Made by a program: the position numbers and the translations under genes
The notes under the pieces: generated by a model
What the model was told of the DNA's origin: nothing
The model's database searches: none
Seen by the model: the letters and a program-made list of their open reading frames with translations, nothing else
Origin: Planctomycetota bacterium
GTDB taxonomy: Bacteria > Planctomycetota > B15-G4 > JADJEK01
Length of the DNA stretch: 57,179 nt
Assembly (NCBI GenBank): GCA_044225365.1
Contig: JBGAIQ010000035.1
Coordinates: 1 to 57,179 of the forward strand
Direction: 5' to 3'
Shown here: piece after piece, positions 1-57,179 of the stretch
Numbering within the stretch: position 1 is the first letter of the stretch
Layout: every line of letters begins with the position of its first letter

Positions 1-1370
1 GTCGCCACTTCGGTGAGCAAGGAGTCGATCGCCGCACGTTGCAGCTCGTCGCGACCGCCGAGGACGAAAGCCAGTGACGTATCCTTGCGCTTCAGGCGAC
101 ACGGATGCGAACCGCCCTGGAGTTCCATTAGGTCGGGTTCGACTTCGACGAATTCACCGCCGTTACGGATCCTCACGGCTCGTTCGAGCGCAGCCGCGAG
201 CCGCCTCGCGGCGAAGCGATCGTCGCATTCGAAGCGCCATGCGTAGGCCTTCTCGCCGGTCTCCCGCTGGCGATAGACGCTGAGGAGATCGCCGCCCCAG
301 CCCTCGGCCGCATCGGCCGCCTGTCGCGGCGTGAGCGCACCTTCGAGAGCGTTGCGGATCCCGAACTCGCCCGCGACCTGCGTACTCTCCATCATGTACG
401 AGATGCCGACCAGGCCGGCGCGGCGACCCTCCTTCACGTCGACGGGCGGGTCGTCGATGTCGAGATACCGCTCGGGATGGAGCAACTGCTCCGACGACCG
501 CGGCGGGTCGTCGTAGACCGCTTCGAGGTTGCCCGTGGTCACTCGATCTCGAGCCTCGAGGTAGATCCGCGCCGCCGCGAATTCCCGGAGGATGTGGCGA
601 CGACGCTCGATGCCGCTCGTCTCGAGCAGGGATTCGAGGGCGCGACGCTCGGCGTCGGGGATGTCGGAGCGCGCGAGTTCGCGCGCGGGAGCGCCCTCGG
701 GATCGAGGAGCAACCGCTCGGTGAGCGCTGCGTGATAGCGCCTCACCGCCTGCTCGCCGGCATCGAGCGCCGAGATGGGCGACAACGACGCGTCGAGGAC
801 ACCGGCCTGCGCGCCTCCGACGACCGCGCCGAGGACTCCCTCCGCCATGTCGCGCGAGACCTTCTTGGAGCCGCGCATCGACTCGAGGTCGTATCGCTGA
901 CAGAGCAGCGCGCGAGCGAGCGCGTCGGTCCGCGCGAGGTCGAGATTGCGAGCGATGCGCGGCTCGCTCGGAGCGTTCGGCGAGGTCGGCGCATTCGTCA
1001 CCACGAGGCGTCCGGACTCGGGTTCGTAGGCATAGGCGATCCGGCGCGAGTTCATCGGCTGCGCGGAGGACGACGGCGCCTTGGCCTCGTCCGCGGCCCG
1101 GAACATCGTGAAGACCGACTGTTCGAAGGCGTCGGCGTTGCCGGCGCTGCGCTCGAGGAGCGAGTGCTTCGCGACCTCGGCGACGGCGGTGTCGGGGCGG
1201 GCCTCGCGAGCCGGCGGCGATTTGAACTTGGCGCCCATGGCCCGCTCGACGCGCTCGACGTCGTCGGCGAGCGACCCGTCGCCGCGCAGCGACGACTCCG
1301 GCAGGAACTGCAAGCACGCGGGAATCGCGACGAGCGGAAGGAGCAGTACGAGTCGTTCGGATCGCGTCAT
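1..1370 (-). CDS. Putative lipoprotein, zincin-like surface protein family (PxSxEQxxHPExY / GWGGD type); 3' end runs off the window
   Basis: Not in the ORF track because it is open at the window edge. Manual translation from ATG 1370 gives MTRSERLVLLLPLVAIPAC (lipobox-like), then YDDPPRSSEQLLHPERY, AGEFG, AAEGWGGD, with no stop to the edge. Confidence 0.7.
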   Translation of the reverse strand, partial: MTRSERLVLLLPLVAIPACLQFLPESSLRGDGSLADDVERVERAMGAKFKSPPAREARPDTAVAEVAKHSLLERSAGNADAFEQSVFTMFRAADEAKAPSSSAQPMNSRRIAYAYEPESGRLVVTNAPTSPNAPSEPRIARNLDLARTDALARALLCQRYDLESMRGSKKVSRDMAEGVLGAVVGGAQAGVLDASLSPISALDAGEQAVRRYHAALTERLLLDPEGAPARELARSDIPDAERRALESLLETSGIERRRHILREFAAARIYLEARDRVTTGNLEAVYDDPPRSSEQLLHPERYLDIDDPPVDVKEGRRAGLVGISYMMESTQVAGEFGIRNALEGALTPRQAADAAEGWGGDLLSVYRQRETGEKAYAWRFECDDRFAARRLAAALERAVRIRNGGEFVEVEPDLMELQGGSHPCRLKRKDTSLAFVLGGRDELQRAAIDSLLTEVA

Positions 1371-1544
1371 GAGATCAACTCGGGTCAGGTCGCCGGACCC
1401 GTCGGCATCGTCGGAAGTCGCCGGGTCGAACGACCCACGCGTTGCCGACCCATCACGAACCGTACGGGACCCAATCCGGCGGATCGGATCCCTTGGCGCC
1501 CAGTTCCCGATTCGCCTCTGCTCTTCGCGTCATCGATCGAGGAG

Positions 1545-1619
1545 TGGTAGCCCCGCCAGGACTCGAACCTGGAAACTCAGAATCAAAATCTGATGTGTTG
1601 CCAATTACACCACGGGGCT
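1545..1619 (-). tRNA. tRNA-Gln (anticodon TTG)
   Basis: Reverse complement folds as a cloverleaf: acceptor AGCCCCG/CGGGGCT, anticodon arm TCAGA-TTTTGAT-TCTGA, T-loop GGTTCGAGTCC, encoded CCA. Confidence 0.97.
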
Positions 1620-1681
1620 CCGAGCGCGCCGGGAACTGCTTTATCAAACCCGTCGCGGCGAGGCAAAGCCACGACGGAACT

Positions 1682-2938
1682 TCATTGCGATGACGAAGAG
1701 GACAGTGCTCGGCGCAACAGGTCGAGCGCGACCCGTGCTGCCCGCAATTGCACCGCTTCGCGATCACCGACGAAGCGCAGTTCCTTCGAATCGACGTGGC
1801 CCCGATCGTACACGCCGACGTGGACGAGGCCGACGGGTTTCGTCGCGGTACCGCCGCCCGGCCCGGCGATGCCGGTCACCGAAACGGCGATGTCGGCCCC
1901 GAGCCGAGTCGCGACGCCGCTTGCCATCGCCTTCGCGACCTCCGCGGAGACCGCGCCGTGCGCGGCGATGAGATTAGGGTCGACCCCCACGATCTGCTCC
2001 TTGACTTCGTTCGCGTACGCGACGACGCCACCGATGAAGACGTCGGACGAGCCCGCGATCGACGTGAGCGCGGCGGCGATCCTGCCCCCAGTGCACGATT
2101 CGGCGGTCGCGATGCGCCGCGAGCCCTTCCGCGCGAGTTCGATCACCGCCCGTTCGAGGGTCGTGTCGCCATGTCCGAAGACGTCGCTCCCGAGCCGCTT
2201 CTCGATCTCCCCGATCACGAAATCGACGCGCGCCGAATCGGCAGGCGACGCGCGGCGCGCCGTTGCCTTCACGGTGATGATCCCGCCCGAGACCGTGATC
2301 CCGACGTACGGATCCTTGTCCTCGCCCATGAACTCGGCGATGCGTTCGCCGGCGACCGACTCCGGAATGCCGTGACAACGCAGCTTGCGCATCGGCGGCG
2401 TCGCATGGGCGAAGCCGAGCTCGCGCAATCGCGGCAGCACCTCGTCGTCGAACATCCGCTTCATCTCGAAGGGCACGCCGGGCAGCAGGAAGACCACGGC
2501 ACCACGCAGCTTCGCGAAGACGCCGGGCGCCGTCCCGACGGGGTTCTTCAGCAACTCCGCGCCGCGGGGCCGCAGCGCCTGCAGCCGATTCGACTCCGAC
2601 ATCGGCCGCTGGTTGCGCGCGAAGATCGCTTCGATCTGCGAGAGAGCCTCGGGATCCTCGACGAGTTCGTCGCCGAGCGCGCGGGCGAGGCCGTCGCGAG
2701 TGAGATCGTCCCGCGTCGGACCGAGCCCGCCCGTCGAGACCACGATCGCGGCCCGCTGCGCTGCGTCGAGGAACGCGGCTGCAATGTCGGCCTCGACGTC
2801 GCCCACGGCGCGAAAGCCGCGTACGGCGATCCCGACCTCTTTCAGACGTCGAGAAATTTCGGCGGCATTGGAGTCGACGATATCGCCGCCGATCACTTCC
2901 TCGCCGATCGAGACGAGAATGGCACTGCGTCCGCGCAT
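1682..2938 (-). CDS. cinA: Competence/damage-inducible protein CinA (MoCF-like domain + PncC NMN deamidase)
   Basis: IGEE..GDIVDSN, TGGLGPTRDDLT, NPVGTAPG, LPGVP.EM, TAESCTGG, HGAVS, TGIAGPGGG..KPVG. ATG 2938 overlaps the tatC stop. Confidence 0.93.
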   Translation of the reverse strand: MRGRSAILVSIGEEVIGGDIVDSNAAEISRRLKEVGIAVRGFRAVGDVEADIAAAFLDAAQRAAIVVSTGGLGPTRDDLTRDGLARALGDELVEDPEALSQIEAIFARNQRPMSESNRLQALRPRGAELLKNPVGTAPGVFAKLRGAVVFLLPGVPFEMKRMFDDEVLPRLRELGFAHATPPMRKLRCHGIPESVAGERIAEFMGEDKDPYVGITVSGGIITVKATARRASPADSARVDFVIGEIEKRLGSDVFGHGDTTLERAVIELARKGSRRIATAESCTGGRIAAALTSIAGSSDVFIGGVVAYANEVKEQIVGVDPNLIAAHGAVSAEVAKAMASGVATRLGADIAVSVTGIAGPGGGTATKPVGLVHVGVYDRGHVDSKELRFVGDREAVQLRAARVALDLLRRALSSSSSQ

Positions 2939-3738
2939 CACGTCACCGCTTCCTTCGGCGTCATCCGCTTCGCGATCAGGATTCCGATCTCGAAGAGGAT
3001 GATCATCGGCAGCGTGACGGCGGTAAGGGTGTACGGATCGCCCGACGGCGTGAGGACCGCCGCCACGATCGTAGCGCCGAGGATGAACCCCTTGCGGTGC
3101 TGAGCCTGCGTCTTCGCGCTGAGGATTCCGAAGCGAGCGAGCGCGATCTGGAAGAGGGGAAGCTGGAACGTGAGTCCGAGCGCCAGATTCAGATTCGTGA
3201 AGATGTCGAGGTAGGTCTCGGTGCGCCAGGAGTTGTCGAACTTGTCGATGTCGATCCGCGCCAGGAATTCGAGCGTCATCGGCAGGAGGAATCCGTAGCA
3301 GAACGTGGCGCCGATGAGGAAGAGCGCGACGGAGTACGGCACGAAGCGCATCAGGATCTTGCGCTCCTTGGGGTAGAGCCCGACGGCGATGAAGCGCCAC
3401 AGCTCGTAGATCGCATACGGGCCGCCGAAGAACACCGCGGCATAGGTCGCGACGCGGAAATTGAAGAAGAAGCCCTCGGCGGGATCGATCCGTTCGAGTT
3501 TCGGAATGACGTGCCCTTCGAGCAGCAGCTTCGCGCGCAACTGCTCGAACGGCCGGATCACGAAGTCGGTGATGGGATCCGTGAACGCGAGGAAGAGCAC
3601 CATCAGTCCGACGAGAACGAGCGTCGCGCGGATCAGGTGCTTGCGCAGTTCGTCGAGGTGCTCTGCAAAGCTGAGCTTGTGGTCCCCGGGCGGACCCGCT
3701 TCGTCCTCGTCGTCGGCCGGCTTCTTCGCGTTCGCCAT
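2938..3738 (-). CDS. tatC: Twin-arginine translocase subunit TatC
   Basis: SFAEHLDELRKHL, ELWRFIAVGLYPKER, LGLTFQLP, AAVLTPSGDP; six hydrophobic segments. Confidence 0.95.
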   Translation of the reverse strand: MANAKKPADDEDEAGPPGDHKLSFAEHLDELRKHLIRATLVLVGLMVLFLAFTDPITDFVIRPFEQLRAKLLLEGHVIPKLERIDPAEGFFFNFRVATYAAVFFGGPYAIYELWRFIAVGLYPKERKILMRFVPYSVALFLIGATFCYGFLLPMTLEFLARIDIDKFDNSWRTETYLDIFTNLNLALGLTFQLPLFQIALARFGILSAKTQAQHRKGFILGATIVAAVLTPSGDPYTLTAVTLPMIILFEIGILIAKRMTPKEAVT

Positions 3739-3746
3739 GTTGACCC

Positions 3747-3784
3747 AAAAAAAAGCGGCCCCGGTGAAAGCCACCAGGGCCGCT
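3747..3784 (-). terminator. Intrinsic terminator-like hairpin with 8-nt U tract
   Basis: Minus strand AGCGGCCCTGGTG-GCTTT-CACCGGGGCCGC-TTTTTTTT. Confidence 0.8.
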
Positions 3785-3786
3785 CG

Positions 3787-3816
3787 ATTGTAGGGATCTC
3801 TCGGTGCGCGAATCAA
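3787..3816 (-). promoter_or_regulatory. Possible sigma70 promoter upstream of tatC
   Basis: Minus strand TTGATT-N18-TACAAT. Confidence 0.4.
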
Positions 3817-3866
3817 AATCCACGGGCGGCGAGTCGTCGCAGCCCGCGAATTCCTTCAGGCACGAA

Positions 3867-5093
3867 TCACGGACGGATGAAGCGCTCGATGTCGGAGAGC
3901 TTCATCGTCTGGACGCCGGTGTCGTGAGCGAGCTTGTAGTTCGGGTCTTCCGTCAGTTCCGGAGCGCCCTCTTCCGAGCCCTTCTCGCCGAGCACCAGGA
4001 AGTCCGTGTGCGCCGTGACCTTGTCCTCGACCTCGCAGCCGAGATCGCGCAGACGCTGCGCCAGGAACTCACGGCCGTAGGCCGGGAAGTTGCCGAGGAG
4101 CACGAACACGCGGGTGTGATTGCGAGTGAAGTGGGGATTCGCGATGACGTCGCCCGCCGCGATCGGATCGAGCTTGTTGAGCTCGGTCAGGATGCCGCCG
4201 GTCGAATGGTCGGTCGAGGTCTCGCGGACTTCGATCGTGCCCTTGCGCACCATCTCGCCGCCCTTGGCGTAGCGGAAGACGTCGAACTTGACGCCCGCGC
4301 GCAGCAGGTCGCGGCTTCCGATGTCGATGAACACGAGGCCCGTGTTCTTGCCGACGCTGATGATCTTGCCATCGGGCTCCATCGGACGCTCGTCGGTGCC
4401 GCCGATGCGAACCTTGTCCGCGAGCTCGCCGACGCGCGCCTTGGCCGAAGTCGTTTCCGCCTTGGACGCGCTCAGCAGCTTCTGATGCGCCGCTTCCGCC
4501 TCGTTCTTCTGAACGGTGGCGTCATCGATCTGGCGCTGGAAGTCCGCTGCGCGCGCTTCGGCCTGGGTCTGGGCCTGCGTGAGCAGGTTCCGCTGATCGC
4601 CGAGGTCGCGGTTGACGTTGTCGAGTTGCTCCTGGACGGAGTGGTTCGCGGTGTCGCGAGCCGCTTCCGCCGCCGTGCGCGCCGCGAGCTCCGTCGCCGC
4701 GCTCTGCGTGGCCTCGCCGGCGACGCGCTCCCACTTCTCGGCGATCGCCTTCAGGCGATCGCACATGTTCTCGAGGGTCGTATCCGCCTGTCCGATGTCG
4801 TTCGGGTAGCGGGTACGGAGTTCGTCGATCTTCGCCTGCGCCGTCGCCGGCGAGCTGACGCTCCCCTTGTCCGGGCTGAAGCCGACGACCTTCGTCAGCG
4901 CCTGCATCGCGTCGACCTTCTCCTGGAGACGCTTCGCCGACGCATCTTCGGTCGCCTTCATCTCGGCGATCGTAGCACGGAGCTTCGTCACATCCTGACT
5001 CTGCACGAACGACGCGCCGACCGCGCCGAGGAACAGAACGATCACGAACACCAACCACATGGCGTTGACTGCGCCGCGCTCACGCTGCGTCAT
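3867..5093 (-). CDS. Membrane-anchored coiled-coil protein with beta-barrel-like domain and C-terminal BRCT domain
   Basis: GGAGGT SD before ATG 5093; N-terminal TM; long heptad Ala/Gln/Glu region; C-terminal FVLLG...LGCEVEDKVTAHTDFLVLGE...A...GV..M (BRCT pattern). Confidence 0.75.
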   Translation of the reverse strand: MTQRERGAVNAMWLVFVIVLFLGAVGASFVQSQDVTKLRATIAEMKATEDASAKRLQEKVDAMQALTKVVGFSPDKGSVSSPATAQAKIDELRTRYPNDIGQADTTLENMCDRLKAIAEKWERVAGEATQSAATELAARTAAEAARDTANHSVQEQLDNVNRDLGDQRNLLTQAQTQAEARAADFQRQIDDATVQKNEAEAAHQKLLSASKAETTSAKARVGELADKVRIGGTDERPMEPDGKIISVGKNTGLVFIDIGSRDLLRAGVKFDVFRYAKGGEMVRKGTIEVRETSTDHSTGGILTELNKLDPIAAGDVIANPHFTRNHTRVFVLLGNFPAYGREFLAQRLRDLGCEVEDKVTAHTDFLVLGEKGSEEGAPELTEDPNYKLAHDTGVQTMKLSDIERFIRP

Positions 5094-5361
5094 GAAGCGA
5101 CCTCCGAGCCGATTCGGGCCCACCGGAATACACATCGTTCGTCTCTCAACTCACACTGACGGGCGCGCATCGCACGATGCATTCGCCCGCTCGTGACCGC
5201 TTCTTCTCGTGCTCACACGGCTCGTGTTCACACGTCTGCGCGCACGGCTCTTCACCCGCTTTCACGTCCGTCGCGATCGATCCACACGGATCGGCCGTTC
5301 CGAAGTCGATGCAGGCAGCCAACGCACGCACGAAGATCGCGTCCGGGCGGAAAAGCGTGAC

Positions 5362-5389
5362 AATATAGGAACGACTCTTCGGGAAGCAA
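5362..5389 (-). promoter_or_regulatory. Possible sigma70 promoter for the BRCT-protein gene
   Basis: Minus strand TTGCTT-N16-TATATT in a divergent intergenic region. Confidence 0.35.
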
Positions 5390-5462
5390 CGCCGGAATTC
5401 TCGGGCGCGCCCTCGCTCCGATGAACCGGGGTACCGGGGTCGGGCGCGGGGCGATGATGCGC

Positions 5463-5491
5463 TTGACTTCCCCGTGCCTCGGCCATACGCT
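5463..5491 (+). promoter_or_regulatory. Possible sigma70 promoter for coaE-rho
   Basis: TTGACT-N17-TACGCT. Confidence 0.45.
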
Positions 5492-5666
5492 TGGATCCAC
5501 CATCGGGGGAGTGGATCGGCAGCAATTCCTTCCTCTCCCGGCATAACCCCCCTCCGCGCGACCCTCCTGCGGTCGATTCGATCGACGGTCCCGATTCGTC
5601 GAAACCGGACGCTCCTCACGAAGCAGCGCGGTCCATCACACCCCTCGTTCGTCGCCCGCCCATCGC

Positions 5667-6308
5667 ATGGAGCGCGTCAAGGTCCTGGGAATTCTCGGCG
5701 GCATCGGAAGCGGCAAGTCAACGATCGGCGCCATGTTCGCCGATCTTGGCGCCGTCGTCCTCGACGCCGACCGTATCGCTCATGAATGCCTTACTCACGA
5801 CGACGTGAAAGAGAGCATCCGCCAGCGCTTCGGCGCCACGGTCTTCGACGGCGACGCGATCGATCGCGCCGCATTGGGGAAGCGCGTGTTCGATTCGAAC
5901 GCCGAACGACGCGCGCTCGAATCGATCGTCCATCCGTGTGTGCGCGAGTCGATCGAGCGTCGCCTGCAGCAAGCGCGAAACGATCCTCGAGTCCCGCTCG
6001 TGGTCCTCGACGTGCCGCTGCTCCTCGAATCCCCGCTGAACCATGCGTGCGATGCGCGCGTCTTCGTCGACGCCCCGCGCGACGAGCGCTTGCGGCGCGT
6101 GATGACGACGCGCGGTTGGGACGAGACCGAACTCGATCGTCGCGAACGTGCCCAGATCGCGCTCGACGCGAAGCGCCGCGCGGCCGATCACGTGATCGCG
6201 AATTCCGGCCCTCTCGACGCGGTGCGCAGCGCCGTGCAAGCCGTGTTCGCCGCGGTCACTCGCGATCGAGCCCCGAGCGAATCCGATCCGAGCCCAGGTG
6301 CGCGATGA
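5667..6308 (+). CDS. coaE: Dephospho-CoA kinase
   Basis: [13 protein letters not shown]-loop, DADRIAH, IDRAALG..VF, LESIVHP.V, DVPLLLE. Confidence 0.95.
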
Positions 6309-6399
6309 CGCTCCCGGGATGCTCTTCGCCGTTCACGAATCACGATCGGCCCGCGTGCCGAACCCGCCCGTCCAAGCCCGTAGTCATGGAGCGAATCTG

Positions 6400-8781
6400 A
6401 TGTCACCCAGGGAACCGTCGCCTCGCAAACCGCCAGGACGTAAGAAGGGCGCCGCGACTCCCGGTCCGCGAGGACGCCGCCGCAGCGCTCCGAGGGAGGG
6501 CGAGGGCGAGCACCTCGAACTCGCGCCCGACGCCGGCGACGACGAAGCGCCCGGGCGCCGTGAGACCCCGGCGCCCGAGTCCGAAGCGCCGGGCAAGCGC
6601 CGCGGCCGCGGGGGTCGGGGCGATGCCGGCCGCGGTGACCGCGAGTCGCGCGACGATTCCGATTCCGCGCCGGACGCTCACTCCGCGCACACCACCGAGC
6701 GGCCTTCGATCACCGAAGAGGTGTTGGCTTCCGAGGTCGCCGACGCGCGCGACGAGCGTGACTACGCCGAGCGCGAACACTCCCGCCACGCGCCGCCCGC
6801 TGCGGAGCGTGACGATCGCCATCGCGATGACGGGGACCGGGAGCACCGCGATGCTCGCGGCCGGGACCACCGCTCCGAACACGAGGGGCGCGGTGGGCGC
6901 GGTGGCCGGGACGATCGCGGCGATCGACACGGCGGTCGCGATCGAGGGCAAGACCGGCAAGATCGAATGGAGCAAGGCACCTTGTTCGACCGCGGCGGCG
7001 AACCTCCCGCCGGAGCCGAACACGACGACCTGGACGCTAACGATCATGGCGATGGCGGCGACCCCGAACACGCTCCCCACGCCGACGAATCCGCACCACC
7101 GTTCCATGGCTCCCATGGCCGCGGTGGTGATTCGCGGGGCGGTGGACGCCCGGATTTCGATCGCGGCGGACGCCACGATCGCGGGCCGCGTCACGATGAG
7201 CGCGGATCTCGCCACGACGATCGCGGTAATGGAGGACGCGGCGGGCGCGGCGACCGCGGTGGCTTCGATCGCCACGGGCGACGCCAGGACCGCGGACGCG
7301 GCCACGATCGCGGACGCGACCGCGGCCCCGACCGTGGACAGGAACGCGGCATGGACCGCGGTCCCGATCGCGGTGGATTCGAGCGCGGCAACGAACGCGG
7401 ACCGGAGCGCAATCAGGACAGCGAGGATCCGCGGTACGAGATCCGGACCAACGTCGAGATCCCGACGACGCCTCCGGAAGCGGGCTCCCCCGCCGCCTGG
7501 TACCAGTCGACGAAGTCCGGCACGATCTATCTCTCCGACCTGCAGAAGATGCCGCTCGAGAGCCTGTGCCAGATCGCGCTCTACGAAGGCATCGAGATCG
7601 GCAGCGCCGTCAAGAAGCAGGACCTGATCTTCCGTCTCATCAAGCGTCGCGCGTTCGACGAAGGCGTGATGATGGGCGAAGGCGTGCTCGAGATCCTGCC
7701 CGACGGCTTCGGCTTCCTCCGTTCGCCGGATTACTCGTACATCGCGTCGCCCGACGACATCTACATCTCCCCGTCGCAGATCCGTCGCTTCTCCTTACGC
7801 ACGGGACAGGTGATCAAGGGTCAGATCCGCAGCCCGAAGGACAACGAGAAGTACTTCGCGCTGCTGCGCATCGAGACCATCAACTACGAAGACCCGGATC
7901 GCGCGGGACGCGTCACTCCGTTCGAGGATCTCACGCCCCTCTATCCCGAGGAACGATTCGTCCTCGAGACGACGCCGACCGAGATCGCGATGCGCATCGT
8001 CGACCTCGTCGCACCGATCGGCAAGGGACAGCGCGGTCTCATCATCGCGCCCCCGAGAACGGGTAAGACGATCCTCCTGCAGAAGATCGCGAACGCGATC
8101 ACGACCAACAATCCCGAGGTCTACCTCATGGTGTTGCTCATCGACGAGCGCCCCGAAGAGGTGACCGACATGCGTCGCAACGTGAAGGGCGAAGTCATCT
8201 CGTCGACGTTCGACGAACCGCCGTCGCGCCACATCCTCGTCGCGGAGATGGTGATCGAGAAGGCGAAGCGCCTCGTCGAGCACGGCCGCGACGTCGTGAT
8301 CCTCCTCGACTCGATCACCCGACTCGGGCGAGCCTACAACGCCGAAGCGCCCCATTCGGGCAAGATCCTCTCCGGCGGCATCGACGCGTCCGCACTGCAG
8401 AAGCCGAAGCGCTTCTTCGGCGCGGCGCGCAACATCGAGTTCGGCGGATCGCTCACGATCATGGCGACGGGTCTCATCGAGACCGGGTCGCGCATGGACG
8501 AAGTGATCTTCGAGGAGTTCAAGGGCACGGGCAACATGGAACTCCACCTCGACCGAAGGCTCGCCGACAAGCGCGTGTGGCCCGCGATCGACATCAATCG
8601 TTCCGGTACGCGCAAGGAAGACCTGCTGTTCAAGCCCGAGGAACTCAAGCTCGTCTGGATCCTCCGCAAGGTCCTGAACGAGATGAATCCGATCGAGTCG
8701 ATGGAACTCTTCGTCGACAAGATGAAGAAGACGAAGAGCAACGCCGAGTTCCTGATGGCGATGGGCGGCGGCCACATGTGA
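6400..8781 (+). CDS. rho: Transcription termination factor Rho with long disordered N-terminal extension
   Basis: [68 protein letters not shown]. Start uncertain (6400 preferred). Confidence 0.97.
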
Positions 8782-8808
8782 ACGAGGCCCGAGACCGGAG
8801 CGTGCGAT

Positions 8809-10491
8809 TCAGTTCGAGCTGACCACTCGCACCAGCGCGAGGAACTCCTCGCGCGATTCGCCCCCGACGGACTCGACCCGCGAGGATCCGCCCCCGAAGG
8901 CGCGCTTCTCGACGGCATCGAAGTAACGCTCGATCCTTTCTCGAATGGAAGGATCGAGCGTTCGCATGACCGCGTCGCGCTGACTCGACGCCGGGAAGAC
9001 CGCGCCGGGATCGCAATGCAGACGGATCGCTAGACCGCGCGCGAAATCGCGGGCCGTGTCCAGATCGAACGGATCGACGACGGTGGCGAGCCGCTCCGCG
9101 ATCGCCCGCAGTTCGATCTCGCCGCCCACGCTTCCTCTCGATTCGCCGGGCACCGCGCGACGTCGCCGCGAGGATCGCACCCACGCCTGTTGGACGGCGT
9201 ACGACACCACCGCGCCGAGGATCGCGATCAGGACCTTCTTCGCGATCCCACCGCTCCGCTCCTTCTCATCGCCGCGGGCCACGGGCACATCGTGCGTCGA
9301 CGGCACCACGACGTGGAGCGGCAGCGCCGGCGTGCGCAGCTCGCGATAACCCCGAGTCGCCGGATCGTAGGACGCGAACGCGATCGGCGGGACGCCCTCG
9401 CGCGGCGCCGAAGCCGCGATCTCGAATTCCATCGTCAGCCGATCGCTCGCTCCGCCCGAGCCTTCCCGGTTCTTGGCGAGGCGCTGATCGTTTCGACCGA
9501 GCACGCGAAAGCCCTCGATCCGCGGCGCGTTCGTGAAGATCGCGTGGAGCAAATTCGTGGTGCGGCCCTCCATCGGTTCCACCCCGATCGAGAGGCGCAC
9601 GATCTCGCCCACGAAGACGGTCTCGCGATCGACACTCGCCGACAACGCGAAATCCCCGACGGCATCGACGAACTCCTTGGGAGCGCCGGGCGGCAGGGGT
9701 CGCACCTCGATCTCGATCGGACGCGCGGCGAGGACTTTCGGCGATTCCGCCGTCGGCCCGTACTCGAACGTCGACCCCGAGAGATCGAGGCGGGATGGGC
9801 GGGATGCGAATACCCGCAGGACGCCACGTCGCGCCGGCGTCCCCTCCGACCCCTCCAATTTGGAAAGGACGACGCCCACCGTCGCGCGGCTACCGACGAC
9901 CTCGATTGCATTGCGGGTCGGGCCCGTGTCCTTTAGGGATGGGAACTCCGCGATCGTCAGGGAATCGAGCCACGGCAGACGCAGACGCGCACCCGCAGGC
10001 GGTTCGGCGCCGAGCTGAAACTCGACCTCGAACACCTCGCCGACGACGGTTTCGCTCCTGCCGACCGATACTTCGAACGCGAGCGACGACGCTGCTTCTC
10101 GGCCGACGACGAGACGCTCCTCGGAGACGTTTAGAGCGAGGTCACTGCGCAGCACGACTTGGATCCCGCCGATGCGAAAGGAACCCTCGACGAGCGGTCG
10201 GATCGAGATCACGAAGGACGATTGGAGTTCGCCCGTCGCCCCGTCGAGCGTCGTGACCGGGCCGGGTTCGAGTTCGAGCGCGAGCCCCTCGATGTGCGGC
10301 AATTCGTCGATCTCGGCATCGGCCGCACCTGGACCGCGTACCTCGACGAGCAACCGAGCGGTTCCGCCAAGAGCGATGCTCGCAGAATCGAGGTGCGAGC
10401 GAATTCGCGAATCCTCGACCACGGGCGCCCCGATGGCGGCGGTCGCGAGGATCGCGGAGACGATCACGACTCGAAGGGCGAAGGAGCGCAT
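8809..10491 (-). CDS. batD: BatD-family (oxygen-tolerance, Ig-like) protein
   Basis: Signal peptide [21 protein letters not shown]; [22 protein letters not shown]; [14 protein letters not shown]; C-terminal TM; last gene of the Bat operon. Confidence 0.75.
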
Positions 10492-12338
10492 CACCAGTCC
10501 TGGGCTTCCGCGGCGCGACTGCGCGCGGCGCGCTTCTTGTCGAACGCGAGCCGCCGCCGCTCGTACTCGCGAACGATCTCCTCGATCGTACCGCCGAGCT
10601 TCGCGGCCGAAGCATTGGGATCGCCTCCACTCGACTCGTTGCCCGGCGCATCCGTTCCATCGCCGTTGGGAGACGGCGGCTTCCCGCCCGGATTGGCCTC
10701 CGAACGCGGTGGAGCCTGACCTGCGTGCTTCGAGCTGCGCGACGGATCGTGTTCGTCCTGGCCCTGCGTGTCCGCAGGATCGGCCTGCGGCTCCGATCCA
10801 CCCGGACCGCCATGATCCTTCGATTCGAGCCAACGCCGCGTCACGAGCTCGAGATCGCGCGCCGCGCGGACGGATTGAGCATCGTCGAGGGAATCGCCGA
10901 GCGCGCCCACGGCGAGCAGGAAGTGCTGTCGCGCGGCCGCGAGCAGTTCGGTCTCCTTCGGCGTCCCCTTCGCGGCTTCCGCCGCCTTCGCGAGCGTGAT
11001 TCCGGCGCCATAGTTCGAAGCGCGCAAGACCGTCGGGTCGGTCGCCTCCTTCGACAAGCGGTCGAATGCGGAGACCGCGGCGGCGAGATCCTCCGCATTT
11101 CCGCGCCCGCCCGATTCGTAGAGCGCCGCGGCGAGATCGAACTCGATGCGATCGCGCGCCGTCCCGGTCGTCGACAACGCCGCCTGGCGATACAGCGGGA
11201 TCGCGGCCGCCGAGTCGTTCGCCCGATGGAGGCGCAAGGCCGCGAGCCACTGTTCGCCCGGAGGCACCGCGCCCACGCAGACGATCGCGACGCCGGCGAG
11301 CGCAAGAGGAGCCGCCCGCGATCGGCGTCGCGGTTGGGCTTCGGAGGACGGTCGCGAGAGTCGCTCTGCCGTGAGCAATAGGAGTGCGAGGATCGCGAGG
11401 ATGCGGAATCGATCGACCGGCGCGCGACCCCGGAACGGAGTCCCTCGACTGGGATCGCCCCCTGCCGTCGCGAGCGGCCCGCTCTCGCGCGCGTTCCACC
11501 CGCTCGGCGCACTCGGGCCATCGATCTCCACGCAGGTCGCGAACGTCGTACGAGAGAGGCGAGCGAGGAGGCCCGCCTCCGCACGCGAGATCACGGGACG
11601 GCCCAATGCATCGACGACGAATCCGTCGCCGTCCTGGTCGCCGACGGGAACCGCGCCCCCCACCTTGGTGCCGATGACGATGGAATGGACCCGAATCCTT
11701 CGATTCCTCGCGTCCGCGATCGCGGCCTCGAGACCCGCGGCGTCCTTGGAATTCTCTCCATCGCTGACGACGAGCACGGTGCCCACGCCCGATTGCGCGA
11801 GCATGGAGAGCGCCCGTGCGATCCCCGCGCCGATCGCCGTTCCGCCCGTGGTCTCGAGCGCAGGTGACACGTCGTGCAGCAGCGAGCGAAAACCAGCACG
11901 GTCCCGCGTCAGCGGACACGCGACCCGTGCCGCGCCCGCGAACGCGACGAGTCCCACTCGCGAGAACTCCGGCCGCGCGACGAGCGCCTCGATCTCCTCG
12001 CGCGCCCGATCGAGCCGACTCTTGCCGACGTCCTCGACCCACATGGAGCGCGACGCATCGAGCGCGATCACGAGATCCTGCTGCGGCTCGGAGTCCTCGC
12101 TTTCCGCATCGCCGACGAGCGGCCCGGCCGCGGCGACGACGAGGAGAAGGACGGCAACCGTGGGCAGCATCCACGCCGACGCGGCCCTCGCGACGCTCGC
12201 CCCCCGCACGCCCGAGAATGCGACGAGATTCGCGACGGCGCGTCGTCGCGCCACGATCTCGAATGCCGCCACGAGCGGGACGAGACACAGCGCGACGAGC
12301 CACTCCGGCCGCGCGAATTCGAGGAGAGGCGCGCTCAC
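10491..12338 (-). CDS. batB: BatB-like VWA protein fused to TPR/BatC-like C-terminus ending in QDW
   Basis: GTG overlaps the batA stop; FARPEWL, MIDAS DASRSM, GLVAFAG.A...PLT.D, SDGE; TPR-like helices and low-complexity tail. Confidence 0.8.
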   Translation of the reverse strand: MSAPLLEFARPEWLVALCLVPLVAAFEIVARRRAVANLVAFSGVRGASVARAASAWMLPTVAVLLLVVAAAGPLVGDAESEDSEPQQDLVIALDASRSMWVEDVGKSRLDRAREEIEALVARPEFSRVGLVAFAGAARVACPLTRDRAGFRSLLHDVSPALETTGGTAIGAGIARALSMLAQSGVGTVLVVSDGENSKDAAGLEAAIADARNRRIRVHSIVIGTKVGGAVPVGDQDGDGFVVDALGRPVISRAEAGLLARLSRTTFATCVEIDGPSAPSGWNARESGPLATAGGDPSRGTPFRGRAPVDRFRILAILALLLLTAERLSRPSSEAQPRRRSRAAPLALAGVAIVCVGAVPPGEQWLAALRLHRANDSAAAIPLYRQAALSTTGTARDRIEFDLAAALYESGGRGNAEDLAAAVSAFDRLSKEATDPTVLRASNYGAGITLAKAAEAAKGTPKETELLAAARQHFLLAVGALGDSLDDAQSVRAARDLELVTRRWLESKDHGGPGGSEPQADPADTQGQDEHDPSRSSKHAGQAPPRSEANPGGKPPSPNGDGTDAPGNESSGGDPNASAAKLGGTIEEIVREYERRRLAFDKKRAARSRAAEAQDW

Positions 12339-13255
12339 GGCGCTCCTCCCGGGAAGCTCGCACGCAAGAGCGCATCGCACAGGACGAGCAACACCGCGAC
12401 GAGGAGGAATGCGCCCTGCGCGTCGGCGTACGACGTCACGCGTTGCTCGCGCGCGTCGGTCTTCTCGAGTGCGTCGATCGAGCGGTAAACCTGCGAGAGC
12501 GAACTCTGGTCGTAGGCGACGTAGCCCTTGCCGCCCGTCTTCATCGCGATCGCGTCGAGGCCCTCCGCACTGCCGCTCGCGCCGCGGCCGGCCGCGATCG
12601 TGTAGAGCCGGATGCCCTTGGTTGCGAGGTACTCCGCGCCCGAAGCCGGCGTCACGTCGTTCACTCGTTCTTCCCCATCGGTGAGGAGTACGATGACCTT
12701 GGAAGAAGCGTCCGACGAGGCGAGTTGCTGCGCGGCCGCAGCGAGTGCGACGCCGATCGCCGTGCTGTCCTCCTCGGAATTGGGACGAACGGCGTGGAGT
12801 TCGTCGAGGCGTTCGAGCAGGGCCCCGTGATCGCGCGTGACCGGACACGCGACACGCGGATAGAGCGCGAACGACAGGAGACCGATCCGATCGAGTGGGC
12901 GCGATTCGACGAACTTCCGCACCACGGGTCGCACCACGTCGATCCGCGAGAGTTCGGCGCCGAAGTCCCGCAGCAGCATCGACGACGAACAATCGAGTAC
13001 GAGCTCGATGTCGATGCCGCGTTCCACGTCCACGCGCGTCGCGCGGCCGAATCGCGGTCCCATCGACGCCACGACGAGGAACACGAGAGAGAGAGGCATG
13101 AGAGCGCGGGAAAAGGGGAGGAGACGCCGCCGCAGCGAGGCGCGAATCGCGCCCCCCACGGCGAACGAGAACGGCACCGCGCGCGCGCGGGACTTCACCC
13201 ACAGCCAGGCGAGCGGAACGAGGACGAGCGCGAAGTAGGGCGTCGAGAACTTCAT
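12335..13255 (-). CDS. batA: BatA-like VWA domain protein
   Basis: GIDIELVLDCSSSM, DRIGLLSFA, TAIGVALA, SKVIVLLTDGE, Y..IDALEK. Confidence 0.85.
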   Translation of the reverse strand: MKFSTPYFALVLVPLAWLWVKSRARAVPFSFAVGGAIRASLRRRLLPFSRALMPLSLVFLVVASMGPRFGRATRVDVERGIDIELVLDCSSSMLLRDFGAELSRIDVVRPVVRKFVESRPLDRIGLLSFALYPRVACPVTRDHGALLERLDELHAVRPNSEEDSTAIGVALAAAAQQLASSDASSKVIVLLTDGEERVNDVTPASGAEYLATKGIRLYTIAAGRGASGSAEGLDAIAMKTGGKGYVAYDQSSLSQVYRSIDALEKTDAREQRVTSYADAQGAFLLVAVLLVLCDALLRASFPGGAP

Positions 13256-14223
13256 GCCGCTGCCCCTGCCTCGGCCGCGCGAGCGACCGCCGCTGCCGGA
13301 AGCGGCCCGATCCACGCGATCGCACGATCGGCTGCATCGAGTGCGATCCGAGCGCGAGCACGGTCGAGCTTCGCCCCGCCGTACTTCACCTCGTCGGCGA
13401 GTTCGAGCAGGAGCGCGACATCGCCGTCCTTCTCGAGATCGAGTTCCTCGAGTCGGCGCGTGAGCTCCTCGGTCGTACGCCGGCTCGCAGGGAGACGGAG
13501 CCGCTCGGCAAGTGCCCCGCGTACGGCGCTCGCGGCCTCGATCGCGGTCCGCGATGCGATCTCGTTGCCTTCCGCGCTCCCCTGTTCGAGGAGTTCGAGT
13601 TGCTGGCGTAGCCGCGCGAGGACCGCGAGCGTTCCGGGAAACGGCGCGCTCGCGTGGATCGGTGCAGCGGTGGGAAGCCGCCGCGCGGCGAGTCTCCTGC
13701 GCCGTACGACGAAGAGGATCGCGGCGAGCGCGAGTCCCAGGAAGGCCACCACCGACGATCCCCGCGAGCGCTTCTCGGGATCGAAGAGATCGAACGCGTC
13801 GTCGAGTGCAGTCGGTGGTTTGCCGCCCTCGCCGCGCGAAGCGACCGTGATCCGCAGGGGCTCGGTGCGCAGCGCCTCCCGACTCCCGTCCGCGCGCTGC
13901 AGCGAACACTCGATCGCCGGGAGCACGACGTCACCCGAGATCGCGGGCAGGACTTCGTAGCGTCGGGAGGCGACGCTCGCTTCACCTCCGCCATCGCGAT
14001 GCGAAACGAAGAGCACGGCTCCGCGATCGATCGGCGCGTCGGGAAACGTCACGCGATCACCCGCCTCGATTCGACAAGAGACGTCGATCTCGAAGGGGCG
14101 GCCGACGGCGAGATCCCCATTGCTCGACACTCGTACTTCGGGCGCCTTCGATGCCGTGGCGCCGTACGACGCCGCGGAGAAGGCGGAGGACGAGATCGCG
14201 ATCGCGACGAGAAAACGCATCAT
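13252..14223 (-). CDS. Bat-operon membrane protein (signal peptide, Ig-like domain, TM, C-terminal helical domain)
   Basis: TTEEL...ADEVKY motif typical of the gene between DUF58 and batA; ATGA overlaps on both sides. Confidence 0.7.
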   Translation of the reverse strand: MMRFLVAIAISSSAFSAASYGATASKAPEVRVSSNGDLAVGRPFEIDVSCRIEAGDRVTFPDAPIDRGAVLFVSHRDGGGEASVASRRYEVLPAISGDVVLPAIECSLQRADGSREALRTEPLRITVASRGEGGKPPTALDDAFDLFDPEKRSRGSSVVAFLGLALAAILFVVRRRRLAARRLPTAAPIHASAPFPGTLAVLARLRQQLELLEQGSAEGNEIASRTAIEAASAVRGALAERLRLPASRRTTEELTRRLEELDLEKDGDVALLLELADEVKYGGAKLDRARARIALDAADRAIAWIGPLPAAAVARAAEAGAAA

Positions 14224-15119
14224 CGAAGCCCCCTTCGACGCGCTTCGATGAACGCGAAGAATGCGGCGAAGTTCTCGTCGGACGTCTGCAGCGAGAATCC
14301 CTCGATCCCCGCATCCCGGAGCAACTCCTGGTGGCGCTCGGCGCGTTCCTTCGCGCGAGCCGCGTACTCCGCGCGCTCGGTCGCACTACCGGCGTCGAGC
14401 GCGAAGGTCCTTCGCGTCTTGGGATCCTCGAGGACGACGACGCCCGAGCCTTCGAGCCGCTCCTCGCGCGGATCGACGATGCGCACCGCGATCACCTCGT
14501 GGCGGAATCGCAGCCGCCCGAGCACGGGCAGCGGCGGTGGCTCGTGGAAGTCCGAGACGAGGAAGAGGAGACTGCGGCGCTTCAGGAGTCGATCGAGTCG
14601 TTCCGCGAGGTCGGCCCATGCGATGCGGGGTTCGCTGCGCCTCGCGGTGACGAGGCTGCGCAGGAATCGATCCGCGGTGCCGCGCTCGCGGCGCGGCGCG
14701 AGTTCGAGCGGAGAGGCGTTCCCGAACTCGACGAGCCCGATGCGCTCGCGAAGGAACGAGGTGACGAATGCAAGGATCACGGCGAGCGTCGCGGCGGAAT
14801 CCTCTTTCGCCATCGACGAGGGTCCGCCGGAACCGAATCGCATGGAGCCAGAGCGATCGACCGCGACGATGACATCGCGCTCGCGCGTCGTCACGAATCG
14901 CTTCACGAAGGGCCTGCCGGCGCGCGCGGTCACGTTCCAATCGATCGCGCGAACGTCGTCCCCGTAGGCGTATTCACGTACGGCGTCGAATTCGATCCCG
15001 GTCCCGCGGAACAACGAACGCGTCTCCCCGGCGAGCACGCGCGCGACGAGGCGACGGCTCTTCAACTCGATGCGGCGGGCTCGCCGCAGGATGGCATCAC
15101 GTTTCTCGAGGGATTCCAC
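14220..15119 (-). CDS. DUF58 family VWA-like protein
   Basis: FRGTGIEFDAVREYAYGDDVRAIDWNVTAR, DRSGSM, VSDF. Confidence 0.92.
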   Translation of the reverse strand: MESLEKRDAILRRARRIELKSRRLVARVLAGETRSLFRGTGIEFDAVREYAYGDDVRAIDWNVTARAGRPFVKRFVTTRERDVIVAVDRSGSMRFGSGGPSSMAKEDSAATLAVILAFVTSFLRERIGLVEFGNASPLELAPRRERGTADRFLRSLVTARRSEPRIAWADLAERLDRLLKRRSLLFLVSDFHEPPPLPVLGRLRFRHEVIAVRIVDPREERLEGSGVVVLEDPKTRRTFALDAGSATERAEYAARAKERAERHQELLRDAGIEGFSLQTSDENFAAFFAFIEARRRGLR

Positions 15120-15205
15120 GGTCCGCGTAACGATAGGTGATGGCGCAGGTTCGACGTCGTTCGAATGTTTCGCCGCTGGGGTCGCCAGCGTTCACGGTGG
15201 CCGGA

Positions 15206-16189
15206 TCAGGGCACCTCGACCCGATCGAGCACCCGCGCGATGAGAGAATCGGCATCGAGCCCGTCGGCTTCGGCGTCGTAGGACAGGAGGACGCGATGAC
15301 GCAAAACGTCGGTCGCCACCTCCTTGACGTCGGACGGCGCGGCGAAGGCCTTTCCCCGCAGCAATGCGTTCGCGCGGGCGGCGAGCACCAAGGCGATCGA
15401 TGCGCGCGGCGACGCGCCGCAGCGAATCGCGCGGGCGAGTTCGGGGAGTTGGATGCTCGCAGGATCGCGCGTCCCGCGCACGATGTCGAGAGCGTACGCG
15501 ATGAGACGAGGCTCGACGTGGATCGTGTCGACGAGCCTCCGCGCGGAGAGGAGTTGCGCGGCGCTCGCGACGGGAGTCGCCTGGACGCGAGCGCTGGTCC
15601 GCGCCATCGCCTCGACGATGCGGGCCTCGTCCTCGCGACTCGGATACGTCACGACCACTTTGAAAAGGAACCGATCGAGCCCCGCTTCGGGCAGATCGTA
15701 GGTACCTTCCTGTTCGATCGGGTTCTGCGTCGCGAGTACGTGAAACGGTTCGGCAAGCGGATGCGTCTCGTCGCCGATCGTGACCTGTCGCTCCTGCATC
15801 GCTTCTAGGAGCGCAGAATGGACTTTCGCCGGCGCACGATTCACCTCGTCGGCGAGCACGAGGTTCGTGAAGATCGGGCCCTTCTTGGTCTCGAATCGGC
15901 CGGTCGCGGGCTGGTAGACCAGCGTGCCGACGATGTCCGCCGGTAAGAGATCGGGGGTGAACTGGATCCGCCGCCAATCGAGTCCGGTGGCATTCGCGAG
16001 CGCTTCCACCGCGAGCGACTTCGCGAGCCCGGGAACTCCCTCGACGAGGATGTGTCCGCCGGTGAGCAATCCGAGCACCATTCGGCGAACGAGGTGATCC
16101 TGGCCGAGGACGACCTTCGACACTTCCGACAGCACGCGACCGATGACCGCCGATTCGCGTTCGACTTGTTCCGCTGCGATCGTCGACAT
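15206..16189 (-). CDS. moxR: MoxR family AAA+ ATPase
   Basis: GHILVEGVPGLAKS, RIQFTPDLLPADIVG, LADEVNRAPAKV.SALLEAMQE, ATQNPIEQEGTY.LPEA.LDRF. Confidence 0.95.
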   Translation of the reverse strand: MSTIAAEQVERESAVIGRVLSEVSKVVLGQDHLVRRMVLGLLTGGHILVEGVPGLAKSLAVEALANATGLDWRRIQFTPDLLPADIVGTLVYQPATGRFETKKGPIFTNLVLADEVNRAPAKVHSALLEAMQERQVTIGDETHPLAEPFHVLATQNPIEQEGTYDLPEAGLDRFLFKVVVTYPSREDEARIVEAMARTSARVQATPVASAAQLLSARRLVDTIHVEPRLIAYALDIVRGTRDPASIQLPELARAIRCGASPRASIALVLAARANALLRGKAFAAPSDVKEVATDVLRHRVLLSYDAEADGLDADSLIARVLDRVEVP

Positions 16190-16194
16190 ACGGC

Positions 16195-19158
16195 TCAGGC
16201 CCCGGCCGCCCGCGCGGCCGCGAGTCCTTCGAGTCGTTCCTTGGCGATCTCGAGTTGCTCCTTCGTCGCGAACCGCCCCGGCGGGACGATCTCCGCGTGG
16301 AACCGGGCCGCGAGTCGCACCGTCGCGCCGTAGCGCACGTACCATCGCTCGTCGGCAAGCGCCTTCACGAGTGCGGCATTCGACGGGACACCTCCGCGAT
16401 CGAGGCTCGCCGCATCGAGCGCGACCGCGAACCAATCGTCGCCGGAGCGATCGGACTGACCGTTCCCACGCTGACTGAATTGCGCGAACTTCTCGCCTCC
16501 TTCGCAACAGAACACCATCTCGAGACTGTCGCGTGCGCGCTCGACCGTCGGATCCTTCTCGAGAACGGCGAGCAAAGGGGGTACGGCGGAAGTGTCGAAA
16601 CGCTGGGCCAGCAGGTACGCGATCTCCGGGCGCTTCATCTCCTCGACGTTCGCGAGCAGTTCGCGGAGCGCCGCCGTAGCCTCCGCTCCCGGGACATCGG
16701 CGAGCGATTCGAGCGCCGCTGTGCGCCGCTCGGGTGCAGCGACCGGATTCGCGGCGACGCGGGAGAGCTCTCCGATCGCCGACGTATCGCCGCGCCGCGC
16801 GAGCCCGCGCAGGGCGGCCGCCACCTCGGGAAGGGCAGCGGCGTCGTTGTCCCCGAGGATCGCGACGAGGGTCGATGCCGCGTCCGGCGCACTCGACACG
16901 CCGAGCGCCTCGACCGCGATCCGGTGCAGGGGACTCGCCTTGTCCTTCACGAGGTCGGCGACGAGTGCACGCGACGCAGGATCGGTATTGCGAGCGGCGG
17001 CGAGTACGGCTTCGCGGCGCACGCGTGCGTCGACGTCGGAAAGGAGCGGTTTCAGGTCCTCGACGCTCGCGAGGTCGGGATGCCGGCGCGCGGCCGCGAG
17101 AGCGGCGAGTCGCAACGCGCTCGTCTCCGACCGCAGGGCCGCGCGCACCGCGGCTGGACTCGCGAGGAGATCGCCGAGATAGGGTGCGGCTTCGACTCCG
17201 TACTTCCCGGCGCACGCCGTCGCGACAATCGTGGACAGCTCGAGGTCGTTCTTTGCCGCCGTGAGCTTCAGGAGCATCAACCAAGCGCCCTCGACCACCG
17301 GCTCGCCATCGAGTCCGCCGACCAACATCTTGATGTGGGACGGCGTGAGCGCGGAGACGTACGCCGGATCGCGCAAGAGAACGCCGAGCGCCTCGCATCG
17401 ATTCGCCACCGACAACTGCGGGAGCACGATGACCAGATTGCGCGTGAATCGCTCCACCCGGTCCTCCGGCCGCGAGTCCGCGCCGTAGAACTTCGATTCC
17501 GTGGTGTAGAACGCCGCGAACTCCGCACGCGCTCCGAGCCAGAACGTCTGCCAGTGATTGCGATCCGCGATCTGCGACAGCAGTGCTTCGACCTTCTCGA
17601 AGTCGGGATCGCTCACGGCGCCGATCGCCGACGTCCGCTCCCTGTTCTCGATGCGGGCCGACAGCACCCGGAAGCCGCCGGATGAGACTCTCTCGGGAAC
17701 CGCGCTGCGACCGCGCAGCACTCCCGCGTCCCTGATCGCGGTGGCGAGCTGCAGCATCGTCGCGGCGTCGACGAAGATCGATCGCTCACCCGCCGAGGTC
17801 GCGTCCTTGGGCGGCGCCTTGGCGAGTTCGGTGTCGGGAACGATCACCAGCATCTGGTCCGGGCCCGTCGCCTCGACACCCTTTCGAGTGTAGGTGACGA
17901 CGAGGTTCGCGACATCGTCGACGATCGCGTCGGGAGAGAGGTCGCGGCGAATTCGCGGAGTCGCACCGCCACCGAGCCAGGCCTCGCGCCACTTCGTGAG
18001 ATCGGTGCCGAGATCGATCCCGGTGAGTCGCTTCAACCGGGTCGCGCTCATGTCGAGCAGGGGAATCGCATCCTTGAAGTACTCGCCGCGCAGGAATGTC
18101 TCCACGATCGCGGGAACGACCTGGGATTGCAGGAGGTCTTCCGATTTCGGGTCGGCACTGCGAGCAGCGACGTGGGAGAGCGCGATCGCCGCCGAGACTC
18201 GCACCAACGGGTCGAGTGATCGCAATCGCGTCGTGAACTGCGGTATGCGATCCTCGCGCAGGATCGGCGTGTTGTAGCGCTCCTCGATCTCGGCGAGCGT
18301 GAGCAGCGCCCACAGGTCCTTGCGCGTCGGCTGCTCCTCGAGCGCGAGACCCACGAGCTCGGCGATGAGCGCGTCGTTCTTGTGAGTCGCGATCCAGTCG
18401 GTGACCTTGCGCGCGAGCGCCGACGAACTGTCGCCGAGGAGACGCATCGCCTCGACTTCGAGGCCCGGAGCGTCGAGCTTCTCCAGCATCGTGAACGCTT
18501 CGAGGCGAGTCTTCTCCTGGTCGCTCGAGAGGAGTGCGCGGACACCCGGGATGGACTCCGCGCGCAGATGCCGCGACAAGGCGTTCAGCGAGTGACGTCG
18601 CAGGTTGGCGTTGCGCGAATTCGCATTGGCGAGCGCAGCCTTCTCGGCGTCATCGACGGAAAGGCGATACGCGGCTTCGTAGAGCACCTGCGCCTGATCG
18701 ACGGCTCTCGGCTCCGCGAGGAGCGTCGTGATGCGGGGAGCGGATTCGACGTCCTTCAGATCCGCGAGGGCGATCGCGGCCCCGACTCGCGGTCCGAACT
18801 CGATGCCTTCGACCAGCGCACGCAAGGGCGGGACGACGCTCGGGCCCGCAACGACGAGACGGGTGATCGCTTCCTTGGCCGCGGACGACGGATAGCGCGC
18901 AAGGTCCTTCTTCGCGCGCTGCACCATGCCTTCCGGGGTACTCCCCTGGACGTCCGCTTCCTTCAGCATCTCTGGCGGGAGTTCGATCTCCGGCTTCGCC
19001 TTCTTGCCCTGCCCGCTGCCCCCCGTCGTGCCGCCAGAGGTTTGCCCTCGCGCGGCGGACCCGAGGACGTCGAGACCTCCGATCGCGACGAGGGTCCAGG
19101 CCAAGAGGGCGTAGCGGCCCGAAGAGGAGACCAAGCGACGCTGGTTGCGCATCGACAT
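16195..19158 (-). CDS. Large exported HEAT/PBS-lyase-repeat protein
   Basis: Signal-like N-terminus; repeated L.D.DP.VR..AA.AL units; LKRLTGIDLGTDLTKWREAW cap; ends 5 nt before moxR. Confidence 0.8.
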   Translation of the reverse strand: MSMRNQRRLVSSSGRYALLAWTLVAIGGLDVLGSAARGQTSGGTTGGSGQGKKAKPEIELPPEMLKEADVQGSTPEGMVQRAKKDLARYPSSAAKEAITRLVVAGPSVVPPLRALVEGIEFGPRVGAAIALADLKDVESAPRITTLLAEPRAVDQAQVLYEAAYRLSVDDAEKAALANANSRNANLRRHSLNALSRHLRAESIPGVRALLSSDQEKTRLEAFTMLEKLDAPGLEVEAMRLLGDSSSALARKVTDWIATHKNDALIAELVGLALEEQPTRKDLWALLTLAEIEERYNTPILREDRIPQFTTRLRSLDPLVRVSAAIALSHVAARSADPKSEDLLQSQVVPAIVETFLRGEYFKDAIPLLDMSATRLKRLTGIDLGTDLTKWREAWLGGGATPRIRRDLSPDAIVDDVANLVVTYTRKGVEATGPDQMLVIVPDTELAKAPPKDATSAGERSIFVDAATMLQLATAIRDAGVLRGRSAVPERVSSGGFRVLSARIENRERTSAIGAVSDPDFEKVEALLSQIADRNHWQTFWLGARAEFAAFYTTESKFYGADSRPEDRVERFTRNLVIVLPQLSVANRCEALGVLLRDPAYVSALTPSHIKMLVGGLDGEPVVEGAWLMLLKLTAAKNDLELSTIVATACAGKYGVEAAPYLGDLLASPAAVRAALRSETSALRLAALAAARRHPDLASVEDLKPLLSDVDARVRREAVLAAARNTDPASRALVADLVKDKASPLHRIAVEALGVSSAPDAASTLVAILGDNDAAALPEVAAALRGLARRGDTSAIGELSRVAANPVAAPERRTAALESLADVPGAEATAALRELLANVEEMKRPEIAYLLAQRFDTSAVPPLLAVLEKDPTVERARDSLEMVFCCEGGEKFAQFSQRGNGQSDRSGDDWFAVALDAASLDRGGVPSNAALVKALADERWYVRYGATVRLAARFHAEIVPPGRFATKEQLEIAKERLEGLAAARAAGA

Positions 19159-19629
19159 CAAGCCTTACCGTTTCCTCTGCCCCGACGCACCCCGCGCGAG
19201 GAACCAGTGGTCCTTCCACCGATCCTTCCACGAGGTCCCGCGCGGCGGCAGTGAATCTCACTACCGGGCCGTCCGTTCCGCGCGCAGCGCCCGCGGCATC
19301 GAAAATGGGCGCGCCCCATCGTATCCTGCGGCCTGCGCGAAGCAACGTGAGGGAACGCGCAGGAGCGGCGAAGGACGAACGGCGGTCTCGGGTCCACTTA
19401 CAGTTCCGTCGTAATCCGACGCTGAATTCGTGCCCGATTCCGCGATTGGACGCAAATTCGTCAGGATCGCGCAGCCTGCCCGTTCGTACCTTGATGGCAC
19501 TGCGGCGCGCAGCAACCTTCCGAATCGGATCTCGACTCGGCGCCCGGACGGTCTTGCGCCTCGAAGATCCCCCTCGCGGAACGTTCCGCGAGGCTACGCC
19601 CGCAGCCCCGTCCGTCGAGAAACCGATTC

Positions 19630-20061
19630 ATGCTTTCCCGTGCATTGGCCACCGTTTCGTTCCTCTCGCTCCTCGCAGTCCCCTGCCTCGCTGGCGGTGA
19701 CACGCCGAAGGCCGGCGGCAAGCCCGGCGCAACGAATCCGAGCAAGCCCGCCGAGAAGCCCGTGATGTGGGCCGTGGTCGAAGTGGGCAAGGACCACAAG
19801 GTCATGAAGGTCGACGAGATCGCGGACCTCAAGAAGAAGGAAGAAGCCGCCTACAAGGAAGCCCTCGCGAAGTACGAGGAGGCCAAGAAGGCTGCCACCG
19901 CCGCGAAGAAGCCTTTCAAGGAAGAAGCCCCGAAGCAGACGATGGTGAAGGTCCTGAAGGAGGACTTCAAGACCGAGGCCGAGGCGAAGGCTTATGCCAC
20001 GAAGGCCGAGAAGCCCGAGAAGAAGCCAGACTCGCCGGCGCCCAAGAAGAACGGCGGCTGA
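19630..20061 (+). CDS. Small secreted Lys/Glu/Ala-rich hypothetical protein
   Basis: Signal peptide MLSRALATVSFLSLLAVPCLA; strong AAG/GAG codon bias; followed by a hairpin. Confidence 0.8.
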   Translation: MLSRALATVSFLSLLAVPCLAGGDTPKAGGKPGATNPSKPAEKPVMWAVVEVGKDHKVMKVDEIADLKKKEEAAYKEALAKYEEAKKAATAAKKPFKEEAPKQTMVKVLKEDFKTEAEAKAYATKAEKPEKKPDSPAPKKNGG

Positions 20062-20085
20062 CCCCGGATCCGAGTGCGAACCTCG

Positions 20086-20132
20086 CGCCGTCCCGCACCC
20101 GAACGACGGGTCGCGGGACGGCGTTCTGCTTT
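20086..20132 (+). terminator. Hairpin terminator between convergent genes
   Basis: CGCCGTCCCGC-ACCCG-aacga-CGGGT-CGCGGGACGGCG followed by TTCTGCTTT. Confidence 0.55.
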
Positions 20133-20136
20133 CCGA

Positions 20137-22245
20137 TCAACCCGGTCCGGCGACGGCTTCGACCGCGTCCTCCGCTCCCCCGCGGATGAGCGGCACGGGC
20201 GATCTGGCCGGAAGGGCAGGATCGCGGAGCCGGCGTAGCACGCAGGTTCGTGCCGCCGCGAGCAGATCGGCGTCGCGCGGCAACCGCGCATACGTGAACG
20301 CCGTGAATCCGTGTTGCGCATCACCGAAGATCTCGCCGCAGCCGCGCTGGAGGAGATCCGCTTCGGCCACCTCGAAGCCCGACGGATGGCGCACGAGAGC
20401 GTCGAGGCGAGACGTGGCCAACTCACTCTGCGAGACCGACACGAGTACACAGCTACCGACCCGGCTCCCGCGACCCACCCGACCGCGAAGTTGATGCAGT
20501 TGCGCGAGGCCGAAGCGCTCTGCATCGAGGACCACCATGCACGTCGCAGCCGGCACGTCGATTCCGACCTCGATCAGGACCGTCGAGACGAGCACGACCA
20601 CTCGTCCCGAGCGAAACGACTCGAGGGCGAGGTCGTTGTCGGCCGGTGATCGTCGACCGTGCGCCACCGCGATCGCGAGGTGGGGAAGTGCGCGCTTCAG
20701 ATCGCTCGCGACTCGCGTCACCGCGGCAGCCTCCCGCTTGGATTCGCCGATCTGCGGACAGACGACGAAGACACGACCCTCCGCTTCCACCTCGGTGCGG
20801 ACGATGTCGACGACTGGCGCGAGATCGAAGGAGTCAGAAACCAGGACTCGTCGCGTCGTCACTCTCGCTCGTCCCTTCGGCACCTCCTCGATGACGGAGA
20901 CATCGAGGTCACCATAGAGCGCGAGCGTGAGCGTCCGCGGGATCGGAGTCGCCGTCATGACGAGGAGATCCGCCTCGCCGTGACGTCGCATCCGCGCGCG
21001 CTGCGAGACGCCGAACCGCTGCTGCTCGTCGATCACCGCGAGTCCGAACGACGGTGTCGCATCGACCCACGGGAGGAGTCGCATCGTCCCGACGACGATC
21101 GAGGGCCCCTCCACACGCAAGCGCTCGAGAATCGCCCGCTCGTCCTGAGCGGAAGTCCCGCCCGTGATCGCGTGGATCGAGACACCCGATCCCGCGAGCA
21201 GATCCCTTCCCGCCATCGCGTGCTGATTCGCGAGAACGGCCGTCGGCGCGAGCAACGCCGCGGAGCGGCCCTGCCGCACGCAAGCGAGCATCGCGAGCAA
21301 CGCGACCGCCGTCTTGCCCGAACCGACCTCACCGTGCAGCAGGCGATGCATCGGACGCGCACGCTCGAGATCGTCGAGGATCGCATCGAGGGCCGCGCGC
21401 TGACCCCGCGTCAACTCGAAGGGCAGGGAGGAAGCGAGCGTTTCCCGCTCGGAGGGTGACATCGCTTCGCGCACGCGACTCGTCGCCGCACTCGTCTCCC
21501 GCGCACGGAGCAGGGGGTAGAGCACAGCTGCGAATTCTTCGAACGCGAGTCGGCGGCGCGCACGTTCGAGATCCTCGCTCGAACGCGGCGAGTGCGCGAT
21601 GCGAATCGCTTCATGGAGGCATGGGAGAGATGGGAGAGCGGGGAGAGCGGGACCGCCGGCTTCGTCGCCCGTCCTCCAATCCTGGATCTCGTCCTCGACG
21701 CGACGCAGGATCTCCTGGATCCAGCGCCGATGGACCCGCGGCGGGATGCCGTCCGGCAGTTCGTACTCGCCGACGAGCGGATCGCGATCGAGGAGATCCT
21801 CCCCCGCCTGGAAGTGTGCGCCGTTCAGGGAACAGGGAGTCGCCGGCGCACGGTCGTCCCGCGTGATCCGGCCTTCGACTCGGATCGTCGCGCCGTGGCG
21901 CATCGCCGAAGGAACGCGCCGCATCTGGTAGAGCACCACTTCGATCCCATCCGTGGCATCGGCGACCAGGAGCCGCGCCGGCGATTTCCGACCCCGGCCC
22001 GACCGATAGGAACGAACGATTCCTTCGATCGCGACCGATCGCGACCCTGCGCTGCGCGCGCTCGCGATCGACTCGACGGGAAGCCGCGCTCGATGTCGCT
22101 TCGGCAGGAATCGCAAGAGCCCGCCGAGGTCAGACACCCCACGCTCGCGCCAGGTCGCCGCGCGAAGCGGGCCCATTCCCGGCAGCACTTCGAGCGGACT
22201 GTCGAGGCGCCATCCCGTCGACTCGCTCGCCTTCCCAACCCTCAC
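20137..22245 (-). CDS. recG: ATP-dependent DNA helicase RecG
   Basis: RRRLAFEE, LPFELTRGQ, PMHRLLHGEVGSGKT, IDEQQRFGV, MTATPIPRTL, DAERFGLAQLHQLRGRVGRG. Confidence 0.93.
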   Translation of the reverse strand: MRVGKASESTGWRLDSPLEVLPGMGPLRAATWRERGVSDLGGLLRFLPKRHRARLPVESIASARSAGSRSVAIEGIVRSYRSGRGRKSPARLLVADATDGIEVVLYQMRRVPSAMRHGATIRVEGRITRDDRAPATPCSLNGAHFQAGEDLLDRDPLVGEYELPDGIPPRVHRRWIQEILRRVEDEIQDWRTGDEAGGPALPALPSLPCLHEAIRIAHSPRSSEDLERARRRLAFEEFAAVLYPLLRARETSAATSRVREAMSPSERETLASSLPFELTRGQRAALDAILDDLERARPMHRLLHGEVGSGKTAVALLAMLACVRQGRSAALLAPTAVLANQHAMAGRDLLAGSGVSIHAITGGTSAQDERAILERLRVEGPSIVVGTMRLLPWVDATPSFGLAVIDEQQRFGVSQRARMRRHGEADLLVMTATPIPRTLTLALYGDLDVSVIEEVPKGRARVTTRRVLVSDSFDLAPVVDIVRTEVEAEGRVFVVCPQIGESKREAAAVTRVASDLKRALPHLAIAVAHGRRSPADNDLALESFRSGRVVVLVSTVLIEVGIDVPAATCMVVLDAERFGLAQLHQLRGRVGRGSRVGSCVLVSVSQSELATSRLDALVRHPSGFEVAEADLLQRGCGEIFGDAQHGFTAFTYARLPRDADLLAAARTCVLRRLRDPALPARSPVPLIRGGAEDAVEAVAGPG

Positions 22246-23624
22246 TTGAGGTATCCGAGCTCCCGCATCGCGTCGAGCTCCTGCGAGTTCAGGTCGACCT
22301 TGCTTCCACCGTTCCCGATCGCCGCCGCGCGGCGAGCCGCGGACGCCTTCACGGCTTCGAGCGCGCGCGACATCCGCTCGACGAGATCCGGATTCTTCGC
22401 GGCGATATCCGTCGTCTCGTGTGGATCCTTCGAACGATCGAAGAGGCGAAGGAGCGGCTTGTCCGGATCGAAGCGGTCGACGATCAGCTTGTAGTTGCCC
22501 GACGCGATCGCATCGAAGTTCGCTTCCTGACGGACTTCCGAGTAGCAGGGCGCGGGATCGAACGGTTCGCCACGCATCCGTGGAACGAGGCTGCGCCCTT
22601 CGATGTCGTCGCGCGCGGGGGCGCCGAGGAGTTCGAGACAGGTGGGCAGCACGTCGATCGATCGAACGAGGTCCTTCACGACGCCGCCCCCGTTCTCACC
22701 GGGCACGCGGATGGCGAGCGGGATGCGCATCAACTCCTCGTGCAGACTCTGTCCATGGCCATGGCCGCCATGCTCTCCGAACTCCTCGCCATGGTCGGAG
22801 ATGAACACGACGATCGTGTCCTCGGCGAACCGATAGAACTGGAGCGCGTCGAGAACGGCGCCCACGTAGTGATCGGTGAATCGGATCTCGCCGTCGTAGA
22901 GATCGCTCGGCGTCGACGTTCCGAAGGTGCCACTGATGCCCTTGTGCTCGATGTACTTCTCGTGGGGATCGAAGAAGTGCACCCACAGGAACCATGGAGT
23001 CGAACTCGACTTCGCGCTCTCGAAGAACTCGACCGCGCCCTGCGCGATCTCCGCCGAGGTCGATTGCTCGCCAAGCGGACGCGTTCGGCCGTGCGCGTCT
23101 TGCTCGAGCTTCAGCCGCACGTCGTCGAATCCCTGCGTGATCCCGTATTTCGGCTGGAGGAAGACCTGCGCAACGACGGCGCTCGTGCGGTACCCGCGGG
23201 CCTTCAGCATCTCCGCGAGCGTGGTGCGCGATTCGTCGAGTCGAGAGTTGAAACCGACGGCGCCGTGCGTCGAGGGATACAGCGAAGTCATCGTCGTCGC
23301 GAGCGACGGAATCGTCCACGATGCGTGCGCCTGCGCATCGTCGAAGCGCACGGCCGACTTCATGAACTCGTCGATGCGCGGCGAGGTGGGACGACCGTAG
23401 CCGTAGCCCGACAGGCGATCGGCACGCAGCGTGTCGACGGAGATCAGGAGCAGGTTCCGCCGCCGCGGCTCCTTGCCTCCATTGCATCCGAAGGATGCGA
23501 TGAGACCGAGCGCCAGCGCGGCGACGCGGAGTCCCCGCGATTCAAGTGACCTGGGCGGTCGCGGAGACTGGGAAGATCGGGCGTGAAGATCCCAGGACGT
23601 GCTGGCATTCGATTCGGATCGCAT
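22242..23624 (-). CDS. Sulfatase-like hydrolase/transferase (alkaline phosphatase superfamily), probable lipoprotein
   Basis: NLLLISVDTLRADRL, ASWTIPS, HFFDPH, YDGEI, SDHGEEF.EHG..GHG; lipobox-like IASFGC. Start uncertain. Confidence 0.88.
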   Translation of the reverse strand: MRSESNASTSWDLHARSSQSPRPPRSLESRGLRVAALALGLIASFGCNGGKEPRRRNLLLISVDTLRADRLSGYGYGRPTSPRIDEFMKSAVRFDDAQAHASWTIPSLATTMTSLYPSTHGAVGFNSRLDESRTTLAEMLKARGYRTSAVVAQVFLQPKYGITQGFDDVRLKLEQDAHGRTRPLGEQSTSAEIAQGAVEFFESAKSSSTPWFLWVHFFDPHEKYIEHKGISGTFGTSTPSDLYDGEIRFTDHYVGAVLDALQFYRFAEDTIVVFISDHGEEFGEHGGHGHGQSLHEELMRIPLAIRVPGENGGGVVKDLVRSIDVLPTCLELLGAPARDDIEGRSLVPRMRGEPFDPAPCYSEVRQEANFDAIASGNYKLIVDRFDPDKPLLRLFDRSKDPHETTDIAAKNPDLVERMSRALEAVKASAARRAAAIGNGGSKVDLNSQELDAMRELGYLK

Positions 23625-23699
23625 CCGAGTGAATCCTATCGCAGCGAGGGCGCGACGTGCAGCGCGTGATTTTCGATGCCGTGGTCTATGATCCGCGAA

Positions 23700-25049
23700 A
23701 TGCGGTACCTGTGGATCCTCGTTCTCCTCGCCGGCCTGCCGGGCACTTCCCGCGCGGGCGACAATTCGAAGGAAGTCGCGACGCTCGAGAAGAACTTCGA
23801 GAGCGCGCGGACCGACCTCGCGGCCGCCGAAGCGCGACTCGTCGATCGCTATGACGCGATCGAAGCCGCCTATCGCGCCGCCGGCGCCGACCTCCCTGCA
23901 TTGCGTGCAGCGCTCGTCGAGGGAATCCGCAGGGCAGCACCCGACCACTTCGAACGGCTGACGAAGGGCAAGAACGGCAAGACCCCGCCCCGCCCCATCC
24001 AGGTCCAGGTGGCGACCGAATGGCTCACGGCCGCAGTTGCGACCACGGCGATCGATCCCGTCCTGCGACAAGGATTCGCCGCCATGCTCGCCGAGCCGCT
24101 CGTCGCATCGCTCGAGGACTTCGCCGATCCGGTCCCCGAAGCACTGTCGCAGGCGGTCGAGGTCCAACTCGAGATCGCATTCGAGCCGGCTCGCGATTTC
24201 GCGCGCTTCTGGAACGATCGACTCTTCAAGCAAGTGCCGGAAGCGGTCGACTACGCCAAGGTCTATGCGAGTTACCTCGAGATCGGACAGAAGCTCGAAC
24301 GTGCGCGCTCGCCCGAGAAGTTCGACGCGAGCGGCCAACGACTGCCGCCCGGAATGGTGCTCGTGAAGGGTGGCAACTACGACGCCGGACCGGATCAGGG
24401 CTTCGCGCGCAAGGGCCTCGAGAAGCGCGCGATGAAGGTCTCGCTGAAGCCGTTCTTCATCGACCGCACCGAGGTGACGGTCGCCGACTACCTGAAGTAC
24501 ATGAAGACTCTGAAGCCCGAGGAGATGAAGGCGCACCTGCCTTCGACCTGGAAGATGCTAGGCGACAATTCGCTCGCGCCGCCTTCCGGCAAGGACGAAT
24601 GTCCCGTCGCGGGCGTCTCGTTCAACGATGCGTTTGCCTATGCAGCCTGGGCAGGTAAGCGACTGCCGACCGAGGAGGAGTGGGAAGCGGCCGCGCGCGG
24701 TCCGAAGGCATTTCGCTACCCCTGGGGCGAGAACTACGAGGCCGGACGAGCGAACGATCGCGAAGCCGCGAAGAACGACACGCTCCCCGTTGGGTCGGCG
24801 CCGACCGGCGCCTCGCCCTTCGGATGCCTCGATCTCGCCGGCAACGTCGAGGAATGGACGGCGACGAGTTCGGAGGGCGATCTGATCGAGGCGCCGTTGA
24901 CCTCGAGCCTCATCCAGGTCGTGATCCGCGGCGGCAACTACAACAGCAACAGCGAAACGGTCGCCGCGACGTTTCGGTGGTACTCGCCGGGCCTGACGAC
25001 GAAGAAGCCGACGCTCGGATTCCGTTGCGCGATGTCGGTGCCGAAGTGA
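23700..25049 (+). CDS. Exported protein with C-terminal FGE-sulfatase (SUMF1/EgtB/PvdO) domain
   Basis: Signal peptide; FFIDRTEVT, PVAGVSFNDA.AYA.WAGKRLPTEEEWE.AARG, DLAGNVEEW, RGG, GFRC. Confidence 0.88.
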   Translation: MRYLWILVLLAGLPGTSRAGDNSKEVATLEKNFESARTDLAAAEARLVDRYDAIEAAYRAAGADLPALRAALVEGIRRAAPDHFERLTKGKNGKTPPRPIQVQVATEWLTAAVATTAIDPVLRQGFAAMLAEPLVASLEDFADPVPEALSQAVEVQLEIAFEPARDFARFWNDRLFKQVPEAVDYAKVYASYLEIGQKLERARSPEKFDASGQRLPPGMVLVKGGNYDAGPDQGFARKGLEKRAMKVSLKPFFIDRTEVTVADYLKYMKTLKPEEMKAHLPSTWKMLGDNSLAPPSGKDECPVAGVSFNDAFAYAAWAGKRLPTEEEWEAAARGPKAFRYPWGENYEAGRANDREAAKNDTLPVGSAPTGASPFGCLDLAGNVEEWTATSSEGDLIEAPLTSSLIQVVIRGGNYNSNSETVAATFRWYSPGLTTKKPTLGFRCAMSVPK

Positions 25050-25243
25050 GCGACACGCCCTCCTCACGACCTCGACGCTCGCCGATCGCGTACCTACTCG
25101 CGACGACCTTGCTCGAACTCGCCGCGCTTCCCTGGCATGTCGTGAGCTTCCTCGTGCGCCGCGAGAGGATTCGCAGTTCGATCCGGAATGCGCTGCGCCC
25201 CGGGAACGCGAACGGTCGTGAATCGACGGAGTCGCGCGCTTGA
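25046..25243 (+). CDS. Small 65-aa hypothetical membrane peptide
   Basis: GTG overlaps the upstream stop (GTGA) and its own stop overlaps the vanZ-like start (TTGA); hydrophobic core IAYLLATTLLELAALPWHVVSFLV. Confidence 0.5.
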   Translation: MSDTPSSRPRRSPIAYLLATTLLELAALPWHVVSFLVRRERIRSSIRNALRPGNANGRESTESRA

Positions 25244-25833
25244 CGGATCGAACCCGCACGCGCCTCACCTCCTGGCTGATGTTCTTCGCGATGGTCGCGA
25301 GCATCGAATCGACGCTCGTCCTCGCGTTCAACATCTCATCGTTTCTGCGCGCGCGCGGCTTCTTGTGGCCCACGGTGAAATGCCTATTCGTGGGCGCGGC
25401 GTTCACCTTCTCGTATCTCCTCGCCTTCGGTGCGAGGCTCGTCTCGTTGCGCGTCCTCGTGCGCACGCTCCCTGCGATCGCTTGCTACGTGTATGCGATG
25501 GTCGAGATGCGAAAGTCGCCCGCCGAGCGCTTCCACTTCCTCGAGTACGGCATCCTCTATCTCCTGGCTCTGCGAGCCATCTCGATCGACGTGCCGAATC
25601 CCAACGCGTACCTCCTCGCGTGGGTCCCACCTACGCTCTCGGGCTACCTCGACGAGTGCCTGCAGGGCCTCACTCCGCAGCGCTACTTCGACTGGGGCGA
25701 CGTGCGCATGAACGCCGTCGCGGCCGCCTTCAGTGCGTTCATCTGCTTCTCGCTCTTCGGCCGCTACCCGCAACTCTCGCGCTTCCCCTTCCTCCTCGAA
25801 CCCAACGACGACGAAGCGGCGACGCAGACGTAG
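25240..25833 (+). CDS. VanZ family membrane protein
   Basis: HFLEYGIL...DECLQGLTPQRYFDWGDV..N signature. Confidence 0.8.
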   Translation: MTDRTRTRLTSWLMFFAMVASIESTLVLAFNISSFLRARGFLWPTVKCLFVGAAFTFSYLLAFGARLVSLRVLVRTLPAIACYVYAMVEMRKSPAERFHFLEYGILYLLALRAISIDVPNPNAYLLAWVPPTLSGYLDECLQGLTPQRYFDWGDVRMNAVAAAFSAFICFSLFGRYPQLSRFPFLLEPNDDEAATQT

Positions 25834-25902
25834 CGAAACGCACGCTGCACCGCGAGTCGTCCGATATACTCGAACCCTTCGCGTCCCTACGAGTCGAACC
25901 CA

Positions 25903-27042
25903 GTGCGCCCACGCAAGGTCCGCGTCCTTCACGACGGCAAGGAGTTCTACCTGCTCGATACCGGCAGGAACGAGCGCTCTCGCGTCCTGACCCTCATCAA
26001 GAAGTGCGACCGCGAACTGGCCGACGGCGCGCCGGTCGTCGTCACCGATCAGGGCGATTACGTTGCCGTCGCGCGCTGGCGCGGTGGAGAGATCGCGGTC
26101 GAGACCGGGAACGAGGAGTTGCGCGAACCCTTCGCCAAGATCGTCACGCGCTACCTCGACGAATTCCGCACCGGCCGCGCCCGAACCGGGATCACGCCGT
26201 GGTACTTCCTCTCGGTCGATCGCAAGGCGCTGTTCGGAGTGAGCAAGGCGCAGCCGTACGGGCTCGCGGTCGAGATCTACTCGGATGCGAAGACCGCGGC
26301 GCGCGCCGCGGCGACGCGACAGAGCATCGAAGGACGAACGATCACCGTCGAGGAGACAGGTGATCTCTCGGACTTCCTCGAGGCGCGCGCCGCCGAGGGA
26401 TTCGCCGGCGGCATCCTCGACGACCGCGATCCGATCTACTTCTGCGCGGACTCCGCGGGGAACCCGAAGTTCCTGAAGCTGACTCTCGATCCGGAGAGCG
26501 GAGAGATCGAGCACTTCCTCCTCGACGACCTCGGCAATTGGAAGCTCTACGAGGGCCAGGAAGAGATCGTCGCGGAGATCGAGATCGACCAGGACGCATT
26601 CGACGAGCACATGGTCGATCGTCTCGGCTCGACGCCGTTCCTCGGATATCACGAAGGGATCCGATTCCATCGCTTCGTGAGGAAGGAACCGGGCGCGGAT
26701 CCCAACGGCCTCGTCCTCGTCCATTGCGAAGAGGACGGCGAAGGCGACCTCGTGTGCCCGATCTTCCACGATCTCGAGCTCGCCGAAGCGTTTCGTGAGG
26801 AACACGTTCAGGAGCCCGTCGATCTCGTCCCGATCGACGATCTTGCGGGCTTCCTCGATGCCGCGCAGCGCGAAGGCCGCGCGGTTCGCGTCCAGCCCCA
26901 TGGTCATCGCGCGCGCGGTGGCGTGATGTGGACCAAGGACGGAACGATCTACCTCGAAAGCTTCTCGGGGATGTGGTCCTCGCGAGACGGCCACGATTTC
27001 TCGCTCCTTCCTCTCCCGGAGCCGGGTGGCGACGTGGAATGA
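25903..27042 (+). CDS. Hypothetical acidic protein with internal duplication
   Basis: Good codon usage; stop overlaps the next ATG; two similar V.I(Y/F).D...A...DL..FL.A...EG modules. Confidence 0.7.
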   Translation: MRPRKVRVLHDGKEFYLLDTGRNERSRVLTLIKKCDRELADGAPVVVTDQGDYVAVARWRGGEIAVETGNEELREPFAKIVTRYLDEFRTGRARTGITPWYFLSVDRKALFGVSKAQPYGLAVEIYSDAKTAARAAATRQSIEGRTITVEETGDLSDFLEARAAEGFAGGILDDRDPIYFCADSAGNPKFLKLTLDPESGEIEHFLLDDLGNWKLYEGQEEIVAEIEIDQDAFDEHMVDRLGSTPFLGYHEGIRFHRFVRKEPGADPNGLVLVHCEEDGEGDLVCPIFHDLELAEAFREEHVQEPVDLVPIDDLAGFLDAAQREGRAVRVQPHGHRARGGVMWTKDGTIYLESFSGMWSSRDGHDFSLLPLPEPGGDVE

Positions 27043-29585
27043 GTTCGCCGATCGATGGGTCCAGCACCGCCCGAAACGCCCGAAATGGCAGACTCGTCGT
27101 GGGGCTCCTGCTCCTCGTCATCGGCGTGGCGACGATGCGACGCTTCCTCGAGATCGACGCGCTCCCTAGCGATCGACTGCGCGGCGCCTGCAGCAATCGA
27201 GTCTCCGACGACTTGCTCGACGATTGGCAGCGAATCGATCAGGTGACCGACACGGAGGTCATCGAGTTCGGTTCGCAGAAGGGCCGCTCGCACTACCGCG
27301 AACCCGACCCGCGCGACCACGCGAATGCGACGGGGATCCTGTCGCGCGACTTCAAGAACGGTGTCGTCGCGGGACTTGCCTGTGGAACAGACGTCGCGAT
27401 CGGTTTCACTCATCTCCGCGAGGACGACCTCGTCGCAACGCTCGAGGCCGTCGGCCTCGACGATGGCAAGGGCCCGCAGACGATCGACGTGCGGATCGAT
27501 CCCGCCGCAACGGAAGCCTCGACGCCCACGGATCCGCCGATCGCGCATCTCGACGTCGCGGCGACGCAGACACCGACTCCGCTCGAGTTCACGATCCCTC
27601 GGGATCGACTGCGACGCGGCGTCAACTTCCTCCACCTTCGATTCGGCCGAACGCTCGTCCGGTCGTTCGAGGGCTTCCCCACCCCGCTGCCGTTCGCCGC
27701 AGCGCTCACTCGGCTCACCTTCGAGAAGAAAGGCGACGAGAGCGGTCCGAACAAGCACCCGGTCGCGCAATCCGTCCTGAAGGTCGAGGACGTGGCCGGC
27801 GTCGGCGGTGGCCCGCCGCGAAAGGCCCTGGTCTTCCGTGAAGGCGAGAAGATCGTGTTCCCGGTGCACCTCGAGGACGGCAGTCCCCGCTTCGTGGGAT
27901 CCCTCTTCGTCCATCCCGACGATTCGGCGGCCAGCCGCAGTCCGAAGGTCACGGCACGGCTGCGAGCGCAGAGCGACGGGAGGCTCCTCATCGCGAAGAC
28001 CGAACTCGATGCCACGCCCGGGAACCCGCGCGACCGGCGCTCCCTCGACATCGACGCCGACCTCTCGACGTTTGCCACGTCTGTCGCGCTGATCGAGATC
28101 GACGTCGATCCGGCGCCGGGTGGCGCGCGACCGTTGCGCCTCGCGCTCGCGACGCCGACCATTCGCGGCGGCAGAGAGCCACCGCACGAGAATCAGCCGG
28201 AGAAGGCGAATCTCCACGGCCTGCTCGATCGACTCTCGAAGAGCAACGTAGTGATGATCCTGCTCGACGCCGCGGGTGCGAGACATTTCAGTGCCTACGG
28301 TGCGCAGAAGGAATTCGCGCCCCGAATCGACACGATCGCGCGCGACGGTCTGGTATTCGAGAGAACGACGACTCCAGCGTCGTACACGCTGCCCGCGATC
28401 GGTTCGTTGTTCACCGGCCAATATCCGTTCCGCCACGGCGTCACCGAGAGCGGCGGCGAAACCGAGAAGCGCAAGCTCAAGAAGGACACTGCGACCCTCG
28501 CGTCGCGCCTCGCGGAATCCGGCTACCACACGCTCGCGCTGATCTCGAATCCTAACGCCGGGCCGGAACCCGGGTACGACAAGGGCTTCTCGATCTACGA
28601 TCGCCTCTACGCCGATCCCTCGCTGTGGAACGAAGGCGTGCGACCCGAAGACCTGAACGCGGCGCTCGAGCGTCATCTCGCCGCCGGCGACCTGACGCCT
28701 CCCTTCTTCCTCTACGCCCACTTCTTCCCGCCGCACGCCCCGTATCGCGCTCCGTCCGAGCACCGCAAGACGATCGTCTCCGAGGGCTACACCGGGAAGG
28801 CGGACGGGACGCGCGAGTCGATCGATCGCCATCGCCGCGATGGCGAGAAGTACGCGACAGAGGACTTCCAGCAACTGCGCGATCTCTACGACGCGAATCT
28901 CCATTACGCCGACGCCGAGACGGGCCGCCTCCTCGACACGCTCGATGCCGCTCACCTCCTCGAGAACACGATCGTCGTGATCCTCGGCGATCACGGCGAA
29001 GCGTTCGGCGAGCACGACAACCTCGAGCACGGCGACACCACGTTCGGAGAAGAGATCGAAGTCCCGTGGATCATGAAGTTGCCGGCGAGCACGCAATGGG
29101 GAGCAGCGCGAGTGCCGGGGCCCGCGAGCCTCGTCGACGTCGCGCCGACGCTGCTCACGTTGCTCGGGATCGAGTCGGTGGCGAGCGACTTCGACGGGAA
29201 GAGTCTCGTGAATCGTCTCTTCCAGCGATGGATCGCGATCGAGCCCGAGGAGCGTCCGCTGCTGTCGCGCTCGGTCGGATTCGAGCCGCGCTACGCGATT
29301 CGGATGCTCGGATTCGCGTACCACGAGGATCTGTACACACGGCAACGCTGGCTGTTCGACCTCGAAGCCGACCCGCTCGAGCGACACCCGCTTCCGATCG
29401 CCGACTCGCCGCTCGCCGAGTACCTCCGCCTGCAGCTCTGTCGCTTCTTGTGCAATCGGACGGAGAGCGGCGAGCGATTCACGCTCACGCCGGAGGAGAT
29501 CCAGCAGCGCGCCCAGATCGGCTACACCGGCGGAGGCGCGCAGGGCGCCGGCCTGACGGATCACTGTCCGTTGCTACGTCGCTGA
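27039..29585 (+). CDS. Membrane-anchored sulfatase-like hydrolase/transferase with N-terminal beta-sandwich-like region
   Basis: NVVMILLDAAGA.H, PASYTLPA, HFFPPH.PY, LYDANL, GDHGEAFGEH..LEHG. Confidence 0.85.
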   Translation: MSSPIDGSSTARNARNGRLVVGLLLLVIGVATMRRFLEIDALPSDRLRGACSNRVSDDLLDDWQRIDQVTDTEVIEFGSQKGRSHYREPDPRDHANATGILSRDFKNGVVAGLACGTDVAIGFTHLREDDLVATLEAVGLDDGKGPQTIDVRIDPAATEASTPTDPPIAHLDVAATQTPTPLEFTIPRDRLRRGVNFLHLRFGRTLVRSFEGFPTPLPFAAALTRLTFEKKGDESGPNKHPVAQSVLKVEDVAGVGGGPPRKALVFREGEKIVFPVHLEDGSPRFVGSLFVHPDDSAASRSPKVTARLRAQSDGRLLIAKTELDATPGNPRDRRSLDIDADLSTFATSVALIEIDVDPAPGGARPLRLALATPTIRGGREPPHENQPEKANLHGLLDRLSKSNVVMILLDAAGARHFSAYGAQKEFAPRIDTIARDGLVFERTTTPASYTLPAIGSLFTGQYPFRHGVTESGGETEKRKLKKDTATLASRLAESGYHTLALISNPNAGPEPGYDKGFSIYDRLYADPSLWNEGVRPEDLNAALERHLAAGDLTPPFFLYAHFFPPHAPYRAPSEHRKTIVSEGYTGKADGTRESIDRHRRDGEKYATEDFQQLRDLYDANLHYADAETGRLLDTLDAAHLLENTIVVILGDHGEAFGEHDNLEHGDTTFGEEIEVPWIMKLPASTQWGAARVPGPASLVDVAPTLLTLLGIESVASDFDGKSLVNRLFQRWIAIEPEERPLLSRSVGFEPRYAIRMLGFAYHEDLYTRQRWLFDLEADPLERHPLPIADSPLAEYLRLQLCRFLCNRTESGERFTLTPEEIQQRAQIGYTGGGAQGAGLTDHCPLLRR

Positions 29586-30944
29586 CGACGCTCCCACTTC
29601 GCGGAGTCGCTCCGCGTCGATGCCGAGCGCGAGGAGGTCGACTCGGAATCCCGGGTACGACTTCGCTGCGCAGGAGAAGCCGCGAATCCGCGATTCTCCG
29701 GGTGCAGCGAGCGCGAGGACCGTCGCCGCGAGCGCGATGCGATGATCGCCGTGCGAGTCCACGTCGCCGGCGCGGAGCTTTGCTCCTCCCTCGATCGCGA
29801 GCGAGTCCGGGCTCGTCCGCACCGGGACTCCAAAGGCCCGCAGCATCGCCGCGATCGATTCGATCCGATCGCTCTCCTTCACGCGCAGCTCGGAAACTCC
29901 GTGGAAAGTCGTCGTTCCCCCTTCCGCGCAGGCCGCCGCGACCGCGAGGACGGGGATGTCGTCGAGGAGCGTGGGAAACGCCGCGGCCGGAACCTCGACC
30001 CCGACGAGCGACGAACTCTCGAACGTGAGCCGAGCCACGTCCTCCCCGCAGGCCGAACGCGCTTCGCCGCGAGCAACACGCGCCCCCATCGATTCGAGTA
30101 CGGCGAGGCCGCCCGCGCGCGTCGGATTGATCCCGACGTCGACGAGTTCGACTCGCGCGGCCGGAAGGACGAGCGCCGCGACGGATGAATAGAGCGCCGA
30201 CGAGAGATCCGCGGGAACGTCGATCGCCGTGAGGGGCGCACGGAGCGCTTGCGGACCGCGCAGTCGCAAGATCCCGCCCCGAGCCTCGATCTCGACGCCG
30301 AACGTTCTGAACATCCGCTCGGTGTGATCCCGCGATGCACCCGGTTCCTCGACCTGCGTGACGCCTTCGGCGCAGAGACCGGCGAGCAAGATCGCCGACT
30401 TCACCTGCGCGCTCGCGACCTCGAGCCGGTGGTTCATCGCGACGAGTCGCTTGCGCCCGACGAAACGCAAGGGAAGTCGATCGCGAGTAGGCTCGGCAAA
30501 GCTGACGCCCATGCGCGCGAGCGGCAGAACGACCCGCTTCATCGGTCGCGACCGCAACGAACCACGCCCGTCGAGCACGATCTCGCGCTCGCTCCCGGCG
30601 AGGGCGCCGAGGAGCAGCCTCGCGGTCGTCCCCGATTCCCCCGCGTCGATCGCGACGGGTTCGCGCGCGAGGCGGACGTCGCCCCGAACGAAGAGCGACC
30701 CGCTGTGTCGCGTCTCACGGCGCACGCTCGCGCCGAGGCGCATCAAGGATGTCACCATGGCCGTCGTGTCGTCGCTCTCGAGGCACGACGTCACGTGCGT
30801 CTCCGCGTCGGTCAGTGCCGAGAGCAGGAGCGCGCGCAGACTGATCGACTTGTCGGACGGGGGACGGAGCGTTCCCACGGGCCCTTGCGAGCAGCCCGCG
30901 ACGAGGAGGTCTTCGAGCGAGGAGCCGTGCGACGTCGTCGTCAC
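29574..30944 (-). CDS. aroA: 3-phosphoshikimate 1-carboxyvinyltransferase (EPSP synthase)
   Basis: DKSIS.RA, GESGTTARL, RPMKRV..PL..MG, ASAQVKSAILLAGL, SRDHTERM, ELRVKESDRI, GDHRIA. Confidence 0.96.
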   Translation of the reverse strand: MTTTSHGSSLEDLLVAGCSQGPVGTLRPPSDKSISLRALLLSALTDAETHVTSCLESDDTTAMVTSLMRLGASVRRETRHSGSLFVRGDVRLAREPVAIDAGESGTTARLLLGALAGSEREIVLDGRGSLRSRPMKRVVLPLARMGVSFAEPTRDRLPLRFVGRKRLVAMNHRLEVASAQVKSAILLAGLCAEGVTQVEEPGASRDHTERMFRTFGVEIEARGGILRLRGPQALRAPLTAIDVPADLSSALYSSVAALVLPAARVELVDVGINPTRAGGLAVLESMGARVARGEARSACGEDVARLTFESSSLVGVEVPAAAFPTLLDDIPVLAVAAACAEGGTTTFHGVSELRVKESDRIESIAAMLRAFGVPVRTSPDSLAIEGGAKLRAGDVDSHGDHRIALAATVLALAAPGESRIRGFSCAAKSYPGFRVDLLALGIDAERLREVGASSAT

Positions 30945-31693
30945 TCCTCGAGTTTCTTGTAGTAGTCCGATTCCTTGCGGCTCGCCGGCGCGACGTCCGT
31001 CATGAACGCGCCGATGACGTTGGCGCCCGCGCGCTGCAACGTGTGCTTCGCGCGCTCGACCTGATCGCGTGGAGTCTTCGCCGCGCGAACCACGAGGACC
31101 ACGCCGTCGAGCTGCGCGCCGAGCACCGCGGCATCGGTGTACGGATTGATCGGCGGCGTGTCGCAGAGGATGTGGGTGAAGTCGGTCTTGAGCACCGCCA
31201 TCAGGTCGCGGATGCGGCCCGATCCGAGGAGTTCCGACGGATTGCGCGGCTCGCGGCCCGCGCGAATGACGCTGAGATTGCGGACCTTCGTCTCCTGGAG
31301 AACCTGCGAGAGTTGCGCTTCCTCGAGCAACAGCTCGGAGAGTCCCGGACCTTCGGCGATCCCGAACAGCTCCGCGATCCGCGGCGCACGGAAATCGGTG
31401 TCGATGAGGCAGACTCGCGCACCCGTCAGTTCGGCGAGCGCGACCGCGACGTTGGCGATCGAGACCGATTTTCCTTCACCCTTCATCGCGGAGGTGAAGA
31501 CGAGCGCGCGTGCACCGCGACCGTGGAGCATCGCCTGCAGGTTCGTCCGGAACTGCCGGTACTGCTCGGCGAGGAGCGAGCGCGGATCGTGGTAGACGAC
31601 GAGATGCGGCGCGATCGAATGATCCTCGATCACCACTACCATCTCTTCGGCCGCGGGTTCGGCGTTCGTGTCGTTCGGCGTTGCTTTCGGCAT
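30941..31693 (-). CDS. CpsD/CapB-type bacterial tyrosine kinase, stand-alone cytoplasmic domain
   Basis: PRS..AEQYR..RTNL, TSAMKGEGKS, LIDTDFR.P, PNPSELL-like (PRNPSELL), DTPP, TDAAVL, C-terminal YY. Confidence 0.9.
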   Translation of the reverse strand: MPKATPNDTNAEPAAEEMVVVIEDHSIAPHLVVYHDPRSLLAEQYRQFRTNLQAMLHGRGARALVFTSAMKGEGKSVSIANVAVALAELTGARVCLIDTDFRAPRIAELFGIAEGPGLSELLLEEAQLSQVLQETKVRNLSVIRAGREPRNPSELLGSGRIRDLMAVLKTDFTHILCDTPPINPYTDAAVLGAQLDGVVLVVRAAKTPRDQVERAKHTLQRAGANVIGAFMTDVAPASRKESDYYKKLEE

Positions 31694-31919
31694 GACGGGA
31701 ACTCGTGCTGCTTTCTGCTCGTCGTCGGGGACGGCTGCGAGGTCGCGGACTATATCGACCAGGAGCACCCTTCGGGAAAAGGGCGAGGAAGACTTTACTT
31801 TCGATCCGCTACGATCCGATAAGACATCGCAGTTCCGAGGTAACGAGCGTGTAGCTCGTGTCCATGTTCGAGAACTCGAGCAGTCGAACCGAAGAGCGCA
31901 AGGACACTGGAAGGACCCG

Positions 31920-32777
31920 ATGGGCCTGGCCGACAGCGTATTCCGACTGTTCCGCGAGAACAGCGACGTCGTGCCGATCAACCGCCTGAAGAAGCAGGGC
32001 GTCAAGAACGTCACGGTTCTCGACTGGGGCCGCATCCAGAACCTCATCGAGAAGGCCGTCGACGAAGCCCTCTCGCGGCGCAACATCGAGCTCGCACCGA
32101 ACGTACTCGCGGGCGTCCATCGCGAGGCCCGTGAAGCGTTCCATCGGCTCCTCGAGCAGCGCGACCGCCTCGAGGAGACGGCGCGGACGCTCGAGCAGGA
32201 GAAAGCGGATCTCTCGAAGAACGTCGTCGAACTGCGCGGCGAGATCGCGCGCAGCGAGGAGCAACTCGCCAAGGAGCGCTCCCGGGCGGTCGAATACGCC
32301 GATGTCGCCGTCGAAGGCGCGCAGCTCGATCACGCGCTCCTGAAGCTCGAGGAACGAGTGCGCGCGATGGCGCCGCAAGCCGGCACGACGGACGCCGCGG
32401 ACTTCGCGGCGCGCATCGCCGCGGCGGCGAAGTCGCTGCTCGACGAGGAACGCCGCCGCGCCTTCGATCAAGCCTCGAACGAACATCGGCTGAAGGTGGA
32501 GCAGCTCGAGCGGCGCGTCTCCAAGCTCCAGCGAACCCTGAACGAGACCGAGGAAGTCGTCGAGCGGCTCAAGACCGCGAAGGAAGGCGACCCCGGAATC
32601 GAGTCGGTCTACAAGTCGGTGCAGGGCCTCGACCCGAAGGACCAGCGCGCGCGGGAGAAGCGTGGGCTTCTCGATCAGGTGTTCAAGCTCAACCTGGAAC
32701 TGCGCGAGGTCATCGCGGAGAGTCAGACCGCCGGCACGAAGTCGAACGAGACGAGAGAGAGTGCGACGACGACCTGA
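31920..32777 (+). CDS. Cytoplasmic coiled-coil hypothetical protein upstream of MamK-like actin
   Basis: ATG 31920 after an AGGA SD; heptad E/R/L/A-rich body; ordered-looking ends (LKKQGVKNVTVLD; DPGIESVYKSVQGLD...VFKLNLELR). Confidence 0.8.
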   Translation: MGLADSVFRLFRENSDVVPINRLKKQGVKNVTVLDWGRIQNLIEKAVDEALSRRNIELAPNVLAGVHREAREAFHRLLEQRDRLEETARTLEQEKADLSKNVVELRGEIARSEEQLAKERSRAVEYADVAVEGAQLDHALLKLEERVRAMAPQAGTTDAADFAARIAAAAKSLLDEERRRAFDQASNEHRLKVEQLERRVSKLQRTLNETEEVVERLKTAKEGDPGIESVYKSVQGLDPKDQRAREKRGLLDQVFKLNLELREVIAESQTAGTKSNETRESATTT

Positions 32778-32805
32778 GCGTCGCGCGACAGACACGGAGG
32801 AATCG

Positions 32806-33909
32806 ATGGCGATCGAAATGCGAACGGATGGCAGTACCGAGAGCTCGACGGCGAATCGGATCTCGAAGGAACACGGCGTCCTGTACGTCGGCATGGATCT
32901 CGGCACGTCCCGCACGTCGATCGCGTGCAGCAACGGCGTGCGCGAGACCGTCGCGAGCGTCGTCGGGTACCCGAAGGACCTGGTGGCCAAGAAGCTGCTG
33001 AAGAAGGACACACTGTTCGGCGACGAAGCGTTCAGCAACCGCCTCTCGCTCGACTTCTATCGCCCGCTCGCGAAGGGCGTCATCAAGCACAGCGACGAGC
33101 CGTCGCAGCGCGACTCCGACGCGGGCAAGATGAACCTGAAGGCGGCGACCGATCTCGTGCGCCACGCGATCAGCCTCGCGCAGTCGCGCAAGGACGAGCT
33201 GATCTACGCCGTCATCGGGGCGCCGGCCGAGGCCTCGATCCACAATCGCAAGGCGATCATCGACGCCGCCCGCGAGATCGTCGATTCCGTGATGCTGTGC
33301 TCGGAGCCGTTCTCGGTCGCCTACGGCCTCGATCGCCTCACCGACACGCTCGTCATCGACATCGGCGCCGGAACCACGGACCTCTGCCGCATGCACGGCA
33401 CGATGCCGACCGCCGAGGATCAGGTCATGAACACGTTCGCCGGCGACCACGTCGATCAGACGATGCTCGACGCGATCGTGAAGAAGAACCCGAAGGCGCA
33501 GGTGAACATCAACATGATTCGCCTGTGGAAGGAACGCTGGGGCACCGTGCGCAACACCGTGCAGCCGATCGTCGTTCCGATCCCGATCGCGGGCAAGCCG
33601 ACGGAGATCGACATCACGAACGAGATGCGCCTCGCCTGCCGCACGCTCATCGATCCGATCTGCGACGGCCTCGAGAAGCTCATCTCGACCTACGATCCGG
33701 AATTCCAGGATCGGCTGAAGGACAACGTCCTGCTCGGCGGCGGCGGCAGTCAGATCGACGGCCTCGGCGACGCGATCGAGGCCGCCATGATGGAGCGTTT
33801 CGGGCGCGGCAAGGTGACGACCGTCGAGGAACCGATCTACGCCGGCGCCAACGGCGCGCTCAAGATCGCGCACGACATGCCGGAGGAGTACTGGGAGAAG
33901 CTGCGCTGA
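32806..33909 (+). CDS. mamK: MamK-family actin-like ATPase
   Basis: GGAGG SD; GMDLGTSRT, SVVGYPKD, AVIGAPAEAS, SEPFSVAYGLD, DIGAGTTDLC..HGT.P..EDQ, GGGSQI.GL, GALKIA.DMP.EYW, all matching the MamK rather than MreB pattern. Confidence 0.88.
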   Translation: MAIEMRTDGSTESSTANRISKEHGVLYVGMDLGTSRTSIACSNGVRETVASVVGYPKDLVAKKLLKKDTLFGDEAFSNRLSLDFYRPLAKGVIKHSDEPSQRDSDAGKMNLKAATDLVRHAISLAQSRKDELIYAVIGAPAEASIHNRKAIIDAAREIVDSVMLCSEPFSVAYGLDRLTDTLVIDIGAGTTDLCRMHGTMPTAEDQVMNTFAGDHVDQTMLDAIVKKNPKAQVNINMIRLWKERWGTVRNTVQPIVVPIPIAGKPTEIDITNEMRLACRTLIDPICDGLEKLISTYDPEFQDRLKDNVLLGGGGSQIDGLGDAIEAAMMERFGRGKVTTVEEPIYAGANGALKIAHDMPEEYWEKLR

Positions 33910-33939
33910 GCAGCGTTCCGAGGAGTCTCCGAAAACACC

Positions 33940-33978
33940 ACGAGCGGTCCCGCGTGATTCCTCACGCCGACCGCTCGT
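33940..33978. terminator. Hairpin between convergent genes
   Basis: ACGAGCGGTC..GCGTGA-TTCC-TCACGC..GACCGCTCGT; no clear U tract. Confidence 0.4.
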
Positions 33979-34015
33979 AGTCCATCCGTCGACGAATCGA
34001 CGTCGGGTCGTGCCT

Positions 34016-34297
34016 TCAGCTACCGCCGCCGACCGGCTTCTTCGGGCCGGGTTCGCCCTTGCCCGTGCCGCCGTGACCCGGCTGCTGATGGCCGTGCGGA
34101 CGCTTCGGATGCTGCGGACCGCTGACCGGAGGGACCTTCGGGCGGTGCGGCGGCGGGTTGCCGGTGCCCGTACCCGGGTCGTGCGGACGCTTCGGCGGAT
34201 CCGTCGCAACAGCGAGGATCGTGTCGTTCGCGACTTCCGTCGTCGCCTGCATCGGCGCAGCTTGCATCGCGAGGGAGAGAATCATCCAACTCAGCAT
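34016..34297 (-). CDS. Small secreted Pro/His/Gly-rich peptide (93 aa)
   Basis: GGAGG SD before ATG 34297; short hydrophobic N-terminus MLSWMILSLAMQA; low-complexity body. Confidence 0.6.
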   Translation of the reverse strand: MLSWMILSLAMQAAPMQATTEVANDTILAVATDPPKRPHDPGTGTGNPPPHRPKVPPVSGPQHPKRPHGHQQPGHGGTGKGEPGPKKPVGGGS

Positions 34298-34664
34298 GTT
34301 GCCTCCTGGTTTCGAGCGGCGCGGTCGAGGCCTGCCATCGGGCCCCATGACCTTGACCGGATCGTGTCGAGCGGTGCGTCATCGCGGTGTGCGCGACGGC
34401 CGTTCAACCGATATCGGCCTCCATCGTATCGCTCTATCGCGCAATCCACCGTAAACTTTTTGTCAACCGAACCAGGGACGGGGTGGCCGGAAGGGTCGGG
34501 GGGCGAAAGCGGGAGATTGAGGAGAAAGCTCCAGCCGGGGCGCTCGGAGCGATGGCTCCTACGAGCCCCGGCGATCGCGAAGTTCTTCGGCAGGGAAACG
34601 GGTATGGGAGCCTGGACAACGATCGTGGCGAAGACCCGACCGGTCCTCTCAGCCCACTTTCGGC

Positions 34665-34795
34665 TCTAAATAAGAGTCCACGATTATCTTAGGTACCGAG
34701 GCCGAGCGAGAAGTGTGCAGGCGAGGAGATCCGACGATGCATGCGCGCTTCACAGCCGGCCGCAGGCCTAACAGAATCGTGGACTCTTATTTAGA
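34665..34795. repeat. 29-bp inverted repeat pair bounding a 131-bp imperfect palindrome
   Basis: TCTAAATAAGAGTCCACGATTATCTTAGG (34665-34693) versus reverse complement of 34767-34795 (27/29 identical). Confidence 0.9.
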
Positions 34796-35003
34796 TTCTC
34801 ATCCTCCCGTGCCCCGCGCTGGACCCGGGCCGGGTTCTCGTCCTTCGCTCGGCCGTGCCGACCGCGCCGAGGACCTCGGCGCGCCGCGGCGCGGATCGGG
34901 CATGAATCGCTCGCGAGAGGCTGTTGGATGTCCGCAGACTGCGTCGTGACGCGCGGAATGCGCGCTGCGCACGGTGACCTCCGGCACATCGCCGTTCGAG
35001 TCA

Positions 35004-35450
35004 CTACTTCGTCGAGTATCCGCGAAGGGTCCAGTTCGTCGTCGTACCCCCACCCGAGTTCTGAACACCGAGCGTCTGATCCGCCTTGTATTCGATCGGT
35101 GTGACGAAATGGAGCGCCAGGGTCTGATAGGCAGGAACGACCAGGAGCGCGGTCGCGGCGGCTCCGTTGCGGCGGAGTACTTGGTTGTTGAGGGGTGCAC
35201 CGCCGTAGGGATTCGAGATCAATACATCGGTGATGAACAACCTCGAGTGGCCGGGCGGAAGCTCCCCGCTGAGGGGATGATCTTGCGGCACTCCGTTCAC
35301 GACGTCGTCGATGTTCTTCTCGAACACGGACTTCGATTTCGAGTTCGCCGTCGGTGGCGGACTGCTTCGCGCCACGTTCGGGAGGAACGCGGCGAGGGCC
35401 ATGAAGCCAGCGACGAACACGAACGAGCGAAGGGATTGGGATCCGAGCAT
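35004..35450 (-). CDS. Small secreted beta-rich hypothetical protein
   Basis: Signal peptide (FVFVAGFMALAAFLPNVARS); AGGAG upstream; LFITDV...LRGY C-terminus. Confidence 0.65.
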   Translation of the reverse strand: MLGSQSLRSFVFVAGFMALAAFLPNVARSSPPPTANSKSKSVFEKNIDDVVNGVPQDHPLSGELPPGHSRLFITDVLISNPYGGAPLNNQVLRRNGAAATALLVVPAYQTLALHFVTPIEYKADQTLGVQNSGGGTTTNWTLRGYSTK

Positions 35451-35619
35451 GGTGTGAGGACTCCTGTCGTGGCGCTCGGGATGAGACTCCGAGCGATCGT
35501 GACTGCGGGACTTCGTTGAATGGCTAACGAGCCCGATTCACGCGCGAATTCGTTTGGTCCGGGGCCCGAAATCGGAGAAATCGAGTTGGCCCGAGCTGAC
35601 CAAAAGGAAGGACGGCGCC

Positions 35620-35654
35620 CTGGAAAATCGATGATGGCATCATAAGATTTCCAG
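35620..35654 (+). promoter_or_regulatory. Palindromic operator overlapping a probable leaderless promoter
   Basis: CTGGAAA-N4-ATGATG-G-CATCAT-N4-TTTCCAG; TGGAAA-N16-TAAGAT ends 7 nt before ATG 35656. Confidence 0.5.
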
Positions 35655-35655
35655 C

Positions 35656-36912
35656 ATGTACCACGTGCGACTCGCGACGGCTCGGTTGTCAGCACTCCTG
35701 CGGGCTTTCCCGGCGGTCGTCGTCGCTGGCGCGCGTCAGGTCGGAAAGACCACCTTCGTGCGACACGTGCTCGGAGATCGCGGCGATTACGTCGTCTTCG
35801 ATCCCGTGATCGACGTCGAGAATGCGCGGCGCGATCCCGACCTCTTCCTCGATCAACATCGCCGCTTCCCCCTCGTGCTCGACGAAATCCAGTACGCGAA
35901 AGAGCTGCTGCCCGCTTTGAAGCGCCGAATCGATCGCGATCGAGCGCCGGGCCGCTACGTGCTCACTGGCTCGCAGCAGTGGCAAGTGCTGACCTCTTTG
36001 TCCGAGAGCCTTGCGGGACGAGTCGTGTTCCTCGATCTCGAGGGTTTGTGTCTCGCCGAGATCGCCGATGCCGCCCATCCACGCGGCGTGAAGAGTTGGA
36101 TCGAGCGATGGCTCGCGTCCCCCGAGCGATACCTCGAAGCGGAACATCCTCGGCTCGAAGATAGGGACCGTCCCTTGTTCGAACGCCTGTGGCGCGGATT
36201 CCTGCCAGAAGCCGACGCGATCGAGCGCGACGTGGTTCCCGACTTCCACACCGCGTACCAGCGCACCTACATCGAACGCGATGCGCGCCTGCTCGGCGAT
36301 GTCTCGGACTGGCAGGAGTTCGGTCGCTTCTTTCGGCTCGCCGCAGCGCTCACCGCTCAGGAAGTGAATCAGAGCAAACTCGGCCGCGACATCGGCATCA
36401 CGCCCCAAACCGCGCGGCGTTGGCTCGACATGCTCGTCGCGACCTTTCAGTGGCACGAAGTACCGGCGTGGTCGGGCAACACCGTGAAACGGGTGAGCCA
36501 GCGCCCGAAGGGGTACCTCTCGGACACGGGCCTCGCTTGTGCTGCTCTGCGAATTTCGTCGCCGTCTGCGCTCGCCGACCATCCTGCCGTTGGCCCCATC
36601 TTCGAGACGGCGGTCGTGGGTGAAGTACGACGGCTCATGAGCGTGATGTCGCCGCGACCGCTGATCCATCATTGGCGGGCTCACGCCGGCGCCGAGGTCG
36701 ATCTGTTGATCGAACGCGACGGCATTCTGTTTCCGCTCGAGGTCCGTCTCACGACCCGGCCGTCGGCGGACGACGCTCGCGGCATCGCAGCATTTCGCGC
36801 GGCGCACCCGCGACGGCGAATCGCGCCGGGCGTCGTCGTCACGCCAAGCCCGCGCGCGGTCCGACTGACGAAGACCGAGATCGCGATTCCGTGGGACCAG
36901 GCGGCGGAGTGA
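35656..36912 (+). CDS. AAA_14 ATPase with C-terminal DUF4143 (nuclease-like) domain
   Basis: GARQVGKTT, LDEIQY, LTGSQ, ESLAGR, TYIERD, PKGYLSDTGLA, AEVDLL....PLEV. Confidence 0.9.
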   Translation: MYHVRLATARLSALLRAFPAVVVAGARQVGKTTFVRHVLGDRGDYVVFDPVIDVENARRDPDLFLDQHRRFPLVLDEIQYAKELLPALKRRIDRDRAPGRYVLTGSQQWQVLTSLSESLAGRVVFLDLEGLCLAEIADAAHPRGVKSWIERWLASPERYLEAEHPRLEDRDRPLFERLWRGFLPEADAIERDVVPDFHTAYQRTYIERDARLLGDVSDWQEFGRFFRLAAALTAQEVNQSKLGRDIGITPQTARRWLDMLVATFQWHEVPAWSGNTVKRVSQRPKGYLSDTGLACAALRISSPSALADHPAVGPIFETAVVGEVRRLMSVMSPRPLIHHWRAHAGAEVDLLIERDGILFPLEVRLTTRPSADDARGIAAFRAAHPRRRIAPGVVVTPSPRAVRLTKTEIAIPWDQAAE

Positions 36913-37074
36913 ACGGGGAGGGTGCCTCGTGTCGTTCAGGGTTCGAAGGTCCTGCCCCCCGTCCGAGCGACACGCTCACGGGATCTCTCGCGACCCGTCG
37001 GATGTCTCGGGATGTCCCAGCTGCGGCGACTTCGGAGGTCGCGGCGAGCCCCGCCCGGACCGCCCGAAATGGCG

Positions 37075-37105
37075 CGGGGCCCGTGGCTTTCGGCCACGGG
37101 CCCCG
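37075..37105 (-). terminator. Perfect 13-bp hairpin directly 3' of tRNA-Gln(CTG)
   Basis: CGGGGCCCGTGGC-TTTCG-GCCACGGGCCCCG. Confidence 0.6.
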
Positions 37106-37108
37106 ATG

Positions 37109-37182
37109 TGGTAGCCGGACTAGGATTCGAACCTAGACTAGCGGAGTCAGAGTCCGCTGTCCTACCATTAGACGATCCGGCT
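37109..37182 (-). tRNA. tRNA-Gln (anticodon CTG)
   Basis: Cloverleaf: acceptor AGCCGGA/TCCGGCT, anticodon arm GCGGA-CTCTGAC-TCCGC, GGTTCGAATCC, encoded CCA. Confidence 0.97.
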
Positions 37183-37295
37183 ACGGAAGGGCGGGAGTCT
37201 ACGATCGCGGGGGTAGGACTGCAAGGATGCGGCGTTTGAATCCGGGTCGCGCGCCCCCCCCTCTGCAGCGAAGCCCTCCCGACGCTCGCGCTCCG

Positions 37296-38048
37296 CTACT
37301 TCTTCGCGCCGTAGGACGCGATCACGGCGCGCGCGTGGTTCACGATCCCCTCGACGGCGCCTCGCATCTTGAAGCGGAGATCGTCGAGGGCCTTGTCGTC
37401 GCCCCAACCCACTCGAACCACGTAGTTGCCCTCCGACGTGGTCACGAGCGAGACGTCCTCTCCGGTCCGAGAGGGAGTGGGATAGGTCGGTACGTTGTCC
37501 GGGACTCCGTCGCCATCGACGTCCTTGCGGGTCGTCTGCGCCAGCTCGTAGGCTCCGCGCGCGCGCTTCTCGGCGACGACTTCCTGGTTCCGCTTCGAGA
37601 GGGCGTCCTTGATGTCGCCGAGCGCGGCGATCTCATCGCTCAGCGCGGCCGAGATCGCGCTCAGCTCGTCGCTGGGGAGATGCGCTCCCGAAGAATGATA
37701 GGGCGGGCGATCGAACACTTCGGTCGGGGGAGACGAATGGAGGACCTGCAGAGCGAGGGTCATCCCGAAGTCCCCGGGCGGGAGCGAGAAAGGAACCTTG
37801 TCGCTGCCGGCGGTGATCGTCACGTCCGGATTCGGGGGTACGTCCGCGTCCCGTCGCGTCGACTCCGGCTCCGATCGCCCATCGTGGTTCTCGGGACCCG
37901 ACTCACTTCGATCCGGCTCGCGCACGTCCCGCGGATCCGACGGCGATTCGTCGACGTCCGCGGTGCGGCTCAAGGTCCAGATCGTTCCCGCGACCGCGCC
38001 GGCGAGGATCAAGACCACTCCGATGATCCGTCGCGAACTCGAATTCAT
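37296..38048 (-). CDS. Membrane-anchored hypothetical protein
   Basis: ATG overlaps the kamA-like stop; N-terminal TM IIGVVLILAGAVAGTIWTL; DVDGDGVPD Ca-binding-like loop. Confidence 0.7.
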   Translation of the reverse strand: MNSSSRRIIGVVLILAGAVAGTIWTLSRTADVDESPSDPRDVREPDRSESGPENHDGRSEPESTRRDADVPPNPDVTITAGSDKVPFSLPPGDFGMTLALQVLHSSPPTEVFDRPPYHSSGAHLPSDELSAISAALSDEIAALGDIKDALSKRNQEVVAEKRARGAYELAQTTRKDVDGDGVPDNVPTYPTPSRTGEDVSLVTTSEGNYVVRVGWGDDKALDDLRFKMRGAVEGIVNHARAVIASYGAKK

Positions 38049-39178
38049 GTCGCTTCCCCAGGATCCACGAAGGGCACCTGCGAGCCGTCGATCGGGCTGC
38101 GGAACGTCACCGTCGAGCCCTCGCGGCCGATCTCGAAATCGGGCTCGAGCGGGACCTTTCCCTTGCCGCCTGGCAGGTCGACGACGAGGCGCGGGATCGC
38201 GAAGCCCGAGACCTTGCCGTACATTCCGCGCACGATCTCGACGGCCCGCGCGAGCGGCAATCGGAAGTGCCCGGCGCCCGCGACCGGGTCGGCGAAGTGC
38301 AGGTAGTACGGCCGGACGCCAATGCGCACCATCGCGCGAGCGAGCGCGATCTGCGCGTCCGTCGAATCGTTGACGCCGCGCAGCAGGACGGTCTGGTTCT
38401 GGACCGTGATGCCGGCGTCGATCAATCGCCGCAGCGCGCGCGTCGCTTCCTCCGACACTTCCTGCTCGCAGTTGAAGTGCGTGATGAACCACAGCGGGCG
38501 ATGCGGCGCGAGCGCGGCGATCATGGCGTCGTCGATCCGTTGCGGCAATGTGACGGGCACGCGGCTCGCGACGCGCACGACCTCGAGATGCGGGATCGAC
38601 TTCAGATCGTGGAGCAACTCGGAAAGGACGCCGGGCGCGAGATGCAACGGATCGCCGCCGGTGATGAGCACGTCGCGAACGCCCGGGCTCTCCCGCACGT
38701 ATTGCGCGGCGCGCTTCAAGGCCGCGCGATCGAGGAAGAAGAACCCGTCGGCCCAGCTCCGCTTGCGGAAGCAGTGCCGGCAGAGCGTCGCGCAGAAGTT
38801 CGTCGGAAGGATGAGGACTCGATCCGGATAACGATGGATCACGCCGGGGACGGGCGAGCGCGCCTCCTCCTCGAACGGATCGTCGACCTCCTGTCCCGTC
38901 GCGACGTCCTCGGCGGCGATCGGGAGGACCTGTCGCAGGATCGGATCGCTGGGATCGCCGCGCCTCGCGAGCGCGAGGTAGTACGGCGTCACTCCGAGCG
39001 GGAAGCGCTCGAGAAGATCGACCGATGGCGGCACCGCCGATTCCGGCAGATTGACCGCGGCGAGCAGTTCGCCGACAGTGCGACAGCGATGGCGCGTCTG
39101 CCAGCGCCAATCGCTCCACTCCGGCGTATCGCGCAGGTGGCGCAGGTCGAGGACTTCGTTTCGAACCAAGCTGGACAT
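38045..39178 (-). CDS. kamA: KamA-family radical SAM/PLP aminomutase (lysine 2,3-aminomutase/EpmB-like)
   Basis: WSDWRWQ, HRYPDRVL, CATLCRHC, ITGGDPL, PVTLPQRI, NQTVLLRGVND, RPYYL, DLPGGKGK. Confidence 0.9.
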   Translation of the reverse strand: MSSLVRNEVLDLRHLRDTPEWSDWRWQTRHRCRTVGELLAAVNLPESAVPPSVDLLERFPLGVTPYYLALARRGDPSDPILRQVLPIAAEDVATGQEVDDPFEEEARSPVPGVIHRYPDRVLILPTNFCATLCRHCFRKRSWADGFFFLDRAALKRAAQYVRESPGVRDVLITGGDPLHLAPGVLSELLHDLKSIPHLEVVRVASRVPVTLPQRIDDAMIAALAPHRPLWFITHFNCEQEVSEEATRALRRLIDAGITVQNQTVLLRGVNDSTDAQIALARAMVRIGVRPYYLHFADPVAGAGHFRLPLARAVEIVRGMYGKVSGFAIPRLVVDLPGGKGKVPLEPDFEIGREGSTVTFRSPIDGSQVPFVDPGEAT

Positions 39179-39255
39179 TCGAAGCGTGATTCTATTCGAA
39201 TGCGCAGTGTTTAGCATTGCGCGACTTCTCGGTTCGGCTCACAGGATGGATCCCG

Positions 39256-40413
39256 ATGGCGGACAAGCAGCGCGGCGGCACGCATCGTCGCGACTTCAAA
39301 CGTGCGCGGCCCGTGGCGCCCCCTTCGATCACCGGCAACGAAACGCCCGCCGACATCATGGGACGCATGTTCAACGCCTACGTGGGCCGCCAGGAGCGGA
39401 CGGCGTTCGATCTCATGCGCCGCTCGATCGAGGAACGATATGCCGTCTTCCTCACGCTCTCCGGAGCGATGACGCCCGCCGGCCTGCATCAGAGCTGCCT
39501 CATCCCGATGGTCGAGCGCGGTCTCGTCGACTGCATCACGACGACCGGCGCGAACCTCTATCACGACGCGCATCGCGTGCTCGGCCACAAGATCCGCGAG
39601 ATCCGCCCCGACGCCGGCGATCTCGAGCTGCGCCTCGCCCGCATCATCCGGATCTACGATCTCGGCTTCGACGAGGACGTGCTGCTCGACACCGATCGCT
39701 TCTTCTCAGCGGTGATGCTGCTGCCGGAATTCCAGAAGAAGATGTCGACGCCCGAATTCCACTTCCTGCTCGGCAAGCACATGGATCGCATCGAGCGCAA
39801 GCTGAAGGTCGACCGGCCGTCGCTGCTCTCGACCTGCTACCGCAAGCGCGTTCCGATCTTCGTCGGCGCGGTGCAGGACGGGTCGATCTTCCTCAACGTC
39901 GTCAAGCTGAAGCGACTGCTGGGCGACGCCTTCAAGCTCGAGATCGACGTCGCCGCCGACGTCTACGAAATGGGCGCGATGCAGCACTACTGCTCCGACG
40001 CGCTGAAGAAGAAGCTCGCGATCTGGATCCTCGGTGGCGGCGTCCCGAAGAACTACACATTGCAGGGCGAGCCGCTGCTCGGCCAGATCCTCGAAGTCGA
40101 TACCGATGGCTTCGACATCGACGTGCAGTTCTGCGTCGACCCGGTCGACAACGGCGCGCTCTCCTCCTGCCCCGCATCCGAGGGCCACACCTGGGGCAAG
40201 ATCTCGCCCGAGGGCGTCGCGCGCTCGGTGTACTGCCATTGCGACGTCACCGCGGTCTTCCCGTGGATCACCTACTCGCTGTTCTCGGAGAAGGTGAAGA
40301 AGCCGGGCCTCCGCCTGGCGGATCAGCGTGCGGCCGCGCTCGCTCATCTCGATGCGTCGGTGATGCGGAAGAAGAAGCGCCTGCTCGCGATGTCGAAGGA
40401 CGGCCGCGTCTGA
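39256..40413 (+). CDS. Deoxyhypusine synthase-like protein (DHS / SpeY-type homospermidine synthase family)
   Basis: LSGAMTPAG, TTGANLYHD.H, DGSI, LGGGVPKN, D.GALS, SEGHTWGKI (catalytic Lys retained). Confidence 0.9.
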   Translation: MADKQRGGTHRRDFKRARPVAPPSITGNETPADIMGRMFNAYVGRQERTAFDLMRRSIEERYAVFLTLSGAMTPAGLHQSCLIPMVERGLVDCITTTGANLYHDAHRVLGHKIREIRPDAGDLELRLARIIRIYDLGFDEDVLLDTDRFFSAVMLLPEFQKKMSTPEFHFLLGKHMDRIERKLKVDRPSLLSTCYRKRVPIFVGAVQDGSIFLNVVKLKRLLGDAFKLEIDVAADVYEMGAMQHYCSDALKKKLAIWILGGGVPKNYTLQGEPLLGQILEVDTDGFDIDVQFCVDPVDNGALSSCPASEGHTWGKISPEGVARSVYCHCDVTAVFPWITYSLFSEKVKKPGLRLADQRAAALAHLDASVMRKKKRLLAMSKDGRV

Positions 40414-40419
40414 ATTCGA

Positions 40420-41544
40420 TCACGTGCGTCGCGTCGCGCCCACGATCCACGAATCGAACAGCGATTCGAGCGGCGAACCGAGCAGGCCGTCGAGCGCGGT
40501 CGCGGCGCGATTGAGCCCGAGCAGGCACGCGCATACGAAATGACCGCTGCGATGGGCGATCTCGGGGATCGGCCAGGTGAGCTGGTAGAAGCGCTTGAAC
40601 TCGACGACGTAGCCGCGGGCGGTCAGCCACTCGCAGATCTGGTCGCGCGACACACCGTTCAGCTCGCGATTCGGCAGCACCGACTTCTCGCGTCGCCTGC
40701 GCGCGAAGCCCGATGAATTCGGATTGAGATCGCCGATCACGAGCCGGCCACCCTTCTTCACGACGCGATCGATGCCGTCGAGGAACCGCTGCGGTTCGGG
40801 CGCGAACGAGATCACGCCGGAGTTGTAGACGAGGTCGAACTGCTCCTCGAACGGCGGCTCCTCGACGAAGCCGACGCGGGCGTCGATCTCGAGCCCGTTG
40901 TCCTTCGCGTTCTGCACGACGAACTTTACCATCTCGGAGCTGGGGTCGAACGCGGCGAGACGCGCGAGCTTCGCCTTGCGACCCGCTTCGATGCCCACCC
41001 ATCCCGCACCGGATCCGGCGTCGAGCACCCGCTCACCGGCGCGCGGCGGCGAGAGGTCGGACAAGAGGCGCCGCATCCAGCGGAAGTGGCCGTAGCCCGG
41101 CGAGCCGGGAAAGCCGTTCCAGCCCGTGGCCTTGCGATCGAACTTCTCCTGGGTGAAGGTCGGCGACATCGCGGTGAGACGGCGGAGCGCGACGAGCACG
41201 AATCCGTCGCGATCGCCGACCGCGCCTTCGATCGTCTTGCGCGACTCCACTTCGATGCGCTCGATCGGGCGATCCTTCCGCAAGCGATACACTCGATTGA
41301 CGTGGAGCACCGGCCAGAGAGCGTTCCGTAGCGCGGCGAGCGAGGCTTCGTCGTTCCGGGTCGAACCGACGAGGATCGCGCGAGCCTCGCGGTCCTGCGA
41401 CAGTCCGCTCGCGCATGCCGCGAGGACGCGCTCCTTGGCGGATTCGATCCCCGCCGACAGATCGACCTCGACGAAGAGATCGCTCGCGGGAGTCGCAGAG
41501 GGATTGCGCAGGTCATCGAGAAGGGCAGATTGCAGCGTGGGCAT
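40420..41544 (-). CDS. Class I SAM-dependent methyltransferase with extra N-terminal domain
   Basis: VLDAGSGAG, FDPS.EM, FDLV, RVVKKGGRLVIGD. Confidence 0.8.
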   Translation of the reverse strand: MPTLQSALLDDLRNPSATPASDLFVEVDLSAGIESAKERVLAACASGLSQDREARAILVGSTRNDEASLAALRNALWPVLHVNRVYRLRKDRPIERIEVESRKTIEGAVGDRDGFVLVALRRLTAMSPTFTQEKFDRKATGWNGFPGSPGYGHFRWMRRLLSDLSPPRAGERVLDAGSGAGWVGIEAGRKAKLARLAAFDPSSEMVKFVVQNAKDNGLEIDARVGFVEEPPFEEQFDLVYNSGVISFAPEPQRFLDGIDRVVKKGGRLVIGDLNPNSSGFARRRREKSVLPNRELNGVSRDQICEWLTARGYVVEFKRFYQLTWPIPEIAHRSGHFVCACLLGLNRAATALDGLLGSPLESLFDSWIVGATRRT

Positions 41545-41656
41545 TCCGAGTCATCCAGAAGAGGCCGGAAGCATACCTCGTAGTTTCGCACCGCGAGTAT
41601 CTTTGACGGTGCCGGATCGAAACGAATCGGAATCCTTCTCTCCAGGATCGCGCGGC

Positions 41657-42748
41657 ATGGAAATCGTCGTCATCGGTGGCGGACTCTTCGGACTCGCGGC
41701 GGCGTTGGAATCGAGCCGGCGCGGACATCGCGTGCGGCTCTTCGAAGCGACGCGGATCCCCGCGGAGAAGGCCGCGAGCCACGATGTCTCGAAGGCGCTG
41801 CGCCACACCTACGGCGAGAAGAGCGCTCTGTATGCGCCGCTCGTGCGCGAGGCGATCGACGCCTGGCGCGAACTCGAGCGCGCGACCGGCCGGCGCCTGC
41901 TGCATCAGGTCGGATTCCTCGCTCTTGCCTCGAATTTCGCGCCGGGCGGGTTCGAGTTCGAGAGCGCGCAATGGCTCGCGCGTTTGTCGATCCGTCACGA
42001 GATCCTCGACGCGGCGGCGATCTCGCGGCGCTTCCCCGCTTTCTGTGCGACGGGCGCGGATCGAGCCGTTCTCGATGTCGAAGCGGGTTACCTCGAACCC
42101 GACGAATGTCTGCTCGCATTGCGCGAGATGGCGGAGCGCAACGCCGTCTCGATCCACGAGGAAATTCCGATCGACTCGATCGATTCACCTCATCTCGTCG
42201 GTGCCGACGCCGTGATCGTCACGACCGGCGCATGGGTCGACAAGACGCTGCGGCAGCTCGGTCCGAGCATTCGCCCCACGCTCCAACACGAGTGGTTCTT
42301 CGCGCCCTCCCATCCCCTCGACGTGCCGGTCTACAGTTGCGATCTCGCGACGCGCGGCTTCTATGGCTTCCCTCGACTGCGACGCGGCCACTTCGCCGGG
42401 CTCTACAAGGTCGCCACGCATCTGCACGGCAGCGACGCCGATCCCGACGACGTACGCAACGAGGACCCGGTCGACCGATCCCGCACCGAAGCGTTCGTAG
42501 GCGAGAGCCTCCCATTCCTCATACCGACAGCGATCGGCCATCGCGGCTGCTTCTACGCGAACACTCTCGATGGCCACTTCCTGTTCGCGAAGGTTCCGGG
42601 CCACGACCACGTGTTCGCCGCCGGCGGCGGCTCGGGTCACGCATTCAAGTTCGGACCCGTGCTCGGGCGACTCGCCGCCGACTTGGTCGAGGGCAAACCG
42701 GTACCCGCCGAATTCGGCCTCTCGAGGACCGCGGGTCGCACGGTCTGA
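41657..42748 (+). CDS. FAD-dependent amine oxidase (monomeric sarcosine oxidase/SolA-like)
   Basis: VVIGGGLFG, AASHD.SK..R..Y, TTGAW, GCFYANT.DGHF (covalent-FAD Cys position), GGSGHAFKFGP. Confidence 0.88.
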   Translation: MEIVVIGGGLFGLAAALESSRRGHRVRLFEATRIPAEKAASHDVSKALRHTYGEKSALYAPLVREAIDAWRELERATGRRLLHQVGFLALASNFAPGGFEFESAQWLARLSIRHEILDAAAISRRFPAFCATGADRAVLDVEAGYLEPDECLLALREMAERNAVSIHEEIPIDSIDSPHLVGADAVIVTTGAWVDKTLRQLGPSIRPTLQHEWFFAPSHPLDVPVYSCDLATRGFYGFPRLRRGHFAGLYKVATHLHGSDADPDDVRNEDPVDRSRTEAFVGESLPFLIPTAIGHRGCFYANTLDGHFLFAKVPGHDHVFAAGGGSGHAFKFGPVLGRLAADLVEGKPVPAEFGLSRTAGRTV

Positions 42749-42764
42749 AGATCGCTGCGCGATC

Positions 42765-43613
42765 TCACTCGCCCGGTTTCTCGAGATATTCGTTCGACGC
42801 GAAGATCGCCGAAGTGGCCGCGAGCAGGACTCCCACGATTCCGAAGACCATGAGCAACGCCATCCCGTACGTGGGCGCGTAGCCGATCTCATCGAGGTGC
42901 TCGAGCTTGCGCACGAAGAGGTCGCTCGCCACGCCGAAGTGATCGAGCACGGTCGCCACGAAGAGGTTGACCGAGAGCCACGACCCGGGACCGGGGATCG
43001 CGAGGATGGCGTCCTGGATGGAAACGAAGATGACTCCGTAGACGACACCGCGACGCGTGAAGAGTCCGAGGAATAGGAACATCGCACAGTAGGCGGCGGC
43101 ACCGAGCATGTTGGCGACGATCGCGCCGACGAGGAGCCCCGAGTACTTCGTTATGAACTCGAATCCGACGCTGCCGACTTGCAGCAAGTAGAGCGCGAGG
43201 AGCGACGGGACGACGAGCGCGAGCGTACTGATCCACGCCGCGAGGAACCGCCCGATCACGATCGACGAGCGGGGAACGGGCCGCAGTCGGAGGTAGAGCA
43301 CGGTGCCGTCGTCGACGTCATCGCCGATCGCCGATCCCGCGAGGAACAGTGCGACGAGCGGAACGACCGCGTTGATGTAGAAGAGGTTGATCCCTTCCCG
43401 GAACGACCCGGGGCCTCCCGCTCCACGATGCCCCAGCGCGAGAGCGATGGCGATGATCGCGGGAGGAACGATCGCGAGCAGAGCGAGTCCGATGAGGCGC
43501 CTTCCTCGCAGGACGTGGAGCGGCGACAGGAGCGTGATGCGCAGACTCGCGACGAGGAGCCCGAGCGGCCCGCGCGGGTGAGGAAGACGGACGATCGAGA
43601 GGTCGTTTGCCAT
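42765..43613 (-). CDS. ABC-2 type transporter permease
   Basis: Multiple TMs; AIGDDVDDGT..YL..RPV.R motif. Confidence 0.85.
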   Translation of the reverse strand: MANDLSIVRLPHPRGPLGLLVASLRITLLSPLHVLRGRRLIGLALLAIVPPAIIAIALALGHRGAGGPGSFREGINLFYINAVVPLVALFLAGSAIGDDVDDGTVLYLRLRPVPRSSIVIGRFLAAWISTLALVVPSLLALYLLQVGSVGFEFITKYSGLLVGAIVANMLGAAAYCAMFLFLGLFTRRGVVYGVIFVSIQDAILAIPGPGSWLSVNLFVATVLDHFGVASDLFVRKLEHLDEIGYAPTYGMALLMVFGIVGVLLAATSAIFASNEYLEKPGE

Positions 43614-43625
43614 GGGATCGTCCGC

Positions 43626-44543
43626 TCACTTCACGAGGTAGTCGAACACGGCTTCGAGGGATTCGTCACGGGTGACGACGCTGGAGACTTCGATGCCTTC
43701 GTCGAGCACCATCGATTCGAGCCGTTGGAACAGCCGCTCGGGTTCCTTGGTCTCGACCGTGAGCTGCGACGAATCGAACTGCATGCCGTGGACGCCAGGC
43801 TCGACCGCGAACTTGGCGCCCACTTCGCGATGACGCTCGGTGTGGATGCGAACCTGCAGCGGATGTTGGGAGAGCAGGGAGCGGATCTCGGACACCTTGC
43901 CCTCGGCGACGAGCTTGCCGTGGTGGATCAGCACGATCTGGTCCGTCGCCGATTCGACTTCGTGCAGCACGTGACTCGAGACCAGCACGGTGCGCCCCAG
44001 GTCGCCGAGACCGCGCATGAGATCGAGCATCTGCTTGCGCCCGACGGGATCGAGGCCCGTCAACGGTTCGTCGAGGACGAGGATCTCGGGATCGTTGACG
44101 AGCGATTGCGCGAACTTCGCCCGCTGGCGCATGCCCTTCGAGTAACTGCCGATCGGCCGGTCGGCGGCTTCAGTGAGCCCGACGAGTTCTAGCAGTTCCC
44201 GAGCCCGACGCTTCGACTCGCTGCGCGAGAAGCCCGTGAGGTAGGCGGCCGCGAAGACGAATCGATACCCGGTCCACTCGTTGTTGTACTTCTCGATATC
44301 GGGGCAGCAGCCGATGCGCGCGCGTGCTTCGTGATTCCCGAAGATCGGCTTGCCGAGGATCTTCACGACCCCGAGGTCGGGTCGGATCTGGCCGGTGATG
44401 AGCCGAATGAGCGTCGACTTGCCAGCGCCGTTCGGACCGAGCAGACCCGTGACGCCGGGCCCGATCTTCAACGTCACATCGTTCAACCCGCGCACCGGGC
44501 CGTAATCACGGCTAACGTGCTCCAGTTCGATTCGAGCGTCCAA
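43626..44543 (-). CDS. ABC transporter ATP-binding protein
   Basis: GPNGAGKS, YSKGMRQR, LDEPLTGLDP, SSHVL. Confidence 0.93.
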   Translation of the reverse strand: MDARIELEHVSRDYGPVRGLNDVTLKIGPGVTGLLGPNGAGKSTLIRLITGQIRPDLGVVKILGKPIFGNHEARARIGCCPDIEKYNNEWTGYRFVFAAAYLTGFSRSESKRRARELLELVGLTEAADRPIGSYSKGMRQRAKFAQSLVNDPEILVLDEPLTGLDPVGRKQMLDLMRGLGDLGRTVLVSSHVLHEVESATDQIVLIHHGKLVAEGKVSEIRSLLSQHPLQVRIHTERHREVGAKFAVEPGVHGMQFDSSQLTVETKEPERLFQRLESMVLDEGIEVSSVVTRDESLEAVFDYLVK

Positions 44544-44807
44544 GTGAGGGTCCTTCCTGAGAACGGGGGCCTACGAGAGCCGGAGCGAGGAATCCCGACC
44601 CCCACGACGAAGGGGGGAAATTTCATCGGGCGCCACGCCCCACCGCGACGGCTGACTGGAGTGAATTGCGCGTAAGGATCCGCAAGATCGAAGGCGGTGT
44701 GCGTATTGCCGCGATCGGTGGGTCATAGTACCCTTGAGTTGGCGCTTCCCGAAGCCGATCCGTTCCACCACACACCTCGAACGGTTTCGATCAGGGAGAC
44801 GACCCGG

Positions 44808-46451
44808 ATGGAATCTGTGCGAATTCTCATCCTTCGACTGGCGCTTGCCGCCGTCCTGGCCTTCCGCTTCGAAGCGATGGGCCAGCAAACGGCATTCGAA
44901 CAGACCGGCGGTTCCGCATCGGAACTGTTCGGCTCGGTGGTCGTTCGCATCCATGATTTCGATCACGATGGAGTCGAGGACCTCGCCGTCGGCGCGCCCG
45001 GTTTCGATCCCACGGTCCTGCTCACCAACGCCGGGCGCATCTACGTCGTCTCTGGCAAGAGCGGAGCCTTCCTCGGATTCGTGAACGGCGGTTCGGCGCT
45101 CGAGAAGTTCGGCACCTCGATCGTCCGGATCGATGACGTCACCGGAGACGGAGTGCCGGACATCGCCGCCGGCGCTCCCGGCTTCGGTGGAGGCAATCCC
45201 ACCGGGGCGATCCGCATCGTCGATGGCGCGAATCTCAGTCCCATCGGACTGATCGCGGGACCGTCGGCCGGAGCCCGCATCGGCGAACGACTCGTCGCAC
45301 TTACCGATCTCAACGGGAATGGCGTGAAGGAGATCGCGACCGGCGCTCGCGGACTCTCGATCGGCCTCACGCCCAACGTCGGAGCCGTACTGATCCTCGA
45401 TCCGGCGTCGGGCGCGACGATCGCGCAATTCAATGGACTCGCGGCGTTCGACGCGTTCGGCACGGGCCTCGGCCTCGTGAAGGACTTCAGTGGAGACGGC
45501 GTCCCCGAGCTCGTGATCGGCGCCCCTGGCGCGGATCCGCTCGGGAACAACGGCGCGGGCATGGTCCAGGTCGTCGATCCCGTGACCGGAAACGTGCTTT
45601 CGCAATTCAACGGACTCGCGGCGAGCGATTCGCTCGGAGCGACGTGCGACGGTCTCAGCGACATCGACGGCGACCAGTTCCCCGAGATCGTGGCGGGAGC
45701 GACCGGAGCGACCGTCAACGGCATCCCCCTCGCGGGGTCCGTGTTCGTCTACTCGACGGGCGCGAGTCAGGTCCTGGCGCGCATCGACGGCACCTCGGCC
45801 AATGACCAGTTCGGATCCACGCTCTCCGGCCTGCTCGACATCGACGGCGACGGGTTCGACGATTTCGCGGCGGGCTCGCCGAACTGGACGAAGCCGGGAG
45901 TGGCCGCAGCGGTCGGACGGGTCATCGTGTTCAGCGGCAGGACGCAGTCGTTGCTCTACGACTTCGCGGGCAGCTCCGGCGGCGTGGAATTCGGCGCCTT
46001 CGTCGGCCCGCTCGGCGATCTCAACGGCGATCATCGTCGCGACTTCGTGATCGGCTGGCCGTCGTTCGATCCGGTCGCGACCGACGCGGGTCAGATCTCC
46101 GTTCGCCTCGGCTCGACGCCGACGTGCGACATCACCACCACGGGGCAATACGGCAGCCCGATCACCTTTCGGCTGCAAGGCACACCGGGGCAATTCGCCT
46201 TCGTGATGCTCGACGTCGCACCAGGGTACTTTCCCACGGTCTACGGCAAGCTCTACCTCGGATTGACGGCGGCGTTCGGCGTCTTCGCGCTGGGGAACGT
46301 CCCGCTGGGTGGCAGTCTCGTGATCGCAACGACCCTGCCCCCCGCCGGTCCGCCCTCGGCGACGGTCTATCTCCAATCCGCGATCACGGATCCGAATGCG
46401 ATGGGCGGCGCTTGGTTCGGCGGTCACACGACCCTCAACATGCATCCCTGA
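44808..46451 (+). CDS. Secreted FG-GAP (integrin-alpha-like) beta-propeller protein with C-terminal beta-sandwich domain
   Basis: Signal peptide; seven FG...D(F/L/I)(D/N)GDG..D/E...GAP repeats. Confidence 0.9.
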   Translation: MESVRILILRLALAAVLAFRFEAMGQQTAFEQTGGSASELFGSVVVRIHDFDHDGVEDLAVGAPGFDPTVLLTNAGRIYVVSGKSGAFLGFVNGGSALEKFGTSIVRIDDVTGDGVPDIAAGAPGFGGGNPTGAIRIVDGANLSPIGLIAGPSAGARIGERLVALTDLNGNGVKEIATGARGLSIGLTPNVGAVLILDPASGATIAQFNGLAAFDAFGTGLGLVKDFSGDGVPELVIGAPGADPLGNNGAGMVQVVDPVTGNVLSQFNGLAASDSLGATCDGLSDIDGDQFPEIVAGATGATVNGIPLAGSVFVYSTGASQVLARIDGTSANDQFGSTLSGLLDIDGDGFDDFAAGSPNWTKPGVAAAVGRVIVFSGRTQSLLYDFAGSSGGVEFGAFVGPLGDLNGDHRRDFVIGWPSFDPVATDAGQISVRLGSTPTCDITTTGQYGSPITFRLQGTPGQFAFVMLDVAPGYFPTVYGKLYLGLTAAFGVFALGNVPLGGSLVIATTLPPAGPPSATVYLQSAITDPNAMGGAWFGGHTTLNMHP

Positions 46452-46464
46452 CCCAGCGCCGGAC

Positions 46465-47475
46465 TCACCCCTTCACCACCTCGAAGCCGCGCACTCTTCG
46501 ATGCAGGACGAAAAGGGCGAGGACGGCCCACGCGGCGGCGACGACGAGGACGCGCGAGAACGCGACGTCCTTCAAGGGTTCGGCGGCGGTCTGGAAGCGA
46601 CCGGACAGCATGGCGAGCTTGCGGGACGAACGCCGCACCTCGGGCTGGATCACGACCGGCTCCGACGGATCGACCGAATCCGATCCCGTCGATGGCTCCG
46701 CACTCGCCGTCGAGCGCACGTCGAGGACTTCGTAGTTGATCCGTTCGATCACGGAGACCGGATTCAAGAGGCGGAACTCGACATTGCGCGTGATGCCGAC
46801 GAGGGCGAGCGAGACGACGGGCAAACCGATGAGGATCGCGGCGATCGTGAGCATCGCATTGCGCTGCGTCTTGGCGAGCGACGACACGGCAAGGATGACC
46901 AGGGTCAGGAGCGCGATCCCGATGGTCTGTGCGACGACCGTTCGGACCAGGAGCGGCACTTGCGCCGCGAAATACCCCGGCTGTTCGGTCACCGAGACGT
47001 CGAGGATCCACAGGATCAGCAGCGGCACCATGCTGTTGAGCGCGGACACGGCGACGATCGTGAGGGATTTCCCGAACACGTAGTCGAAGCGCGTGAGCGG
47101 CCTCGAGAAGTAGATCTCGAGGGCGTTCGATGCGATGTCGTTGGCGATCGCTCCCCCGCCCGCGGTGACAGCGACGAGTGCGACGCAGTAGTTGAACCAG
47201 CCGATCGCGCGGAACACGGTGTCGGGAGTGAGATGCAGGAAGCGACTCAGTTCCTTCGGCAGTTGTTGGATGTTCCCCGATTCCGGCAGCAGGCTCGGGA
47301 GCAGCAGGAAGAGGCCGCCCGCGATCGTGAGCGCGATCGCCGGCAACGCGAGGATCCAACTGAGGCGCTTCTTGAAGAACTGGCGAATGCCGGTCTGCGC
47401 GATCGCGAGGTACCGAAAGCGCCGCGGATGCCGCACGCCCTCGATGCGCTTGTAGGAGAGGTCGTAGATCGGCAT
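46465..47475 (-). CDS. ABC-2 type transporter permease
   Basis: MPIYDLSY, IANDI..NALEIYFSRPLTR.DY..GK; multiple TMs. Confidence 0.85.
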   Translation of the reverse strand: MPIYDLSYKRIEGVRHPRRFRYLAIAQTGIRQFFKKRLSWILALPAIALTIAGGLFLLLPSLLPESGNIQQLPKELSRFLHLTPDTVFRAIGWFNYCVALVAVTAGGGAIANDIASNALEIYFSRPLTRFDYVFGKSLTIVAVSALNSMVPLLILWILDVSVTEQPGYFAAQVPLLVRTVVAQTIGIALLTLVILAVSSLAKTQRNAMLTIAAILIGLPVVSLALVGITRNVEFRLLNPVSVIERINYEVLDVRSTASAEPSTGSDSVDPSEPVVIQPEVRRSSRKLAMLSGRFQTAAEPLKDVAFSRVLVVAAAWAVLALFVLHRRVRGFEVVKG

Positions 47476-47476
47476 C

Positions 47477-48418
47477 TCAGTCCTTCGCCAATGCGCGCAT
47501 GAAGAGATCCTCCAGCGATTCCTCGAGCGGCGCGAGATGTCGCAAAGGCGTCTTCGACTCGCGGGCCACCTCGAACATGCAGCGCGGGGTCGGTGCAGGT
47601 CGCCCGTCCACTGCGGTCACGATCAACGAACCGCGCGGTTCGCGCTCGGCAGCAAAGCCGCGACGCACCGCGGCGGCGACGAAAGCCGTGGGGTCGCCGT
47701 GGACACGAACGACGAATCCTGCGCCGCGATCCTTCAACTGTTCGATCACACCCGACGCGCGGACCTTGCCGCCATCGAGGACGACGATGTCGTCGCAGAC
47801 GCGTTCGACGTCGCGCAGGAGGTGCGACGAGAGCACGACGTGGATCTTCTTCTCGTGACCGAGGTCGTGGACGAGATCGAGGATCTCGTTCCGCGCCTGC
47901 GGATCGAGTCCGTTCGTCGGCTCGTCGAGCAGGACGATCGCCGGATCGTGGACGAGCGCCGCGGCGAGCTTGACCTTCTGCTTCATGCCCCGCGAGTACT
48001 GATCGACCGGCCGATAGCGTTCTTCGTCGAGGCCGCAGTAGAGCAGCACTTCGTGGGCGCGCTGCTTGGCATCGCCCGCCGTCATCCCGCACATCCGTCC
48101 CGAGTACGACACGAACTCGAGTCCCGAGAGGCCGGGAATGTGACAATCGCTCTCCGGCATGTACCCCGTGTTCATGCGCACGGCGAGTGGAGCCGAAGCG
48201 GAGTCGAAGCCGAGCACGCGCGAGCGGCCGGCGAAAGGCGATACGAGTCCGAGGAGCGTGCGCAGGAGCGACGACTTGCCCGCTCCATTCGGTCCGAGGA
48301 GACCGAGCGAACCACCCTGAAAGGCGAAGTCGACGCCTTTCAGCGCCTCCTTCTTGCCGTACCGCACCACGAGTCCGGAGATCGAGATGACGCTTTCGCT
48401 TGCGGGAGTTTCGACCAT
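47477..48418 (-). CDS. ABC transporter ATP-binding protein
   Basis: GPNGAGKS, YSRGMKQK, LDEPTNGLDP, SSHLL. Confidence 0.93.
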   Translation of the reverse strand: MVETPASESVISISGLVVRYGKKEALKGVDFAFQGGSLGLLGPNGAGKSSLLRTLLGLVSPFAGRSRVLGFDSASAPLAVRMNTGYMPESDCHIPGLSGLEFVSYSGRMCGMTAGDAKQRAHEVLLYCGLDEERYRPVDQYSRGMKQKVKLAAALVHDPAIVLLDEPTNGLDPQARNEILDLVHDLGHEKKIHVVLSSHLLRDVERVCDDIVVLDGGKVRASGVIEQLKDRGAGFVVRVHGDPTAFVAAAVRRGFAAEREPRGSLIVTAVDGRPAPTPRCMFEVARESKTPLRHLAPLEESLEDLFMRALAKD

Positions 48419-48565
48419 GAGGCCCGTGAGACTACGAAAAGGGCGACGCGATGCAACGTCGGGAATGACGCGCGCGGGCTCGCGGACCGCCCTACTCGCG
48501 GGGTCGAGAGGATATTCGCGCAGATGTTCGTCGCGATCGAATCGGTCGCGAAGCGCTCGCGCCCG

Positions 48566-49642
48566 TCAGCGCCGCGAGGCGAAACGGCGCTCGACGACCG
48601 CCTTCGCCGGCGGCTGGGCGCGCGTGGACCCGAGCTTGGCGGTCGCTGCCCCGATCAGTGCCGTGATGTTGGCTTCGGGCACGGCGAAGGGGACTTCGGG
48701 GCCCTGGTTCGACAGGATGAAGCCCGCTCCCGCCTCGTGGATGGCGCGGCGAGCCGCGAAGCGCACCCGCTCCTGACTCCACCGCAACAACATCAGGTTG
48801 TTCAGATTGCCGATGAGCGCGCGGCCCGGGCCGATCGCCTGCCGCATCGCGGGCAGCGAGTCCTTGGCCCCGACGAGGAAGGCGACGACGTCGAGATCCG
48901 AGAGGTGCTTCGCGAACGGAAGGGAATCCCCGACCAGTTCCAGGGCCTTCCATCCCTTCACCTCGGAGAGGACCTGCTGCATGCACGGTTTGGCGTCCGC
49001 GAGGAAGGTCTTCTCCGAGAGGATCGTCGCCGACGCGATACCCTCCGCGAAGACCACGAGATCACAACCCGCGTCGAGTTGCGCCTGCGCCCATCGTCCG
49101 CTGAACGCGACCATCTTCGCGAGCAGCGTCTTGAAATGCCGCGCGCGTTGCTCCGGCCAGTGCAGCATCAGGTCCATGAACTTGCCCGTGCCCATGAGGA
49201 GCGAGGGCAGCGAGAACGGACCGACGACGGCCCCGACGATCAGTTTGTCACCCTTGAATCGCCGGGCGAGCGCGGACGCGGCCTCGAGCGTGCGGCGCAG
49301 GTAGGGCACGGCCGTGGGATCGGGAACGACGAGTCGATCGATGTCCTCGTAGCGATCGATCGCCATCTTGTTCACCGACGGCGGCCCCTGATCGTGGAAG
49401 GTGAGTCCGGCACCGAAGGCGAGCACGTCCTGGACCACGTGAGGGAACGCGAAGACCGCGTCGTGCCCGTATTTCTCGACGAGTCGTTCCTGACCCTCCG
49501 CCAGTCGTTTCGGGTCGCGGAAGTAATCCTTCAGTTCGATTCCGAGCGCGATCGCGCCTTGCTGCAGCAAGACCGGCATCACCGGAGTGCGATCGACGGA
49601 CTCGTTCTTCACGGCCGCAACGATGCGTTCGAGCGACTTCAT
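48566..49642 (-). CDS. Uroporphyrinogen decarboxylase/MtaA-CmuA fold protein
   Basis: M.SLERI.A......DRTPV.P, VVGPFSL..LLMG, QLDAG.D, LIGNL, GFILS, VP..NI; ATGA-coupled to the upstream MCP-corrinoid gene. Confidence 0.85.
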   Translation of the reverse strand: MKSLERIVAAVKNESVDRTPVMPVLLQQGAIALGIELKDYFRDPKRLAEGQERLVEKYGHDAVFAFPHVVQDVLAFGAGLTFHDQGPPSVNKMAIDRYEDIDRLVVPDPTAVPYLRRTLEAASALARRFKGDKLIVGAVVGPFSLPSLLMGTGKFMDLMLHWPEQRARHFKTLLAKMVAFSGRWAQAQLDAGCDLVVFAEGIASATILSEKTFLADAKPCMQQVLSEVKGWKALELVGDSLPFAKHLSDLDVVAFLVGAKDSLPAMRQAIGPGRALIGNLNNLMLLRWSQERVRFAARRAIHEAGAGFILSNQGPEVPFAVPEANITALIGAATAKLGSTRAQPPAKAVVERRFASRR

Positions 49643-51201
49643 CGCTTGCCTCCCCGCGCGCCGTCCTTGGTGAGAGCATGGAAGTGTCGCACGAGGCGAA
49701 CCGCTTCCGACGGCGTTCGTCCGACTCCGTCGGCGCCGAAGCGCTCTCGCAATCGGGGATCGACGTGGAAGATCGCGCCGCCCGCGATCACCTTCACGTG
49801 CCGCAATCCGCGGCGATCGAGATCCTGGCGCAGCAGCGGAATCCACTTCGCCGTATGGAGCAGCAGCGTCGAGACGCCGATCACGCTGGCGCGGTGCTCC
49901 ACGGCCGCCTCGATGAGGCGCTCGTTCGAGACCGAGAGTCCGAGGTCGATCACCGACACGCCGTCGGCCCGCAGCGCGATCGTGACGATGCGCCGCCCCA
50001 GATCGTGGTAGTCCTCGAACGCGTTGCCGAGAACGACAACCGGAGCATCGGCCGCGGCCGTGCGCGGCTCGTCGCCGCGCCGCCGCTCGAGTTCGTCGAG
50101 GGCCTCGCGGAGGATCCAACTGTTCCGAAAGTGCGTTTCGAGCGGCGGGTCGATGCCCTTGCGCAAGGCAACCGACGAGAGGTGCGACGATGCAGAGGCG
50201 ATCCGTTCGAGGACCTCGTGCTCGTTCGACCCCGCGGCGAGTGCCGTCTCCAGCGCGCGCCTGCCCCGAGCGGGATCGTCGGTTTCGATCGCGCTCGCGA
50301 ATTCGGACTCGAAGCGATCGAGTCCCGAACGATCCACGAAACGCTCGCTCGGCGCGCGTCGACGCGCGCACTCGGCATCGATGCGTACGTTGGCGGCGGC
50401 AAGTTCGCTACCGAGCGCCTGCCCGGCGGCGCTCGCCATCTCCACGTGGCGCTCGACGCACTCGACCATTTCGTTGAGTTCGGTCTGTCGCCACGCGATG
50501 CCCTCGACCTCGTGGGAGGTTGCGACGAGGCGTCCCGCCTGGTCGCGAATCGTGGACGAACACGCCTCCAGCGCACCCACCGACTGCTTCGCCTGCTCGA
50601 GGCCGACTTTCGTCGATGCGAATCGCGAAGCCATCTGATCGAAGGCGCTCTTGATCGCCGTCATGTCGTCGGTGATCGAGTCGGAGATGCCCGTCGTGCG
50701 CCGGCTGAGGTTCCCGACCTCCGTCGCGACGACTCCGAATCCCGCGGCATCGGCGCTCCCCGCGCGTGTCGCCTCGATCCTGGCGTTCAGCGACAACAGC
50801 CCAGACTGGCGCGCGATCTCCGAGATCTCGGACGCGGACTTCCGAATGCGAGTGACGACGTCCATCAGCCCCGAGAAGCTCGACTCGAAGTCGGCGACGA
50901 TCGACGTGAACGCGCGCAGGACCTCGGCGGCCTCGCCGATGCTGCGCACGGTCGTTTCTGCGGTCGACTCGAGCGCATCGCTCGTGTCGCAGATCTGGTT
51001 CGTGACCGATTCGAATCCGCCGCCGCGCATCAATTGGATCGCGGACTTCAGCGCGTCCGCGGCCGCGCTGTTCGAGCTGACGCAATCCTCGGCGAGGCTG
51101 CGTTGCCGGTGGATGTCCCGCGCCGTTGCCTCGAGTGCCGAGTCGGACTCCGACTCGATACCGCTCGATGCGACGACTTCCCCGATCGATTGGATCGCCA
51201 T
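49639..51201 (-). CDS. Soluble methyl-accepting chemotaxis signalling domain fused to a C-terminal cobalamin-binding (cap + Rossmann) module
   Basis: MCP tip ISEIARQSGLLSLNARIEATRAG..AGFGVVATEVGNLS; B12 motif VVLG...DYHDLG..IV...L...G..VIDLG..V, GVSTLL, VIAGGA, GADG; no TM segments. Confidence 0.88.
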   Translation of the reverse strand: MAIQSIGEVVASSGIESESDSALEATARDIHRQRSLAEDCVSSNSAAADALKSAIQLMRGGGFESVTNQICDTSDALESTAETTVRSIGEAAEVLRAFTSIVADFESSFSGLMDVVTRIRKSASEISEIARQSGLLSLNARIEATRAGSADAAGFGVVATEVGNLSRRTTGISDSITDDMTAIKSAFDQMASRFASTKVGLEQAKQSVGALEACSSTIRDQAGRLVATSHEVEGIAWRQTELNEMVECVERHVEMASAAGQALGSELAAANVRIDAECARRRAPSERFVDRSGLDRFESEFASAIETDDPARGRRALETALAAGSNEHEVLERIASASSHLSSVALRKGIDPPLETHFRNSWILREALDELERRRGDEPRTAAADAPVVVLGNAFEDYHDLGRRIVTIALRADGVSVIDLGLSVSNERLIEAAVEHRASVIGVSTLLLHTAKWIPLLRQDLDRRGLRHVKVIAGGAIFHVDPRLRERFGADGVGRTPSEAVRLVRHFHALTKDGARGGKR

Positions 51202-51412
51202 GGCTGTGCCCCGTCCCGCGACCTCGCGACCGGGCGATGCGGGGAGATGAACTACGACACGGGGAAATGTCGACGAAATCGTCGTCAATTCTTGATCGTG
51301 ACCGGGGCGGCGCCCGGAGCGCCAGGTTCACGTGTTCAGAATTGAAACGGATGCGGGGGCGGTCGATGTGCGCCGGATGGGATTTCCGGGCGCACCGCCG
51401 TGCGCCCGCGCG

Positions 51413-53251
51413 TCATTTCAATTTCGGGAGTTCATCGCTCGCGAACTTGCGGACCTTTGCGTCGAGCGCGACCCAATCGGCCTCCGACTTCAGTCCGAGC
51501 AGCTCGCCGAGCTTCTGCCAGTAGCCTTCGCCCTTCGTCTCCGCCTCGATGTAGTCGTCGAGCACTTCGCGGTACTTGCCGCCCTCGGCGTGGTTCAAGT
51601 ACATGCAGAAGACCCAGCCGTAGGCGTAGATCTGGGAAACGAGCACCTGCGCCTTCTGCCCCTCCTCGCCGCCCGAGTTCGACTTCTTCTTCGCTTCCTC
51701 GAATTGATAGTTGTCGATCTTCACGAGCTGCAGCGTCGCGACGCCGAGTCCGGCTCCCTCGAGGAAGCTGTATTCGCCGTAGCGACCGGGAATGAACTGA
51801 TTCAGCACGTACGTCGTCTTCGGCGCGCCATCGGGTCCCGTGCCCTCGATCCTCTTGTGGCCCGCGAACAACTCTGCGATGCCCTCTTGGAGCCAGGGTG
51901 TCTGGTGGCTCGGCTGGAATCCCTTCCCCGAGAAAGCGTAGTGCACGAACATGTGGGTGCCTTCGTGGAAGAGCACCTGTTCGATCGTGAGTCCGGTCCC
52001 CCGCTCCGATGGCCGCCACATGATGAGGCGCTGCTCGCCCGGCGAGTAGTAGCCGCCGATGCCGGCAGGATCGGCATACCCCTCGTCCTTGTGATTCGCG
52101 ATGTGCGCGCTGTAGCTCTGCGTGCTGTCGAACATGATCACGCGGATCGGTCGTTCGATGTCGCGCTCCAGCTTGAATCTCTTCTCGTAGCGATCGAAGA
52201 ACGTCTCGTAGAGCGACTGCAGGATGGTCGCGTACTCGCTGCGGTACCGCTCGAGCTTCGCTTCGTCCTTCGGTCGCTGGATCGCAACGAAGAACGGTTG
52301 CGGCATCATCCCCTTGCCGTACGCGTACAGCCAGTCGGACTCGGGGTACTCCGCGATCATGCGACGCTTCTGCTCGTCGCAATTGCGAACGAACGCGTCC
52401 GCGGTCGTCGCGGACGTGCCGACGTTCGAATCGTCGTAGTCCTTCTCGATGGTCTCGGCGCGCTTCTGATCGACCTTGTCGAGCCAGCGACCGCGCAGCT
52501 TGCTCACCTTGCCGTCGTACTTGACGAAACCGAGCGCGGTACGCGCGGCAGCGTTGTCGGGATCGAGGACGAGGGCCTCACGCCGCAGCATGCGCGCTTC
52601 GGGCTGGAGTTCGTTCGCGTCGCAGAACGCCGCGAGTTCGACCCGCGACCTGGCGTCGCCCGGCAGGAGCCCCTTGCGCTTGCTCTCGTAGTCGGCGCGA
52701 GCGACCGCGGGATCGATCCCCTTCGGAGATGTCGCCGCGCCGTTGCCGGCCGCATTCTCCGCGGGCTTGCCGTTCGCCGCCGTCGCGTTCGACTGGGGCG
52801 ACGAGGAACTCGTCGCGCCGCCCGGTTGCTTGCCGCTGCTCGCATCGCCGCCGCTGCCGCTCATCACGTAGGCCAGCACGCCACCCACGACCACGACGCC
52901 AAGGACGATGAGACCGACCTTCGCGCCCGACTTCCCCTTCGGAGCCGCTGCATCGTGAGCGTGCGCGCGAGCGCGTGCGCCGCGCGAGGCGACCTTCGAA
53001 CTCGGCTGGCGACGACCGGCGCGATCCGCGGGCGGCCGCTTCGGCGGCAGCGGTGCGGCGCACTCTTCCTGAGATTGCGCTTCTCGCGCTTCGGCCTCGT
53101 CCGGCGCCGATGGAACGGGAGGCGGCGCGATGCCGTCGCGAGCGGGGACCTCGACGATTCCGTCCTTGCACTGAGGACAACGGAACAGCGTGCCCGGCTT
53201 GCGCGCACTCACGTCGCTCCGTTGACCGCACTGCTTGCATGTCGCGAACAT
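51413..53251 (-). CDS. Zinc-ribbon / TM / DUF1570-like zincin metallopeptidase-domain protein
   Basis: N-terminal CKQC..CPQC; Pro/Ala linker; TM; IGGYY, VLFHEGTHM, PWLQEGIAELF, IYAYGW. Confidence 0.8.
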   Translation of the reverse strand: MFATCKQCGQRSDVSARKPGTLFRCPQCKDGIVEVPARDGIAPPPVPSAPDEAEAREAQSQEECAAPLPPKRPPADRAGRRQPSSKVASRGARARAHAHDAAAPKGKSGAKVGLIVLGVVVVGGVLAYVMSGSGGDASSGKQPGGATSSSSPQSNATAANGKPAENAAGNGAATSPKGIDPAVARADYESKRKGLLPGDARSRVELAAFCDANELQPEARMLRREALVLDPDNAAARTALGFVKYDGKVSKLRGRWLDKVDQKRAETIEKDYDDSNVGTSATTADAFVRNCDEQKRRMIAEYPESDWLYAYGKGMMPQPFFVAIQRPKDEAKLERYRSEYATILQSLYETFFDRYEKRFKLERDIERPIRVIMFDSTQSYSAHIANHKDEGYADPAGIGGYYSPGEQRLIMWRPSERGTGLTIEQVLFHEGTHMFVHYAFSGKGFQPSHQTPWLQEGIAELFAGHKRIEGTGPDGAPKTTYVLNQFIPGRYGEYSFLEGAGLGVATLQLVKIDNYQFEEAKKKSNSGGEEGQKAQVLVSQIYAYGWVFCMYLNHAEGGKYREVLDDYIEAETKGEGYWQKLGELLGLKSEADWVALDAKVRKFASDELPKLK

Positions 53252-53410
53252 CGAGACCCTCCGCATCGTTTCGTGGAACCGGCCGGCGCGGTTCGTCGAG
53301 CCCAGAGCGTAAAGGATTCCCTGGCCACGATGAAATCCCACCATCCGATCGGCGGTAGAGTAACGTACGAAATCCCTGCCCGGCTGCGATCCGCAGAAAG
53401 TCAGCAACGG

Positions 53411-54655
53411 ATGTACTCGAGTTCGAATCGCTCCCCGACGCCGATCCTCCAATGGATCGGCGGAGTCCTCTCCGCGCTGGCGTGGTGCCTCGCTCCCACC
53501 GCGTCCTTTGCGAGCAGCCTCGCGCGCCATCCGGGCCCGTCGGTCTGGGGCGAGATCACGATCGAGGACGATCATGTCCTCTTCCGACTCGAAGGCGCGG
53601 CCGATCCGTTCAAGACCTGCCTCGCACTCCCGCGCATCCCGATCGGACCCCTCGAGCCCGATCAACTCCAGGAGATCCGTACCTCGATCGAGAAGTTCGC
53701 GCACGACAAGCTCGTGATGAAGCTCGACGGCAAGAAGGTCGATCCGAAGATCGACACCCTCCACATCCAGGATGGCAAGCCCGACGAAGCGAGTTGGAAG
53801 TCCGCGTACTTCACGATGATCTATCCGAGCGCGGGACCGCCGCAGCACCTCACGGTCGTCTGGCCAGCGTTCGAGGGCGAAGGCGTCAACTACATCCCCA
53901 TCGTCATTCGCCGCGGCGCCAAGGGTTCGCCGCGTCAATTCCAGCTCTATCCCGAGGAACCCGAATACACCTGGCACGCCGATTCCGTCCGGCCGCGGAT
54001 CACCGGCGAGGTGAAGAAGCTCACCGGTCCGCGCGGAACGATCGATCTCCCGCTCGGCTCGCTCGCGGCGATCCTCCTCGCGGCGCTCTTCCTGTTCTTC
54101 GCGCCGAAGTTGCCGCGCTGGGTCGGGATCTTCGGATGCGGCGCGCTCCTGATCGCCGCGATCGCGATGAAGCCGATGTTCCATCGCAGCGTGCCCTGGC
54201 CCTTCGCGCATGCCGCGCCGCTGCCTTCGGAGAGCCAAGCGAAGGACCTCTTCAAGACGCTCAACGCGAACATCTATCGCGCCTTCGACGCCGAAACGGA
54301 GAGCGGCATCTACGACCTGCTTGCCGATTCGGTCGACGCCAAGCTGCTCGATGACCTCTACGGCCAGGTGTACGAGAGCCTCATCCTCCGCGAGCAAGGC
54401 GGCGCGATCTGCAATGTCGACTCCGTCGAGGACATCGACGGCAGCGTCGATCTCAACGCGTTTCCGAATTCCGATCCGCCGCAGTTCAAGGTGACGTGGC
54501 ACTGGCGCGTGATGGGCGCCGTCTCGCATTGGGGACACGTGCATCGGCGGATGAACGAGTACAAGGCCGATTTCGTCGTCGGCCACGACGGCGAGAGCTG
54601 GAAGATCTCGTCGGTCAAGGTCACCGAGCAGAAGCGCGTCGACGACTTCGAGTGA
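53411..54655 (+). CDS. Exported/membrane hypothetical protein associated with ABC transporter
   Basis: Signal peptide then AR-HP; two central TMs; NIYRAFD..TES.IYD.L, W.V.GAVSHWGHVH.R.N.Y. Confidence 0.75.
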   Translation: MYSSSNRSPTPILQWIGGVLSALAWCLAPTASFASSLARHPGPSVWGEITIEDDHVLFRLEGAADPFKTCLALPRIPIGPLEPDQLQEIRTSIEKFAHDKLVMKLDGKKVDPKIDTLHIQDGKPDEASWKSAYFTMIYPSAGPPQHLTVVWPAFEGEGVNYIPIVIRRGAKGSPRQFQLYPEEPEYTWHADSVRPRITGEVKKLTGPRGTIDLPLGSLAAILLAALFLFFAPKLPRWVGIFGCGALLIAAIAMKPMFHRSVPWPFAHAAPLPSESQAKDLFKTLNANIYRAFDAETESGIYDLLADSVDAKLLDDLYGQVYESLILREQGGAICNVDSVEDIDGSVDLNAFPNSDPPQFKVTWHWRVMGAVSHWGHVHRRMNEYKADFVVGHDGESWKISSVKVTEQKRVDDFE

Positions 54656-54674
54656 CGACGAAGGCGAAACCGAC

Positions 54675-55367
54675 ATGACCGCGTCGATCACGATCCGCGA
54701 TCTGGAGCATCGCTTCGGCGAAGGCGGCTTCGAACTGCGCATCCCCGCGCTCGACGTCGCGGGCGGCGAGCACGTCGCGATCATCGGACCGTCGGGTTCG
54801 GGCAAGAGCACGCTGCTCAATCTGATCGCAGGGATCCTCCTTCCATTTCGCGGGAGCGTCGTCGTCTCGAACGCGGAGTGGAAGCAACTCTCCGAATCGC
54901 GCCGCCGCGGCAAACGCATTCGCGAACTCGGTCTCGTCTTCCAGGAGTTCGAGCTGCTCGAGCACCTCAGCGTGCGCGAGAACGTGCTCCTGCCCTTCTA
55001 TCTGAATTCGGCGCTGCGCCTCGACGCCGCCGCGGAAGCCCGGAGCAGCGCGCTCCTCGAAGCAGCCGGCATCGAGCATCACGCCTCGAAGAAGCCGCGA
55101 GAGATGTCGCAGGGCGAGCGACAACGCGTCGCGCTGTGTCGCGCACTCGTCGCCCGCCCCGCGCTCCTGATCGCCGACGAGCCCACCGGCAACCTCGACC
55201 CGGAGAATGCAAGACGCGCGGTGGAACTCCTACGCACCGAAGCGCGGAAGGAGAAGAGCACCTTCCTCCTCGTCACTCACGACCATTCGCTGTTGCCCGG
55301 ATTCGATCGCGTGCTCGATCTCTCGCGGTTCAAGAACGCGGCGCGCGACGCGGACGGGGCGCGATGA
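54675..55367 (+). CDS. ABC transporter ATP-binding protein (LolD/MacB-like)
   Basis: GPSGSGKST, VFQEFELL, MSQGERQRV, ADEPTGNLD, VTHD. Confidence 0.93.
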   Translation: MTASITIRDLEHRFGEGGFELRIPALDVAGGEHVAIIGPSGSGKSTLLNLIAGILLPFRGSVVVSNAEWKQLSESRRRGKRIRELGLVFQEFELLEHLSVRENVLLPFYLNSALRLDAAAEARSSALLEAAGIEHHASKKPREMSQGERQRVALCRALVARPALLIADEPTGNLDPENARRAVELLRTEARKEKSTFLLVTHDHSLLPGFDRVLDLSRFKNAARDADGAR

Positions 55368-56530
55368 ACGGACCGCTGCTGCTCGCGTGGCGCCACCTCA
55401 CGCATCATCGGACGCGCACGCTCCTGCTCGCATTGTCGACCGCGCTCGCCTTCTTCCTACCGATCGCGGTCGAGCGACTCGTGACCCAGTACGGAGGCCG
55501 ATTGCGCGCGCGCGCGGCGGCGACGCCGCTCCTCATCGGCGCGAAGGGCAGTCGCTACGACCTCGCGCTCGCGTCGCTCTACTTCCGCGGCCGGGTCCCC
55601 GATCCGCTGCCGAACGGTTTCACCGATACGGTTCAGGACAGCGGACTCGCTCTCGCGATCCCGCTCGCGCTCGGCCGTACCGCGCAGGGATTCCCGCTCG
55701 TCGGCACCTCGCTCGACTACTTCGAGTTCCGCAGGCTCGAGCCCGCGGCAGGCACGTTGCCCCAGATCCTCGGCGACGCGGTGCTCGGCGCGAGCGTCGC
55801 TGCGGGGCTCGGGATCGGCGTCGGCGCTTCGGTGCTCTCCGACAAGGGCAACGTCTACGACCTCTCGCTCGCCTACCCGCTCAAGATGAGAGTGGTCGGC
55901 GTGCTCGCCGCGGCCGGCACACCCGACGATGGCGCGATCTTCGTCGACACCAAGACGGCGTGGATCGTCGACGGGATCGGTCACGGCCACGAGAGCGCGG
56001 CGAAGCAGGGCCCGAATCAGGTGCTCGAGAAGCAGGGCGAGAACGTCGCGCTCAACGCCTCGCTCGTCGAATTCGTCGAGATCACGCCAGAGAACATCGC
56101 GTCGTTCCACTTCCACGGCGATCCCGCAACGTTCCCGCTCTCGTCGCTCCTCGCGGTGCCGAACGACGCGAAGAGCTCGACATTGCTGAAGGGGCGCTTC
56201 CGCGTCGAGAAGGACGCCCAGATCCTGGTGCCGCAGGAGGCGATCGAGGAGATCCTCGGCTTCGTCTTCCAGTTGAAGAAGTTCTTCGACCTCAACGTGG
56301 TACTCGTCGCGATCGCGATGGCGTGCTTCCTCGCGCTCGTCGTCCTGCTCTCGCTCAAGGTGCGAGAGCGTGAACTCGAGACCTTGAAGAAGCTGGGCTG
56401 CGCCCGCGGCACCGCAGCGCTCATGGTGGTTTGGGAACTGCTCATCACGCTCGGCCTCGGCTTCACGCTCGCGATGCTCCTCGCGCTCGCCGCCGTCGGG
56501 GGCTTCGCCCGCTTCGTGCTGTCGCTCTGA
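55364..56530 (+). CDS. FtsX/MacB-like ABC permease
   Basis: ATGA overlap with the ATPase; LAWR.L, LLIGAKGS..DL, large periplasmic loop, RERE...LKKLG; C-terminal TMs. Confidence 0.88.
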   Translation: MNGPLLLAWRHLTHHRTRTLLLALSTALAFFLPIAVERLVTQYGGRLRARAAATPLLIGAKGSRYDLALASLYFRGRVPDPLPNGFTDTVQDSGLALAIPLALGRTAQGFPLVGTSLDYFEFRRLEPAAGTLPQILGDAVLGASVAAGLGIGVGASVLSDKGNVYDLSLAYPLKMRVVGVLAAAGTPDDGAIFVDTKTAWIVDGIGHGHESAAKQGPNQVLEKQGENVALNASLVEFVEITPENIASFHFHGDPATFPLSSLLAVPNDAKSSTLLKGRFRVEKDAQILVPQEAIEEILGFVFQLKKFFDLNVVLVAIAMACFLALVVLLSLKVRERELETLKKLGCARGTAALMVVWELLITLGLGFTLAMLLALAAVGGFARFVLSL

Positions 56531-56682
56531 ATCCGTCGGCTCGAAATGTCCTGGGGATGGTCGTCGAGGTACGAACCGTTCTGTGCGCCATCGTTCCCAA
56601 CGAGCCGGACTCTAATCCTCAAGTTCTCGAACCGCTCGTGGTACACTGGGTAGCGGAAAGCCACTGATGGAGGAGAGAGTTG

Positions 56683-57179
56683 ATGTGATCCAGCGAATTC
56701 GTTCGGTCGACCGTTCTCGCAACCCTCGTTGCTGCCTTTCCTATCGCCAGAACGGCGGCGGCCCAAGTTCCTGTCACACCCATCCTCGATCGAACAATTG
56801 CTCACCCTGACCTGCCCAACGCGTTGGAAGCGCGTTTTGGATATGCGTTCACGACTGGAGATGTCGAGACTCCCGTGCAGGGCGGGCTGGATGACGTCTT
56901 GATCGCAGCGATCGACGAGAGCCTGATGATCGGGGGCAGCCGCTATTCAAAGCTGGGTGCGTGCTACGCGTTCACCAACCAGAGTCTCAACCCGTTGTAC
57001 TCGGGTATCGGCTTGCCCAACAAATTGTTGCCCTCGGCGCCGCCTGGTCCGGACTACGAAATGGGCTACCTCGGCATCCAACTCGGAAAGCCACACGGGG
57101 GCGCCTCCAATCTCGCGCTCATGAGCGCATTCAAGCGGAACTACCCGACATCCTCGACCACCAACGTGCCCCAGGTCGG
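56683..57179 (+). pseudogene. 5' part of a secreted FG-GAP-like protein gene with in-frame TGA at codon 2; runs off the window
   Basis: GGAGGAG SD-N7-ATG TGA TCC AGC GAA TTC...; frame continues open to the edge: signal peptide STVLATLVAAFPIARTAAA|Q, ARFGYAFTTGDV...GLDDVLIAA. Confidence 0.55.

Follow-up and report, generated by a model that had tools for sequence, protein, structure and literature searches.

A soluble MCP-corrinoid fusion protein and its zinc-less UroD-fold partner: a candidate cobalamin-based sensory cassette in Planctomycetota

What might a chemoreceptor signalling hairpin sense when it is fused to a corrinoid module and encoded in overlap with a methyltransferase-like gene? 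The question is raised by two adjacent reverse-strand genes on a contig of a Planctomycetota bacterium (JBGAIQ010000035.1, assembly GCA_044225365.1), whose positions 1 to 57,179 are called the window below. A first-pass annotation had described the pair as a methyltransferase module rewired as a sensor. The fusion protein is referred to as P0001 and its partner as P0002; their features, in window coordinates, are as follows.

49639..51201, (-): P0001 gene, soluble MCP-corrinoid fusion, 520 aa (ORF and translation, Pfam MCPsignal and B12-binding)
50368..51153, (-): P0001 residues 17-278, predicted antiparallel coiled-coil signalling hairpin (AlphaFold2 model)
50686..50826, (-): P0001 residues 126-172, hairpin tip (tip alignment with the eight other MCPs of the genome)
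50326..50367, (-): P0001 residues 279-292, predicted linker between hairpin and cap (pLDDT <50 over residues 282-291; conservation 0.37)
50077..50325, (-): P0001 residues 293-375, predicted four-helix cap (AlphaFold2 model and Foldseek)
49651..50040, (-): P0001 residues 388-517, Rossmann-type B12-binding domain (Pfam B12-binding)
49639..49642, (-): ATGA stop/start overlap of P0001 and P0002, with GGAGG ahead (sequence)
48566..49642, (-): P0002 gene, UroD/MtaA-fold partner without zinc ligands, 358 aa (URO-D, 166 bits; model pLDDT 91)

Architecture of the fusion protein

The start of P0001 is uncertain from the ORF reading, with a TTG at 51288 as the alternative to the ATG at 51201. The first-pass description of a TM-less protein with an MCP tip (IARQSGLLSLNARIEATRAG...GFGVVATEV) was confirmed: Pfam MCPsignal matched residues 112-255 with 53.3 bits (cut-off 34.6), and no transmembrane segment was found, the highest Kyte-Doolittle mean over 19 residues being 1.39 and located in the Rossmann fold. 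The AlphaFold2 model (pLDDT 77) divides the protein into a hairpin (residues 17-278), a disordered linker (279-292), a four-helix cap (293-375) and a Rossmann domain (388-517). The modelled hairpin consists of helices 17-59, 63-146 and 153-278, with about 18 heptads per arm and a conserved GGF kink at residues 60-63, where G62, F63 and A64 are nearly invariant (alignment A1). Column conservation along the family averages 0.66 in the tip and reaches 0.75 in the Rossmann domain, as against 0.43-0.47 in the arms and 0.37 in the linker; selection on the family is concentrated at two spots, the tip and the Rossmann domain.

The tip carries the canonical core for contact with CheA and CheW (LLSLNARIEATRAG..GFGVVATEV), which aligns with that of the eight other MCPs encoded in the same genome. 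P0001 is the weakest of the nine MCPsignal matches in this genome (55 bits vs 102-181). Between R and F of the U-turn, 45 of the 48 family members and all eight other MCPs of the genome have a spacing of eight residues, P0001 one of nine; the family as such has the canonical U-turn length and the P0001 copy does not. In the closest relative of P0001 the U-turn is longer by six residues, and lengthening of this kind (+1 and +6) could weaken the coupling to CheA/CheW in this particular clade. A regular-expression search with [ASTG][ASTG]xx[EQ][EQ]xx[ASTG][ASTG], which we take to be the consensus of CheR/CheB methylation sites, gave no match in P0001 and matched 9 of 48 family members, compared with seven of the eight other MCPs of the genome.

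The C-terminal helical cap and His-on B12 domain proposed in the first-pass annotation were borne out at the level of profile, motif and predicted fold. Pfam B12-binding matched residues 388-501 with 77.5 bits (cut-off 32.1), and the cobalamin motifs D397-x-H399-x-x-G402 (EDYHDLG, window positions 49996-50013), S444-x-L446 and G474-G475 are intact; these residues are invariant in 30 aligned homologues (A1) as well as in a wider alignment (A3). The cap helices of the model span residues 293-306, 310-322, 327-347 and 354-375. Among the domain profiles named at the outset, MCPsignal, B12-binding and URO-D were recovered, whereas B12-binding_2 was not detected in P0001 at E<=0.1, although it is found in sister stand-alone corrinoid proteins. 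Despite the silent profile, the C-terminal 215 residues superpose on cap-plus-B12 corrinoid proteins, with Foldseek matches to MttC 7xcn, to 4jgi and to MtmC 3ezx (TMt 0.79). The top NCBIfam and PDB sequence matches of the corrinoid part were MtgC, MtbC, MtmC and 1y80, with pyl_corrinoid also among the top NCBIfam matches; the PDB search gave E-values of 6e-12 for 1y80 and 2e-11 for MtmC. Judged from these matches the corrinoid part is of methyltransferase type, although it remains below the curated cut-offs for TIGR02370 (56 vs 215 bits), MtgC (56 vs 370), MtbC (54 vs 350) and MtaC (37 vs 420).

The UroD-fold partner and known corrinoid systems

The first-pass annotation paired P0001 with an MtaA/UroD-fold gene whose start overlaps the P0001 stop codon. 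The ATGA overlap is present in the junction sequence (GGAGGcaagcgATGA) at 49639..49642, with a Shine-Dalgarno-like GGAGG 6 nt upstream. The fold assignment was upheld as well: P0002 is a UroD barrel whose nearest fold is MtaA 4ay7 (TM 0.83/0.88, rmsd 2.4). Its identification with MtaA or MtbA was rejected. In the HMMER alignment to 4ay7, the positions of the MtaA zinc ligands are occupied by E235, V237 and P315, which are invariant in 13 partners (alignment A2); the zinc site, His-x-Cys...Cys, is here assumed to consist of the H and C of 'lHiCg' and the C of 'GCg' in 4ay7. Every NCBIfam cut-off was missed, including PRK06252 (92.5 vs 244 bits), the MtaA/CmuA subfamily TIGR01463 as the second-best match (84 vs 235), MtaA (73 vs 400) and MtbA (58 vs 600). 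HemE was rejected likewise (TIGR01464, 51 vs 303 bits): the Asp of the FSDIL motif, presumably the catalytic residue of HemE, is replaced by H68 in the alignment to 3cyv, and a true hemE is encoded elsewhere in the genome (contig C2, 390 bits).

P0002 looks like an active protein, with a pocket that appears intact in the model. Its residues H68, E235, N281/N282 and Q313-G-P-E316, located at the C-terminal ends of the barrel strands, are invariant (alignment A2 and model), invariant residues occur at every barrel strand end of the partner family, and the mean column identity of the partners across phyla is 64%. Since P0002 is the only UroD paralogue in the genome besides hemE and the pair has no second methyltransferase gene as a neighbour, the two genes are not part of an evident methylotrophic pathway.

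The closest known counterparts are the MtaC/MtaA, MtmC/MtbA and MttC pairs of methylotrophic anaerobes, in which the same cap-plus-Rossmann, His-on corrinoid module adjoins a UroD-fold TIM barrel. Pairs of the MtaC/MtaA type supply the best sequence and fold matches for both the P0001 corrinoid part and P0002, and both are of methyltransferase-type ancestry. The present pair differs from them in that its corrinoid module forms one protein with an MCP, the three zinc ligands of the barrel are missing, the NCBIfam cut-offs are not reached, and neither a second methyltransferase nor a RamA/RACo activase accompanies the genes. Zinc-free enzymes within the UroD superfamily which methylate a corrinoid protein are described in the accessible part of PMC13222342 (CdmB and a Moorella O-demethylase). 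In the CdmB/CdmC chloromethane dehalogenase and the O-demethylases MtvB, OdmB and VdmB, a zinc-less UroD barrel offers a methyl donor to the Co(I) carried by a distinct cap-plus-Rossmann protein (PMC13222342 and PMC10418091, accessible portions). These MTI enzymes, likened to P0002 by their descriptions, provide the best working analogy; as far as described there, however, their systems include an MTII, depend on an activating enzyme and are catabolic, in contrast to P0001/P0002. CmuA of aerobic chloromethane users combines MTI and corrinoid protein in one polypeptide (PMC13222342, accessible part) and resembles the present pair in that a UroD-type methyltransferase and a corrinoid domain form one unit; in CmuA both parts are fused into one enzyme that feeds a catabolic pathway through CmuB, whereas P0001 and P0002 have a gene each, and it is an MCP to which the corrinoid part is joined. 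Widespread, uncharacterised MtaA-like proteins with a corrinoid protein outside the methanogens, the type 1 mlp clusters, were reported by Kountz and Balskus (PMC10418091), but according to the accessible text these contain two or three Mlps and a Ram/RACE activase and occur in obligate anaerobes only; no signalling link is drawn in that text, where the terms chemotaxis, sensor, histidine kinase and signal transduction have no occurrence.

Distribution, gene pairing and signalling context

Whether the fusion might be an assembly chimera was raised in the first-pass annotation and is answered by its recurrence. The combination of PF00015 and PF02310 was found in 48 proteins (29-53% identity), and 38 clusters were matched at E<=1e-30 among 1.84 billion representatives. 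Of 14 genome loci, which represent at least seven phyla, 13 have a UroD gene directly downstream of the MCP-corrinoid gene, the contig of the 14th ending at this point, and the junctions in the relatives likewise abut or overlap. The gene pairing is thus obligate, and because the same two-gene arrangement recurs in many assemblies, the fusion is far beyond chance and no chimera. No other neighbour is conserved across the genome loci; no che, transporter or cob gene is kept beside the pair. None of the family members comes from a cultured organism, their names being generic at most; the carrier lineages include Planctomycetota, Hydrogenedentota, Eisenbacteria and Chloroflexota, and many are labelled as originating from bioreactors and sediments.

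CheA and CheW, for which a search of the genome had been suggested, are both present: the genome of the window encodes two CheA dimerisation domains and two CheR, and CheW domains were found on its contigs C34 and C66 as well as in 14 of 14 other carrier genomes (15 of 15 in total). It also contains 18 B12-binding domain matches, one of them in a MetH-sized frame, and makes heavy use of B12. Classical corrinoid methyl transfer requires a reductive activase of the RamA/RACo type. The corresponding profile PF14574, which gave a match in a Methanosarcina genome used as positive control, had no match in the genome of the window (94% complete) and none in the 14 other carriers, which are metagenome-assembled genomes (MAGs), so that absence of the activase is not proven. 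A reading of the pair as methyl transfer with Co(I) cycling is nevertheless weakened, as no activase was detected in any of the 15 carrier genomes and nothing visible in them would sustain Co(I) chemistry.

The UroD clade of P0002, which is well supported (100/99), also includes partners of stand-alone corrinoid proteins. Such sister pairs adjoin signalling genes in 6 of 10 distinct loci, some of which are related (a single genome family accounts for L041, L043 and L044). These genes encode, at L052, a GAF-PAS histidine kinase together with an OmpR-type regulator; at L057, a PAS histidine kinase; at L044, a DUF1638-HisKA-HATPase-REC kinase; at L041 and L043, Ser/Thr kinases; and at L027, a set of DUF4388-Roadblock, GAF and MglA-like GTPase proteins. 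When 17 distinct MCP fusions are counted in, a link to a signal-transduction protein exists for 23 of 27 pairs. The corrinoid-UroD module travels with signalling outputs and looks like a portable, cobalamin-based sensory input that is here wired into chemotaxis. The original proposal of a methyltransferase module rewired as a sensor therefore stands in part: its methyltransferase-type corrinoid part was recovered and it gains independent support from the sister pairs, which adjoin kinases and the Roadblock/MglA-like set, but the activase expected of such a module was not detected.

Candidate mechanism and alternatives

Cytoplasmic sensing through FAD, haem or metals is established among chemoreceptors, with Aer (FAD), HemAT and Aer2 (haem) as cofactor-bearing cytoplasmic examples. 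Sensor domains, stated in the first-pass annotation to be normally N-terminal, also occur C-terminally in MCPs, as CZB in TlpD and as PilZ, so that this point holds only in qualified form. Like Aer, HemAT, Aer2 and TlpD, P0001 combines a soluble or cytoplasmic input domain for a cofactor or metal with an MCP hairpin that it would control, and its C-terminal placement is precedented; unlike these, its cofactor would be cobalamin, it has a separate, enzyme-like, obligate partner, and a flexible linker takes the place of a continuous helix.

We put forward, with the balance of the evidence about even, that P0001 and P0002 form a two-gene sensory cassette built on protein-bound cobalamin, on which a zinc-less UroD/MtaA-fold protein, its dedicated partner, would dock. 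The cobalamin module is joined to the C-terminal helix of the soluble MCP hairpin; because the hairpin folds back on itself, this places it at the tip-distal end, the position of ordinary chemoreceptor input domains. The partner would determine the cobalt's chemical state, and would most likely do so as the catalyst or the gate of methyl (alkyl) transfer between cobalt and a small molecule. A changed assembly of cap, Rossmann domain and partner would alter the packing of the dimeric four-helix bundle, and altered packing would in turn change CheA activity at the conserved tip. Counted against the sensory-cassette reading are the lack of an activase and of a che neighbour, the scarcity of methylation motifs, the lengthened U-turn, the origin of all members from uncultured organisms, a signalling-neighbour count drawn from 10 partly related loci, and the flexible linker, whose 14 residues, poorly conserved and modelled with low confidence, would make a poor rigid transmitter.

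More tentatively, the pair of corrinoid protein and zinc-less UroD barrel may represent a new, horizontally mobile class of signal input, in which a small molecule is sensed by catalysis (methyl/alkyl transfer with receptor-bound cobalt) and the covalent state of the cofactor is the signal. A chemoreceptor would read it in the present case, and in the sister clades this role would fall to histidine kinases, Ser/Thr kinases and Roadblock/MglA-type switches. The literature search gave no description of an MCP-B12 fusion with a UroD partner, in agreement with the first-pass statement that no characterised receptor has this architecture, and the pair looks like an undescribed B12-based way of sensing. 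To our knowledge, cobalamin serves as signal input only in riboswitches and light-sensing regulators. If the reading is true, a receptor that reads protein-bound cobalamin through an enzyme-like partner would bring both a new cofactor and a new logic, sensing by covalent cofactor change, and methyl-group chemistry, light or redox state would be tied to motility in poorly known lineages. With its occurrence beside kinases and GTPase-switch genes, the cassette may serve generally as a plug-in sensor and, consisting of two proteins only, as a compact building block in signalling design; the pairing also places an unannotated clade of "uroporphyrinogen decarboxylase family proteins" in a functional context for the first time.

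Among the alternatives, a B12 photoreceptor is improbable but the likeliest. Light would break the Co-C bond of bound AdoCbl or MeCbl, and the ensuing change in cap and Rossmann domain or in oligomeric state would act on CheA in a photophobic or phototactic response; the partner would then re-alkylate or exchange spent cofactor, or hold a second tetrapyrrole. In CarH, AerR and the photocobilins a cap-plus-Rossmann B12 module is likewise the signal input for varied outputs, which is established in the literature as far as accessible, and the C-terminal 215 residues of P0001 superpose on CarH-type domains (8jbs, 8c3x, 5c8d) and photocobilins (8j2w, 8j2y) with TMt 0.45-0.69. The sequence search found 8j2y (9e-5) and 8jbs (0.008), too, and a light sensor needs no reductive activase, in keeping with the 15 genomes. 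P0001 is, however, closer in sequence to the methyltransferase corrinoid proteins, which were its top PDB matches, CarH itself being absent from the matches at E<=0.01; inspection of A1 and A3 by eye did not reveal Wx9EH in the cap, which we take to be the motif of CarH-type photoreceptors. CarH, AerR and photocobilins have no UroD partner, and none is necessary for known B12 photoreceptors, yet the partner is the best-conserved part here.

Two further readings are less likely still. A redox or oxygen sensor for energy taxis would report the cellular redox state through Co(II)/Co(III) (or Co(I)), as FAD does in Aer, with the partner shielding or tuning the cofactor. It would suit a soluble cofactor-bearing domain at the input end of the modelled MCP, the absence of the activase from the carrier genomes and the bioreactor and sediment labels of many carriers, but nothing speaks for it specifically, and it leaves unexplained why a UroD barrel that resembles an enzyme and keeps its pocket invariant should be co-translated throughout. 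A function outside the Che pathway is about equally unlikely; here the coiled coil would be a dimerising or localising scaffold for a corrinoid enzyme pair, or P0001 would control a target other than CheA. An MCP-like regulator with a non-chemotaxis output is reported from E. coli (PMC12623472). The low MCPsignal score, the longer U-turn and the missing methylation motifs of P0001 are in line with this, as is the lack of che neighbours in any locus. Against it, no part of the coiled coil is better conserved than the tip, whose core and spacing are canonical in 45 of the 48 proteins, CheW occurs in every carrier genome, and the links of the sister pairs are to other signalling proteins, not to genes of metabolism.

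A sensor of corrinoid availability, whose apo and holo forms would signal differently and steer the cells by B12 status, with the partner as a loading or processing chaperone, is very unlikely: the binding motifs are intact and the genome is rich in B12-binding matches, but the neighbourhood of the pair shows neither a conserved transporter nor a conserved cob gene, and the invariant polar pocket of the barrel suggests chemistry rather than hand-over. Haem in place of cobalamin is hardly to be expected, for although haem is the ligand of the B12-like SCHIC domains in AppA/PpaA (according to the accessible literature) and the fold of P0002 is one that binds porphyrinogens, the full DxHxxG, SxL and GG cobalamin signature is invariant in the family and in the sister groups.

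The receptor gene, its partner and their recurrence

The reading with the best support for the two genes below is a portable sensory input made up of a UroD-fold partner and a corrinoid module, the latter joined in this case to a chemoreceptor. In the mechanism that we consider most likely, with an even chance of being right, the partner would determine how the cobalt is alkylated, and CheA would be informed of this state.

Genes of the pair and parts of the receptor (residue ranges from the AlphaFold2 model)
49639-51201, minus strand: receptor gene; product P0001, 520 aa
48566-49642, minus strand: partner gene; product P0002, 358 aa
P0001 residues 17-59, 63-146 and 153-278: hairpin helices, with the turn at 147-152
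P0001 residues 279-292: linker, low model confidence
P0001 residues 293-375: four-helix cap
P0001 residues 388-517: Rossmann domain

Pfam matches were obtained to MCPsignal (residues 112-255, 53.3 bits, cut-off 34.6) and B12-binding (residues 388-501, 77.5 bits, cut-off 32.1) in the receptor and to URO-D (166.4 bits) in the partner. The junction reads GGAGGcaagcgATGA, so that the stop of the receptor gene overlaps the start of the partner gene. No hydrophobic segment of transmembrane quality was found in P0001, the highest Kyte-Doolittle 19-residue mean being 1.39, within the Rossmann fold, and the family alignment shows no variation in the motifs D397-x-H399-x-x-G402, S444-x-L446 and G474-G475. 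The first-pass annotation had described a soluble 520-aa protein with an MCP hairpin, a cap and a B12 domain, its stop overlapping the start of a UroD gene; this description is correct, with the caveats that the cap gives no match to Pfam B12-binding_2 and that an alternative start (TTG at 51288) is possible.

Both Pfam domains occur together in 48 proteins (492-616 aa, 29-53% identity) retrieved by word-indexed search from 5.8 billion. Among 1.84 billion cluster representatives, scanned exhaustively with HMMER, 38 reached E<=1e-30; next in rank came stand-alone corrinoid proteins about 215 aa long. All family members come from uncultured organisms and bear generic names only. When one genome per prokaryotic species was scanned, 14 fusion loci emerged, labelled Eisenbacteria, Hydrogenedentota, Planctomycetota, Chloroflexota, Thermoleophilia, Firmicutes, Calditrichaceae and Gammaproteobacteria. 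A P0002 homologue (41-64% identical) lies directly downstream of the receptor in 13 of them; in the remaining locus the contig ends 5 bases past the receptor match. In these relatives, too, the UroD gene begins directly at, or overlaps with, the stop codon of the gene before it. The partner is the better conserved of the two (mean column identity 64% vs 41% in the receptor). An assembly chimera, raised as a concern at first pass, is ruled out by the recurrence of the architecture in 48 proteins of independent assemblies and by the even composition around the genes (GC 0.65-0.66, no break). An all-against-all ORF comparison of 15 loci revealed no third conserved gene near the pair; besides the two genes it returned antisense shadows and, in three loci, a generic ABC-type cluster. 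A P0002 search of longer proteins gave one unrelated 698-aa URO-D protein and no MCP-B12-UroD triple fusion, which is weak evidence against such a fusion.

Neighbours of the pair in the window
51413-53290, minus strand: frame of 625 aa, the next upstream of the receptor gene, with a zinc-ribbon-like N-terminus (CxxC...CxxC) and a metallopeptidase-like HEGTH motif; no Pfam match at E<=0.001
43626-48418, minus strand: ABC-2 type transporter genes downstream of the pair (two ATPases and a permease)
44697-46451, plus strand: FG-GAP repeat protein between the ABC-2 genes

The ABC-2 and FG-GAP neighbours are not conserved at other loci. A scan of 48200-51700 gave no promoter-like sites and three terminator-like sites against 1.9 expected. 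The sequence is present in DNA runs from bioreactor metagenomes; no RNA runs carrying it were listed.

Hairpin and corrinoid part of the receptor

The structure of P0001 was modelled with AlphaFold2 from 30 homologues (pLDDT 77). The model suggests hairpin arms of about 18 heptads each; BLAST comparison with the MCPs of the genome, by which the heptad class was sought, produced gapped alignments only. The tip core is canonical and recurs in the genome's eight further MCPs, and the tip is the best-conserved stretch of the coiled coil (0.66 vs 0.43-0.47 in the arms). U-turn spacing is canonical in 45 of the 48 family members, with P0001 carrying one additional residue and its closest relative, P0003, six. 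Canonical methylation-site motifs occur in nine of the 48 members and in seven of the eight MCPs encoded elsewhere in the genome, and are absent from P0001. In the model, the C-terminal fusion to the hairpin ends up where ordinary input domains sit.

Regarding the N-terminal arm, a nearly invariant GGF-A motif (residues 59-64, about 51010-51027 in the window) interrupts the helix at a distance of about 88 residues from the tip in the family alignment and faces a conserved IAxxQVxxQE stretch of the C-terminal arm; in the homologues P0006, P0008 and P0011 the corresponding position carries a methylation-site-like motif.

The corrinoid part is closest in sequence to methyltransferase-cognate corrinoid proteins. 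Its NCBIfam matches (pyl_corrinoid, MtgC, MtbC) all fall far under the cut-off, and the sequence search of the PDB was headed by 1y80 and MtmC (3ezx). In fold, the C-terminal 215 residues match methyltransferase corrinoid proteins (MtmC, TMt 0.79) as well as photoreceptor domains of the CarH type, so that the modelled fold by itself cannot separate the two types. The photoreceptor matches are what a light sensor would call for, but in the sequence search the photocobilin 8j2y and the MerR-family B12 domain 8jbs scored much lower and CarH was not listed; we consider light sensing rather unlikely. The best B12-binding match of the genome (86 bits) lies outside the window, at 81854-82192 of contig C93, in a 278-aa frame whose product could be a corrinoid protein or a small B12 regulator standing alone.

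The UroD-fold partner and the proposed mechanism

The model of P0002 (pLDDT 91) is closest in fold to MtaA 4ay7 (TM 0.83/0.88), followed by uroporphyrinogen decarboxylases (TM about 0.78). Three positions of 4ay7, which we take to be the MtaA zinc ligands, correspond in the HMMER alignment to E235, V237 and P315, and the aspartate of the HemE (3cyv) FSDIL motif aligns with H68; all four residues are invariant in 13 partners. The invariant residues (P67-H68, G86-P-S89, P142-F-S144, G201/S204, E235-x-V-G238, N281-N282 and Q313-G-P-E316) gather, by alignment and model, at the C-terminal ends of the barrel strands. Active sites of TIM barrels lie at that end, and P0002 thus looks like a functional protein that is neither MtaA nor HemE. 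The MtaA/UroD fold assigned at first pass stands, whereas identity with MtaA or MtbA proper is ruled out by the replaced zinc-ligand positions and the missed cut-offs. HemE is likewise rejected (cut-off missed, H68 in place of the aspartate, true hemE elsewhere); that hemE and P0002 are accompanied by no third URO-D gene in the genome. UroD-superfamily enzymes that methylate a corrinoid protein without zinc, e.g. CdmB, are documented in passages of PMC13222342.

A complex of P0001 residues 285-520 with P0002 was predicted with a median score of 0.36 (best control 0.00), which the method rates as weak support. In its calibration, 58 of 80 solved complexes attained the mark, as did 2 of 110 mismatched pairs; only seven of those solved complexes, but both mismatches, scored 0.60 or less. 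The runs share at least 83% of contacts, with partner pLDDT of at least 86. The pass may stem from likeness to solved corrinoid-methyltransferase complexes, and we count the prediction neither for nor against the pair.

No member of the reductive activase family RamA/RACo (PF14574) turned up in any of the 15 carriers, the control genome of Methanosarcina being positive, and no second methyltransferase gene adjoins the pair, which together argue against a catabolic methyl-transfer pathway. The missing activase is the main weakness of any model needing sustained Co(I); with the flexible linker, the longer U-turn of P0001 and the absence of che neighbours, it also speaks against the alkylation-state reading. 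That the receptor reports the redox state instead is improbable. Contigs C34 and C66 of the window's genome (6.5 Mb, 94% complete) hold one Che cluster apiece, both with CheA, CheW and CheR, which answers the first-pass question about cheA and cheW, and CheW domains occur in all 14 other carrier genomes; a role outside the Che system, with which the lack of che neighbours would agree, is likewise improbable. Sensing of B12 availability appears very improbable. The cobalamin signature is invariant in fused and stand-alone forms, and haem binding by the B12-like domain is scarcely credible.

Stand-alone pairs and phylogeny of the partner

Further loci were collected with the partner alignment from 301 genomes of the window's phylum (13 genomes at E<=1e-40, seven of them with at least 346 bits) and from metagenome contigs. 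Among 17 metagenome loci, six have the MCP-B12 fusion upstream (L046, L047, L053, L055, L056, L058), one has a B12 part at the contig end, five have a stand-alone cap and B12 protein (one duplicating L027), one has no corrinoid gene and four have no upstream sequence. With the phylum-scan loci added, ten distinct stand-alone pairs were counted, six of them with same-strand signalling neighbours.

Signalling neighbours of stand-alone pairs
L052: GAF-PAS histidine kinase and OmpR-type regulator
L057: PAS histidine kinase
L044, 6294-8552, plus strand: DUF1638-HisKA-HATPase-REC hybrid kinase (DUF1638 N-terminal), overlapping the end of the corrinoid and UroD pair
L041 and L043: Ser/Thr kinases
L027, 6254-11675, plus strand: DUF4388-Roadblock protein, GAF protein and MglA-like small GTPase, with the stand-alone pair between them; MAG labelled Gammaproteobacteria

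To our knowledge, DUF1638 is otherwise known solely from the genetics of split methionine synthases, so its kinase fusion in L044 hints that the domain may read or bind corrinoid proteins; published passages link it genetically to corrinoid-protein function in those enzymes. L027 resembles a switch of the motility-polarity type with a putative cobalamin input. No description of an MCP with a B12 domain, alone or with a UroD partner, was found in the main text of open-access papers; censuses of chemoreceptor architectures are usually given in supplementary tables and might mention one. The parts are all known; what appears to be undescribed is their combination and the wider link between this UroD clade and signalling proteins.

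A maximum-likelihood tree built from 36 UroD rows unites all partners from fused and stand-alone pairs in a single clade (support 100/99), with more distant UroD-like genes outside it. The fused-pair partners fall into two subclades of 16 and 4 rows, with an unresolved backbone. Phyla are mixed in the main fused subclade, which suggests that the cassette has spread by horizontal transfer.

Three low-GC genomes of family f47 of the window's phylum (G135, G154 and G087; loci L040-L044) have two paralogous corrinoid and UroD pairs each, with partner-profile scores of about 376-400 and about 227-247 bits; the second copy neighbours a Ser/Thr kinase in G135 and a histidine kinase in G154, and lies on contig C479 in G087. 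Two loci of the same phylum with distant UroD-like genes (L037 and L039) have a B12-domain gene followed by two tandem UroD-like genes and resemble classical multi-methyltransferase clusters more than the sensory pair.
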